From: Anolis carolinensis
Taxonomy: Eukaryota
Assembly: GCF_035594765.1 (NCBI RefSeq)
Contig: NC_085844.1
Span: 213,048,107 to 213,112,106, forward strand
Direction of reading: 5' to 3'
DNA: 64,000 bases
The notes beneath the pieces are model-generated. The model was not told where the DNA came from. It saw only the letters and a program-made list of their open reading frames with translations, and did no database searches. Below are positions 1-64,000 of the stretch, piece by piece (position 1 is the stretch's first letter; the number at the start of each line of letters is the position of its first letter). The translations under genes and the position numbers were made by a program.

Positions 1-145
1 AAGACCATAGGTAAGGAAATGGACCCCCAAAGGCCATCTAGACAATCTCATTAAACCATAGGTAAGGAAAGGGATCCTCAAAGGCCATCTAGATGGTCTC
101 ATAGGACCATAGGTAAGGCAAGTGACCTGCAGAAGACATCTAGAT
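1..145 (+). repeat. Diverged 51-bp tandem repeat (about 3 units)
   Basis: accataggtaagg recurs at 4, 55 and 106; units resemble the reverse-complemented CR1 3' tail (ggccatctag). Confidence 0.75.
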
Positions 146-840
146 CAGGGGTCCTCAAACTTTTAAAGCAGAGGGCCGGTCCACAATCCTTCAGACTGTG
201 GAGGGGATGAACTATCATTTGAAAAAAACAAACAAACAAATTCCTATGCACATTGCACATGTCCTATTTGTAGTGCAAACCAACAACAACAATGAAACAA
301 CAATATAATATTTAAAAATGAAAACAATTGTAACTAACATAAACCTATCAGGATTTCAATGGGAAGTATGGGCCTGCTTCTGGCCAGTTAATTAAAATTG
401 TTGTTGTTGTGTGCCTTCAAGTCATTTCAGACTTTGGGCGAGCCTAAGTCTAAAATTATTTATTTATTCATTTACTATATTTATTTATTGCATTTATATC
501 CCGCCCTTTTCACACCGAAGGGGACTCGGAGCAGCTGTATGTACATACAATATATTATATTATTAGCATAGCACAATATTAGCATTATATATTACTATAT
601 TGAATTATACCACTATACTGTAATATTATATGTAATAAATAACATATAATTAATATTATATGGTATTATTATTAGTATTATATTGTATAACATTATAATA
701 TTATCAATATGATATGTATATACAATATATTATATTATTAAACATGATATAAAAATATATTATAAAACTGAGGGCGGGGGCCAGGTAAATGACCTTGGAG
801 GGCTGCATCCGGCCCTCGGGCCTTAGTTTGGGGACCCCTG
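146..840. mobile_element. Non-autonomous hAT DNA transposon (OC1/hAT-HT-like)
   Basis: TIRs CAGGGGTCCTCAAAC / GTTTGGGGACCCCTG; 8-bp TSD atctagat/atctaaag (6/8); family name from memory. Confidence 0.85.
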
Positions 841-1207
841 ATCTAAAGCATGCACAATATAGGAAATAAAAAGTTCTCTGGTTAGCAGTTGGCAGCCTAG
901 TTCTGCCCAAGTGAAACAAGGCCTGCTAGAAGACCTGTGTGTTCAGGGCAGATTATATGGTAGAAAGTGATCCCTATGACCAAAATGGAAGCTCACAGCT
1001 CTCTAGAGTATGCTTACCAGTAATTTAAGAAGGTAGTAAAACCAGAGGTTGATCTCTGCTTTGCTTCCTTGTGGAGCAAATATCTTTCTTGGGCATAAAA
1101 CAGCAGATGTAGTGAAACTGCCCCCACCTTCAATAAAATGTATGCAATCCCTAGTACTTGGCCCTATTAGATGCCAGTAATTTCAAGTAATTCTGAGACA
1201 GCCTCAC

Positions 1208-1289
1208 CTCCAACCAGGAGACTACTGTTGGGCCATCCCATTGAGCAAAGGGAATGCCCCTTCTTCGAGCATCTTCCAAAAGCTCATGT
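1208..1289 (-). CDS. PPFIA4: Liprin-alpha-4 exon [27 protein letters not shown] (start of SAM1)
   Basis: tag|A CAT...GAG|gtgagg, 82 nt; WDGPTVVxWLE opens SAM1; gene continues beyond position 1. Confidence 0.96.
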
Positions 1290-2410
1290 CTAGAAGGATA
1301 AGTAATAACTGATAACATAACAATTTCTTTGCAAGCAATGTATTTCACCAGTTTACAGTAAACATTTCAGTACTCATCCAATGCCATTTGCCATGTTTTA
1401 AAAAGAAAAATAGCTACATTTAAAAGGTTGTTGTAGCAGGCTAGCCCATGTCTACAATACAAACAAAATATATTGTGCTATAGGCACCATTCTGGATGTA
1501 ATGTTGTGCTCAGAAACTAATTTCTAATAAGAACCATACTGTAAATGTAGCAAGAGTGTGACATAACAATGGTGCCACTCATAATCTGAGATGCTCTTTA
1601 AAATACTATTTTCCAAAATAATTAACAACAGAGATATTGATAAGCCGTCCTTTAGACACTTGATTTGAGAAAGACCATACACATGTTGGTTTATAACACA
1701 GGAGTGAGCAGAAAGCTGCAGAAAGCAAGAAACCAAGGCAGGGGTTAAAGAGCCCTTTGTTTATGTCTCAGCTTTGGCAAAGTTGGCTGAGGAGCACAAT
1801 GAAGGTGAAGGAGGCAGGGGATCACAGAATCATAGCGCCCTTGAGATCAGCTCCTACACAAAAAGAAGCCTCTGGGTGTCAGACATTGTACTGGGATGTC
1901 TAGTTCTTAGCCTAGTGCAAGTACACTACTGAAGAAGAAACATTCACTGTTTTGTATTACCTGACAGGTCCCTCAGAATCATTCTGGAAGAAGCATAACT
2001 TGGTTAGCTGTAGTGTTAAGTGATACCTAACCTACTGATAAGAAATTCTATTACTATAGAGAGATGGCATTACTAAAAAAGTAGAGAATATGAAGCTCAG
2101 AACATTCCTCTTTGAGGTCTTCCAAATATTATATTCAAATTAATCTTCAATTAGTATCTCTATTCAGCATTAATTATCCCTGGGGCTCATCAAAAACATA
2201 AAAATTCCTTGGTAAGAAGAGGAATTCTGATTTGAGATCCCAAAGACATTAAACAATCAGCAGCCGGAGTCATATCGGCTGCTAAAGCTTGCTGGTGTCC
2301 CATATGATATGAGGATTTTAACTAGAATACTTCCAAGAATCCTCTACCACAAACCTGCAAAAATTCTGTGGCCAGTACAGCAAAATAAAATAAATACATA
2401 AATACAAATA

Positions 2411-2632
2411 CAGTCAGTCCTCCATATCCACAGATTCTGTATCCATGGATTCAATCATCTACAACTTGTGGATATTAAAAAACATTCCAAAAAGCAAACC
2501 TTGATTTTGCCATTTTATATCAGGAGCATTATCTTACTACTCCAATATATATAATGGGACGTGAACATCCACAGATGTTGGTATAAATGCATGGTCTCAT
2601 GCATGGATGAATGGATATCAAGAGCTCACTTT
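2411..2632. mobile_element. Old Tc1/mariner (Tigger-like) MITE remnant
   Basis: ta|cagtcagtcctccatatcc start and degenerate ggatatcaagagctcact end. Confidence 0.55.
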
Positions 2633-2669
2633 ACATATTTACAAGGAATGCTAGAAAATGCAAACTCAC

Positions 2670-2763
2670 TTTTTCTTGAGCCGGCGATCTTTCTCTGCTT
2701 GAGCTCCTAACTTGCCAAGACCAAGAGTGTCCTGTATATTGATCTCTGAATCTGTTAGCATAA
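2670..2763 (-). CDS. PPFIA4: Liprin-alpha-4 exon (V)MLTDSEINIQDTLGLGKLGAQAEKDRRLKK(K)
   Basis: cag|TT...AA|gtgagt, 94 nt, phase 1/2. Confidence 0.95.
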
Positions 2764-2921
2764 CTGGGAAACATAACAAATAATTAGAGTAGGGCTCCCC
2801 AGTGACCCACAAAAGCTCTGCCCATATTTTTATTTATTTATTTCCCATACATATTTTGAAAAATCTTACATCTAAAAATAATCTGAATTATCTAATGCAG
2901 TCAATTATCAATATTCTAAAC

Positions 2922-3431
2922 CAGTGTGGTCCAATTCATTTTTGTTGGCCCTTGCCTTTCTTACTGTAATTCAATATTTATATTTAATTATGTAATTCAA
3001 TATTAATTATGTAATTCATTTTCTTTTTGGAATGTCTCTGGCCCTCACATTCCTATACCAAAGTTTGATTGGCCCTTGGGTAACTAAAGGTTGGACCACA
3101 CTTTGGGTGGGGGGACTCCCCCACCCAAAGGGACAGTTACCCATGGAATAGCCGACACCACAACGGGACTACTCTCTGACATCCAAAGTCTCAAACGACT
3201 TTCCCGAAACTCTCTCTAGCCCCCTCCCCCCTCCTAAAACCCACCCCCTCTGCTTTTGTTTCTCTTCCTTTCCCCTTTTTCCTCCCCCCCTCTTCTATAT
3301 CCTCGCTCCCAGCCCCACCCCCTCATCCCTACCCCCCTATTTCCCTCTCCCATTTTTGAACCCCACTATTTTAAACCTGTATGCAAAAATACTTAATAAA
3401 AATTATTTTAAAAAAAGATAGGACCACACTG
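2922..3431. mobile_element. hAT MITE interrupted by a LINE 3' fragment
   Basis: TIR cagtgtggtcc / ggaccacactg; exact 8-bp TSD ttctaaac at 2914-2921 and 3432-3439. Confidence 0.8.
3103..3413 (+). mobile_element. 5'-truncated L1-type 3' end
   Basis: C-rich 3' UTR, aataaa plus A-rich tail, about 17-bp TSD aaaggttggaccacact / aaagataggaccacact. Confidence 0.7.
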
Positions 3432-4147
3432 TTCTAAACTATTTGCAACCTTTTCATGGACTTTATCAGCCATCCTTCCACATGATGGCATTTGGGTTTT
3501 CCCCCCGAATATCTCTTCATATAGTTCCTTTCTCCTTGACTCTGTTTCTCTCCTCCCCAGAAACACTTTTGTCCTGCTTCTGGGTCTTCCAGTGGTTCCT
3601 TTTGGCCACATTCTATTACTATGGTCAAGAATCCTGACATATTACCCTACTACATTCTCCAGCATCACTATTGCCTACTTAGGCACTCACCATTCACAGC
3701 CTTATATAACTCATCTCATTCATTCTCAAATGACCATCACATAAAAAGAATATGCAGGAAGGACTGCATTAATTAATTAAACAAATAAACACCCTCTCTT
3801 AGATCCTGCAACAACTGCCCTCTTCATACTTTTTAAAGTTTGCATGCTCTTGACTTGCTCAATGACACAGCATCCGCTTTGAGTATATTTTAGGTCCATA
3901 AGAAGGTAGATTGTAACAGTAAATCCGTTAGACATCTGCCGGATATTCATACAACTCCTTCTAGAGTCAGGGTAAGAAAAAAGTAACCTACTTCTTCTAT
4001 TTCTGGCACTTCAATATAGGACTAAGAATCTGAATCAGTATGTTCATCAGATTCATCCTTTCATTAGTTCATGTGTTTCTACCTCTGTGTCTTCAGCTAT
4101 GTTGTTCTCAATCTGTTTCGACTGACCACCAGCCATTTTATTATGCA

Positions 4148-4628
4148 CTAGCTGTGCCCGGCCACGCGTTGCTGTGGCAAAGTGGTGGTGGTATTGGTTA
4201 AAAATTGTTGTGTAATTTTTATTTGACGTTATTTGTAATTTTTTAAATTAATTTTATTGTAAGTTATCTTTTTATTTTTTATATTTTATTATTTTCTTGT
4301 ATTATTTTTAGTTATTTTCTGTTATTATAGTATTTTATTGTATTAATTTTTTAGTGTTTTAAATTTTTTTTGTGTTTTTTATTATTTTTTATTGGGTTGC
4401 TAGGAAACCAAGTTGGAGGAGCTTAGCCTTCTAACTGGCAGCAATTGGATAAAAGCAATTATTCCTCTCTCTCTAATTAGGACTTTATTTTTCTTTTCTT
4501 TTTGTTGTATCAACCTAGAGCCGTGGATGATGGGTTGTGTTGTCAAATTTAGAGGTTGGGGGGCCTGTAGTTTTGTTGTTTTGTGGGTCGCCGTGATGCC
4601 ATCACTCTTTTATATATATATATATAGA
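4148..4628 (-). mobile_element. Non-autonomous Helitron
   Basis: Minus strand A|TCTATATATA... to GCCAC-agcaacgc-GTGGC hairpin then CTAG|T; no TSD. Confidence 0.88.
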
Positions 4629-5282
4629 TTGCTCTTCCCATCTTCTCATCTCAAATTCTTAAAGGAAATTCATGTAGGCTAAAAAAAATACCCGAATAAT
4701 TTGCACATTATTTAAATGGTCTAGATTCTTTTGGATTGCACTGTTTGGTTTTAGTGCTTTTTATGGATCTCTGTTACGATTCTGCAGTAACCTGCTTTCC
4801 ATCTTCATTCACCAAGCACACTAATTACACAACCTCTATTTCTTTCCTTCCCCTTTTGTTCTGTGTCATTTATAAACGTCCCCCTGCATGGCATAACAAA
4901 TTTATATTAACATATTCAACAACAGTATCAACAGCTTTTTAAAAATGAGGGAAACAGATGTAACTAAAATCTCAGCTACTGATCTTATTACCGATGGCTT
5001 CTACATTTTTCCAACCTAAAAAAACTTGTGGAAGGATAACTTTCTTCTAGAGCAGAGGACAACCAGAGACCTTCCAGAAATTGTTAGACTACAGTTCCCA
5101 TGGGCCCTAACCAGTTGTCAGATTTGCTAGAAGCTGCAGTCTAGTAACATCTGGAAGGTCAGAATTTGATCTTCACAGGAAGAATAGAGAATATCTTTCA
5201 GCCTAATATCCAAACTGGTTGTTGGCCCCATGGCTTGAGACTCCACAGCACTGCTTCAGAGGAAGCCGAAAGCATCAGAAAC

Positions 5283-5449
5283 CTTGCCCAGTCGCACCGT
5301 CTCTGCTCAGCTGGATCAAGCGACCTTTCTCTTTTTTTCCAAACAAGCGTCCAATAGAAGATTTTATGCCTTTCCTCCTGGAGCCTTTATGCAGAGAGTC
5401 CTGGCTGCTATTACTGCTGCTGGGGTTACTTGCTTGGTCCTCCAAAGAA
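5283..5449 (-). CDS. PPFIA4: Liprin-alpha-4 exon SLEDQASNPSSSNSSQDSLHKGSRRKGIKSSIGRLFGKKEKGRLIQLSRDGATGQ
   Basis: tag|T...G|gtttct, 167 nt, phase 2/1. Confidence 0.95.
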
Positions 5450-5639
5450 CTAATGAAAAAGCAAGAAAAAGCAAGAGATTCACAATATCATCTAAAAATA
5501 ATTTAAGGTGCCATTCCCCTCCTCCAGTATATCCCTTTTACCAAAATGTTCCAATTAATTTTCATAGTGGAATATCCAATGGTATCCTGTTTGGCAGGAA
5601 AGACAAGAGGCATTGCCAACTTTGTGATAAACCAGTGGT

Positions 5640-8600
5640 GAAAAGAAAGTGAGGGGAAACAGAGTTCTGTTTCAGTGTAAAGAGATTAATCATTCTTGCA
5701 CATAAGGAATTATTAGGCTTCCTGTTGAAGCTGTCCGAGCCAGAGGCTGAACTCAAGTGGCAGTGGGTTCACACAGAAGTGAGGAGGCAAGAAGTCAGCT
5801 CTGCTCCTTGCTTTAGGTAAGTCCTGTCTAAGATTGCATTAAAAACCACCCCTACACTAAACACATTGTTATTGTTACAGTACAATCAATTAAAAAAACA
5901 TCATTAAAAACACATACACAGGGAGGTGGATAGCGGTCTGCCCAAAAATGCACACTATAAGGATCCTGCTTGGTAACTTCACTCATCAAGAGATGGAACA
6001 AAAGCAAAAACTTGCCATCATATGCACAAGTTGTGGCATATTTAGCTTCTTTGCACAACAACTACTCAACTACATCTGCACCAAGTGTAAACAGATGACT
6101 CTGATGGAGCAGAGGATCCAACAACTTGAGGACCGTATTAAGACCCTTAAGGACATTCAGGAACTCGCGCTCTTCTTGGACACTGCACAACACACTGTTC
6201 TAGATACGCAACCCACATCACACCAATGCTACCATGATCAGGAACTTTATGGGGAGATCAACTCAAATGTAGACAACCCTCAGGCTTGGAAGGAGGTCAC
6301 CCGTAGAATGAGACAAAGGACCAGGCAGGCTCCGCAGAATTCTTCTGCTCAGCTTGACTTACACAACAGATTCCAAATTCTTACACCACTAACATCTGAT
6401 CAGGAAACACATCTTGTGGAGGACTACAGTTACTTAGATACCACTCAGTGGGCCACTTTTGATCAATGCGTGGGGGATAGTCCTGACGGGGACGATGCAT
6501 TACCACATTCACACTTACACAATCATGCAGATGTTCCATCCCCAATCGTAGACCAGGAGCAACAGGAACACCCTTAGGAGAAGGATGTCTTTGATGCATC
6601 TCAATGGATTGTTTTTGACGAATGCACTGGGGATGTCGAGGAGGAGGACATCACTTTACACCTACACAATCCACTTCAACAGGAACACTTTTCAGCGGAC
6701 CTACACACTATCTTGCCCAAAAGAGACCCTGTCAATCCTCAAAGGAAACAGGTCTTGGTAGTAGGTGACTCTCTCCTTAGAGGAACGGAAGCCATCATTT
6801 CCAGACAGGATGGGATGGCTCAAAAAACATGCTGCTTCCCGGGGGCAAAAATACACCATGTCACTCAGAGGCTCACCAGGCTCCTAAAGCCCCATCACCC
6901 CCCCCCCCCCCACCACCACCACCATGTTGATTCATGTAGGAATCAATGATACGGCTAGGCATACCTTTCAAAAGATCACAAATGATTTTCGAGCTCTTAG
7001 AACAAAGCTAGAACAAAATAATGTACATGTGGTCTTTTCATCCCTTCTCCCCGTTGTACAATGTGACCCTGTGAGGGCCAGAAAAATAGTACAGGTCAAT
7101 AACTGGCTCAAAAAATGGTGTCAGGAGGAACGCTTTGGCTCCCTCGACCATGGCCTGCTTTTTGAGAAGACATGCACAAGAAGTGGAAAAAGGGAGTGAT
7201 TACCAAAGAAGAATTCAAACAAATAGCCAACTCCTGTAGGGAAAAGGTTCGCAAGGCTAAAGCACAAAATGAGCTCAGGCTTGTCAGAGACATTAAAAAC
7301 AATAAAAAGGGCTTCTTTGCTTACGTCGGTAGGAAAAGGAAGAACAAGGAGGCAATAGGGCCTCTGCGAGGAGAAGATGGGGAAATTCTGACGGGATAGG
7401 GAAAAGGCTGAACTTTTTAATGCCTTCTTTGCCTCAGTCTTCTCACAAAAAGAAAGCCAGCCTCAACCTCAGCAACATGGAGTGGATGAAGGATTGGGGG
7501 AAATCCAACCCAAAATAGAGAAACAAGTCATCCAGGAATACCTGGCCACTCTAAATGAATTTAAGTCTCCAGGGCCGGATCAACTACACCTAAGAATATT
7601 GAAGGAACTAGCGGAAGTTATTTCGGAACCACTAGCAATCATTTTTGAGAGTTCTTGGAGAACAGAAGTCCCAGCAGATTGAAAGAGGGCAAATGTGGTC
7701 CCTATCTTCAAGAAGGGAAAAAAGGATGATCCAAACAATTACCATCTGGTTAGCCTCACCTCAATACCAGGCAAGATTCTGGAAAACATAATTAAGGAAG
7801 TGGTCTGCAAACACTTAGAAACAAATGCGGTCATTACTAATAGTCAACACGGATTTACCAAAAACAAATCATGCCAGACTAATCTGATCTCTTTTTTTGA
7901 TAAAGTTACAAGCTGGGTAGATGTGGGGAATGCCATGGATGTAGCCTATCTGGATTTCAGTAAGGCCTTCGACAAGGTCCCCCATGTCCTTCTGGCAAAC
8001 AAGTTAGTCAAATGTGGGATAGGCAAAACTACGGTTAGGTGGATCTGTAATTGGTTAAGTGAACGAACCCAAAGGATGCTCACAAATGCGTGGTCTTCAT
8101 CTTGGAAAGAAGTCACGAGTGGAGTGCCGCAGGGTTCCGTCCAGGGCCCGGTTCTGTTCAACATCTTTATCAACGACTTAGATGAAGTGTTAGAAGGCAC
8201 GTTCATCAAGTTTGCAGACGACACCAAACTGGGAGGGATAGCTAACACTCCAGAAGACAGGAGTAGAATTCAAAACGATCTTGACAGAGAGATGGGCCGA
8301 AACTAACAAAATGAAGTTCAACAGGGACAAATGCAAGATACTTCACTTCGGCAGAAAAAATGAAATGCAAAGATACAGAATGGGGGACGCCTGGCTCGAC
8401 AGCAGTACGTGAAAAAGACCTTGGAGTCCTCGTGGACAACAAGTTAAACATGAGCCTACAGTGTGATGCGGCGGCGAAAAAAGCCAATGGAATTTTGGCT
8501 TGTATAAATAGAAGTACAGCATCTAGGTCCATGGAAGTCATGCTGCCCCTCTATTCTGCCTTGGTCAGGCCACAACTGGAATACTGTGTACAATTCTGGG

Positions 8601-9099
8601 CACCACAGTTGAAGGAAGATGTTGACAAGCTGGAAAGCGTCCAGAGAAGGGCGACTAAAATGATCAAGGGTCTGGAGAACAAGTCCTATGAGGAGCAGCT
8701 TAAAGAGCTGGGTATGTTTAGCCTGCAGAAAAGAAGGCTGAGAGGAGACATGATAGCCATGTACAAATATGTGAGGGGATGTCATAGGGAGGAGGGAGCA
8801 AGCTTGTTTTCTGCTGCCCTGCAGACTAGGACACGGAACAATGGCTTCAAACTACAGGAAAGGAGATTCCACCTGAACATCAGGAAGAACTTCCTCACTG
8901 TGAGAGCTGTTCGGCAATTGAACTCTCTCCCCCGAACTGTGGTGGAGGCTCCTTCTTTTGAGGCTTTTAAGCAGAGGCTGGATGGCCATCTGTCAGGGAT
9001 GCTTTGAATGGGATTTTCCTGCTTCTTGCAGGAGGTTGGACTGGATGGTCTGTGAGGTCTCTTCCAACTCTACGATTCTATGATTCTATTCTATGATTC
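5640..9099 (+). mobile_element. CR1 LINE, long but defective: ORF1 (zinc knuckle, coiled coil, SGNH esterase) and ORF2 RT, endonuclease deleted
   Basis: ORF1 5948-about 7165 (CxxC..CxxC, VVGDSLLRG, HVGIND); ORF2 pieces with [20 protein letters not shown]; (ATTCTATG)n tail; stops and frameshifts; 5' boundary approximate. Confidence 0.93.
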
Positions 9100-10213
9100 A
9101 AAATGGAATTTCCACCTATAAGGAGTTTATTTGTCTTCCCATGTCATTACGAGAGAAGAAAATACTGTTAGACAACAGGGGGAAGAAAAAAATGTATAAT
9201 AAACAACAAAGGTTTATACTGCATGTTAGGAGTGAGTATGGGCTAAATGCAAACTGAGTGTCTCATACAAATGTAACATACATATACTTAAATCCACAAT
9301 TCCCTTCTCTCAGCTGGCATCAGCAACTTAGCTAAGGAGGAAGACAGCTTCATAACAACAGGATGCAATATGTAGTAATGCTTAGATTTCACTATAACAG
9401 TGCAACATGGTGAGAAATTAAATTCTTTTCCTCTGATTGTCAGCTTACCCACTAAGGAGCAGAAGGCATGCATACAATCTTTACTCCTATGGTTGCATGC
9501 TGCCTACTAAGGTTTAAGGATTTTGATCTTCATCTGAATTTTGTATGCACAGGAAAGTTTAAACCTCCTCATCTGACATATTATAATAGGCTGAAGATTG
9601 TGTCAAATTAAAAGGCCGATCTATCAGAATAGCACACACAATATTGAGGAGTTCCCTTATCCCTGCATAGGGAACGTCACTGCTTTTCAGAAATCAGCAG
9701 CTATTAGATCAATTTTTATCTTCATCTCAAATATAACTTCATGTCTGGCAAAAAACATACAAGTGCTATACTTCAGCATTTGCCAACCCACTCAATTATA
9801 GCCCATTTTATGGTCACATTTCTATATGCACTCCTATCATCTGATAGGAATTTCACTTACCCGTTACTCTACATATGAAGTATCATATTCTCTTCTAAGA
9901 AGTTCTGAAGAGCCATTGGCATTCACAACCTGTTCAGGTTTCTAACATTTGTTATAATGCAGATTTAGCACCAATTCATATTGCACTTCTCAGAATGGGA
10001 GCCAAAATTAGGATTGTTCACATTCTCCAATATGCTTCTGTAGATAATGATGTGTCCATGGTTTTGTGCAATATGCTCCCAACTCAATTGGGAAAGTTTT
10101 AGGAACACTAATCTACAACAATTGACCCATCTATTAGCTTAGTGAAATGGAGTATATCTGGCCACTTACAGAAAGGAGAGCTCATTATTCTCTCTTTTGC
10201 AAGACCCCTATAC

Positions 10214-10347
10214 CTCTTGCCTTCTTCCTGACTCAAAGCAGGATGTCCAAACTTCTCCAGACGTAGAGTCCTGGGTGAAGAAGGAGGAGAAGTCTCACAT
10301 TTTATGGTTGTTTTATCTTCTCGACTTTCATCTCGACCAGCTGGTGA
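10214..10347 (-). CDS. PPFIA4: Liprin-alpha-4 exon SPAGRDESREDKTTIKCETSPPSSPRTLRLEKFGHPALSQEEGK(S)
   Basis: cag|TCA...AG|gtatag, 134 nt. Confidence 0.95.
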
Positions 10348-13300
10348 CTGAACAGACAATGTAAAATCAGAGTGCAGATACTTGAACACCTCCCTCCCAT
10401 CTCTAACACACACTCACCATTGGCATAGCTCACCTGCCAATTCAATTAAAGGAGAAGGTGGAACAGGGTCACATGCATTCAGAGTGTCATGGAGGCTGCT
10501 GCTCACTGCATGCCCTAATCCAAAGGCCTGGATGACTGAGTGACAATTACCAGTGTCATTTGGAGTGATGTAGCCCTAATGGGAGGGAATGGAGCCCAAT
10601 AACAGCAGGAAGGAAGAGACATGCTGCGATCCATCAGCAACACATAACAATTAAGAGAACAGCCTCTACCAAATCAAGGCTAGTGCTCCAGCTTGAATAC
10701 ATAGCCATCTTTGAGTCTGACTGCTCAAACAGTACAGATCTCTGAAAGCATGTAGGTGCTGGCATAATTTAGATGGAAACCTTATGTAATTTCATCTGGC
10801 ATTGTCACTTCCAAAGAAGCTTCCCACTGTTATAAGGGCCATCTTTGTAGAAACCATCTATAAAAAGTTCTCCATTATCTTGGTTTGGGAAAAAGCAAAT
10901 TCCTGACAATCAGTGCAATCCACGCATTGACCAGATGGTGACTATGTGCTTTGCTTAAGCCTTCTTTCGCAAAAGCAGTTGAAGGAGTGATTTAAAACAC
11001 AATGCATGCAAAAGTCAATGCAAACCGAAGCTTAAGATTTTTTCTTTCATAATTACTAAATTTGGTCTTACTTCTACTGTCTTAGAAAATTGTTACAATT
11101 CTGGTTAGTGGCAACTTCATTTTTGTAAGGCTAAGCAAACACTGGGAAATTAATGAGAAACAGTTTTGGTTGCCCCTTTAACACTTTCTCCTTAAATAAA
11201 TAGAACTTGACACTGCAAGCAGCACCCACACACAAGGAGCAAACATGCTTCCATAAAGGCCATAGGACATGGACACTATAGAGGGAACAGCACTGCTGAA
11301 ACAGGAGTTGTGTCCAAACTCATTTACACTTAGCAGATCACAGGCAGGCACTAAGGCTGAATGAAAAGACAGATAAAAGGGAAGAAGCAGGTGGAACCAT
11401 GCAGGAAATGACAGGGGTATACTGCACACTACCATAGCCAGCCAGACTGCAATTACGCTACGAACTCTGGAGAGTGGAGTTTGAAAGCAAAATTGGCCAT
11501 GGTTTTTTTTCCCAGTTTTTTTAAATTCTCTCTCCCTCAATTTCTTTGAATATATTCAAAGTGGAGGCGTTAATGCTTCTTCGGGGCAGAAATAAACATT
11601 TGAAGAGATGTTTTTGTGGGAGGGGGGGGGAGAAGCAGTGCTTAAATGAGGTTTTAAAGGTTTCCCTCCCATTTTCATTTTTAACAGGGAATGTTTTAAA
11701 ATCATAGTGGATAACGGACACCTCTGCACATCATTCATCCCAGCCATATTTCTCAGGGAGTGGACCACAGTAATACCCACACAGTGCCACCCTCGTTCTT
11801 ACCGTCTAGCCCCCAGTAAATACAGTCAGGATGGATGGCGCACAGAGATTGAGGCTACCTATTTTAGAACTATAGGAAGAAAAGAAATCCTAACCTTCTC
11901 ATAAAACACTAATAAAAATCAGCCCTTAATTCTCCTTGAAAATTCCCTTGCACTTTGAAATTCCCCAATCTTCAAGGGCTTTTCTTTTTCACCCTGGCAT
12001 GAATTCTCAAACAAAACTTGGAGAAAGGTAACTCTAGTTTCTTTGATATCATATGTCTGTGTGCAGATATTAATTTTACAAAAGCAAAGAGAACATATCC
12101 TCTCTTTACTTGCATCTATTGGTTAAGTCTCAATCCTGCATAAATAGTGGGATCACTGGTATTAAAATAATCAATTGTGTCACTTTTTTAAAAAACTGAA
12201 GAACATGGCATGTGTTTTTTAACTGTGCATCCCGTAACAGAAAACTGCAGGGCATGAGGATTGGAATTAATCCACTGTGGTACTAAGGATTGTATGCAGG
12301 TCACAGAAGGAAAGGAAGATGCACACCAACCCACACAAATGTCAGGCAGTACAGAGCCTCTGTATTGACCAGGAATAGTATAAGTGAGGCCTAAGGAATA
12401 ATCTATCAGATATTTTTGGACTACAACTTCCGAATTCCATACCACTTCCTATACTGTCTAGAACTAATGCAAACACCTACATCTTAAGGGCCACAGGTAC
12501 CACTTCTAGTAATATTATTAGCAGCCAAAACATCTGCCTTTACCCATTCAACAGAACAGTATCCTTTCTTTTGATGCATTGGAACATCCAAATAAACCTC
12601 TCCTTCCTCAAATCACTGAAATATGGATTCCTAAACACCCTTCACCTCATATTATCCTATCAGTTGTCTGTGAGAATTACATAGCCTGAAGGAACCTCCA
12701 AAATAAACATTAAGTACATACACCACTTTATATTTTTATTTATTTATTTTGGGCACATTTTTATTCTAGATATCCTGACTTTACTAGGTGTATACACCAG
12801 GCACTAACATGGTACATGTAAATCTAGCTTCATACATCTTTTTCTCTCTAAAAACCTTTAAAAATATGTATGGTCAGTCCACTTTGAACCGCCAGTCCTA
12901 TGTAAAGCTTCTTAAAGTATTTTCAGTAAAAATATATTTCACAGAAGAATAGTTTGTAGGTTGTAACCTAAAGAACTTGATTTTACCCTTAGCCTTAACA
13001 ATTAGAAAGAACTATTAATGGCTCCTATCTTCTACTCATTCTTCCCCATTAATTTTTTTCCCATTTTCTGTTGTCAGTGGAATTCAAATATTGCTTTAGA
13101 GCAGGCATGGGGAAACGGAAGCAAATAAGTGAAAACAGTATCTTGCTGTAACATTAATACATGTAACATTAAATTCCCTGGGCTGCAACCTGTAAGACTT
13201 ATAGAAATGTTTGGTTGCTTTTAGAAATGTTAAGAGAATTTCTGCCTAAAATAATAAAATATTTTGTCATCTTTGTTGCTACACTTCTGATAAGACAGAA

Positions 13301-13438
13301 GCTTTCAAGATTATAGCCAGCTCCACTATGCTAGTGCACTAGAACTGCGTAACATTGTTATTGCAGGGTTAGCAAGAGAACAGATACAGAAACGGAACAC
13401 TAGCAGAAGCAAAAATGGAATGAAACCAAAGAACTCAC

Positions 13439-13474
13439 AAGTAGCTTTCTTCGATGTTTCCTCAGGTCACTTGG
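13439..13474 (-). CDS. PPFIA4: Liprin-alpha-4 36-nt microexon PSDLRKHRRKLL
   Basis: cag|CCA...CTT|gtgagt, phase 0/0; conserved liprin-alpha motif. Confidence 0.94.
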
Positions 13475-13661
13475 CTGATAACAGAAAAGAACAGAAATTA
13501 TCTTAAAATTAAACAGAAGTTCATATGTTAGCAGTGTAAAAGTTTTATTGCAACTTGGATGACTAGGAAGGTATGAGAGGAAGCAATGAGGACATTCTAA
13601 AAAGAACACATCATATCACTGCCTTTCTGGCCAAATATATCATCCCTTCTTCCCAGCTTAC

Positions 13662-13902
13662 AAGAGTCATGCTGCATATTCGATCAAGGTCCTGTGCAGC
13701 ACTGCGAGAACTGAGCTTGGGAGTAGAGCGACCACTGATAGGAGGAGATGAGCTAGCCAAGGACAGGGCAGTCAGGGAGGTGGGGATGGATGCTCTCTTG
13801 CGAAGTTGTGTCAAATTCAGGGCCTCCATGCTACCACTAGTGACACGGCTTTCCAACTGCTCAGCCCGCAGCTCAGTTGATTCTTTCTCTTCCTGGATCA
13901 TT
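13662..13902 (-). CDS. PPFIA4: Liprin-alpha-4 exon MIQEEKESTELRAE...SAAQDLDRICSMTL
   Basis: tag|A ATG...CTT|gtaagc, 241 nt; SIPTSLTALSLAS and SAAQDLDR are alpha-4-like. Confidence 0.96.
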
Positions 13903-15249
13903 CTAAAAGAGAAAACATAATTTAATTCAGATAATCACACACCTTAACATCTTGTAAGTTTACAGACATCACTTGTGATTCCTTCATATTTGCTAATCAA
14001 ATTATGCAAGAACAGTTAAAAACTTTCAAGGACTATGGACACAAATGACTCTGATCCACAGACTCAACCTAGAACCATGCTCTCACACACCACTCAGAAG
14101 ACAATCTTCAATATGTTTCCCTACTTTTCTACTTCCATTTTCCAGATAGATTCTCAAGGACCTACTGCATTATTTCTGTGTCTCTAGAAGTGTAAGCAAG
14201 TGTTCCTTGCACATTTACCAATTGTAGCACAAGGGCTGGAATATAGCTTGTGGTGTACAACTGAAGGACTTTCTTATGCCTTAAAGCACTCAACCCTTCA
14301 GTATACTTCTCATCAAAATTAAAAAACCAAAGTTACACATCATGACAAAATTAAACAGCTTCCTGTTATTTCTCAGCATAAACTTTAGGCAAAGATTTTG
14401 TAAAATCACCAAGCCTTCCGGTTCTCAGATTCCTAATTTATAAGAAGCTTCATTTGAAGATATCAGAGTGACAAAATGGTTACAATGGACTTACAAAACA
14501 GTCATACGTGCATACATGAGTTTGCAGTAGAGTTTAAAGGTGAATGACTAATTTGCTTATAATGAATACAGCAACAGTTTTAAGACATGGGTGTGCTAAG
14601 ACAAGATAGGTTAATTCTTGGTACAGCATTGGTTCACCACCTAAGGATCAGTCCCAAGATACAATTTAATTGCCCACTTAGAAATAGAATGATAGTATCT
14701 GCCTCTAGGTGGCTGAATTACACTTAGTGAACTTGGTCTACATATTATTATTATTCCTACTGTAGATTATACTTGTTTCATCAACCTTTTTTTTTTGTTC
14801 TCGAAGAGAAAGCTAAAATTGTGCATGATTTTGCCCCGTTATACTACTATATTTGTTTTTATTTCTGTTTTCAGTTTTTATTTCAAAACTACTGTAAAAT
14901 GCACTTTGGAATTGCCAGAAGTTAGTAAAGATGAACAAAAGGCTAGAACTGTTTTCTGATAAGGCATACATATGAAATTGCCAAGATATATTATCTCCCC
15001 CCCACAACCTCCCCTCCCCCCCCCCCCCACAAATGCTTCAGTATTCATCTCAGTGTACAAGTTGTTGACTGAATCTCCCCACCAAACTTCTCAATCCTAT
15101 CTAGGGCTACCTTGTTGATTTTTTGGGACTTATATGGGTTTTTAATTCTGTTCAATCCTTTTGTGTGTGTGTGTGTGTGTGTGCTAAATACAAAGAGGTT
15201 CAAGTGAAATATACAGAGTGAACACGTGAAATACTGGTACATTTCATAC

Positions 15250-15455
15250 CTGATCTCCTCATTGATGGCATCTAGCTGTTCCTGCAGCATCATGGCAAGG
15301 GTCTGGGCATCAGAGTGACCACTAGGTGATAGCATATCAATGGAACTAAAGACAGTTTCCTGGTCATCTTCATCAATATCAGAGATTTCTGGGTCACTGT
15401 CAAAAGTGTGAGCTGTGGTGGCCAGGACCCCACTTGGCTGGGCAATCTCCCAATC
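15250..15455 (-). CDS. PPFIA4: Liprin-alpha-4 exon DWEIAQPSG...FDSDPEISD...SPSGHSDAQTLAMMLQEQLDAINEEI(R)
   Basis: cag|GAT...AG|gtatga, 206 nt; FDSDPEISD and INEEIR fit alpha-4 better than alpha-1/2. Confidence 0.96.
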
Positions 15456-15673
15456 CTGAATATAAACAAAAATAAAATAAAATATATGAAGGGCATCAAC
15501 AGCTCCACACAAACCATTTCTCACAACTGTGTCATAAGTTGGGATAACTCAATTTAGCGAGGGTTATCCATCCCCTTTAGCTAACCAGTCCTGATAGCAC
15601 TGTGTTGAAGCTGAGCTTCATGTCCATGTGGTTTTAGTCTTGTAAGAATATCTAGCTTTTGAAAGGAATGTTT

Positions 15674-15926
15674 CATAGAAACATAGAATCGTAGAGTTGG
15701 AAGAGACCTCATGGGCCATCCAGTCCAACCCCCTGCAAGAAGCAGGAAAATCTCATTCAAAGCACCTCTGACAGATGGCCAACCAGCCTCTGCTTAAAAG
15801 CCTCCAAAGAAGGAGCCTCCACCACAGTCTGGGGCAGAGAGTTCCACTGCCGAACAGCTCTCACAGTCAGGAAGTTCTTCCTATTGTTCCTGTTGTTTCC
15901 TGTAGTTTGAAGCCATTGTTCCGCGT
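15674..15926 (-). mobile_element. CR1 3' fragment
   Basis: Reverse complement closely matches the 3' end of the CR1 at about 8830-9090. Confidence 0.88.
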
Positions 15927-16875
15927 TTCGTATATAGTACAGGCTTTCAAAGAGTAAGTCTGTGAAGAAGATGATTCTTTCTTATCACCCATGTTAGTAT
16001 ATTTTACCTTTCTTTGTCTTACTGAATCCAGTCACTATCAAATAAAAAAAGGGGAAATCTGACAGGTTTTCCCAGTCTCATGTGTTTGGAAACAAACTGG
16101 GACTTGGCATCCCTAGTCTGGACTGGAAAACTGTTGCACTCAACTCATGAGCTGGGGAAAGAGATCTCATACAGTCCAGTGGGAAAACACATTTGTTTTG
16201 CTGTTATCTTGTAATACTAGCATATAAAGAGAAAATAGAAGACCTGGACAATTTAGATAACAGAAATGTCATGTTTCTCCTGTTCAGTTTTAGAAAGACT
16301 TCAAACAGAGCTAGACTTGCCAGTTTGATGCATAGCAGCAAACAAAGTATGCAAGCATGTTTTATCTTCCCTCTCCATTAGCAACAAGAATTGTGCAAGC
16401 AGCCTAATAACAGAAAAATTCACTCCACTAGCCACTTTCAGTCTTCAACTCTTTTAACAGCAGGATGAGCATAGATATTTCGCTGGCATACTGTACCCTT
16501 ATCCTATCATGGCATTTATGAAAATATTTGAAGTGAAATTCAGCAAAAATCTTGGAGACAGAGACATAGGCTGTAGTGAGTTGGGCTGTTGTCACTAGGC
16601 AGACAATTTTAAAGTCCTTGTTAACATCATGGCCAAAAATTAACAGCTGTCCAGTATAGAGAATGAGTCAATTTACATTACTGAATGTTTTTGATGCTTT
16701 TTGCATTAAATTGGCAGTTTGTTACTGGGAAAAAGAGAAGACTGAGAATGCCCTATCTTACATTAGATATCTCCAACCTTGTGTTCTCCTCAGTCATTGG
16801 TCTACAACTTCAATCACTGACAACCAAACTATGCTGGTTGTAAATGGAAGCTGCATTTTAAAGTGAAGTTTTCAA

Positions 16876-17086
16876 CAGCCCGGGCTGTGGCGCAGGCTGA
16901 TGAGCAGCCAGCCAGCTGCAGCCAGCTGTAACAAATTACTCTGACCAAGAGGTCATGAGTTCGAGGCCAGCTCGGAGCCTATGTTTGTCTTGTCCTTGTT
17001 CTATGTTAAAGGCATTGAATGTTTGCCTTATATGTGTAAAGTGATCCGCCCTGAGTCCCTTTCAGGGTGAGAAGGGCGGAATATAA
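16876..17086 (+). mobile_element. SINE with tRNA-derived head and L2-derived tail (Anolis SINE2-like)
   Basis: B-box-like gagttcgaggcc; L2-type tail gatccgccctgagtccc...gggcggaatataa. Confidence 0.75.
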
Positions 17087-18081
17087 GCAGATTCAGAAGC
17101 AGATCTGCCTGGAGGAATGAGGGTGGTTCCACAGGTGTGGACAGAGTTGGGTGTGGGCAGAATGATATTGACTCTGATGAAGAGTTTGGGACGCCTGATC
17201 CAAGGGCGTTGGCTGTTTGGAGCTCAGATTCTGATGAAGAATTTGGGACACCTGATCCTAGGGCGTTAGAAGTTTGGACGCCCAAGGAAACCTAAATAAA
17301 TTGGGGATGTTTGGCCACTATGCTTTGCGTGTGGCAAGGTGTTGCTGGGTGCCATTGGGTTTCCTGTACGTGATTCTGAAGAATGGCTTGGGACTTTGCA
17401 ACAGATGTAAGATTGATCCGGGTAACTCTGCAATGGAGGGCTGGAATTGTGTGGGTTTCCCTGGACTGCATTGTTATTACTATTTTGCATTAGCTGCTGT
17501 TCGCCTTCGTTGTTTTGGTTTTCTGTGCCATTCTGTGACGTGGACCTTCTTTTGATGACTTCAACTCCTTGGACCTTGGACTGGAATTCGACTCGGCTTT
17601 GCTCTTCGCTCCCAAAATGTGTTTTGGCGTCGTTCTCAATTCCGTGGCTGCTTTCTGTTGCTGACTACTGGCTTCACTCTTGACCCTGACACTGGCTGCT
17701 TACCCCGACTTCGGACCGGCTTGACGACGCTTTCCTGCTCTGCTCCTTTAACTCCTGGCTTGGCCTTCACTCCAGCAGCAGTACTCCTGAATTTTGGGAA
17801 GGTTTTGGGGGCTTCGTAGCTGTTTGCTTTAGTTTGTTTCACCATTTCAAGCCCGTTTTTTGTTTTTGGGCTGAGTTCAAGTATTTTATGTTTAGTCCGG
17901 ATTTTATCTCTGGTTAATCTGGATTATATGTCAGTTCATGTTTCTGGCATTTCTCCTGTTTTAACTACTTAAAACACATAAACTTCAGTGTTATTAAGTT
18001 TCTGCTAATTCTTTGAACTATTTTTGGACTATTACTTTAATAAACTATATTTTGCTCTCAGTTGGCGTCTGACTTTTGACA
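17087..18081 (+). mobile_element. 5'-truncated LTR (Gypsy-like)
   Basis: aataaa near 18039, ends ...ctgacttttgACA; internal tandem duplication of about 57 bp at 17170-17285. Confidence 0.6.
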
Positions 18082-18116
18082 TTTCGCCCACATCTATGGC
18101 AGGCATCCTCAGAGGT
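18074..18116 (-). ncRNA. Minimal hammerhead ribozyme motif of Penelope element (3' side damaged)
   Basis: CCU CUGAGGA U GCCUGC cauagau GUGGGC GAAA UGUC; the stem I partner AGG is replaced by LTR sequence. Confidence 0.6.
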
Positions 18117-19330
18117 TGTGAGGTATATTGGAATAAACTAAGCAAGGAAAGTTTATATATCTGTGGAAGGTCCAGAAGACATCACAGCCCTATTTCACCA
18201 TTACCTCACCACAAGCTACTTTCAGTGGAACAATGAATTCTATGAACAGAAAGATGGAGTATTCACAGGAAGCCCTCTCAGCCCAGTCATACCAAATTTC
18301 TACATGGAGCACTTTGAAAAACAAGCCCTAGAAACAGCACCAAAAAAGCGTACTATATGGTTCAGATATGTGGATGACACCTTCACCATTTGGAGCCATG
18401 GAAAAGAAGAACTCAACAAGTTCCTGGACCACCTCAACAGTATCCACCCAAACAGAAAACCAAGGAAAACTGCCATTTCTAAATGTTCTAGTCATCCACA
18501 AACCCAATCAACAATTGGGCCACACAGTTTACAGAAAACCTACACACACTGACAGATACCTTCATAAAAACTCCAACCATCACCCAAGTAAAAAAAGAAG
18601 CACAATCAAAGCCCTGGCAGACCGTGCACAAAGAATCTGCGAACCTCACCTCCTCCAAGGTGGACTAAAGCATCTAAAAAGGGCTCTACAGGCCAATGGA
18701 TACTCCACCACGGACATCAGGAGAGCTGTAAGGCCAAGAACAAGCCATGAGAGTAAAGACAAAGATCCACCCAGAGGAAAAGTGTTCTTACCATACATCA
18801 AGGGAACCACGGACCACATAGGGAAGCTGATGAAGAAACACAACCTACAAACTATCTACAGACCCACCAAGAAAATCCAACAAATGCTACATTCAACAAA
18901 GGACAAGAGGGATCCTCTCACCTCTGCAGGAGTCTACAGTATACCATGCAGCTGTGGACAAGTCTACATAGGGAACACCAAATGCAGCATTGCCCAAACA
19001 CGAATCAAGGACATGAAAGGCACTGCAGACTGATTCAACCAGAGAAGTCAGCCATAGCAGAGCACTTGATGAACCAACCTGGACACAGTATATTATTTGA
19101 GAACACAGAAATGCTGGACCACTCTAACAGCTATCATGTCAGACTACACAGAGAAGCCATTGAAATCCACAAGCATGTGGACAATTTCAATAGAAAGGAG
19201 GAAACCATGAAAATGAACAAAATCTGGCTACCAGTATTAAAAAAAACCTCTAAGATCAGAACAGTAAATAAGAAACAACACTCTGAAAACAGGGGAATTC
19301 CAGGCTTGAATCAATCAGGAAATAACTAAC
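18082..19330 (+). mobile_element. Penelope-like element (Poseidon type): inverted terminal piece plus RT C-terminus and GIY-YIG endonuclease
   Basis: GSPLSP, FRYVDD, VYRKPTHTDRYL, GVYSIPCSCGQVYIG, HREAIEI; 18082-18175 is an inverted copy of the terminal region. Confidence 0.92.
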
Positions 19331-19511
19331 GTACTCAGAAATCTATAAATTAAGTGTAAATACACAGTTGTCCTGTTACTATAGACTCACTAATATTACA
19401 GGATAGAATAATAGTTACAAACTTATTGTTATTTATAATGCAAGAACGTAGGGAATAAACACATAAGGACTATTTTACAACAATGTACCAAACATTATAT
19501 TCATGCTTGAA

Positions 19512-19824
19512 TCTATATATATAAAAGGGTAATGAAATTTCGGCCTAGGACAAAACAACAAAACTACACATCCCAGAAACACTAAACTTGGCAGCACAAC
19601 CCCTCATCCATGCCTCTATGTTCATACAACAAAAAGAAAAGAAAAATAAAGTCCTAATTAGAGGGAGATGAATAATTGTTTTTATCCAATTGCTGCCAGT
19701 TACAAGGCTAAGCTCCGTCAGGGGAAAACCTTTACCCTTTACCTTAACTACCACCAATACCTCAATACTTTATTTCCCATACCACCATACTTTGCCACAG
19801 CAACGCGTGGCCGGGCACAGCTAG
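19512..19824 (+). mobile_element. Short non-autonomous Helitron
   Basis: A|TCTATATAT...hairpin...CTAG|T; same termini as the 4148-4628 copy. Confidence 0.9.
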
Positions 19825-19899
19825 TGTTTTATAAAGTAACTGATAAGTTCAATCAAAAACTGTGGTCAACACTTTAAATAGATTCTGTATTGTTCCATG

Positions 19900-20760
19900 C
19901 AAGTAATGTTTGAGTATTCTGATCTTTAAAGGTATGGTGGTCATGCCTACATATAGGAGGTCACAGGGACACTGTATTACATAAATGACCTGGTTGGTGT
20001 TACATGTAGTAAAGCTTCGTAGTTGCATGTTAAATTTCAAAGTAAGATGTGAAAATTTTCTCTCAGAATTAAAGATCAGAATACTCGAACATCACTCAGG
20101 CATCAGAAATAAATATTGAGATTCCACCCTCTACTCACATTTTTAGAGAAATCTCATTCCTGTACGAGTTTTAGATTCTGTGCCCTAGAAAGGATCACTA
20201 CAAAACTCCATGGGGACATAAAAAGGCTTTTACTACAGAGGGAAGCCTTTCGGATATCTAAGTTACATACAGTGCATCCACATGGTCTAAATGATAGATT
20301 AGATCTTACCCGTTTTTTGTAATTAGCTAGTAATCTTTAAAAGGGAGCAGCCTCTATGAGTTAACTGCTCGCAAATGAAAGTCAGTAGGATCACTACCAT
20401 AGTGGAAGTTGCAGCAGAGCCACAGACTCCTAAAGTGGAAGTAAGTGTTTTTCTCTTGTTTAATGGTTTGTAAAAATAATTATGAATTGTTTATTGTTAC
20501 TGGGTGCTGGCAACAGCATATCTATTATGTTGTCTCTTTAAAATTTAGTTTATAAAAGCTTCAGAAGATACCGTTATGAATATATGAAGAAACCTGAAGA
20601 AGAAAGCTTAAGAATGGATACTTCTCCTGAAACAAGGATTATAAACACCCGGTAACCCTTGTAGTTTTGTTTTCCTGATCACGCATCCCTAGGACTTTTT
20701 ACTTGCATGGGACAATACTGAATCTATTTAAAATGTTGACCACAGTTTATGATTGAACTT
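19900..20760 (+). mobile_element. Second Penelope-like element (Neptune-like) GIY-YIG fragment with 5' inversion and 3' UTR
   Basis: Minus piece TTCNTNQVIYVIQCPCDLLYVGMT; plus piece LKIRILEH...LLQREAF...HPHGLN. Confidence 0.8.
20589..20668 (+). ncRNA. Type I hammerhead ribozyme motif (stem II degenerate)
   Basis: Stem I GAAAC/GUUUU; core CUGAAGA 20594-20600; GAAA 20629-20632; stem III CAAGG/CCUUG; GUA triplet, predicted cut after 20663. Confidence 0.65.
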
Positions 20761-20765
20761 ATCAG

Positions 20766-21454
20766 TCTATATATATATAATCGTAATGGAATCCCGGCGC
20801 CGAGCAAAACAACAAACTAAACACCCCCCAACCTAGCAATTTAACCACACAATACAACATCCACGCCTTAAGGTTGAAACAGCAAAAGATCATGTCACGC
20901 ACTTCCACATGGACAGAAAATCACACAAACCCACAACGCACCATCTACGCTTGCGCAAAGACGCCCTCCTCATGCTTCCCGCCATGGCGCCCCATTCACT
21001 CACCCAATCCCTCTTGCGCACACACCTCCCTCTCATCTCCCCTCCCAGCCTCCCACCCCATGCGTCTCACCTATGGCAGAACCTCTGGCCTCCTCCATGA
21101 CCAGCATGTCAACCACACTCTCCCTGCTCCTCCTGCTTCTCCTGACCATGAGAGCAACAATGGCGGCACCCACTTTCCCTCACTAAAAGGAGAGAACGAC
21201 GGACACGGGGAGCCATGCCGGGGGGAAGGAGAAGCCTCATGGCCATACCAGAACAATCCAGCTCGCTGGCTAGAGGAAAGATAGGCAATGGGAAAAAGCT
21301 GTCCCCTGAGTCCTAGCGCCCGCCCATCATCCGGATTATTCACTCTCACAACAGAAAGAAAGAGAAGCAAACCCGGCCACCAGTCATTCTACACTACTCC
21401 ACAAAGACACACAGAAGCTCTACAAGATATACAATTATGTACTATATATATAAT

Positions 21455-21493
<39 letters not shown>

Positions 21494-22000
21494 TTTATTT
21501 ATTTATATTATTTATCTCCACTACACTCTCGCTTATCCAACCTTCTAGGATATCCAACCCATTTTAATACTCAATATTTTAAATATATGCTATGAACCAT
21601 GGCAATCAACACAATCTGACTCCTAATATTTTAACAAGCTTAAAATCAGAACACCAAATAAAAAACAACACTCTTAAAACGGGAATTCCAGACACTAAAC
21701 AATCAGGGCCAGGTAACACCTCCCACGATCTGCCATGCAGGACACAATTCAAGCACTCCCAACAGATGGCCACCCAGCCTCTCAATAATAATAATAATAA
21801 CAACAACAACAACATAAAATCCTAAGGTTTGCAGAGACCCCTAAGGATCATCCAGTACAACCTCCTTCTACCATACAGGAGGACACAATCCAAACACTCC
21901 TGACAGATGGCCATCCACCCACTATATAATAATAATGATGATAATGAAGATGATGATCATGATAATAATAATAATAGTAATAATAATAGAAGTATATTAT
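20766..22000 (+). mobile_element. Helitron 5' portion with captured TE fragments; no 3' CTAG end found
   Basis: TCTATATATA...caaaacaacaaa start homologous to the 19512 copy; internal mariner-, Penelope- and CR1-tail-like pieces. Confidence 0.65.
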
Positions 22001-22007
22001 TATATCC

Positions 22008-22478
22008 AAATGCCTTCTTTGCCTCGGTCTTCTCACAAAAAGAAAGCCATCTTCAACCTCAGCAACATGGAATGGACGAAGGATTGGGGGAAATCCAACC
22101 CCAAATAGGGAAACAAGTTGTCCAGAAACACCTGGTCTCTCTAAACAAATTCAAGTTCCCAGGGCCAGATCAGCTACATCCAAAAGTATTGAAGGAACTT
22201 GCGGAAGTTATTTCAGAACCACTGGCAGTTATCTTCGAGAGTTCTTGGAGAACGGGAGAAGTTCCAGAAGATTGGAGGAGGGCGAATGTGGACCCTATCT
22301 TCAAGAAGGGAAAAAGGAACGACCCAAACAATTACCATCCAGTTAGCCTCACGTCGATACCAGGCAAGATTCTGGAAAATATCATTAAGGAAGTGGTCTG
22401 CGAACACTTCGAAACAAATGCGGTCATTGCTAATAGTCAACACGGATTTACCAAAAACACGTCATGCCAGACTAATCT
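22008..22478 (+). mobile_element. Internal CR1 ORF2 fragment
   Basis: High identity to about 7419-7890 (NAFFASVFSQKE...HGFTKN). Confidence 0.9.
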
Positions 22479-22965
22479 TTTTTTTTTTTAAATAATTTTT
22501 TATTTTTTAAAACACAAAAAATACATACCGTAGACATACAAAACATTTACAATTCCCACCACCAACACGAGGATTGTTTTCTTTTTACATATTCGTTTCT
22601 TTATGAGACAATTTTTATATCTTTATCTTAATCCATTTCCAACCTATATACTATATAACATTTGTATCTTATTTCTTATGGCTTGATCTCCAGAATGATT
22701 CATGATATAGTTCTTTACCATTGTCCATCTTTCTTCCATTTCTCTTGTTCTATTTTCATTAGTTTTTACAACATTTAGTTTCACATTCATAATTTCAAAT
22801 TCTATTTGCTCCACCATATATTGGTACCATTTATTTACTGTCCATTTTGATTTATCTTTCCACCCTAATACTATTACTGCTTGTGCACATTCAATTATTG
22901 CTTCTTTTATTTCCCTTTTATTTCCCATTTCCTCTCTTTTCCCTAATACCGCTATTTCCATATAT
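22479..22965 (-). mobile_element. L1 3' fragment
   Basis: Poly-T end; ORF 22644-22961 resembles an L1 ORF2 C-terminus (AQAVIVLGWK..W...EFEIM). Confidence 0.7.
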
Positions 22966-23206
22966 ACGTATTGTCCTGGCCATCATCCAGTGGCCTTTCT
23001 ACACAACAGGGAGTCTCTTTTCTTCAGAGTTATGTCTGCAGCTGTTACTGCCAAGTGAAAGGCCAAAGCTCCCTATTTTAAAAGCCTAGGACAGCTGTTG
23101 CAGCTGTTGCCATCACAGAGATTTTGTGATATGTTCCAAGATATAGACGTAACTGGAGCTACCCATGAGAGATTAGCTGGAGCAAGGCAAACATCAGGAG
23201 TTTTAC

Positions 23207-23348
23207 CTTGGAAGGTTCCTCCCGAAGAGCTGCAAATCGGCTTTTTGGTGCTCGGTGAAGGCTGGAAGGTGTTCCAAAGGGCTCAGGTGTTACATGGACC
23301 ATGGTACTGAGGGGATATCTGAGATCTGGGGTACTTCCAACAAGGGAT
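23207..23348 (-). CDS. PPFIA4: Liprin-alpha-4 exon SLVGSTPDLRYPL...RFAALREEPSK
   Basis: tag|A...AAG|gtaaaa, 142 nt, phase 2/0; needed to keep the frame between its neighbours. Confidence 0.93.
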
Positions 23349-24175
23349 CTAAAAAAATAAAGGTGGGGATCAATTGTCACAAATTATTCTTGTTTAGTAT
23401 AATATGAAGCTGCATTTTAAAGTGAAGTTTTCAATTGAATATCTCTTGTTCTTTTTGTCAATGTTCAAAATTAGGAACAGAAGGCACATTCTGAAATACA
23501 CATCACAATTACATTACATGATCACATTAAATGATCTATAGAAAAGCCACAACACTTAAACTAATAGTATGTTGAAAAAACAAGAAAACAAAACAAAATA
23601 GCATAATTTCTACTTATAGATAGTATTTGAAGAAACATAAGCAGTAAAAACACATTAAAGAATTTTGGATAGCTGAGGATTCAGACAATAGCATGTATTT
23701 GTAATCTAGTGCCAGAGAATAGTAGTCCAAAATGTATAGGGTGAAAGATACCTTCTGTGACAAAATGCACTCAGTATGGATCACAAGAATAACACAATTA
23801 AAATGCCAGAAACACAATAATGAATATTTAAATCGGAGAAATTAAGACACGTCTAGAGTTTCACCAAACATCAGTTTGGGAAGGAAGAAGATACGATTTC
23901 CTGAAGAGCATAAAAATTAAGGCTGTACTCCCGCTCACTATTTCTAGCCTTGGGAAATACGTATGCAGTCTGCATTTCCACATTTTTTTTCTTGTTGAAT
24001 TGAGGCCAATATACAAGTTAAGCAAGCACTTCACAGAGTGCAGAATGTGAATATCCAACTTTGAAGAGCTACTTCTTGAATGCTAATTAGTGTATATACA
24101 CATGCATATGTCATGTATAAATCAAGGGAACATTTTGACACCATAATTATGGATTTTGATATGACCCATAGATAA

Positions 24176-24835
24176 CACTATGTATCATGATTTCTGTTCC
24201 TGGGTTATAAATGTCATAATTGTTAATGTGGGATTTGTGTATAGATAGTGTTTAAATGAAATTTGTGTCTTTCCAGTATTGCATACTGATTGCATTATCC
24301 AGAGTGTACTATAGTCTGGAAAGAGTTAATTGCTAAGAAGCTGTGATGACCTTGATGTGTGGCTGGAGATAGGGAGTGTCCAGACACAAGTATGTATGCA
24401 TTACTGATTGCATCAGTACAGTTCTGTTCTGTCTGCCTAGAGTGAGAGTCCTGTGTCTATTGTCTGCAAGTCTGTTTGTTTTGTACAGTAAAACTTTGTA
24501 TATAGTTTTACCAAAGTCTCTGGATGTCACTTCGTTCTGCATTCCACTGCCTCCATCTACTGCTGCGCTGCAAATTACTCTGACAATATTCTTATTGGTT
24601 CTATCATAAAACATGGAAAAAGTTTATTAAACTGCCAAAACTTTGTTTTTGTGGGATATCCTGTAGCACATTTTGCTATGGTTTTTCAATGAATATCTGA
24701 TAGATTTTCAACCAATTCAACATAGTTTGCAGCAGCCACAAAATCAAAGCTTCTAAAGTTTCAAAGTACTGCACAATTAAACAGGAAATAACTTTCAAAC
24801 CAAGAACATTTTTTTTCAAATTTTGTCATCTAGTG
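24176..24835. mobile_element. Non-autonomous DNA transposon, Chapaev3-like
   Basis: TAA|CACTA...TAGTG|TAA: CAC/GTG termini with 3-bp TWA duplication. Confidence 0.65.
24221..24585 (+). mobile_element. Solo LTR (Gypsy-like) nested in the DNA transposon
   Basis: TGT...ACA termini, agtaaa signal near 24488, 5-bp TSD ataat/atatt. Confidence 0.7.
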
Positions 24836-26316
24836 TAAGTTGAGGGTAAATCTGTGCATCAGCATTGCCTTGGGGGGGGGGGCAGTAATTCCTGGCTGCT
24901 GTTATTTTTTCACTCAGACAATCAAGGTCAAAAGTGATGGTGCAGAGAAGGTAATGCTTCTTTTAAGTCCATATGATGGACTAAGTTTTCACCTTTTAAT
25001 ACTCTAGACACAGAATTCAATAGTTCTTTTTTTATTTAAGAGCTAATCAACAGAACTTACATAGGCCCACAGATAAGGTAATCCAGATTTTGGGGGATGA
25101 TTTTTTTTAAACTAAAATGTCTATTTTTTAATAATTAATTTTTATTTAAATACATTACTAAAATGTCTAGGGTATATACATTATACAATAACTGTCCCCT
25201 TGATTAGAACGTAGTATGGAGCCCACAATTGGCTACTTACAGTTTAAAGGAGGTACACTGTGTCAACTGAATTTGGTACTGGGGTATACAGTAGTTACTT
25301 AAGAGCAAGCATAAAATTGAATGTCATGTATACATATTTACTTTTAATCATAATAAATAAAAATCACTATTATATTAAAATAACATTTAATGTTTATCTG
25401 GCTAGCTGGTCACATGCCTTGTTCAGGCTCTCATACATGCTAGCAATTCATCTCTCATCACAGTGGCTGAGTTTATGAGACCCATTTCAATCTGGAGAGA
25501 ACAAGATCAAAGAGAAAGTGACAGCTGAGAGTGAGACTTTTCAGTGAATGTGAGACTTTCCAGTCCTACCAACTGGCCTCATAGAACTTGGCACCAGCAG
25601 GGTGGGGGGTGGGACACCATTCTCTGCTTATAAGTGACAATGAAGCCTCTCACAAATATGGAGGAGCAAGAGTTCATATTAGTCAAATCTAGCTCTTGGG
25701 CTCACAGCACAACCACGTTTTACTTGCTAGCATATCCATGTATGGAGAGTTTCTGGAACTGTTTTATACACTGCCAGTATGGCTGGCAAAACATAAAATC
25801 TTATCTATTATTGAAAACCTGGGTATTTATAGTCACTGATAAGCTGGAGAACTATGACGAATAACCAGACACAGTAAAAGAAAAGAATAACTAGGGAATC
25901 CCCAGTCCTTAGCTCCATATAGGACACTGAGACGATATGGATCCAAATTGAAAGAAGCATCTTGAGATTCTCACTTTTTTGCTCCATAACCAAAAGTTAT
26001 GGTATATAAATAAGAAGGTGGAAGAAGATGGCATTTCCTTCTTTCAAAGTACAGCAGCTACACTACTTGTAACTTCTTGTTCTACTTGGTAATGCCAACA
26101 ATTGACAATGGCTGAACAGAGTAGAACATCCAGGAATTGACTTATCATCTTATTACTAGGAGTCACAGAAAAAATGTCATGTCATGCCACCTTTTCCTCT
26201 CTTGCAATGAGGTGATTATCATTACTGAAAGTTTGGAAGTAAAGCAATACATGTTAATATTACATTGGCCAACTGCTAGTATTCCTGACTGTAAAAAACT
26301 GTCACAGATAAACACA

Positions 26317-27529
26317 TCATTCATATATATATATATGTATATATATGTATATATATGTATATATATGTATATATATGTATATATATGTATATATATGTAT
26401 ATGTAATGTGTGTTTTACTATGGAATAAACAACAAAACCACTGAACCAAATCACACAAAATTTGGCCACAAAAGACATAGTCATCCAAAATATGTCTTTC
26501 AAACAAACAAAAAAACCTAGAAAAATAAAGTCCAAATTAGAGTAAGAGGAAGAACTGTTTTTTCCCCTTGCTGCCAGCAACCACAATGGCTGAGGGTTCA
26601 CTTAGGCCTCTTCCACACTGCCTATAAAATACAGATTATCTGATTTGAACTGGATTATATGGCAGTGTAGACTCAAAGCCCTTCCACACAGCTATATAAC
26701 CCAGAATGCCAAGGCAGTTAATCCAGAGTATTTGCTTTGAACTGGATTATCTTGAGTCCACACTACCATATAATCCAGTTCAGTGGGGATTTTATACAGC
26801 TGCGTAGAAGGGGCCTTATATAACCCAGTTCAAAGCAGATACAGTAGAGTCTCACTTATCCAACATAAAAGGGCCGGCAGAACATTGGATAAGCGAATAT
26901 GTTGGATAATAAGAAAGGATTAAGGAAAAGCCTATTAAACATCAAATTTGGTTATGATTTTACAAATTAAGCACCAAAACATCATGTTATACAACAAATT
27001 TGACAGAAAAAGTAGTTCAATATGCAGTAATGCTATGTAGTAATTACTGTATTTATGAATTTAGCACCAAAATATCACGGTGTATTGAAAACATTGACTA
27101 CAAAAATGCGTTGGATAATCCAGAACGTTGGATAAGTGAGACTCTACTGTAATATAAGATTATAAATATAATATATAAAAATTAAGAACAATATAATCTC
27201 TAAAATCAGGACAGTAAATAAAGAACAACACTCTGAAAACAGGGGAATTCCAGAAAGGAAACAATCAGGGCCAGCTAACACCTCCCAACACAGGATTCCC
27301 CTAGGGAGGGAGCAGCCAGCCTTTGAAGCTGCAAGGCTTTTCTATGTAAACAAGGTGATTAATTGCAGCATTCATACTTGTGTCCAACTGACAAAAAAGG
27401 AACAACCAGAAATATTGTATATTCACAAGCTTTAGGAAATAACATATACTAACTATCACTGATTCCTCAATACTTTATTTCCCATACCACCACACTTTGC
27501 CACAGCAATGCGTGGCCGGGCACAGCTAG
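26317..27529 (+). mobile_element. Helitron with captured MITE, mariner and Penelope fragments
   Basis: A|TC start followed by an (ATATATGTAT)n expansion; hairpin plus CTAG|T end. Confidence 0.85.
26842..27149. mobile_element. Tc1/mariner non-autonomous element
   Basis: TA|CAGTAGAGTCTCACTTATCCAAC...GTTGGATAAGTGAGACTCTACTG|TA. Confidence 0.9.
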
Positions 27530-28476
27530 TCCTACATATACTGAAACAGTGCTATCTGTCTGATAATTCCACAACAAAAGAGTTACTTTTTTATTTAAAA
27601 AATGGAAAATTTGTCCTGAGATGAGATGCAAGGAGATGCATGTTCAAACAAGTACTGTGGTGCTTGATCATGTAACAAAGAAAGCATAGCTTCTACTCAG
27701 TTCAATACATAATCTGCCCACTTAGTTAATAGTGATAAATAAGATGTACAGATTGGTATTATTCCAAGGCATTCTATGAATTTATCTTAGCCAGTGCTGC
27801 ATTACAACAGTTATTGAGGCTCTTCAATGTCACCATGAGAGACTCATTTCAGTTTTGCCACATGAACTGGCCTTAAAATGGCAGTGCCAGCAACTCAGAG
27901 AAGTGTTGACAACCACAGGGAGGCAATGACATCATCGGCTGCATAAGGCAAATGAGTAGGAATGCAGCCTTTGGTCCTTGGACTTATTCTGCCCCTCTCA
28001 GATTTTCCAGGCTATGTTCCCTCCCCCAAAATGCAACTGATGAATTCCTCCCTAAAATAGAATTTGTAGTAGAGACTGGTGTAAATTAAATATTTAGTTC
28101 CACCAATGAATGTAGCCCCCAAGAAAATTCGTCCCTTCCACACTAAAGATACCACAAAATACAAATTTGTTCTTATGGGTACTTACGTATTTAGATGTTC
28201 TTGAATAGTTTTAAAAATCTGCACAGATATGATTTATTAATAAATTCACTAGAACAATATATGATCACAAAATAGTTTACTTTGATGCAACCATTCAATG
28301 AACAGAACGCGTACCTTTTATGTGCCATTATTCAGGAATAAAATGTACTTAATCTAAGTAACACAGGGGACAATATAATAGTAGAAACATTCATACAAGT
28401 TGAATTAAACATTGGTAGGCTCCAAACACAGGCAGTTCCTTTTGCCTCAGATCTCAAAGGTGAGAGAATAACAATT

Positions 28477-28507
<31 letters not shown>

Positions 28508-29313
28508 TAGTACAGTGCTTCCTTGCTAATCTGCGGTTCGGGTTCCACGGATTCGCTGTATCGCAGATTTTTTCATCTGGCCCGCCCTCCCTTTGCAGGT
28601 ACAAAAGGGCCCAGTTTGAGTCACGTGACCCGGCCCGCACTTCCTCCTCAGCCGCCTGCAGGCAGCGCCAGTAGACCCTGCCTGCACCTCATCGCCCCAG
28701 GAACAACAAGGAAGACAGAACAGTATGTTTAAAGAGGAAAAGAGGGAGGGAGGCTATATTTATTGAAATAAATATAGTGCCGCTATATCGTGGTTTTCCA
28801 CTTTTCACGGACAGGCCTGGAACCTAACCCCCGTGAAAAGTGAGGGGACACTGTATTTATATTCTCCCCTTCTCAACCCGAAGGGGACTCAGGGCAGATC
28901 ACAATGCAATGAATACATGGCAAACATTAAATGCCATTAGACATACAACATATATAGACAGACACAGAGGCAATTTAACATTCCAGCTTCCGGAATCATG
29001 AGAGTATGCTCTATTCTGGCCACAGGGGGAGCTGCCGCTTCACCATCCATTTATGACACCAAGTCCTTGATGGAGTACTTCCTCGTTCTTCCACATGCTG
29101 CTGGAAGGTTTATGGTGTCGTAAATTAGTTAAATTAGCCTCCCGCATAAAGTGGTACCTAAACTTCCTACTCAACAGATGCAACTGTCTTTTGGGCTGCA
29201 TAGATCAACAGCAAGCTAGACTATTAATGGTCACTCCGACCTGAGCTGGCTTTGAACTCATGACCTCTCGGTCAGTAGTGATTTATTGCAGCTGGCTACT
29301 AACCCGCTGCACC
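28477..29313 (-). mobile_element. L2-tailed SINE (Anolis SINE2-like), interrupted in its tail
   Basis: (TTTA)n tail; reverse complement matches head and tail of the 16876 copy. Confidence 0.75.
28513..28853. mobile_element. Tigger/pogo-like MITE
   Basis: TA|CAGTG...CACTG|TA with imperfect TIRs. Confidence 0.75.
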
Positions 29314-29389
29314 ATTTTACAAGTATTTTAACACAATTAGCCGCTTTGAGTCCCTTCAGGAAGAAAGGTGTGAGTTAGAAATAATAATA

Positions 29390-29711
29390 CAGTAGAGTCT
29401 CACTTATCCAACATAAACGGGCCGGCAGAATGTTGGATAAGCGAATATGTTGGATAATAAGGAGGCATTAAGGAAAAGCCTATTAAACATCAAATTAGGT
29501 TATGGTTTTACAAATGAAGCACCAAAACATCATGTTAGACAACAAATTTGGCAGAAAAAGTAGTTCAATACGCAGTAATGTTATGTGGTAATTACTGTAT
29601 TTACGAATTCAGCACCAAAATATCACGATATATTGAAAACATTGACTACAAAAATGCGTTGAATAATCCAGAACGTTGGATAAGCGAGTGTTGGATAAGT
29701 GAGACTCTACT

Positions 29712-29712
<1 letters not shown>
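29390..29712. mobile_element. Tc1/mariner non-autonomous element
   Basis: Same 23-bp TIR and TA TSD as the 26842 copy; inserted in an (AAT)n tail. Confidence 0.92.

Positions 29713-29763
<51 letters not shown>
29713..29763 (+). repeat. (AAT)n microsatellite
   Basis: Seen directly. Confidence 0.95.
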
Positions 29764-29765
<2 letters not shown>

Positions 29766-29889
29766 TAATTACAGATATTGTTTTAGATACACAGAAACAT
29801 ACATACAAAGTATAGCACTTCTAACAGAGATAAAGTTTGAAATCCTTCAAACATTTTGTGATACTATGGAAAAAAAACAGTGTCCTTAC

Positions 29890-29981
29890 CTTGTATGTAC
29901 ACTATCAAGGAATGATCCACTTCTTGTCTTTAACTGATCAATTTCTAATCTCAGTTTGTCAATCTCATCTGATAGCCTCCT
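29890..29981 (-). CDS. PPFIA4: Liprin-alpha-4 exon RRLSDEIDKLRLEIDQLKTRSGSFLDSVHT(R)
   Basis: cag|AGG...AG|gtaagg, 92 nt, phase 0/2. Confidence 0.93.
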
Positions 29982-30461
29982 CTGTTTAGAACAAAACAAG
30001 AAATTGTTTCTCTACAGCCAGTTATAGCCAACCAAGATGAATTCAATTAGCACATCTGCAAAGCCCTGGTTAAGGTAGGATTAATCATGCTGGAAGCAAA
30101 ACAAGGGAAAGAAAATGACATGAGTCCAAAAGGCACATGGAAGATGGGAAAGTTGCCACTTTCTGGTTCCATACTGTTTGATGAAGCATGGTGGATATCA
30201 ACTGAATACTAACTGTAATCTGGTGTTATTTGGAAAATGTTTCTGATCATGCTAGCAACAGGATAATTCTGTAAGAAATCTAGAATCACTGCCAGAATTA
30301 ACCCCCCCAAGAAGGTTGTATAGTATACCTCCTGAAAATAGGTTGTATAGCATACCTCCTTACCTTGATTTACACTCCTAAACTTAGTTTTGGGGGGGGG
30401 GGGGCACACGCAAAGGAAAGCAGTTTAGATTATCAATCCAAATGCATTATCATCCCTGAAT

Positions 30462-31778
30462 TATTATTTATTTATTACAATATTTATATCCCGCCCTTAT
30501 CACCCAATAGGGGACTCAGGGCAGCTTACAATAAAAAACATATATAAAATTGTACAATACATTGTAACTCAATTAAAAAGTTATTAAATTACATTAGATA
30601 TTCATAAAAACACTTATAAAATACAGATAGGCATGTTCAAGTCTAAAAGACTGGGTCTGTCAATTGAGTTCTAGCGTACATAATAATAATTAGTGCTGCT
30701 AATTGTTATTCGAAAGCCTGGCCCCACAACCAAGTTTTAACTTTCCTACGGAAAGATAGGAGGGAGGGAGCCTGCCTGACTTCACTGGGGAGGGCGTTCC
30801 ATAGGTGAGGAGCCACTACTGAAAAGGCCCTCTCTCTTGTCCCCGCCAGCTGCACCTGTGAGGCTGACGGGACCGCGAGCAGGGCCTCACCTGATGCTCT
30901 TAAGCTTCTAGGTGGGTCGTAATGGGGGATACGTTCGGACAGATAAGCTGGGCCGGAACCGTTGAAAGCTTTATAGGCTAAAGGTAGCACCTTGAATTGT
31001 GCTCGGCAGCATCGGCAGGAGTGGTACGCTCCCTGTATGCCGCTCCAGTTATTAACCTGGCAGCCTCCCATTGGACTAATTGAAGTTTCCGAACAGTCTT
31101 CAAAGGCAGCCCCACGTAGAGTGTGTTGCAGTAGTCTAAACGGAATGTAACAAGAGCATGGACCACCGTGGCCAAGTCCGGCTTCCCAAGGTATGGTCGC
31201 AGCTGGCGCACAAGTTTCAACTGTGTGAAGGCTCCCCTAGCCACCGCCGAGACCAGGCTCAACGATGAGTCTAGAATCACCCCCAGACTGCGAACCTGCG
31301 CCTTCAAGGGGAGTGTGACCCCATCCAGCACAGGCTGTAACCCTATACCCTGTTCGGCCTTCCGACTGACCAGGAGGACCTCTGTCTTGTCTGGATTCAA
31401 TTTCAATTTGTTGACCCTCATCCAGTCCGACACAGTCGCCAAGCACTGGTTCAGGACCTGAACAGCCTCCTTAGTGACAGGTGGGAAGGAGTGACAGAGC
31501 TGGACATCATCTGCGTACAGATGACATCGGACCCCGAAACTCCTGATGATCTCTCCCAGTGGCTTCATGTAGATGTTAAACAACATGGGGGACAATACAA
31601 AGCCCTGCGGGACCCCACAAGTCTACGGTTGTGGGGCCGAGCAGGCATCCCCCAATGACACCATCTGGGACCGACCCTCCAGGAATGAGTGGAGCCACTG
31701 CAGAACAGTACCTCCAAGTCCCATTCCCGCGAGGCATCCCAGAAGGATACCGTGATCGACAGTATCGAAGGCCGCTGA
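30462..31778 (-). mobile_element. L2 LINE 3' portion (RT and C-terminus)
   Basis: [27 protein letters not shown]; tail gggcgggatataaat. Confidence 0.93.
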
Positions 31779-32663
31779 ATGGGTGCTTTTTATCTGTTGC
31801 TAAATGCTGAGGGAAATGCTTCAAACAGAATGAGAAAACATTTCAACCAATAAATATTCCAAGCTTTTGGAATGTAATACTCTTCATTAGGGACAAATTA
31901 GAGATCAGCTGTACAGGCAAATAGATCTCTGCAGTCATACAATTCAGTTGGTGATTGTGACAGTCACACCATCCACCATCACATGCAAATTGCATATAAA
32001 GTGGCAATGATTTAAATAGAAACTTATTCTCCATGCACCAAAACACAAATTGAAATCTCAGGAGACATTTCTAAAACAGGAGTACAATCTCAAAGAGAAA
32101 ATCAAAACAAGCAAAAAGTGTCTGTTGTGTCAAAATAATCATTTGGGGAAAAAATCCTAGTTATTCTTTCTTTCTTTCTGTTAATGAATGGTTGGCATTC
32201 CTAACTGTACAGCCATGATTACATTAGGAGGGTTGATAATGGAATCTGATATGCTGAATTCTTCAAAAATATCAACAGAAAATTGGAGAAAGTTAAATCA
32301 CTACTACCACCACTTGGCAAATCCTGGCCATGACACAGACATACATATCTAAGTGTCTCAGGTGGAGTCATTCACAGTTTAATCCTCTACAGTACTTTCT
32401 ATGTAGTGTCCTGACAGCTAGGCAGACCAAAGCTAAAGTAATTTTCTGTGAAAACATCCTGTGTACTGAAGCATAAAGCGCTTGTAGAAAACGATATCAA
32501 AAGGAATACATGATAAAGACCTAAAACAGTCATTGCTATAAAAGATTTTGACTATCACAGCACAATCACTTGATAGCTTCGAAACATGCTATTTCAAGGC
32601 AGCAACATGCACTTAAGAAACATGCCTGCCACTCCTCGCGCAATGCCCTGAAGTGGCATTTAC

Positions 32664-32726
32664 CTTGTCATGCTGGTGTTCCTCAATTTGCTTTTGAGTA
32701 TTTTCCAATTCTTGCAACAATGTGTT
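32664..32726 (-). CDS. PPFIA4: Liprin-alpha-4 exon NTLLQELENTQKQIEEHQHDK
   Basis: taag|AAC...AAG|gtaaat, 63 nt; less common AAG acceptor. Confidence 0.92.
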
Positions 32727-34134
32727 CTTAAAAAGCAAAGGTAAGTAATTATGGAGAGAAAGAGACCAGTTTGGTCAACCTGATAAAAGTCCTCAAGTCA
32801 CTTTATAGGGTGAAAATCTGACAGGATTTTTCAGACTGAAAGCTCCCTACATACAATGCCCCAAATTTGTAAACAATACTTCATAGAAGCCTATAATGAG
32901 GATGCAAGAGCACACTACCAACAAGACAGAAGATGAAGAAGTTAGCTTTTAAAGGCTGAGTTGGAAATATCACAAAATGTTATTTTGCAAAATAGTTTGA
33001 TCAATCTTAGAGAAAGCTGTGTGCAGATTTACACAAGTAAATTACTAACACAGTATAAGAGAAATACTTTCAGTTTCTAAACATGTTTAATTAGCATTAT
33101 GAAAGGGAAATAGTATGGAGAGACCCAAAGGTCATACACTGATCAGTGCCAAAGCTCATCCAAAAAGCACTTTTCCTGCCAAGTTTCTAAAATTGGCAGC
33201 ACTAAAAGAAGACCATTTCACAGATGGAAACCAATTAGGCTTTCTGCCCAGAACATGATTCCTCCATGTCCCACAGCATCACTCCTGGATGTAATGCATG
33301 CAAAACACTATTTTCAGTGTCAGTATAAATGAGATAATGCTAGAGCTAATGGCCCATCAGTGCCTTAAATTCTAGTTCCAATAGCTAGAGAGGAAGATTT
33401 CACTATAAATGTCACTGAGCATCACCCCTGTTGATAAATGGAAAATCTGTCTCCTCTGAACCTGAATGTCATGATTATGTACTGGAGTTTCCCCATGAGC
33501 TAAGCCTGAGTATTACCATAGGTGCTATTTGATGTCTATATAGGAGTTTTCTGAAGATGTGCTTCCTGGAAAAGGTAGACACGAAGCAGCATGAATCAAG
33601 GTATGCTGTGATTACATCCTCAGGTATAGTAGTAACATACAGAGATGGCAGTGTACAGTGGACTGAACATAAATCAGGACAAATGTCCTGATCAACAGAT
33701 TTTAGTAAAATAATCCAGATTATCAACCTAGCCCCCACTTATTTTTTGATCAAGAAGAATGTTACCTCTTAAGAAAGGGGGATTTTAAACACCTCTGATA
33801 ACAATAAAACTGGGAAAATTAAAAGAATGATTCAAAACACCAGGTGCTGTCATTCAAGAGTCTTAACCGTATACGGTGGTATGAAATAGGTAGACTGCAG
33901 GACCCATCCACCCCACCCCACCTCCCCCCAAGTAGATTTGAGATACTGGGACCTCCCAGCACCCTGTCACAAAATGGTAATGTTTTTGAAAAATATTTTG
34001 GGGGCAAAATAGTCCCCTCACACCTTAAGACGGCCAAAGGCCATGAGGAACAATTTTGCCATGTTTTTAAACCCTGTGGGAAAATTCAGGCCCAGGAGAT
34101 GCTATTTTTATGGAAGCCAAACAGAAACCAGCTA

Positions 34135-34640
34135 GATTCCTGTGAGTTTTCTGGGCTGTATGGCTATGTTCCAGAAGCATTCTCTCCTGACGTTTTACCT
34201 TCATCTATGGGAGGCATCCTCAGAGGTTGTAAGGTCTATTGGAAACTAGACAACTGGGGTGCATATATCTATGGAATGCCCAGGGTGGGAGAAAAAACTC
34301 TTGTCTGTTTGAGGCAAGTGTGAATGTTGCAATTGGCCAGCTTGATTAGCATTTAATGGCCTTGCAGCTTCAAAGTCTGGCTGCTTCTTGCCTGAGGAAA
34401 TCCTTTGTTGGGAGGTGTTAGCTGGCTCTGATTGTTTCTTGTTTTCTGAGTGTTGTTCTTTATTTACTGTCCTGATTTTAGAGGTTTTAGAGGTCTGACA
34501 TGGTGGTTGTTAGAGTGGTACAGCATTTCTGTGCTCTCAAATAATATGCTGTGTCCAAATTGGTTCATCAAGTGCTTTGCTATGACTGATTTCTCTGGTT
34601 GAATTAGTCTGCAGTGCCTTTCATATTCCTTGACTTGTCA
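34135..34640 (-). mobile_element. Penelope-like 3' fragment with a mutated hammerhead motif (about 34186-34226)
   Basis: Similar to 18082-18175 and 19000-19320; CUGAGGA...AAAACGUCAGG with the GAAA core mutated. Confidence 0.8.
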
Positions 34641-35775
34641 AGCCTAATGCATATTGGTGGCCATTTTTGGTCAATATAAATTTTAAAACAATGATACATC
34701 TACCCAAGATCCCATGGGAGGTGCTTCGACCCCTGAGAATTGGCCAACCTGATCTACATGCATAACAGGTTCTCTTATCATATATATCTGTAGCACGAAA
34801 TTCTTAGTATGCAACACCACAACCATTGGAAAAAACCTGAAGAATACCTGCTTTACCACAATCAGAGTTCTACAGCTATGACCCAATTAGACATTCTTCT
34901 CCTGTTTGAGAACAGTTATTATTTTTCAAAATGTGCAAGAGCTGACAGATATAACTGTATGAGGATGTTTAGAATAAAAAGGAACTATTGATTTGTACTG
35001 AGTTGCCCAGTGAAGATCAATCTTCATGTTGATATGACAGTCACTGTATTCCTTTAAAAAAGAGTATTATGGACAATCAGAAGGTCCAGCTGAGATGCAA
35101 GGTAGAAGGTGGCTGAGTAAATGTTTGTTAGCCCAGTCATCAAAACAAAATTATGATTGTTTTACCATTCTATCAATATTTATGTCTCCATACCAGACCT
35201 CACTATCCCTTCACAAACATACAAAATACAGAATGTAACAATAATACTCCCATATCTTTTCAATTAAGAACTCATGTTTGTCTTCCAGAAACAAAGTTTG
35301 ACTTTTTGATGCATTTCTCAAATGCTTAAACCTAAATCCAATGCATAAATACAGATTTGCAAAGCGTATGGGACGCATTCAAACAAGAGTCAAAAAATAC
35401 GAACACCCTACCTTGTAAAAACACAAACCCCATACTGCTCTATATTCCTTATACTTGGTAAGAAACAAGATTAACTCAAACAAGGATGCAAAAATAGGAA
35501 TCAAAGCAACAAAGTTGGGGTCCTTCTCTACATATCTAGTCTTCATAATCATTTACACTATACTAACAATATATTGTTAACACTATTTTACAAGAATCTT
35601 GGGTTTGTATAGTAGCAGAAGAATTAACTGGCCAAGAATAGGTATGATTTGATCCATTACACAGCTCAAATGTTTTAGGGTGGCATTTCAGACCCCTCCC
35701 CTCAAAATTCCAATCTTCAAAAATGTTATATTTTTCCACTCGAATACAGCATGGTGAAATGATCAGTTGCAATAC

Positions 35776-35907
35776 CTTCTCTTCAAGGGCTGCCATTCGC
35801 TCTTTTAGATGAAGCTGAAGTCGTTCATTGGATTCACTCAGAAGTCTGTCCACAGTATCAGACAGTCGCTTGTTATGCTCCTCATTCATTTTCTCCCGCT
35901 GACGAGC
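35776..35907 (-). CDS. PPFIA4: Liprin-alpha-4 exon [44 protein letters not shown]
   Basis: cag|GCT...AAG|gtattg, 132 nt. Confidence 0.97.
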
Positions 35908-35991
35908 CTGTAAGCGAAATCAAGATCAGTCAAGTAATTCCAAGATGCTTTTCCAGATCTCTCAAAATAGCAATATTGAAAATCACCCTTC

Positions 35992-35995
<4 letters not shown>

Positions 35996-36027
<32 letters not shown>
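35996..36027 (+). repeat. (CA)n microsatellite
   Basis: Seen directly. Confidence 0.95.
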
Positions 36028-36032
<5 letters not shown>

Positions 36033-36803
36033 CCATAATCCATTTATTTACAAATGCCTTCACAACTATCCCAAGAGTACAACACTAACCAAAAAATTTG
36101 TTTTGTTTCTCCATCTTATACACTGAAAAAGCACAATTCTTATGAATATTAGGGTTGATCCATGTGATCATCCTGAGTGCACATTTATTCCAGAATATAA
36201 GAATAAGAAAATCACATATTGTCAACCATTGTATCATTGCCACTCTTTTCTTTTAAATAATTATGAAGGTTCTAGTAAAAATTATCTTTGTCATTTTCTC
36301 ATAAACTATTAATTCAAATGTGATTCTATTAAAACATCAAATAAAGTAATTCTTACTACATGACTGACGTGATTTCTGTATCTCTAGGTGTTACACAACC
36401 ATGGAGATGAAGCAGAAAAAAGTCATCAAATTTTTGACCAAAGAAGAATGTACATCTGCCAACAACAACTGCCTCAGAAATTTATATGGCAAGGGAAAAA
36501 CTGATGAGTGTAATATATAAAGAAGGGTAAACATTTTGAAAGTTTTTACAGTGAATGACTTCTGCAATACAAAGAGGTGATTTTGCTGGATTTCTTCAAG
36601 CAAATGACAACAATAAACAAAAACCTCTACACTGCATCACTCTGGATACTTTGAGAATCCTTCCATAAGGAAAAAAACAACAACAACATAAATAGCTGAA
36701 TGCAATCCAGTTATACTATTCTGCCCAAAACTGGTTTCCTGTAAGGAAAGTGTTAGAAATTATGACATGTCCTGGGTTGTGTGCTGCATGGAGATCAACA
36801 TAC

Positions 36804-36887
36804 CCTTGCCAATTCTTGGTTCTTCTCCTCCAATTGAGTCTCCAGCTGACGCAGCCGTTCTTCAATGCTGCCATGCCTTTCCTCTGC
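36804..36887 (-). CDS. PPFIA4: Liprin-alpha-4 exon [28 protein letters not shown]
   Basis: tag|GCA...AGG|gtatgt, 84 nt. Confidence 0.96.
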
Positions 36888-37466
36888 CTACAGAGAAGAC
36901 ATTCTTTAAAAAGTGAGCAAAATTTACAAGTGCTGGGAAACTAGAGGGGAGAAAGATATATTTTTTGCGCAAGATTATATGTACACAACAGTCAGCTGTA
37001 AGTCCCCACACAATGCAAGGATGTGAGACATGACCATGATGGATTTGTATTCATCAAAGATTGGGAAGCTGATAACTAATGGGATGCCAGAAAAAGGCTC
37101 TCAAGCATGTTGCTGGAGTGATATGTTGCAGAATATTTGAATTTAAACCTAAAATAACTTTACATACTTTGTAAAATAACTTTGATAGAGCGCAGGATGA
37201 ACATGTAAATCTTGCTATATAGCAGGGGTAGGAATCAGGTAGCCCTCAGTCTGCCAAGCCACATTCTGTGTGTCACCCCCCTGATCAATGTAAAGCGGTC
37301 TGTTGACGAATTACAGTGGTACAGTTTGCTGCAAATTTGATCACCCGTCCCAAAACAATGTTGTAGAGAGAAAGGATTCTGAAATTTAAGATAAATTTAA
37401 GACAATGACCTGCCATTCAGGAAAGAGGAATAACTAGGAAGCATTCTTCATCTCTGGTACACTCAC

Positions 37467-37601
37467 CTTGGTGAGTGCTGCTATCCTTTGGGCCAACTCT
37501 GCCTCTACTTCAGGCAATGTCTCAGCTTTCCGTATTGTCTGCTGCAGCTTCTGCTCTGCCAGTTCTAGAAGCTCCTGGAGGTGACGAGCCTTTTCCTCAC
37601 A
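37467..37601 (-). CDS. PPFIA4: Liprin-alpha-4 exon [21 protein letters not shown]...AQRIAALTK
   Basis: cag|TGT...AAG|gtgagt, 135 nt. Confidence 0.96.
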
Positions 37602-38527
37602 CTGAAGGACAAAGGCATAAAGGCAATAATGAATATATGGAGCTGAGACCACTAAAAACAGCTCAAACATATACCACAGCCACACTCTCTCCAGTACATA
37701 TATCCAAGAATGTCCAAAGGAATGTTGAGAGAATAGAGGGGGCTATTGCTTCTTTCAGGTTCTCCCAGGGTAGGCTAAGCACTCTGTTCAAAGAAGTAGG
37801 TGATTCATTTTTTTTTAAAGAGGTAATGATGTACTTTAATTTTTATTTTAAAAAGGAACCTCCCTTCTCTGAACAGAGTGGCAAAATACCTTTTTGAATG
37901 CCTGGGTGGGGAAATGGAAGCAGCAACTGGCCCCCTAAAGCTGCAAGGGTCATTCCACAGAAGTACTTTTCATTATAAGCAAAAATGAACCTTGGCTTAT
38001 CCATGGGTTTCAAAATCCATAATATTGACCCCAAAAGGTATACACAAGGTCAAGTTATGCATGATTATATAAATACTGTAGCAGTGAAACTTTGCAATTA
38101 TTTTATTTTTCATTTGTTAGTCATCCAAGATGTTCTGTAAACTGAACAGTAACACATTATTATGCTCTTTTTATAAAACAAAGTAATATCTGAAGAAAAG
38201 CAAGGTTTCACAAATCCTTCATAGCACTGAACTCTCATTCAGCTTTGGATATGTATTTATTTATTTGAAGTATTTCTATATCACTTCTCAACCCACAAGG
38301 GCTCCTAAGGCAATGAACAATAAAAAATGAATTAAAACAATACAAAGCTAATTTTAAAAAATACATAATTTTAAATATTCCTAAAAGCCATCTAAAAACA
38401 ATCCTAGAATCCATGTTAAAAAGAAGGGTGCTGAAGAAACAACATCGGTATTCAAACAGAGATCCTGTATACCTTTTAGCCAGATTATCCCTGGTATTTC
38501 AGATGGTATGGCATCAAAGCTCATTAC

Positions 38528-38674
38528 CTGACGATGGAGAGACTCTTTGTTAGCCAACTCATTTTCCAGTTTGTCATTGAGGTCATGAATGGAAGTGGCT
38601 TCTCTCTGGGCTGCCAAATAGCGCTTCTCCAGAGTGGTGATCCTCTCCTCCATATCTTCTTTCTGTGCTAAAGC
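38528..38674 (-). CDS. PPFIA4: Liprin-alpha-4 exon [20 protein letters not shown]...KESLHRQ
   Basis: cag|GCT...CAG|gtaatg, 147 nt. Confidence 0.97.
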
Positions 38675-39279
38675 CTGGGAATAAGGCATTGAGGAAATCA
38701 TTCGCTTTGCAGTAGTATGAAACTGTCATTGAAACTGTCAAAACTCTACATGAAGAAGATTGCTAGAAGTAATGCCACAAATAGCAATCAGTTCCTACAT
38801 TCAGTGCTTCACAGCTTAAAATGTAAATTCCCCCACATAAATAGGCTGATTCCATTCTAAATCAGACTGAGTCCCCTTCAAGCTAGCCTAACCCAAAATT
38901 GGTCTCCCATTCCAAAATCAGGCAAGTCACCCCCCCTTAGGTTCAAAGGAAGGCAAAGGCAAACACCCTCTAAACAAATCTGACCAAAAGACCTCATTAT
39001 AGGGTCGCCTTAGTCACCATAAACTATAAGCAACTTGGGCATATAACACCAATATAGAAGATCAGGAAGGTCTGGCTGCTAATGTACATGTTTTGAGATG
39101 TTTTAACAGTCACCAGTCTCTGGATTATATTGATTATTTCCGGAAGCTTTACTGCAAACATTTCACATGTATCATAGGAAACAGACACAGATAGCAAAAG
39201 AATGAGTACAATATATATTTTTCTTTTATTGACTTGATAGTTCAACAAATTTAAACAAACAAATATAATCTAGGTTGGG

Positions 39280-39485
39280 TTGCTGCCAGGTTTGAATCCC
39301 ACCCGGGGAGAGCACGGATGAGCTCCCTCTATCAGCTCCAGCTCCATGCGGGGACATGAGAGAAGCCTCCCACAAGGATGGTAAAAACATCAAAACATCC
39401 GGGAGTCCCCTGGGCAACGTCCTTGCAGACGGCCAATTCTCTCACTCCAGAAGAGAGTGACGGCCAATTCTCTCACTCCAGAAGG
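39280..39485 (+). mobile_element. Sauria SINE-like fragment
   Basis: gagctccctctatcagctccagctccatgc...gacggccaattctctcactccagaag, the last 26 nt duplicated in tandem. Confidence 0.7.
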
Positions 39486-39544
39486 GGGAAGAGAACACAA
39501 CGCGCCTTTCCCACATGTGGAGCCAGCAGCCAGTGCTTTAACTA

Positions 39545-39840
39545 GAAAGGGAAAGGAATGAAGGGAAGGAAAAAGGAAAGAGAATGATGAGAAAGGAGAC
39601 AGAGGGAAGGAAGGGGGAAAGAAAGAAAAGAAGGAACAACTGAAGAGAAAAGAAAGAAGAAAGGAACAAAGGAAAGGAGAAAGGGAAAGAAGGAAGGGGA
39701 AAAAGAAAGAGAGAAATAAAGGAAAGAAGGGGAAAGGAACGAAGGGAAGGGAGAGGAAAGGAAAGGAAGGAAAATACATCATCATCATCATCATTATTAC
39801 TAAAAGGAGGAGAAGAGAGATGAAAAAAGGAAAAGAGGAA
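39545..39840 (+). repeat. GA-rich low-complexity tract followed by a degenerate Helitron-like 3' end (about 39855-39885)
   Basis: Purine tract; gccacagcc...acagCTAGt. Confidence 0.6.
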
Positions 39841-40402
39841 AAAATATTACTATAGGCCACAGCCACACATTTCCAGGTACAGCTAGTTCTCTATAAAGCC
39901 CATAGGCTGTTCCAAAAACCAGTGGTTCAGTCAATAAATTAATTATCAGCAACAGAATAGACTAAGGTATTTTATTAGTGTTAAGAGATAATGCATTAAC
40001 TTCCTAATGTCTAACACTTAATACGAACAAATTAATTTTCAAATCTAACATTTCAAGCTCTATCACATCCTGCCTTCACCACCCATTTGTCTTCCCTGGC
40101 AGTCTCTTCCAACCTTACTTTGGGGAGGGGTATTATGTGTCATGATGGCAAAACCCCATGGTTCTCAAGAAGGAACTATGGCTGCTCTGTATACCACCAA
40201 GTGACAGAGAGTGCTGCTGATGAAAGTCTATCTCTTCACCCCTTCCCAATGTAAAGGTACAATCATACTCCCTTAATGCTCAAAACTCAAGTAAATTTCT
40301 AGACAAGCTAGAGAAAATAGGGACTTACACATTTCTAGCTATGACACAACTGTTTGTCACTGAACACCCAGTGTTATAACTAATGGAACAGAGTTCTCTA
40401 AC

Positions 40403-40624
40403 CTCTCGTAGATCCCTCTGGTACTTGCTGCTCATTTCTTCTGATTTGATTAGATCTCTCCTGGCAGTGCTTAGATCTTCTTCCAACTCAGCAACACTGG
40501 CAGCAAGAGCAACTAGACGTTCTTTAGCTTGTGCAAGCTCAAAGTTTTGCTTTTCTAGAAGTTCTTGCAGTTCCACAGTACGGCTTGCCTCATCATCTGC
40601 ATGTACAGAGCCATTAGGGAGTCT
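40403..40624 (-). CDS. PPFIA4: Liprin-alpha-4 exon RLPNGS...ELQELLEKQN...KYQRDLRE
   Basis: cag|AGA...GAG|gttaga, 222 nt. Confidence 0.95.
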
Positions 40625-41255
40625 CTGTCAAGTGACATAACAAAGAACTAAGTTCCAAAAGGTATATAATATTCAGCACGACACAGCAGCAAAAATTGAA
40701 TATAAGTCACAGAGTGATACAACTAAAAACTTCCCATCTGTCAAAGGACCAGCACCTGAAAGTATAAATAGAACATTGACAATATTAAAGAAAATATATT
40801 TCAAGACATATAACTCCTGGTGCAGCAAATCAGAAAGCATTGTGCAACTTTCCCCATGTAACAATTTCCTTCTGCTAGAAAAAAGCAACAGAAACAGTAG
40901 GAATAAAATATAAAAGAGTCACAAGTAGCAGATTATCTTGTTTGGACTATCACCACCTCCCAAAGAAATAAATGGAAAAAAAAATCCTGGTATAGAAGCA
41001 TCCATGTGTGGCTGTACTGTATAGCAGAGGTGCTTTCCAGAAGTGAGGCATTTGAATAAGTTATACTCTACAACTGAACACAGTTGGACACGTTAACCCT
41101 TCTATCACTTCAAAATTCCAAAATAGTTAATACACATTTTCTCTGCAAATAAAGGGATCTCAATAAATACTGTTGGTTACTTGAGTCACACGTGAGGTAC
41201 ATCGTATTTCAGTGGTATCATAAAACCACCTTCTTTCCAAAAGGATGTCTCTTAC

Positions 41256-41357
41256 CTTCCAAAGTTTTTTCTGCCCCAGTTCTTTGCCTTCAGGCTTTTT
41301 TTCATCTTCTCCCACAGGTGCTTCCCTCTGGGAGAGGCCTTGCTGGAGGGCACTTAT
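41256..41357 (-). CDS. PPFIA4: Liprin-alpha-4 exon ISALQQGLSQREAPVGEDEKKPEGKELGQKKLWK
   Basis: cag|ATA...AAG|gtaaga, 102 nt, variable linker, in frame. Confidence 0.9.
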
Positions 41358-41752
41358 CTGAAAAAAATACATTTTAAATACATACTTACTCTTGAGGCTT
41401 TCATGGAACAAAAGTACAAGACAAATGGAAACAGGGAATCATTTGTCTTGATGGGTTTTTTTATCTTTATCGTCACAATGACCCAAAGCTTATCTTTTTA
41501 ATGCCTAGGGCTTTTAGAAGCATTATTCAGCTGCTATGTTGCACTCATCTAAACCTATCAAGCTTCTCTTTTTCATCTTCATCTCCGAAGACAGTACATG
41601 ACCAAAGGACATTGACAATGCTGTAACACATTTGTTGGCACATAGTTTTCCATGAAATGTGATGCAAGAGATATAGAGCAAATGCTTGATAGAACTAGTA
41701 GTCTCAGATCATTTGAAAAATACCACTATAAAATCTAGAAACACATATTTAC

Positions 41753-41827
41753 CTGCTGATGGGCACTAGACAGCTGTTCTTCTAACGTAGCTACTCGTTC
41801 TAGTGATGCCCGTAGGCGCTCTCTCAC
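41753..41827 (-). CDS. PPFIA4: Liprin-alpha-4 exon VRERLRASLERVATLEEQLSSAHQQ
   Basis: cag|GTG...CAG|gtaaat, 75 nt, in frame. Confidence 0.95.
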
Positions 41828-42314
41828 CTGAGAACATGGAAAAGAAAAAAAATGTTTGTTATTTAAAAAAAACAAAAAACAAAAACCTCAGCTAACCTCT
41901 GGAGCTTCTCAGAATGAACACTTAATACCATCTAGCATGAGAAAGGGACTGTGTTAACACAAATTATTCAGTGACTGCAGAAGCCCTACATTATCTGGCG
42001 GATAGGTAAAAAATAACCACACTCAGTCTCCTGAGCTTTGTATCTCAGTGCAAGAAATGCAATTGCATGACACTGTGAACCTTAATGAAGTTAAAGCCTG
42101 GAATCTTTTTATCATAATAAGCAGCAGAAAATCTCAAGAGTACCACTACTGTTCAAATGCAATACTTAAACACACAATTTGACAGTATGCTGCAGAAGTA
42201 ATTTCTTCTATGCTAGAAAGTAAAATGGACCTTTTAATAGCTAAAGAGAAATGCTGGATACTGGCGTTAGGAGTGCGTGTAATTACTTCAAGCTATTACA
42301 GCCCTGTAGTCCTA

Positions 42315-42563
<249 letters not shown>

Positions 42564-44621
42564 TTATCCTTAAATCAAAGCTAATGTTAAAGAGAGCAAC
42601 AGCTTTTCTGCTTCACTTGGGAAATTCAGGGCTTTACAAACATGTAATCAAGTCCTACTGCGAAGCTATTTCTGCACACAGAGGTCACAATTTAGCTCAG
42701 TATTTATGAATATGCATAGCACAATTATTATTTTACTAAACAGTTTATCCAACACAAGCTACAAATAGATGGAAATTGTTCAGAGAAAACTGCACAACAG
42801 ACATTTTAATGGTTGTATATCTATGTATTTTAGCTGTGTTGTAACCCGATTCAAGCCATGAGGAAAAGCAGGAAACCAATATCGTCGTCGTCATCATCAT
42901 CATCATCATAGATTAATGTAGTTGTTGTGCACCTTCAAGTAATTCCTAACTTACGGAGACCCTAGATCTCCACAAAGTTTTTCTTTGCAAAATGTGTCCA
43001 TATAGGGCTTGCCTTTGTCTTGCTATGAGGCTGAGAGAATGCTCAACCATGTTGGCTCAGCTTAATTTAGAAAACAAGTAACATAGCGGGAGGCAGTTCT
43101 TTTAAAGGTCTGATAGTCCACAACTTACTTTTAATTCATTCATTCATTAATCCTACTGCTATTTTAAGCCATCTATTTTAGTCAGTTATTTTAACCCATG
43201 CTAGTTAATTTAATTCATTTGATTTATCTTGATTAGCTTAAGCAACTTCAAAATTGTTGTGTTCCCACACATTTTGCTATTGCAATTTAAGTATGTGTCT
43301 GTATCTCTTATAAGGGTTGGTTTAACCTCCAGTTTGCTAATAAAACTGATATATAGCAAAATGTTTGGAAAGCGCTAAACGTCTTCAAAATCTTCGAGGA
43401 AATTTAAAAAATGAGCATACGTTCTCCAGAATTTTGAAACATGAAATACTACATCCAAAATTGCCCACATGGGTGACTGAGATAGCAACACTTTTGCTCT
43501 CTGGTGGTTCAATGTACACAAACGCTTGTTTCATGCACTGAATTATTGGAAATATTGTTTTAAAAAGTACCTACAGGATAAGTATATACTGTAAGTGGTA
43601 TATGTAACACAACTGAATGTCATTTTGATCTGGCCAATAGGCTAATCAATAGAATTAAATATCACGTTTTGACTACAGTCTCATCTCTAAATGCAAACAC
43701 AGGTATTCCCAAATCTTTTTTAAAAATCTAAATCTAAAACACTTCTGGTATCAAACATTTCAGATAAAAGATAATCAACCTGTATTGTACATTTTAGTTA
43801 TATTTACTACCTACGTGTTATTGACCTACATATAATAACTTTCTTCCCCAAGCATCCTAACACGATGTTTGCCCTGTGAGTTGATGTACCAAGATGGAGA
43901 AAACAAAAATAGATTATCAGAGTGATCAGCCAAGGAGTTTGTCTCCCCTTGCTTCATATTTTCACAATAACTGACCTTAAGCTACTATACTGAAAATAAA
44001 CTATAACTGAAAATTCTCAAATAGGTTTCAGTTGTACTTTTAGGGCATGTCATCAAAAACTACCAGCACAGTAATAGGAAAAAGAATCCAAATATGTTAC
44101 ATTCTAAAAGTATGCATAAAATTATTTCCCAGGAAGGGAATCTCTACTGCTAGCAAAGATTGTGCAAGTCAAGGATTCTTAGCAAACCTGGAGATCTAGG
44201 ATTTGTGAGTTACAAGGCAAATATTATTGGTACAAAGGACTGAACAGTCTCTGCAGGCATGAATACAAACTGTATTGTAATAAGAACAAAACACAATAGC
44301 AACATTGAAAAGAAATTAAATTGGATTTTACAGAGATTATAATAAAACCTTCCCATTCAATCAAGAATAGAAGTTGCTCTCAGATTCTACTGGCTGGATA
44401 GGAAATTCCACAGAAAGCTTTCTGTCCTGTTAAACCTAATCAAGGGAGGACAGCAGGACTTTCTGTGGCTGAATCCAATGGGCAGAACAAAGGGAAATTT
44501 GTGTGCGGCCACACTATGTTGTGCTTAGGATAAAGTCTAATGTTGCCCAGAAGAAATTCTTTTGGGACACACTATCGACAAAGCTTGGCATCTCAAATAC
44601 TGAAACTCATTGTCTACTCAC

Positions 44622-44723
44622 CCTTGTGTTATTACGCTCTGCTTTCAGCTCTGAGATTTCTTCTTCCCTTTCCAACAGCTGCTCTCGGCATGCATTGAGT
44701 TCCCTGGTCAGTGTTGCAAATTC
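44622..44723 (-). CDS. PPFIA4: Liprin-alpha-4 exon [34 protein letters not shown]
   Basis: tag|GAA...AGG|gtgagt, 102 nt, phase 0/0; conserved liprin-alpha coiled-coil segment. Confidence 0.96.
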
Positions 44724-47700
44724 CTAAAAGGTAATCATATTTGTGCAATTGGAAGATACATGGAACCAAGTTTCCGCACAGTTCCCAACAGAAACAGCAG
44801 TACAAAATGTGGTGGCATTAAATTAGCATCATCCAACCAAGATCATTAAAACAAATTCTGATTTTAAAGCTGGGCTATCTATTATCAATACAATTATGAA
44901 AGTCATAAGAAAGAAAGGGGATAATTAGGGAAACATGCTCATAGTAAAATAGAAAAATAGGGGCTTTTTAGTCAGCAACTCTGCAATTTTTGTAAAAACA
45001 TCAAGATGTATACATAGTAAGCGCAATAATTATTCTGATATATAATTAAATTGCATTGAAACCAGTTTTTTTTACATGGGGGTTCAAATCTGGCTATCTG
45101 ACAGGGGTGCTTTGATTGCACTTTTCCTGCATGGCAGAGGTTTGGACTAGATGAACTATGTGGTCTCTTCCAATTCTATTATTCTATAATTCGATGCTAT
45201 CACAATGCATGCCCAAAGGGAGCAGTGGTCCTACTAAAACATTTGCCAAGATGAAAGATTTTCACATGCTCAATTTTGTATCAGCTAAAGGCAGAAGAAC
45301 AGCAAGTTAAAAAATTCACTATGTTCGCTTAAGACAGCAACTACATGATGGTAGTCAAGTGAACCTTTTGCACATTAAACAGCTTGAGGCTCAGATACCA
45401 GCTGCTGTTTACCATACATGCACCACAGTAGAAAAGACATATGGTTCTTTCCTACCCTTTTTCCATAACTAGCAAAATGGCTTGTCCCAGATCTAGCAAA
45501 ATTTGAAATACCTTTTTAAAAATGATCAATATATATGGTAACTGCTTGCTTTTCCAACAGTAGAACTCAAACACTGTAAAACTAAGTGTGAGCAATGTTT
45601 TTAAGTTGAGCTTTTAATTTGATCTTGATGTATTTTGAAATTATTTCAGTTTTTTAACTTCCCAAGCTAGAGTAAAAGTTTTCAATAAAAACGTTATTGG
45701 AGATGCAGATGCACTGGACAGCCTACTGTACAGCTGGGAGATGTTGTTTTAAAAATAATTACAGCTACAGCTCCAAACCCCTCTTTCTAGGAGTAGCTAG
45801 CTGCAACCATGGTTACAATTTCTAAAAGTTGCTCTTTCCTTTCCTTGGCAGAATGCCTGCCCATCACAGAAACTGATCTAGAGAGGTCTATCCTGGGGCA
45901 TAGTACATTCCTGCTAATACACTGACATGCACATAAAAGCAGGTGGTAAGGAAGAAAGCAAAAGGAATTAAAATGACAGCAGAAACTTCCCAGCCCTCCC
46001 TCCCTTCGTTTTCTCTTCCATACACCAGAAGCCTTACAAAGCTAAATGCCAATTGGAAAATCTCTGACAGCTGCAGGGATTACCTCAGAAAGGGCAGGGA
46101 TGAACCAAGCAGAGTTCAAAAGAGGGAACCAAAATAGGAACTGTGCTGAGAGCCCACCCATGTAAGATATTTGATGAAGCTTCCTCTGTGGACAATGTTG
46201 ATCTGAGGTTTTATTACTGACAGAACATTTGAAATAGCTCAAAGGAAAGCGAGTGCTCCTGTCTCTACGATTCCTGGGTTTTAGAATATGAACAAGGCAA
46301 CAACATTTACATAGTCAATTTGCATTATCTCTACTTGACAGTTTAGCATAAGAATCAAGATGTTGTAAGTGGGTGTTGGGATCCTACCGTATGTGCCGGG
46401 AGGGGATCCCTCACTAGGGAACTAGGGGCATAGCTGGGTGTATTTATAATGAACGCTGCACTCAGAGGATTCAAACCATTTAATGGAAAATGTAAATGTC
46501 TGATCTACTTGGATCTGCACAGAATTTAACAAAATTTATTTTAAATATTCCTGCTATTGAATATTAGAAAGGAACTGAAAAGTTCATCCTCTATATAGAA
46601 AGAACGAAGCCATATGCCAATATTTATCATACTTTCAGAGTGAAAATGAAAGAGTTTGTTTGATTGTGCTTTTCCTGTATGGTGAGGAATTGGACAGAAA
46701 GACTCATGTAGTCTCTTCCAACTCTATGATTCAATGAGATATACAGATGGAGTTACATAAAACAATAGTTACCCTACACACATGAGAAAGCTTTGTTTGT
46801 TTTATCCCACGTGGCAATAATGACTGTATGTATTCCATATAGAAGAGGAAGGTGGACGCTAAGTGTCATATAATCATGACATATCTTGTGGCATAGAAGC
46901 ATACGATACTTTTCATTATGCGGAATACATAAAGAGTGGACAGCATATTCATACAATGAGGGTCCTTGCATTACACAAGCCCTTGCATCATGATAATTAA
47001 TGTTATTTGCCATAAATAGATTACAGTTTGTGGTGATCTAATCAATGTGCGACCTCTAAAAACCACAGCCATCAACTGTTCTGGTCAGGTCTTGCAAACT
47101 CTAGGATGTGGCTTTCTTGATTAAATCAATCTTTTTGTTATGCAGTCTTCCTTTGTCTATAGTGGTGAAGTTGTTATTCCCAATTCCTAGCAGATAACTA
47201 TCTCCTCAAGATAATCCACACAGAAGAAAGATGCAAAACAAAACAGGAACTGCGTATATTTTGAAAGACATTCAAGATCACTTTGAAATGTTAAATGTCT
47301 TTTCTTGTTTGCTAAAAAAAAAAGGTAACCACAGAGATATCCCTATAGAAACTGCTAGAGTAAGCAGACATGATGGTATAGATGCTATGTTCTACAGCTG
47401 ACTAGCAATAAACCTGTCACAAATGGGAATAAGTAAAAAAATGTTCACTCACCCCCTCCATTGTTTCATGCTAGCTCTTTCCTCCTCACCTAGAAATAGT
47501 CCATGGCTTGCTTTATTTTTTTCACATCCTAATATCCTTCTGGCATTTTTGTCACTACATTTGCTTGATTCCATATTGTCTACACTCCAACAATCCTCTG
47601 GGTCTCCTTTGACTCTCTGCTAGAATACTGTGTAGTCTTTTCTCTAATATTCTGGGACATAAAAATCATCCGCGCTCCTGGTTTACATCATTTGTCTTGG

Positions 47701-48951
47701 GTTTTATTTTTTAAAATTTATTTATGTGATGCAGTGTTGGCCTTGAGGAAGACTGTGATGGAATGCTGGTCTTGAAAAATAGACATACATATCTTTTAAT
47801 AGATCAATGTCATGTATAATCTTAATTTCGGGTACTCTGAAGTCCTCTGTGAAGTGTGAAGGATCAAGAAAAATAACACTGAATTTGCTCACACCTTTTG
47901 TCCAAAGTCTTGAAATAATTTTTAAAAATGAAGCATGGCAAGAAGCAAATTTCACTTGATATAATTTGCCAGCTTTTCTGTCAACCTTATAAAGTAAGAA
48001 GGATGCTGACATACTCAAACTGCCATCTAGATGTTTAAAACAAACTAGGAACCAAAGATACACTGACTCAGATCTACCCAGATCAATATGTGGTCGAACG
48101 AGTGCGGCCATCTGGGTTCAGCCTAATTTGACCTGCAGCAGGGAGTTCCACAGATTCGTAGGAACCGTGCTGAAATCAATAAAAGAATGAAGTATGTTCC
48201 AGTGGCAGCTTAAAAATCCCCTTTCTATCAGCTCCTGACGATGTAATTAATCCTGAATAAAAAGTATCATTTCTTTTTAACTCAATCTTCTCTTAAGTGT
48301 TATTTTGTATCCTCTTCTTAACTCCTTGCATGGAAAAACTCCTCCGTTTCCCTCCTGGAACATGGCAATCAATCCAAGTCTCACTGCAAGCCTCCCGTTT
48401 CTTCGTCTCTCTCCCTCTCTTTCTCTCTTGCCATTGATTAACATGGGGGCTCACATTTTTTAGTCATAACTCACCCAAAACTGCTTGGAGCATGTCTATC
48501 TTTTATTTACATAACTTTTCTGAGCCCCTGGTTCCAAGACAACCAACAGCGCCAGAATTGGACAAGTTTAAAGAACCAAAACAGCTGATTGTCAAAAACT
48601 GTCAAAACGGAGTTTCCCCGCGCTGCGGCACAGTTTTCTCTGCAAGAACAGACTAATAAAGGTTCGGACTACGTGCTGGGCACGAAGGGAGGCCACCCAG
48701 GGCTCCCTGCTTGCCATTCATGAACTGCCCTCACCTTCGGAGTGCCCCCCTCCCCGCTGACCTTTGGCCCAGAAGGGCCGTTTCGCCTGGATTGCCGCAG
48801 AATCCCCCTTTTCTGAACTTTTATCACTTTATGAACCCCCTGCATTAAATCTTGGGCTCTGGGATAGGTGAAACAAGATGAATTAAGTTCCCACGTGTGT
48901 CCTCTGTACCCTGCATGTTCCCTTTTCCCTTTATTACCATGAGATATATTT

Positions 48952-49810
48952 TGTATTATGAGATATTGAGGGATGACCGAAATCTGACCTGGAAATCAGT
49001 ATGACCGGAGGAGATTATTCCTCACACCAGGAGACTGTCAGATGCTCATCTTGCATGGACAATAGATATGGTCTTCCCCCATTAAACGTCGGAGCTAGCC
49101 CATTTAATGGGAAGATGGCTATCTGGTTCTCGGACCACTTACAATGGGGACGATCAAAGCCCATGGTCGTCCCAGCTGTCAAAATGAACTGGACTCATTC
49201 AGAAACAAATCCTGCCCATCTGATCAGCCTTGACTTACCGGACTCTGGCAAGCCTGCCAGACAAATATGTATATTTGCACCCCAAGAAGCAATCTGGAAA
49301 CTACCTTGAGGGCTTATGAAGGCTCTCGGAGTTTCCTTCTCGCATATTGACTCAATGACTCTATCATAATCCCTAGCAAATCCATTGTTCTCGGCTCAGC
49401 CCGCCTCTTCGCCTATGATTGGTGGAAGAAACTGAGACGGCAGGAGCTCCCTGACTGGACGAAGATTCGTGCTGCTCCCTCAGGGGCCAAGCAGCGCGCA
49501 GGGGGACGGGGGGATGAGTGGCGCGAATCTCAAATCGCACCACCCCATTTTCTGTATTATAAAGGTTGCTGTTCTGTATTGTGTGGGATGGCTCCATGAC
49601 GAACCATCGTGTCATCCTTTTCAGCTGAACTGAATAAACAACTCGGTCTTCTTTCTTCATGTCTGAGGGTGAGATCTTTGTAGCGAGAAACCTTGACCTT
49701 TAGCGACTCCCCCCTTGCCAGGATTCTCAGACCTGTGGCCAGGGGTAGGAGCTAGGGTTCCCTCCCAAAAGAAGGGGACCCCCAAATCCTAGCTCAATAT
49801 CAAATATACA
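48952..49810 (+). mobile_element. Solo LTR (ERV-like)
   Basis: TG...CA termini with about 18-bp imperfect inverted ends (tgtattatgagatattgag / ctcaatatcaaatataca); ATTGG box near 49418, TATAAA 49558, AATAAA 49633; flanks attt/atta. Confidence 0.7.
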
Positions 49811-50213
49811 ATTAGAGAGACTGTACCATCATAAAGTAAAGGTAGAGGCACTTTAACGCTCATCCAGCTCAAAAATTGAGTTTTGCCATTTCAATTTGTC
49901 TGTGCCACTTGCCACAATCAAGATGTTCTGGGTGAAAGTCTGCACTGAATACATAAAAGATTCTACACTACACAAGTTTGGAGCAGAAGCTACAGTAATA
50001 ACAAAAGTCTTCATACCCTGCCCGAAGGTAAGATATTTTTATATCTTTTTGTTTGTAACTCTCAATGAGATATTGATCAGAATACCCTGCATCTACATAT
50101 GAGAGTTGGTTGGGTTTTTTTTATTTGAAGAAAGACGCATCTATATCACCCATGTTAAGAACAAGGAAACAAAAGCGCAGTAGCACTTCAGAGATTAACT
50201 ATTTATAATAGTA

Positions 50214-51166
50214 CTAGCTGTGCCCGGCCATGCTTTGCTGTGACAAAGTCTGGTGGTATGGAAAATAAAGTATTGAGGAATTGGTGGTAGTTAGTATATG
50301 TTCTTGTGGATATACAATATTTCTGGTTGTTCCTTTTTTTGGTCTGTTGGAGGCAAGTATGAATGCTGCAATTAGCCAGAATGATTAGCATGTAATGGCT
50401 TTTCAGCTTCAAAGCCTGGCTGCTTCCTCCCTGGGGGAATCTTTTGTTGGAAGGTGTTAGCTGACACTGATGGTTTCATGTCTGGAATTCCCATTTTCAG
50501 AGTGTTGTTCTTTGCAATATTTTCTATCCTTCTACTGTATGTGTAGATGAAGAAGTACCCATATGCAGTGCTTGAGCGCACACACTCAAAAGGAAAGGCT
50601 ATGGCCCTCAGAAAACAGAGTATCTGCCAGGCTTTGGTGATGCAAGGCTATTCAGTGCTATTCATGCTGGCCAATAATGGATTCCCCTAGGTAGGAAGCA
50701 GCCAGGCAAGTGGGATTTATACCCCTGTGGAATAATGTCCAGTGTGGGGGAAAGAAATCTTGTCCGTTGGAGGCAAATATGAATGCTGCAATTAGCCAGA
50801 ATGATTAGCATTTAATGGCATTTCAACTTCAAAGCCTGGCTGCTTCCTCCCTGGGGGAATCATTTGTTGGTAGGTGTTAGCTGGCCCTGATTGTTTCCTG
50901 TCTGGAATTCCCCTGTTTTCAGAGTGTTGTTCTTTATTTATTCTTCTGATTTTAGAGGATTTTTTTAATACTTGGAACAAAACTGTGTTCGTTTTCATGG
51001 TTCACAGCAACACAATAATAATATTATTATTAATAATAATAATATTATTTCCTGTCTGGAATTCTCCTGTTTACATAGTATTTTAGTATTTTTATTTACT
51101 ATTCTGATTTCAGAGATTTTTAATACTGGAAGCCAGATTGTGTTCATTTTCATGGTTCACAGCAAC

Positions 51167-51230
<64 letters not shown>

Positions 51231-51977
51231 CTCTGATAATACACACTACTTCTCCCCCTCCTCAGCTTCCTCCCTGGAGGAATCATTTGTCTGGAGGTGT
51301 TAGCTGGCACTGATTGTTTCCTGTCTGGAATTCCCCTGTTTTCAGGGTGTTGTTCTTTATTTACTGTCCTGATTTTAGAGATTATATTGTTCTGTTTTAT
51401 TATAACACAGTAATTTTATATATTATATTTATAATCTTACATTATCTACTTTGAACTGGATTATATGAGGCACCTTCTACACAGTTGTATAAAATCCACA
51501 CTGAATTGGATTATATGGCAGTGTGGACTAGAGATACTGTGGATTATCTGCCTGGCATTCTGGGTCACATAGTTGTGTGGAAGGGCCTTGAGTCTACACT
51601 GCCATATAATCCAGTTCAAATCAAATAATCTGTATTTTATAGGCAGTGTGAAAGAGGCCTAAGTGATCCCCCGGGAGCCATTGTGGCTGAGGGGGTTGCT
51701 ATGACATGAAGCAGGCGGAGCCTAAAGGGGGCAGGGCCTACCCTTCTGACTGGCAGCCAGGGGGAGAACGGCTCTTCCTCATCCTTCCTCCCCCCCCCCC
51801 CCCCCGCTTTGTGTTTTTGGCTTTTCTTTTTTAATTTGGACTTTGTATTTCTAGGTTTATTTTACTGAAAGACATAGATTGGATGGCTTTGTCTTTTGTG
51901 GCCAAATTTGGTGTGATTTGGTCAGTGGTTTTGTTGTTTACTCCATGGGAAAAACACATTACATTTTTATATATTGA
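50214..51977 (-). mobile_element. Helitron with repeated Penelope 3' fragments and MITE cargo
   Basis: A|TCAATATATAAAAATG...hairpin CTAG|T on the minus strand; homologous to the 26317 copy; (AAT)n at 51167-51228. Confidence 0.87.
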
Positions 51978-52509
51978 TTAACACAATCAAAACCAGGTTT
52001 AAGAGATTTCTTCAATGTTGAAGCCAACACCACCTTGAAGTAATTTGAAATGTTTTGAAACCCCATATTGTCTGGTCAAATTGGAATTACTCAAAGAGGG
52101 CTGCTAAGGGCATGTTTAACAAGTACTTCCTACTCAAGTTACTGAAATCCTTTATAAGCTTATAGTCTTTCAAACCCATGTTTTAGATTAGACCTTGCCA
52201 GGCCTTGTCCTCCCAGACCTCAAATGGTAAACTGCACAGCCATAAGCTTTCCAGATTAGGTAGGGGCACCTATAAATAGATTAAAAAGTGAAATAGATGT
52301 CTAATCTTGGTTGAGTTAAGAACATCACAATTCTAGGGACAGAAAATTCACATGGGGCAGAATAATTATGTTCAATTATTAGAAAGCACTTAAATATTTT
52401 GTACTATTCAATATAATGTATAGAATGTATACATTCTAGTGTGCTTTCCTGCACAATTGAAGGTGTAGTTTAGTTTACAAAATCCCGTGTAGCAAATGAT
52501 ACCTTATGA

Positions 52510-52644
52510 CAATAATTCTCAACCTGTGGGTCCCCAGATGTTTTGGCCTTCAACTTCCAAAAATCCTAACAGCTGGTAAAGTGGCTGGGATTTCTGGGGG
52601 TTGTAGGCCAAAACACCTGGGGACTCACAGGTTGAGAACCATTG
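52510..52644. mobile_element. 135-bp hAT MITE
   Basis: Palindromic body; TSD ccttatga/ccttaaga. Confidence 0.85.
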
Positions 52645-55001
52645 CCTTAAGAGATGCTTCCTCCATCTTACCCCTTGGAGCAACAATGATATTCAACTGA
52701 GGATTTTTAAGTTTCAATGTTAAGTGTTAAACGTATCAATTATGTTCTCTTCACAGCCATCAGTGACACAGCGTAATAGCTGGGGGTGTAAAACAAATTG
52801 GGCTTCTAAGGACAATTCCATAAGGAAATGCCTCATTAAAAAAACACAAAAAGGGTTGTTAACTGAATAAAATGCCCTTAAAAATTCAACAAAGTAATGG
52901 GGTACAGCTGGGATAGCCGGCTAATTTTAAATACTTAAGGGGAATGACTGTTATGCCAGTCTTATTTTATGAACCAACATAGATGCAGAAGCAATCAGTG
53001 CTATTCAAGCGGCACTGTGAAGAATAAATAAATCAATGTGGAAGGAGAACTTTGAAGTAAAAGAGAAAATCCCACTGCTGTCTCAGAGTCTTTTTTTTAA
53101 TCTAGCATCCTGGTTTCCACAGTGGTTTCCCAAATGCTTCTAGAAAACCACAAGCAGCACATGCTGGAATCTGATTTTTCTTTAGCAGAATAAACAAAAA
53201 ATTCATCCAATTCCAATAGATTAAAGGCCCAAATAATTTCAATGTATCAAATGTACATAGTTTTCAATCACAACTGTACATAGTTTTCATCTTTTTTTCT
53301 TACAGTCTGTGCTTACTTTCATTCTCTGATGTAAACTATTTTGAATTTAATTCCGATATGAGAGGTCACTTAGCAAAATGCTACTGGATTTCCATTTTGA
53401 CAGTTGGGTTTTTGCTTTGTCTATTTGAACAATGATTAAATTTGAGGTCCAAACTGTCATTTAGAAAATAGACTGACTGATGAAATTAAAAGCCAGGGTA
53501 ACTCTTGGTAATATATTTTCTGGCTGCTGTTTTGCAGCAACTTCTATTCAGAGATATGGTAGTTTTAGTTCTCAAGGTAATACGCTGCCATCACTAGTTG
53601 CCATCATTCACAACTTATTCTTTTCAAATGTATATAATTCCTTTTTAATATTAGTTTCTCCACAACCCCATGACAATTGCCTACCATAAAAATACCCTAG
53701 TAGATTATCATAGGAAGAGAGATAACGCAAGATAAATATTTGAACATTTTTGTGTATTTGTGGCATATCGGGGGAAATGAGAAAAACGGTCAGAACCTAT
53801 ATTGCTCATCATAGCTTGTTTTCAAAAATATTTAGGTATATAGGACAGGAATATATCATTCCTAATGGGCATTGTTGAATGACACAAACAGCAAAATATA
53901 TGCAAACATACGCTATCAGATACTAATTTTATTTCTTCTAAAAAAGGTACAACTGAAAACACTGTGAAAACCTACAAATTAGTTTGACCAAATTACAGGA
54001 GTCCAAAAACGTGAGTGCATATTCTATGGATATGGACAGGACAATACTTACATTGTCCTAGTTTTCTGTCCATTACCATGCTCATGGTGCATTTTTATGA
54101 ATATTTATGTATGAGTGGATACATACACACCCTCACACTAGAAAGGAACAGGGAAAAATTGTCAAATAGAACTTAATTCCACATTTCTTTTGGTAGATAA
54201 ATTCTTGTTCAACCCTACACATCTATCTAATGTAGTTCCCCCCTGAAGCATCAGTTACTACATCTCTTGGTGATGTAGTAACTGATGATCACTTATGATC
54301 ACACCCTTGGTGATCATAGCTACTGGAATCTTTTCAGCCTGACTGTGTACTTAAGGAGCCCTTAGGTTCATATCCTACACTAGAAACAATAAAGCAGATC
54401 ACCTCAGGTCTGCCACTATGTCAGCCCTTTGTTCAGATTCACATGAACCCTGCCAATGTGTAAAAACTGACCGTTATACTAGTAAAAGAACCAGCAAATT
54501 CACCAACCAACTTCAAACAGTAAGTAGGGGGAAATAGGGCAGATCTTCATACTTACTTAGCTGCTTCCCACTTGCAGTTTCTCTGATCACTCAGCTGAAC
54601 TACAACATAGAACATGCCACTTGAAAAAGCCTAAATCTGTAGCTCTCAATGTTCAAGTGCCCTTTTACTTGTGCACAAGGAACCTATCATATTAAAGCAA
54701 CCTTCGTAAGTGTAAGCTGTTCCAGCAAGCACCTTACTAAATATTGTTGGTGGCATAACTGATCTGCTATCTTCTTCCCAGGTCTATATTTACTACTGTT
54801 TCCATTTCTGAACATAAATTTTAAAAAAATCAATGATCCATGGCCACAAGAAACTCCTAAAAAGACAGAACTGACAGGAAACAGACTGCTCATAAAGGTT
54901 CCAAGGAGCTTGGAACTATTGAAAGAGTCTGAAGAACTTCCATCTACATGGGCAGGTGAAAAGCTTCAATGAGCAGGCACTAAAAGGTGGATCCTGCTTA
55001 C

Positions 55002-55073
55002 CTGATACATGAACATGCTGAAATTAGTGCCATTGAACAGATGGATGGTTATGGATTTGTTCCCTGTGTTCAT
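55002..55073 (-). CDS. PPFIA4: Candidate alternative first coding exon of liprin-alpha-4 (MNTGNKSITIHLFNGTNFSMFMYQ)
   Basis: ATG with A at -3 and an in-frame TGA 12 nt upstream; 24 open codons ending at a strong phase-0 donor CAG|gtaagc, in frame with the EFATLTRE exon; resembles the PPFIA2 alternative N-terminus as recalled from memory (MNT..H..NGT.F...Q). Confidence 0.7.
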
Positions 55074-56239
55074 TCTGAGGAATCATAGCAAGCTTGATCT
55101 GGAAATCCATGGCTCTGCCAGGCTGATGAGATAGTAGCAACTAAATCCTGAGATGAAGGTTAGAGGCAGCCTAGGTTCCATGCTCCACCACAGACTTTTG
55201 TGTGTGAAATTCAAACCAGCAGGAAGTTGCTTCTTGCAGAGTCTGTCTCCCCAGGAGAAGAAGGAAATCTGGGCACTGAAATAGTGCTAGCAAAGAACTT
55301 ATCAGGAGGATTTGTTTGGAGCTCACAGAAATTCTCCATCTTTCCCCTATGCTAATCACATCCTTTTTCAAGATCCAGGGGAGGCAGCAATGTGGCTTGG
55401 TATGAGAGGAAAAAGAGCTGGGAGCTGGAGAGCCAGTGGCCTCCCCCCAGAGAATCTCACAGATGCACAAAGTCCCTTCGCAATGACCTAGTTTGCTCTG
55501 CATTGCTTGCATGTTCCCTATACAAATCGTCGGAGGCAGAGGAATTGAAGCAGGAGCAGATAATAAATCCGCATAGCCCCTTAATCCAAGTGGCTGCAGA
55601 GCCCAAGAGGCGTAACCCTCACTTAGCTGACCTGGCATGCTCTCTGCCCAGCTGCTCAGCACAGAGGATTGCAGACACCAGAGCTGGGTTACTCAATCCA
55701 AGAGGTGGGTATGGAGCATGGGAGACCACAAAGAAGAATGTGTGTGAAAATCAGTCCGAGCATAGCTCCACTTAGGGCCAAGATACCATTTGACCAGCTT
55801 GGAATTTATTAAATGGATGGACCTGGCTGACCCAGCTGGGAGACTGCCAGAGGGCAAACGTCATGCAGCTCAGAAAGAAAGTAGCAAGGCCAGAATGTGT
55901 CAAGGCCAGAAAGGGCTCATGCTAGGCTTTAAGAGCCTATCTAAGTGCTTGGCTCTCCCATCCCTGCCAAACTCTTACATACATCTGTTGCTGCTCAGCT
56001 GACTATGGAGCACCCAGAGGTTGGTAGCACCATAGAATAGGATGTATTTCTGGATTAGCTTTTCTCCTTCCCAGAATGCAAGCACTCCTCTCTCACTAAG
56101 AGCCAGTTAGTGGTAGTCACTTTTTTGGCCAGGGTCTATAACAAGCTTTAGGCCTAACTGCTCAATTTTGGATTCAACGTCGACCTGTTAAATTATTTTA
56201 TCAGGACAGAATCTTGGATTCTTTGTTTTTCTCCATAAG

Positions 56240-56710
56240 TTTTTATTATGCATTTCAAAAAATATCACACCAAAAAGGAGAACAAAGAAAGGTATAAGGG
56301 CTATGGAGCTCTGATTAGTAGATTAGGATTATATAAATGTCTTCTATATCACAAAGGAAGAACAAGGGGATTGAGGGAAAAGAGAAACCTTTTATTTGTT
56401 ATAATTATAACCTTTATATCTTCAACTCAAGTACTATTATATACATTGTTTAAAGTTTTGAAAGTTCCAAATGTCCTCTGTAACAGAAAAGAGCATGCTC
56501 TTGTCATCCAATGTCAAGACTGCTAGTCATATCTTCCAATACTATCCAATATTCTTTATATCCTCTTTTCCAGTTCTTTACATGTATTTTATCTAATTTT
56601 AAATACTGCCATATAAATTTAAAAATTCAATTCCATTTTTAATAAATTAATATTGTTTAGGTGAGAATTCACTATGTTGCACTGTCATCTTTTCTTTGTC
56701 TTTTTTAAAA
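56240..56710 (-). mobile_element. Degenerate L1 3' fragment
   Basis: T-rich end with tttatt and L1-like composition; boundaries approximate. Confidence 0.45.
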
Positions 56711-56741
56711 CACTATGCAAACACTATGTGTTTGGCCACAT

Positions 56742-56979
56742 TATAGCCACATAATGAGAAGACAGGAAAGCTTGGAAAAGATTATGATGCAGGGGGAAAT
56801 GGAAGGAAAAAGGAAGAGAGGCCGACCAAGGGCAAGATGGATGGATGGTATCCTTGAAGTGACTGGCTTGACCTTGAAGGGACTGAGGGCAGTGACGGCC
56901 AACAGAAAGCTCTGGCGTGTGCTGGTCCATGAGGTCACGAAGAGTCGGAAGTGACTGAACAAATAAACAACAACAACAT
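56742..56979 (+). mobile_element. RTE-BovB LINE 3' end
   Basis: HIMRRQESLEKIMMQGEMEGKRKRGRPRARWMD...VHEVTKSR; (CAA)n tail. Confidence 0.92.
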
Positions 56980-57084
56980 GTATATGTATCTGTGTATATA
57001 TACATTTATAAAATATCTAAACAACAAAGATTTGCAACCTTTTCTATTCTAATTAAAGAGTACTGGTTGGTCAATTATTTAAAG

Positions 57085-57218
57085 CAGTGGTTGTCGACCT
57101 GTGGGTCCCCAGGTGTTTTGCCTGCAACTCCCAAAAATCCCAGCCAGTTTACCAGCTGTTAGGGTTTCTGGGAGTTGAAGGCCAAAACATCTGGCGACTT
57201 ACAGATTGAGAACCATTG
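57085..57218. mobile_element. 134-bp hAT MITE (same family as 52510)
   Basis: CAGTGGTT...AACCATTG; exact 8-bp TSD atttaaag. Confidence 0.9.
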
Positions 57219-57355
57219 ATTTAAAGTCTCTAAAGTCTCTAGAATACAGAGTATATAAATAGTACAAAATGTATCTATATACTATTAATATTAATTGGAT
57301 ACCAATACTTTAATTCAAGCCACTTTGAGTCCCCTTTAGGGAGATAAAGTGGGGC

Positions 57356-57429
<74 letters not shown>
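57356..57429 (+). repeat. (AAT)n microsatellite at an L2-type tail
   Basis: Seen directly. Confidence 0.95.
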
Positions 57430-57431
<2 letters not shown>

Positions 57432-57439
57432 AAAATACT

Positions 57440-60000
57440 ATTTTAGTCAACAAATCCTACTGTAGTCATATTCCTTTGGTTCTTTATAAATTCTTCTTGA
57501 AGTTTCTGTGTATTTGTTTGTTGTAGAACTAAAGTTAATTTGTCCATTTTAGTCATTTTAAAAACTTATGTAATCCAATCTTCTGGTGTTGGTATGCTTT
57601 GTTGTTTCCATAGTTTGACATATTTGATTCTTGCTGCTGTTATCATACAAAGAAAGATTTTTTCTTGATGTTTCGATATCTGTTTGTCTAATAATCCCAG
57701 TAAAAAGAGTTCTGGTTTTAATTGGATTTTGTATTTTTTTATAGTTTCCATGTCTCTATGGATTTTTATCCAGAATTCTTTAGCTTTTAGGCAAGTCCAC
57801 CACAAATGATAGAAAGTTCCAATCGTTTGTTTACATTTCCCACACATGCTGGATATTTTATATATCATTGAGAGATTTTCTGAAGTTGTGTACCATTTAT
57901 ATGTCATTTTGTAAAAAATTTCTTTGATAGTGTAATTTTTTGTAAATTTTCGTCATTTTTTCCAGAGTTCTTCCCATTCTTCTAGACTGATTGCTTGACC
58001 TATATTTTTCTCCCATTGAATCATGGGTTCTTTAATCTGTTTAACTGTAAAATCTTCCAGAAGAAATTGATACAATTTCTCAATTTGCTTATTCTTTGTC
58101 TGTAGTAATTGGTTCCACTGATTCTCTAATTCTTGTATACTAGACAAAGATACTGTTGAAGTTGATTACCATATACACTCAAGTATAAGCCGACCTGAAT
58201 ATAAGCTGAGGCACCTAATTTTACCACAAAAATCTTGGAAAACTTATTGACTAGAGTATAAGCCAAGGGTGGGAAATGCAGCAGCTACTGGTAAATTTCA
58301 AAGTAAAAAATAGATACCAATAAAATTATATGTTCAAAGAACTTTTCTCACAAACTGGATAAAAGTGATTTTTCCCCCTATTCTATCCTCTGGTTTCCTC
58401 CTAACTCCTCATTTTTGAGCTGGATTGCTGCGCAAAGAGATAAGGGTCCTGGCGGGAAGGTGTGGGGCTTTATCCCCACTCCTTCCTGCCAGGCCCCTCA
58501 CTTAAGTATAAGTCAAGGGGTTTTTTTAGCCTTAAAAAGGGACTGAAAAACTCGGCTTATACTCGAATATATACGGTATAATGAAACCATGTCATTGTTG
58601 GGTCTTCTTTTTGTAGCTCTTGTAGTGTTTTTAATTTCTGGAGAGTTTCTTTGTTTATATTAGAAATTTTCTAAAAGTAGATATTTTCTCCTAGGTGTTC
58701 TTAGTTGTGGTTGTGGTTTTGTCAATGCAGGTATTTTTTTAAAGTATTTTATATTTATTTCATACTCTCATATAAATTCATACTCTGCATTTATTTGATG
58801 TTTCTTAAAATTAGAGTCAGATTTCATTTTATGATAAATGAGATATGCATGCCATCTGTGTTTTAGATCAGTCTCTTTAATTGTAAGTAGCCTTTCATGT
58901 TTTTAAAGAAAGATCCACTCTTTTATCCATGCCCAACTACTGCATCATAGTATAGTCTCATATCTGGCAATGCCATTCCTCCTCTATCTTTTGCATCTTG
59001 CAAATTTTTCATTTTTATTTTGGGTTTTTTATTTTTCCAAATGAATTGTGTCAGTTCTTTTTTCCAAATTTTAAATAGTGATTCTTTTGACAAAACTTGC
59101 CTTGTTTGAAATAAATATAACATTGTTAGAATTACATTAATTTTGGTTGTTGATATTCTTCCCAATAGAGACAGGTCTAAATTATTCCACCATTGTAGGT
59201 CTTTTTGTATCTCTTTTCATAATTTTTCATAATTGTTTTTAAATCATTCAGAGTTTCTGTTTGTCGACGGAATCCCCAAATATTTTACTTTAGTTATATT
59301 AATATTGTCTCTTGATTCAAAGTCTCTTGATTCTTCTTACTCATATTACGAGTTATTATCTTGGTTTTATCTCAATTTATTGATAGACCTACCACGTTTC
59401 CAAATTCCGTTATTATTTCTAGCACATTTGGAATATTCTTTAAAAGATTTTGAGTCAAAATTACTACATTGTCCACAAACAGTCTTACCTTATAAATTTC
59501 TTTTTTGTTTGTTAAACCTTCCATATTGGTGTTAGTTCTAATATGTCTAGCCAACACTTCTATAGCTAAAATAAAAAGTAAAGGTGAGAGTGGGCATCCT
59601 TGTCTAACTCCTTTATGGATTTCTATTTTTGTGTAAAATGCTCATTTATTTGTATTTTTGCGGTTTATTCAAAATAGATTGCCTTAATTACATTTCTAAA
59701 ATATTCTCCACAGCCTATTGTCGATAGTAATTCATCTATAAATGTCCAAAAGATGTTATCAAAGACTTTCTCTGTGTCTAGGAACATCAATGTTCCTTGC
59801 TTTTCTTTGTGCACTTGTAGATATTTCACTTAGAACTATTCTCATGTTATATTTATCTGTTCGGCAAAAATCCTGCTTAGTCTTCATGAATCCAAGTGTC
59901 AGTATCTTTTTAAGTCTCTTGGTCAATATATTTGAATAAATTTTGTATTTCACAAGTAACAATGAAATTGATCTGTAATTTTGGATAATAAAGTCCCTGA
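57440..60000 (-). mobile_element. Degraded L1 ORF2 (RT and cysteine-rich C-terminus)
   Basis: NYRSISLL, GVRQGCPLSPLLF, FIWKNKKPK, GGMALPD, CGKC...GTFYHLWWTC. Confidence 0.9.
58169..58576. mobile_element. Tc1/mariner (pogo-like) MITE nested in L1
   Basis: TA|CCATATACACTCAAGTATAAGCCG...CGGCTTATACTCGAATATATACGG|TA. Confidence 0.85.
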
Positions 60001-60014
60001 CTTTTTTTTTTTTT

Positions 60015-61767
60015 TGGAAATGCTGTGAAGCATTTGCTAGGTTCTTTGCGGAAATAGTCGCTCTGATCTGCTCTAGCTTTGACACCATATTAACTGCAGT
60101 CTCCGAGGATGTAGCACGAGCACCTGCTTGTCCCATTTTGATGGATTCATTTCAATTGGTTGAGCTCGAGGATGTGGACAAGGTGCTTGGAGAGGCGAGG
60201 GATACCACATGCATCCTAGACCCCTGCCCATCCTGGCTGGTGAGAGAAGCCAGAGGGGGATTGGCCGAGTGGGTGAAGGTGGTGGTGAATGCCTCCCTTC
60301 GGGAAGGCATTGTTCCAGCGAGCCTTAAATTGGCTGTGATCAAACTGCTGTTGAAGAAGCCATCACTAGATCCCACTCAATTGGACAGCTATCGGCCTAT
60401 TTCCAATCTCCCCTTCTTGGGCAAGGTCCTGGAATGTGTGGTGGCTGTGCAACTCCAGGCATTCTTGGTTGACACTGATTTTCTGGATCCGGCACAGTCT
60501 GGCTTCAGGCCGGGGCATGGTACCAAGACAGCCTTGATCGCCTTAGTCGATGATCTACGCCAGGAAATGGACAGGGGGAGTGTGTCCCTGCTGGTTCTGC
60601 TGGACCTCTCAGCCGCCTTCGATACCATCGATCACGGTATCCTTCTGGGGTGCCTTGCCAGGATGGGTCTCGGAGGTACTGTTTTGCAGTGGCTCCATTC
60701 CTTCCTGGAGGGTTGTTCTCAGATGGTGTCATTGGGGGACGCCTGCTCAGCCCCACAACCATTGACTTGTGGGGTCCCGTGGGTTCAGTACTGTCCCCCA
60801 TGTTGTTTAACATCTACATGAAGCCGCTGGGAGAGATCATCAGGAGTTTCAGGGTGAGGTGTCATCTGTATGCAGATGATGTCCAACTCTGTCACTCCTT
60901 CCCACTGTATCGGAATGGATAAGGGCCAACTAATTGAAATTGAATCCAGACAAGACAGAGGTCCTCCTGGTCAGTTGTAAGGCTGAACAGGGAATAGGGT
61001 TACAGCCTGTGTTGGACGGGGTCGCACTCCCCTGAAGACACAGGTGCCCAGTCTGGAGCCCCAGGTCTCGGCGGTGGCCAGGGGAGCCTTCGCATAACTC
61101 AGACTTGTGCGCCAGCTGCACCCGTTCCTTGGGAAGTCTGACTTGGCCACGGTGGTCCACGCTCAGGTTACATCCCGTTTGTATTACTGCAATGCGCTCT
61201 ACATGGGGCTGCCTTTGAAGATGGCCCGGAAGCTCCAATTAGTACAACGGGCAGCAGCCAGGCTAATAACTGGGGCAGCTTACAGGGAACGTACCACCCC
61301 CCTGTTAAGCCACCTCCACTGGTTGCCGATATGCTACCGAGCCCAATTTAAAGTGCTGGTTTTGACCTACAAAGCCCTAAACAGTTCTGGTCCAACTTAC
61401 CTGTCCAAACGTATCTCCTCCTATCAGCCCACAAGAACCTTAAGATCATCTGGGGAGGTCCTGCTCTCGATCCCACCTGCCTCACAAGCGCGGCTGGTGG
61501 GGACGAGAGACAGGGCCTTCTCGGTGGTGGCTCCTCAGCTGTGGAACTCCCTCCCTAGTGACATTTGGCAGGCTCCATCCCTTCTGGGGTTTAGAAAGAA
61601 GTTGGAGACCTGGCTATGTGCGCAAGCGTTTAATGAATGAACTCAGTTAGCATTGACATGGATTGGATTAAGGCTCTTGCACAAGGTCTGATGGATGACT
61701 GGCATATATATTTGGCATTGCACTGTGTTAAATCTTTTATATATTGTGTTTTAATATGATATTTAAC
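60015..61767 (+). mobile_element. L2 LINE (RT), 5'-truncated and frameshifted
   Basis: YRPISNLPFLGK, QSGFRPGHGT, LLDLSAAFDTIDH, HLYADD; same family as 30462-31778. Confidence 0.94.
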
Positions 61768-61769
61768 TA

Positions 61770-62549
61770 CCGTATTTTTCGCTTTATTGGACGCACCGGA
61801 TGATAAGACGCATCCAGGAACTAAGGGCAAAATGGGGCGATGTGTGCCGTGCGAGCGCGCGCACGGCACACATCGCCCCATTCTCCCTGCCTGGACGCAG
61901 ATCCAGATCTGCGTCCAGGCAGGGAGAATGGGCACATTCTCCCTTCCTGGATGTGTCGGCAGACGCATCCAGGAAGGGAGAATGGGGCGATGTGTGCCGT
62001 GCGCGCGCGCCATTCTCTCTGCGCGCCCCATTCTCTCTGCGATGTGTGCGTGCGCGCGCCCCATGCCTTGGCTTCCCTTTTTCTGTGTCCGGGCGAAATG
62101 AATGAAGGTCCTTAAGTTCGGGGGAGTTCTTCCTCGCTTTGGGAGGAGCCGGAGAAAGAGAAAGAAGGGAAGGAGAGAGGGCAGCGCGGAGGAGATTGTC
62201 TGGCAGCCGAAAAGAAAGGAAGCAAGGAAGAGGGAAAGTTGAGGCGAAGGGAGAGGGAGGCTCAGGCTGGGGTTGTTTCCCTCTCCTCCTTCTTCTTCAA
62301 GGGTTAAGTTGAGGCTGAAGGAAAAGGACAGACACAGAGAGGCTTCCCTCTCCTCAGGAAGCGATGTGGGGCGATGTGTGCGTGCGCGCGCCCCATTCTC
62401 TCTGCCTGGATGCGTCTGCCGCATCCAGGAATGCGTCTGCCGACGCATCCAGGAAGGGAGAATGGGCACATTGCGTTTATAAGACGCACTGACTTTTCCC
62501 CTCTATTTTTTGGGGAAAAAAAGTGCGTCCTATAAAGCGAAAAATACGG
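61770..62549. mobile_element. CpG-rich Tc1/mariner-type MITE
   Basis: TA|CCGTATTTTTCGCTTTAT...ATAAAGCGAAAAATACGG|TA, 18-bp perfect TIR. Confidence 0.9.
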
Positions 62550-62573
62550 TATTTTAACTGTTTTATTATTTTA

Positions 62574-64000
62574 CTAGCTGTGCCCGGCCACGCGTTGCTG
62601 TGGCGAAGTCTGGTGGTCTGGGAAATAAAGTATTGAGGAATTGGTGGTAGTTAAGGTAAAGGGTAAAGGTTTTCCCCTGACATTAAGTCCAGTCATGTCT
62701 GACTCTGGGGGTTGGTGCTCATCTCCATTTCTAAGCCGAAGAGCCGGCGTTGTCCGTAGACTCCTCCAAGGTCATGTGGGATGACTGCATGGAGCGGCGT
62801 TACCTTCCCGCCGGAGCAGTACCTATTGATGCACTCACATTTGCATGTTTTCAAACTTCTGGGTTGGCAGAAGCTGGGGCTAACAGTGGGGGCTCTCTCC
62901 GCTCCCCCAATTCAAACCTGTGGCCTTTCGGTCCAGAAGTTCAGCAGCTCAGCGCTTTAACACGCTGCGCCATCAGGGGATATTATTTCCTAAAGGTTGT
63001 GAATATACAATATTTCTGATTGGGTTTTTTTGTTTGTTAGAGGTAAGTATGAATGCTGCAATTAGGAAAAATGATTAGGATGTAATGGCCTTGCAGCTTT
63101 AAAGCCTGGCTGTTTCCTCCCTGAGTGAATTTTTTGTTGGGAGGTGTTAACCGGCCCTGATTGTTTCCTGTTTGGAATTCCCTTGTTTTCAGAGTGGTGT
63201 TGTTTGCGATATTTTATGTGCTTCTACTGTCTGTGGCCCTGAGAAAACAGAGGATTTGCCAGACTTTGATGATGGGAATACTTTGTTGGGAGGTGTTAGC
63301 TGGCCCCGATTGTTTCCTGTGTGGAATTCCCCTGTTTATTTACTGTCCTGGTTTTAGAGATTATATTGTTCTGCATTATTCTATCCCAGTAATTATTTCA
63401 TATTAAAGAAGAATCTCACTTATCCAACATTAGCTTATACAATGCAGTCTGCCTTTTCATAATCAATGTTTTTGTAGTCAGTGTTTTAAATTCATTGTGA
63501 TATTTTAGTGGTAAATTTGTAAATACAGTACAGTAGAGTCTCACTTATCCAATAAATGGGCCGGCAGAATGTTGGATAAGCGAATATGTTGGATAATAAG
63601 GAGGGATTAAGGATAAGCCTATTAAACATCAAATTAAGTTATGATTTCACAAATTAAGGACCAAAACATCATGTTAGACAACAAATTTGGAAGAAAAAGT
63701 AGTTCAATACACAGTAATTCTATGTAAAAATTACTGGATTTATGAATTTAGCACCAAAATATCACGATATATTGAAAGCATTGACTACAAAAATGCGTTG
63801 GATAATCCAGAACGTTGGATAAGTGAGTGTTGGATAAGTGAGACTCTACTGTAAATACTACATAGCATTACTGCGCATGGAACTACTTTTTCTGTCAAAT
63901 TTGTTGTATAATATGATGTTTTGGTGCTTAATTTGTATAACGATTACCTAATTTGATGTTTAATTGGCTTTTCCTGAATCCCTTCTTATTATCCAACATA
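62574..64000 (-). mobile_element. Helitron 3' part with Sauria SINE (about 62653-62979), Penelope and mariner cargo; continues past the window
   Basis: Hairpin plus CTAG|T at 62574; (ACCTTT)n SINE tail; mariner TIR copy at 63531-63851 nested in an older opposite copy. Confidence 0.87.

Follow-up and report, generated by a model that had tools for sequence, protein, structure and literature searches.

The Anolis carolinensis liprin-alpha-4 gene, PPFIA4, quite probably has a spliced alternative 5' coding exon, which likely serves as a first exon under an internal promoter, likely predates the duplication that left PPFIA2 with a counterpart, and would give a protein without the first coiled-coil helix (H1). 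The exon lies on the minus strand of the window, the whole 64,000-nt stretch of DNA analysed here, with its coding part at 55073-55002. It runs from ATG AAC ACA to ATG TAT CAG, has 24 codons free of stops, ends in phase 0 and translates as MNTGNKSITIHLFNGTNFSMFMYQ. A first-pass annotation of the same sequence had given these coordinates, strand, 24-codon length, phase and donor, and all are correct on re-reading of the sequence.

The donor, CAG followed by GTAAGC (54996..55001), opens a GT-AG intron at 44724..55001 that is removed in the alternative transcript and encloses a repeat cluster at ~49.8-52.7 kb. The first-pass annotation had put the exon 10 kb upstream of the one that opens EFATLTRE, in agreement with an intron length of 10,278 nt. 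That downstream exon (EFATL...NNTR, 44723-44622), preceded by a TAG acceptor, is the start of helix H2, and its acceptor is common to the canonical and alternative 5' exons. The next four PPFIA4 coding exons are at 42539-42375, 41827-41753, 41357-41256 and 40624-40403 on the minus strand (span 40403..42539). The window holds 18 PPFIA4 exon matches below the EFATL exon, and Anolis liprin-alpha-4 records match one exon at 100% identity. Beyond the window, at G000:C4:213126978-213126742, is the canonical first coding exon, with 79 codons and phase 0. Between it and the shared exon is a 33,912-nt (33.9-kb) intron, in which the alternative exon follows the canonical donor by 23.6 kb and precedes the shared acceptor by 10,278 nt.

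Frames that run from an ATG to a donor are frequent: 40 kb of this locus contain 94 candidates, and the PPFIA2 intron of 190 kb contains 451. Sequence by itself is therefore weak proof. The candidate rises above chance because it combines a splice junction, orthologues and a reciprocal match to a paralogue. The exon with its surroundings (301 nt) has a single match in the own genome, although the search skips repeats and does not prove rarity. Each neighbouring exon has four genomic loci, which are the four liprin-alpha paralogues. Contig depth is low at the exon and very deep over repeats at 45.0-45.4, 46.4-46.9 and 49.8-52.7 kb. The single genomic match, the low depth and the failure to find a processed copy speak against a transposon-derived or retrocopied exon.

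Repeats and probable mobile sequence lie elsewhere at the locus. High-copy repeats that contain direct and inverted repeats and have very high contig depth occupy 49777-52662, 44967-45447 and 46410-46890 in the intron. The canonical intron also has a GC-rich island (0.52-0.54) at 60001-63000, in which there are long open frames; it is probably a mobile element. Upstream of PPFIA4, pieces L015 (~7.3-7.6 kb, minus strand) and L017 have, in GC- and CpG-rich stretches, an open frame resembling a retroelement reverse transcriptase.

The PPFIA4 exon is spliced through its canonical donor, in frame, to the shared downstream exon. Contig 8 of run X14 (1191 nt) bridges the joint, with 389 letters on 55001-55389 and 802 past the donor. 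Its loose end equals window positions 44693-44722 over 30/30 letters, which occur once in the window. A contig of run X13 departs from the window sequence at the same donor, and its loose end matches the start of the EFATL exon over 21 letters; the X14 contig alone passes the 31-letter bridging rule. The junction is supported by two of the four runs covering 53700-56400 (X13 and X14), which are one sample of one study. Their RNA status is a program's guess, and none of the holders listed is on record as RNA. A GT-AG join across 10 kb and the lack of any processed copy found in the genome argue for a spliced transcript. The first-pass annotation had named this junction, 55002 to 44723, as the one to look for, and a spliced contig with exactly that join is present, with two runs of one sample leaving from the donor.

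The minimal transcribed extent given by the X14 contig is 55002..55389 on the minus strand (388 nt, 316 nt of them 5' of the ATG). There is no loose end at 55389 among those listed, and the contigs give neither transcript start, level nor tissue. Runs X9, X12 and X10 have no depth over the exon, which is no evidence either way in a contig comparison (seven runs examined). Contigs of X7 and X11 cross the donor unspliced, as DNA would. The EFATL exon is linked, in one X12 contig, to 307 letters from outside the compared stretch, which are probably the canonical exon. Within 55001-55149, the X13 and X14 contigs share one T>G difference (plus strand).

Squamate and bird records conserve the frame; the first-pass annotation had counted a lack of such conservation in other sauropsids against the exon. 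Among the 175 PPFIA4 records that include the EFATL exon, 154 have the canonical N-terminus, 15 another or none, and 6 the 24-residue peptide. Identity to the window peptide is 22/24 in a horned lizard (Phrynosoma), 19/24 in a gecko, 17/24 in a cobra (Naja), 15/24 in cuckoos (one scored, the other having the same peptide) and 13/24 in a tinamou. All seven sauropsid peptides are 24 residues long with the same Met start, and 11 of the 24 positions are invariant (M1, G4, H11, L12, N14, G15, N17, S19, M20, M22 and Q24). The peptide joins EFATL directly in four records: gecko XP_048353248.1, cuckoos XP_069731726.1 and XP_053943310.1, and tinamou XP_010214610.1. The Phrynosoma and Naja models have extra residues inserted between the two. 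The gecko has both canonical (P0255, P0375) and alternative (P0362) forms, and the exon is used in place of the canonical first coding exon upstream.

The peptide was not seen in the turtle, crocodilian and five mammalian PPFIA4 records listed (15 of 65, and 15 of 18, in clusters); this does not amount to absence, because only parts of the clusters are listed. No PPFIA4 copy of the exon was found among 150 representatives, a set in which clustering hides isoforms and which contributed one more teleost PPFIA2 form, and a protein search returned only PPFIA2 alternative forms among the 120 listed of 7980 matches. The Anolis PPFIA4 records among those listed (two NCBI isoforms, one UniRef, two A. 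sagrei) are canonical. The model of Pogona PPFIA4 isoform X10 (P0366) begins MTVVKRQ, past most of H2; its origin may be a different 5' exon, or the alternative exon in untranslated form.

The PPFIA4 exon is most likely a paralogue of the exon that begins PPFIA2 isoform g. The first-pass annotation had cited such a PPFIA2 isoform, and it is real: it exists as human 'liprin-alpha-2 isoform g', as the cDNA product BAH11792.1 and in the lizard's own PPFIA2. The lizard genome has four liprin-alpha loci. In the equivalent PPFIA2 intron of about 190 kb (C5), the exon is the best of the 451 ATG-to-donor candidates (score 41, next 15). It has 27 codons and reads MIFSDMNTVSGSSKVHPPNGTRFYTFQ followed by GTAAGT, one P-to-S change from the peptide given in the first-pass annotation. 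The proposed alignment of the two peptides also holds, with 10/21 residues identical and no gap, and a pairwise BLASTP gives an E of 4e-05.

Profile searches agree in both directions. With the PPFIA2-peptide profile, the candidate scores highest (45.0, next 19.7) among 12,246 open windows of the PPFIA4 intron; with the PPFIA4-peptide profile, the PPFIA2 exon ranks first of 59,862 open windows in its intron (32.7, next 21.7). The antisense null for the PPFIA2 profile has a maximum of 37.2, reached once in 61,995 windows, and with so fat a tail the score alone is not overwhelming. Both exons begin at a Met, finish at a phase-0 donor and use the same intron and acceptor exon. The PPFIA1 and PPFIA3 introns gave no comparable hit (best profile scores 11.5-17.8). 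The likeness is at the protein level, not at the DNA level: a DNA alignment of the two exons does not rise above intron background (24 versus a top of 34.5), 4 of the 10 identical residues have silent changes, and identity by codon position is 14, 11 and 8 of 21. Evidence for a promoter element common to the paralogues is marginal, with 10/300 shuffles scoring equally high.

The PPFIA2 form is widespread and slow to change. Its N-terminus heads 118 of 119 new records among the matches listed (120 of 1480), the remaining one having it behind an extension, and it is present in mammals, turtles, birds, an agama and two teleosts. The PPFIA2 peptide is 26/27 identical from lizard to primate; the PPFIA4 peptide is 13-22/24 identical among sauropsids, that is, it changes faster. 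In a tree of 15 rows over the first 640 residues, with alpha-3 and the outgroup partial, bony-fish alpha-2 groups with tetrapod alpha-2 and apart from alpha-4 (93/97, 100/100; the alpha-2 branch just below the starred threshold). The tree gives no sister grouping of alpha-2 and alpha-4. This topology suggests that the alpha-2/alpha-4 duplication preceded the split of fish and tetrapods, which took place more than 400 million years ago. The alternative exon likely predates the duplication, because the PPFIA2 form is in human and teleosts and the tree places the duplication before that split.

Other variation was seen at the 5' end of PPFIA2. Models of birds, turtle and alligator (P0037, P0048, P0080, P0085, P0088, P0441) have a further 21-residue in-frame cassette between the canonical and EFAAL exons, and one hoatzin model joins the alternative exon, the 21-residue cassette and EFAAL. 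At the cassette position, primate model P0093 has another insert, 18 residues long. Above the PPFIA2 alternative ATG, L043:2498-2680 (C5) resembles the in-frame extension of agama model P0226, includes eight upstream ATGs and looks like a leader conserved across squamates.

Conservation around the PPFIA4 exon points to a promoter immediately above it. Compared with the related organism B (run X11), the block 54860-56000 has 53 differences in 1141 nt and three gaps, against 140 in 1177 nt for the flanking pieces (Fisher p = 1.6e-10). Since the block reaches 56000, ~600 nt above the transcribed part are conserved too, as expected of a promoter. The likely promoter region, at 55390..56000 on the minus strand, has a GC of 0.50-0.53, is CpG-poor and has initiator-like words at 55403 and 55393. 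From this we infer that the exon likely comes first in its transcript, under an internal promoter, with transcription beginning at or above ~55390. Contigs cannot reveal the start itself: the X14 contig stops at 55389, and a possible acceptor AG, 7 nt above that point, ends at 55396, with 17/19 pyrimidines above it. The same two features would suit an internal coding exon of 394 nt (55395-55002) that is spliced from a farther-upstream non-coding exon, with the same protein and no promoter at 55.4-56 kb. We consider this unlikely, as its acceptor would be AAG, the conservation with organism B continues for 600 nt above that acceptor, and the contig has no loose end listed at its 5' end.

Five ATGs precede 55073 in the transcribed part (55361, 55339, 55181, 55110 and 55086), and three are in a stronger context than 55073, which has an A at -3. 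They open an upstream ORF of 42 codons in strong Kozak context (55339-55211), one of 32 codons in the main frame, ended by a TGA 9 nt before ATG 55073 (55181-55083), and an overlapping out-of-frame one of 28 codons in strong Kozak context, which includes ATG 55086 and terminates 7 nt ahead of the in-frame ATG 55016 (55110-55024). In the PPFIA2 exon, a pair of in-frame ATGs stand 15 nt apart. PPFIA4 retains an upstream ATG-ATT at 55086 that aligns with PPFIA2 Met1; it stands 13 nt before 55073 and is out of frame. The first-pass account of the exon was right about the frame and omitted both the upstream ATGs and this out-of-frame ancestral Met. The loss of the in-frame first Met is likely old in sauropsids, since six of six orthologous models start at the second Met. 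Given the upstream ORFs, a start at 55073 would probably be of low efficiency and likely depends on leaky scanning, re-initiation or a nearer transcription start. Ribosomes would reach 55073 by the first two routes or begin at the conserved Met20 or Met22 (55016, 55010), which could act as invariant fallback starts. Starts at 55073, Met20 and Met22 all remove the same canonical segment.

A decaying paralogous exon, transcribed and spliced and hardly translated, would also account for the five upstream ATGs with three in strong context, the frame lost from the ATG matching PPFIA2 Met1, the faster change than in the PPFIA2 peptide and the downstream start of the Pogona record P0366. The exon would then act as a regulatory leader, or translation would start at Met20, Met22 or further down. 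Such decay is distinctly improbable: the length of 24, Met1 and ten further residues are invariant in 7/7 sauropsid peptides, similarity to PPFIA2 is greater at codon positions 1-2 than at position 3, and the PPFIA2 exon is nearly invariant despite eight upstream ATGs within 330 nt. We give still less credence to a real exon that arose independently of the PPFIA2 exon and resembles it by chance or convergence. The paralogue peptides overall share only 6-11 of 21 residues, DNA similarity is at background, and PPFIA4 copies have been seen in sauropsids only; against this are reciprocal best hits in homologous introns over 21 ungapped residues, an identical phase and acceptor, and an upstream ATG-ATT kept in place. 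A conserved, translated first exon shared with PPFIA2 by descent is the reading that we carry forward.

Such an exon would act on the part of the protein that self-assembles. According to the available text of a review, the CC1 region of liprin-alpha consists of helices H1-H3, of which H2 and H3 assemble into dimers and tetramers and H1 was only modelled; conservation is highest in CC1, and it switches between dimers and higher oligomers under regulators that the review terms unknown (PMC8044993). The match to PDB 7D2H, the solved liprin-alpha-2 H2 helix, begins at the EFA residues. As that construct starts at EFA, the exon boundary would be the H1/H2 boundary and the alternative form likely lacks H1. 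The first-pass annotation had proposed replacement of the canonical first coding exon and of the first coiled-coil helix, which fits this construct. The gecko alternative form has 1179 residues versus 1234 in the longest canonical forms; the lizard product would similarly be 55 residues shorter than canonical and keep H2, H3, CC2 and the SAM domains. In an AlphaFold2 monomer model of the tinamou protein (17-row alignment), pLDDT is <50 for residues 1-15 and a helix runs from residue 18 into H2; residues 1-15 are thus predicted to be disordered and residues 18-24 to extend H2 by ~two turns. A beta-hairpin at the H-L-x-N-G motif, considered as a candidate, is absent from the model.

The internal promoter would yield an H1-less liprin-alpha-4 with altered self-assembly, and promoter choice would decide whether the self-assembling CC1 has three helices or two. 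The number of helices may tune how large the oligomers are and how condensates form, in a manner specific to tissue or stage. In the accessible part of a study of worm SYD-2, the LH1 region at the N-terminus has two activities, self-association and ELKS binding (PMC3857474), and in that of another, ELKS phase separation is promoted when the N-terminal coiled coil oligomerises (PMC13311821). RIM binds CC2N, residues 300-404 of alpha-2, as given in the available text (PMC12151379), and CC2N is retained in the alternative form.

Some alternative promoters are shared by vertebrate ohnologues, for example P1 and P2 of Runx1-3. As in Runx1-3, an alternative 5' exon has been kept in duplicated genes; unlike there, the PPFIA exon would remove a structural helix from a synaptic scaffold and is found in only two of four paralogues. 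The nearest known system is human liprin-alpha-2 isoform g (BAH11792.1), which has the same intron, phase 0 and acceptor exon, a homologous peptide, and the same removal of a canonical N-terminus of 79-83 residues. The PPFIA4 peptide differs in beginning at the second Met (24 residues) with the first ATG out of frame, in two extra C-terminal residues, in its conserved Met20 and Met22 and in its faster evolution; its exon is 10 kb from the acceptor, compared with 92 kb for the PPFIA2 exon. For human PPFIA2, five cDNAs with tissue-specific first exons, four from brain and one from testis, came from oligo-capped libraries; the paper's table leaves the exon of each cDNA unstated, and PPFIA4 is absent from the main text as available (PMC2780955). 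Two liprin-alpha reviews, in their available portions, mention only C-terminal and SAM-insert splice variants.

Automated RefSeq models of PPFIA4 (Sphaerodactylus X8, Cuculus X4, Phaenicophaeus X4 and Tinamus XP_010214610.1) already have the orthologous 24-residue N-terminus joined to EFATL. They are unreviewed predictions, silent on paralogy and function. We found no account of the PPFIA4 exon or its paralogy in the literature searched; a 2009 article in Genomics on how liprin-alpha genes are organised and spliced (PMID 19013515), which lay outside that literature, may describe alternative 5' exons. With the PPFIA4 form in a few automated annotations, and alternative 5' exons in duplicated genes a known phenomenon, this is not a new mechanism.

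Liprin-alpha proteins are needed for presynapse assembly, as stated in the available text (PMC11001580). A broader idea, which we hold tentatively and think more doubtful than probable, is that alpha-2 and alpha-4 share a hidden promoter switch, more than 400 million years old, that makes an H1-less scaffold. This form might be an 'unknown regulator' of CC1 self-assembly that caps or reshapes oligomers and sets the size of active-zone condensates in particular neurons or muscle, and mammals may have an unannotated PPFIA4 copy. The annotation gains an isoform that is easily missed because its coding part is only 72 nt. An H1-less form in two paralogues, near-invariant in alpha-2 from fish to human, would offer a ready test of the role of H1.
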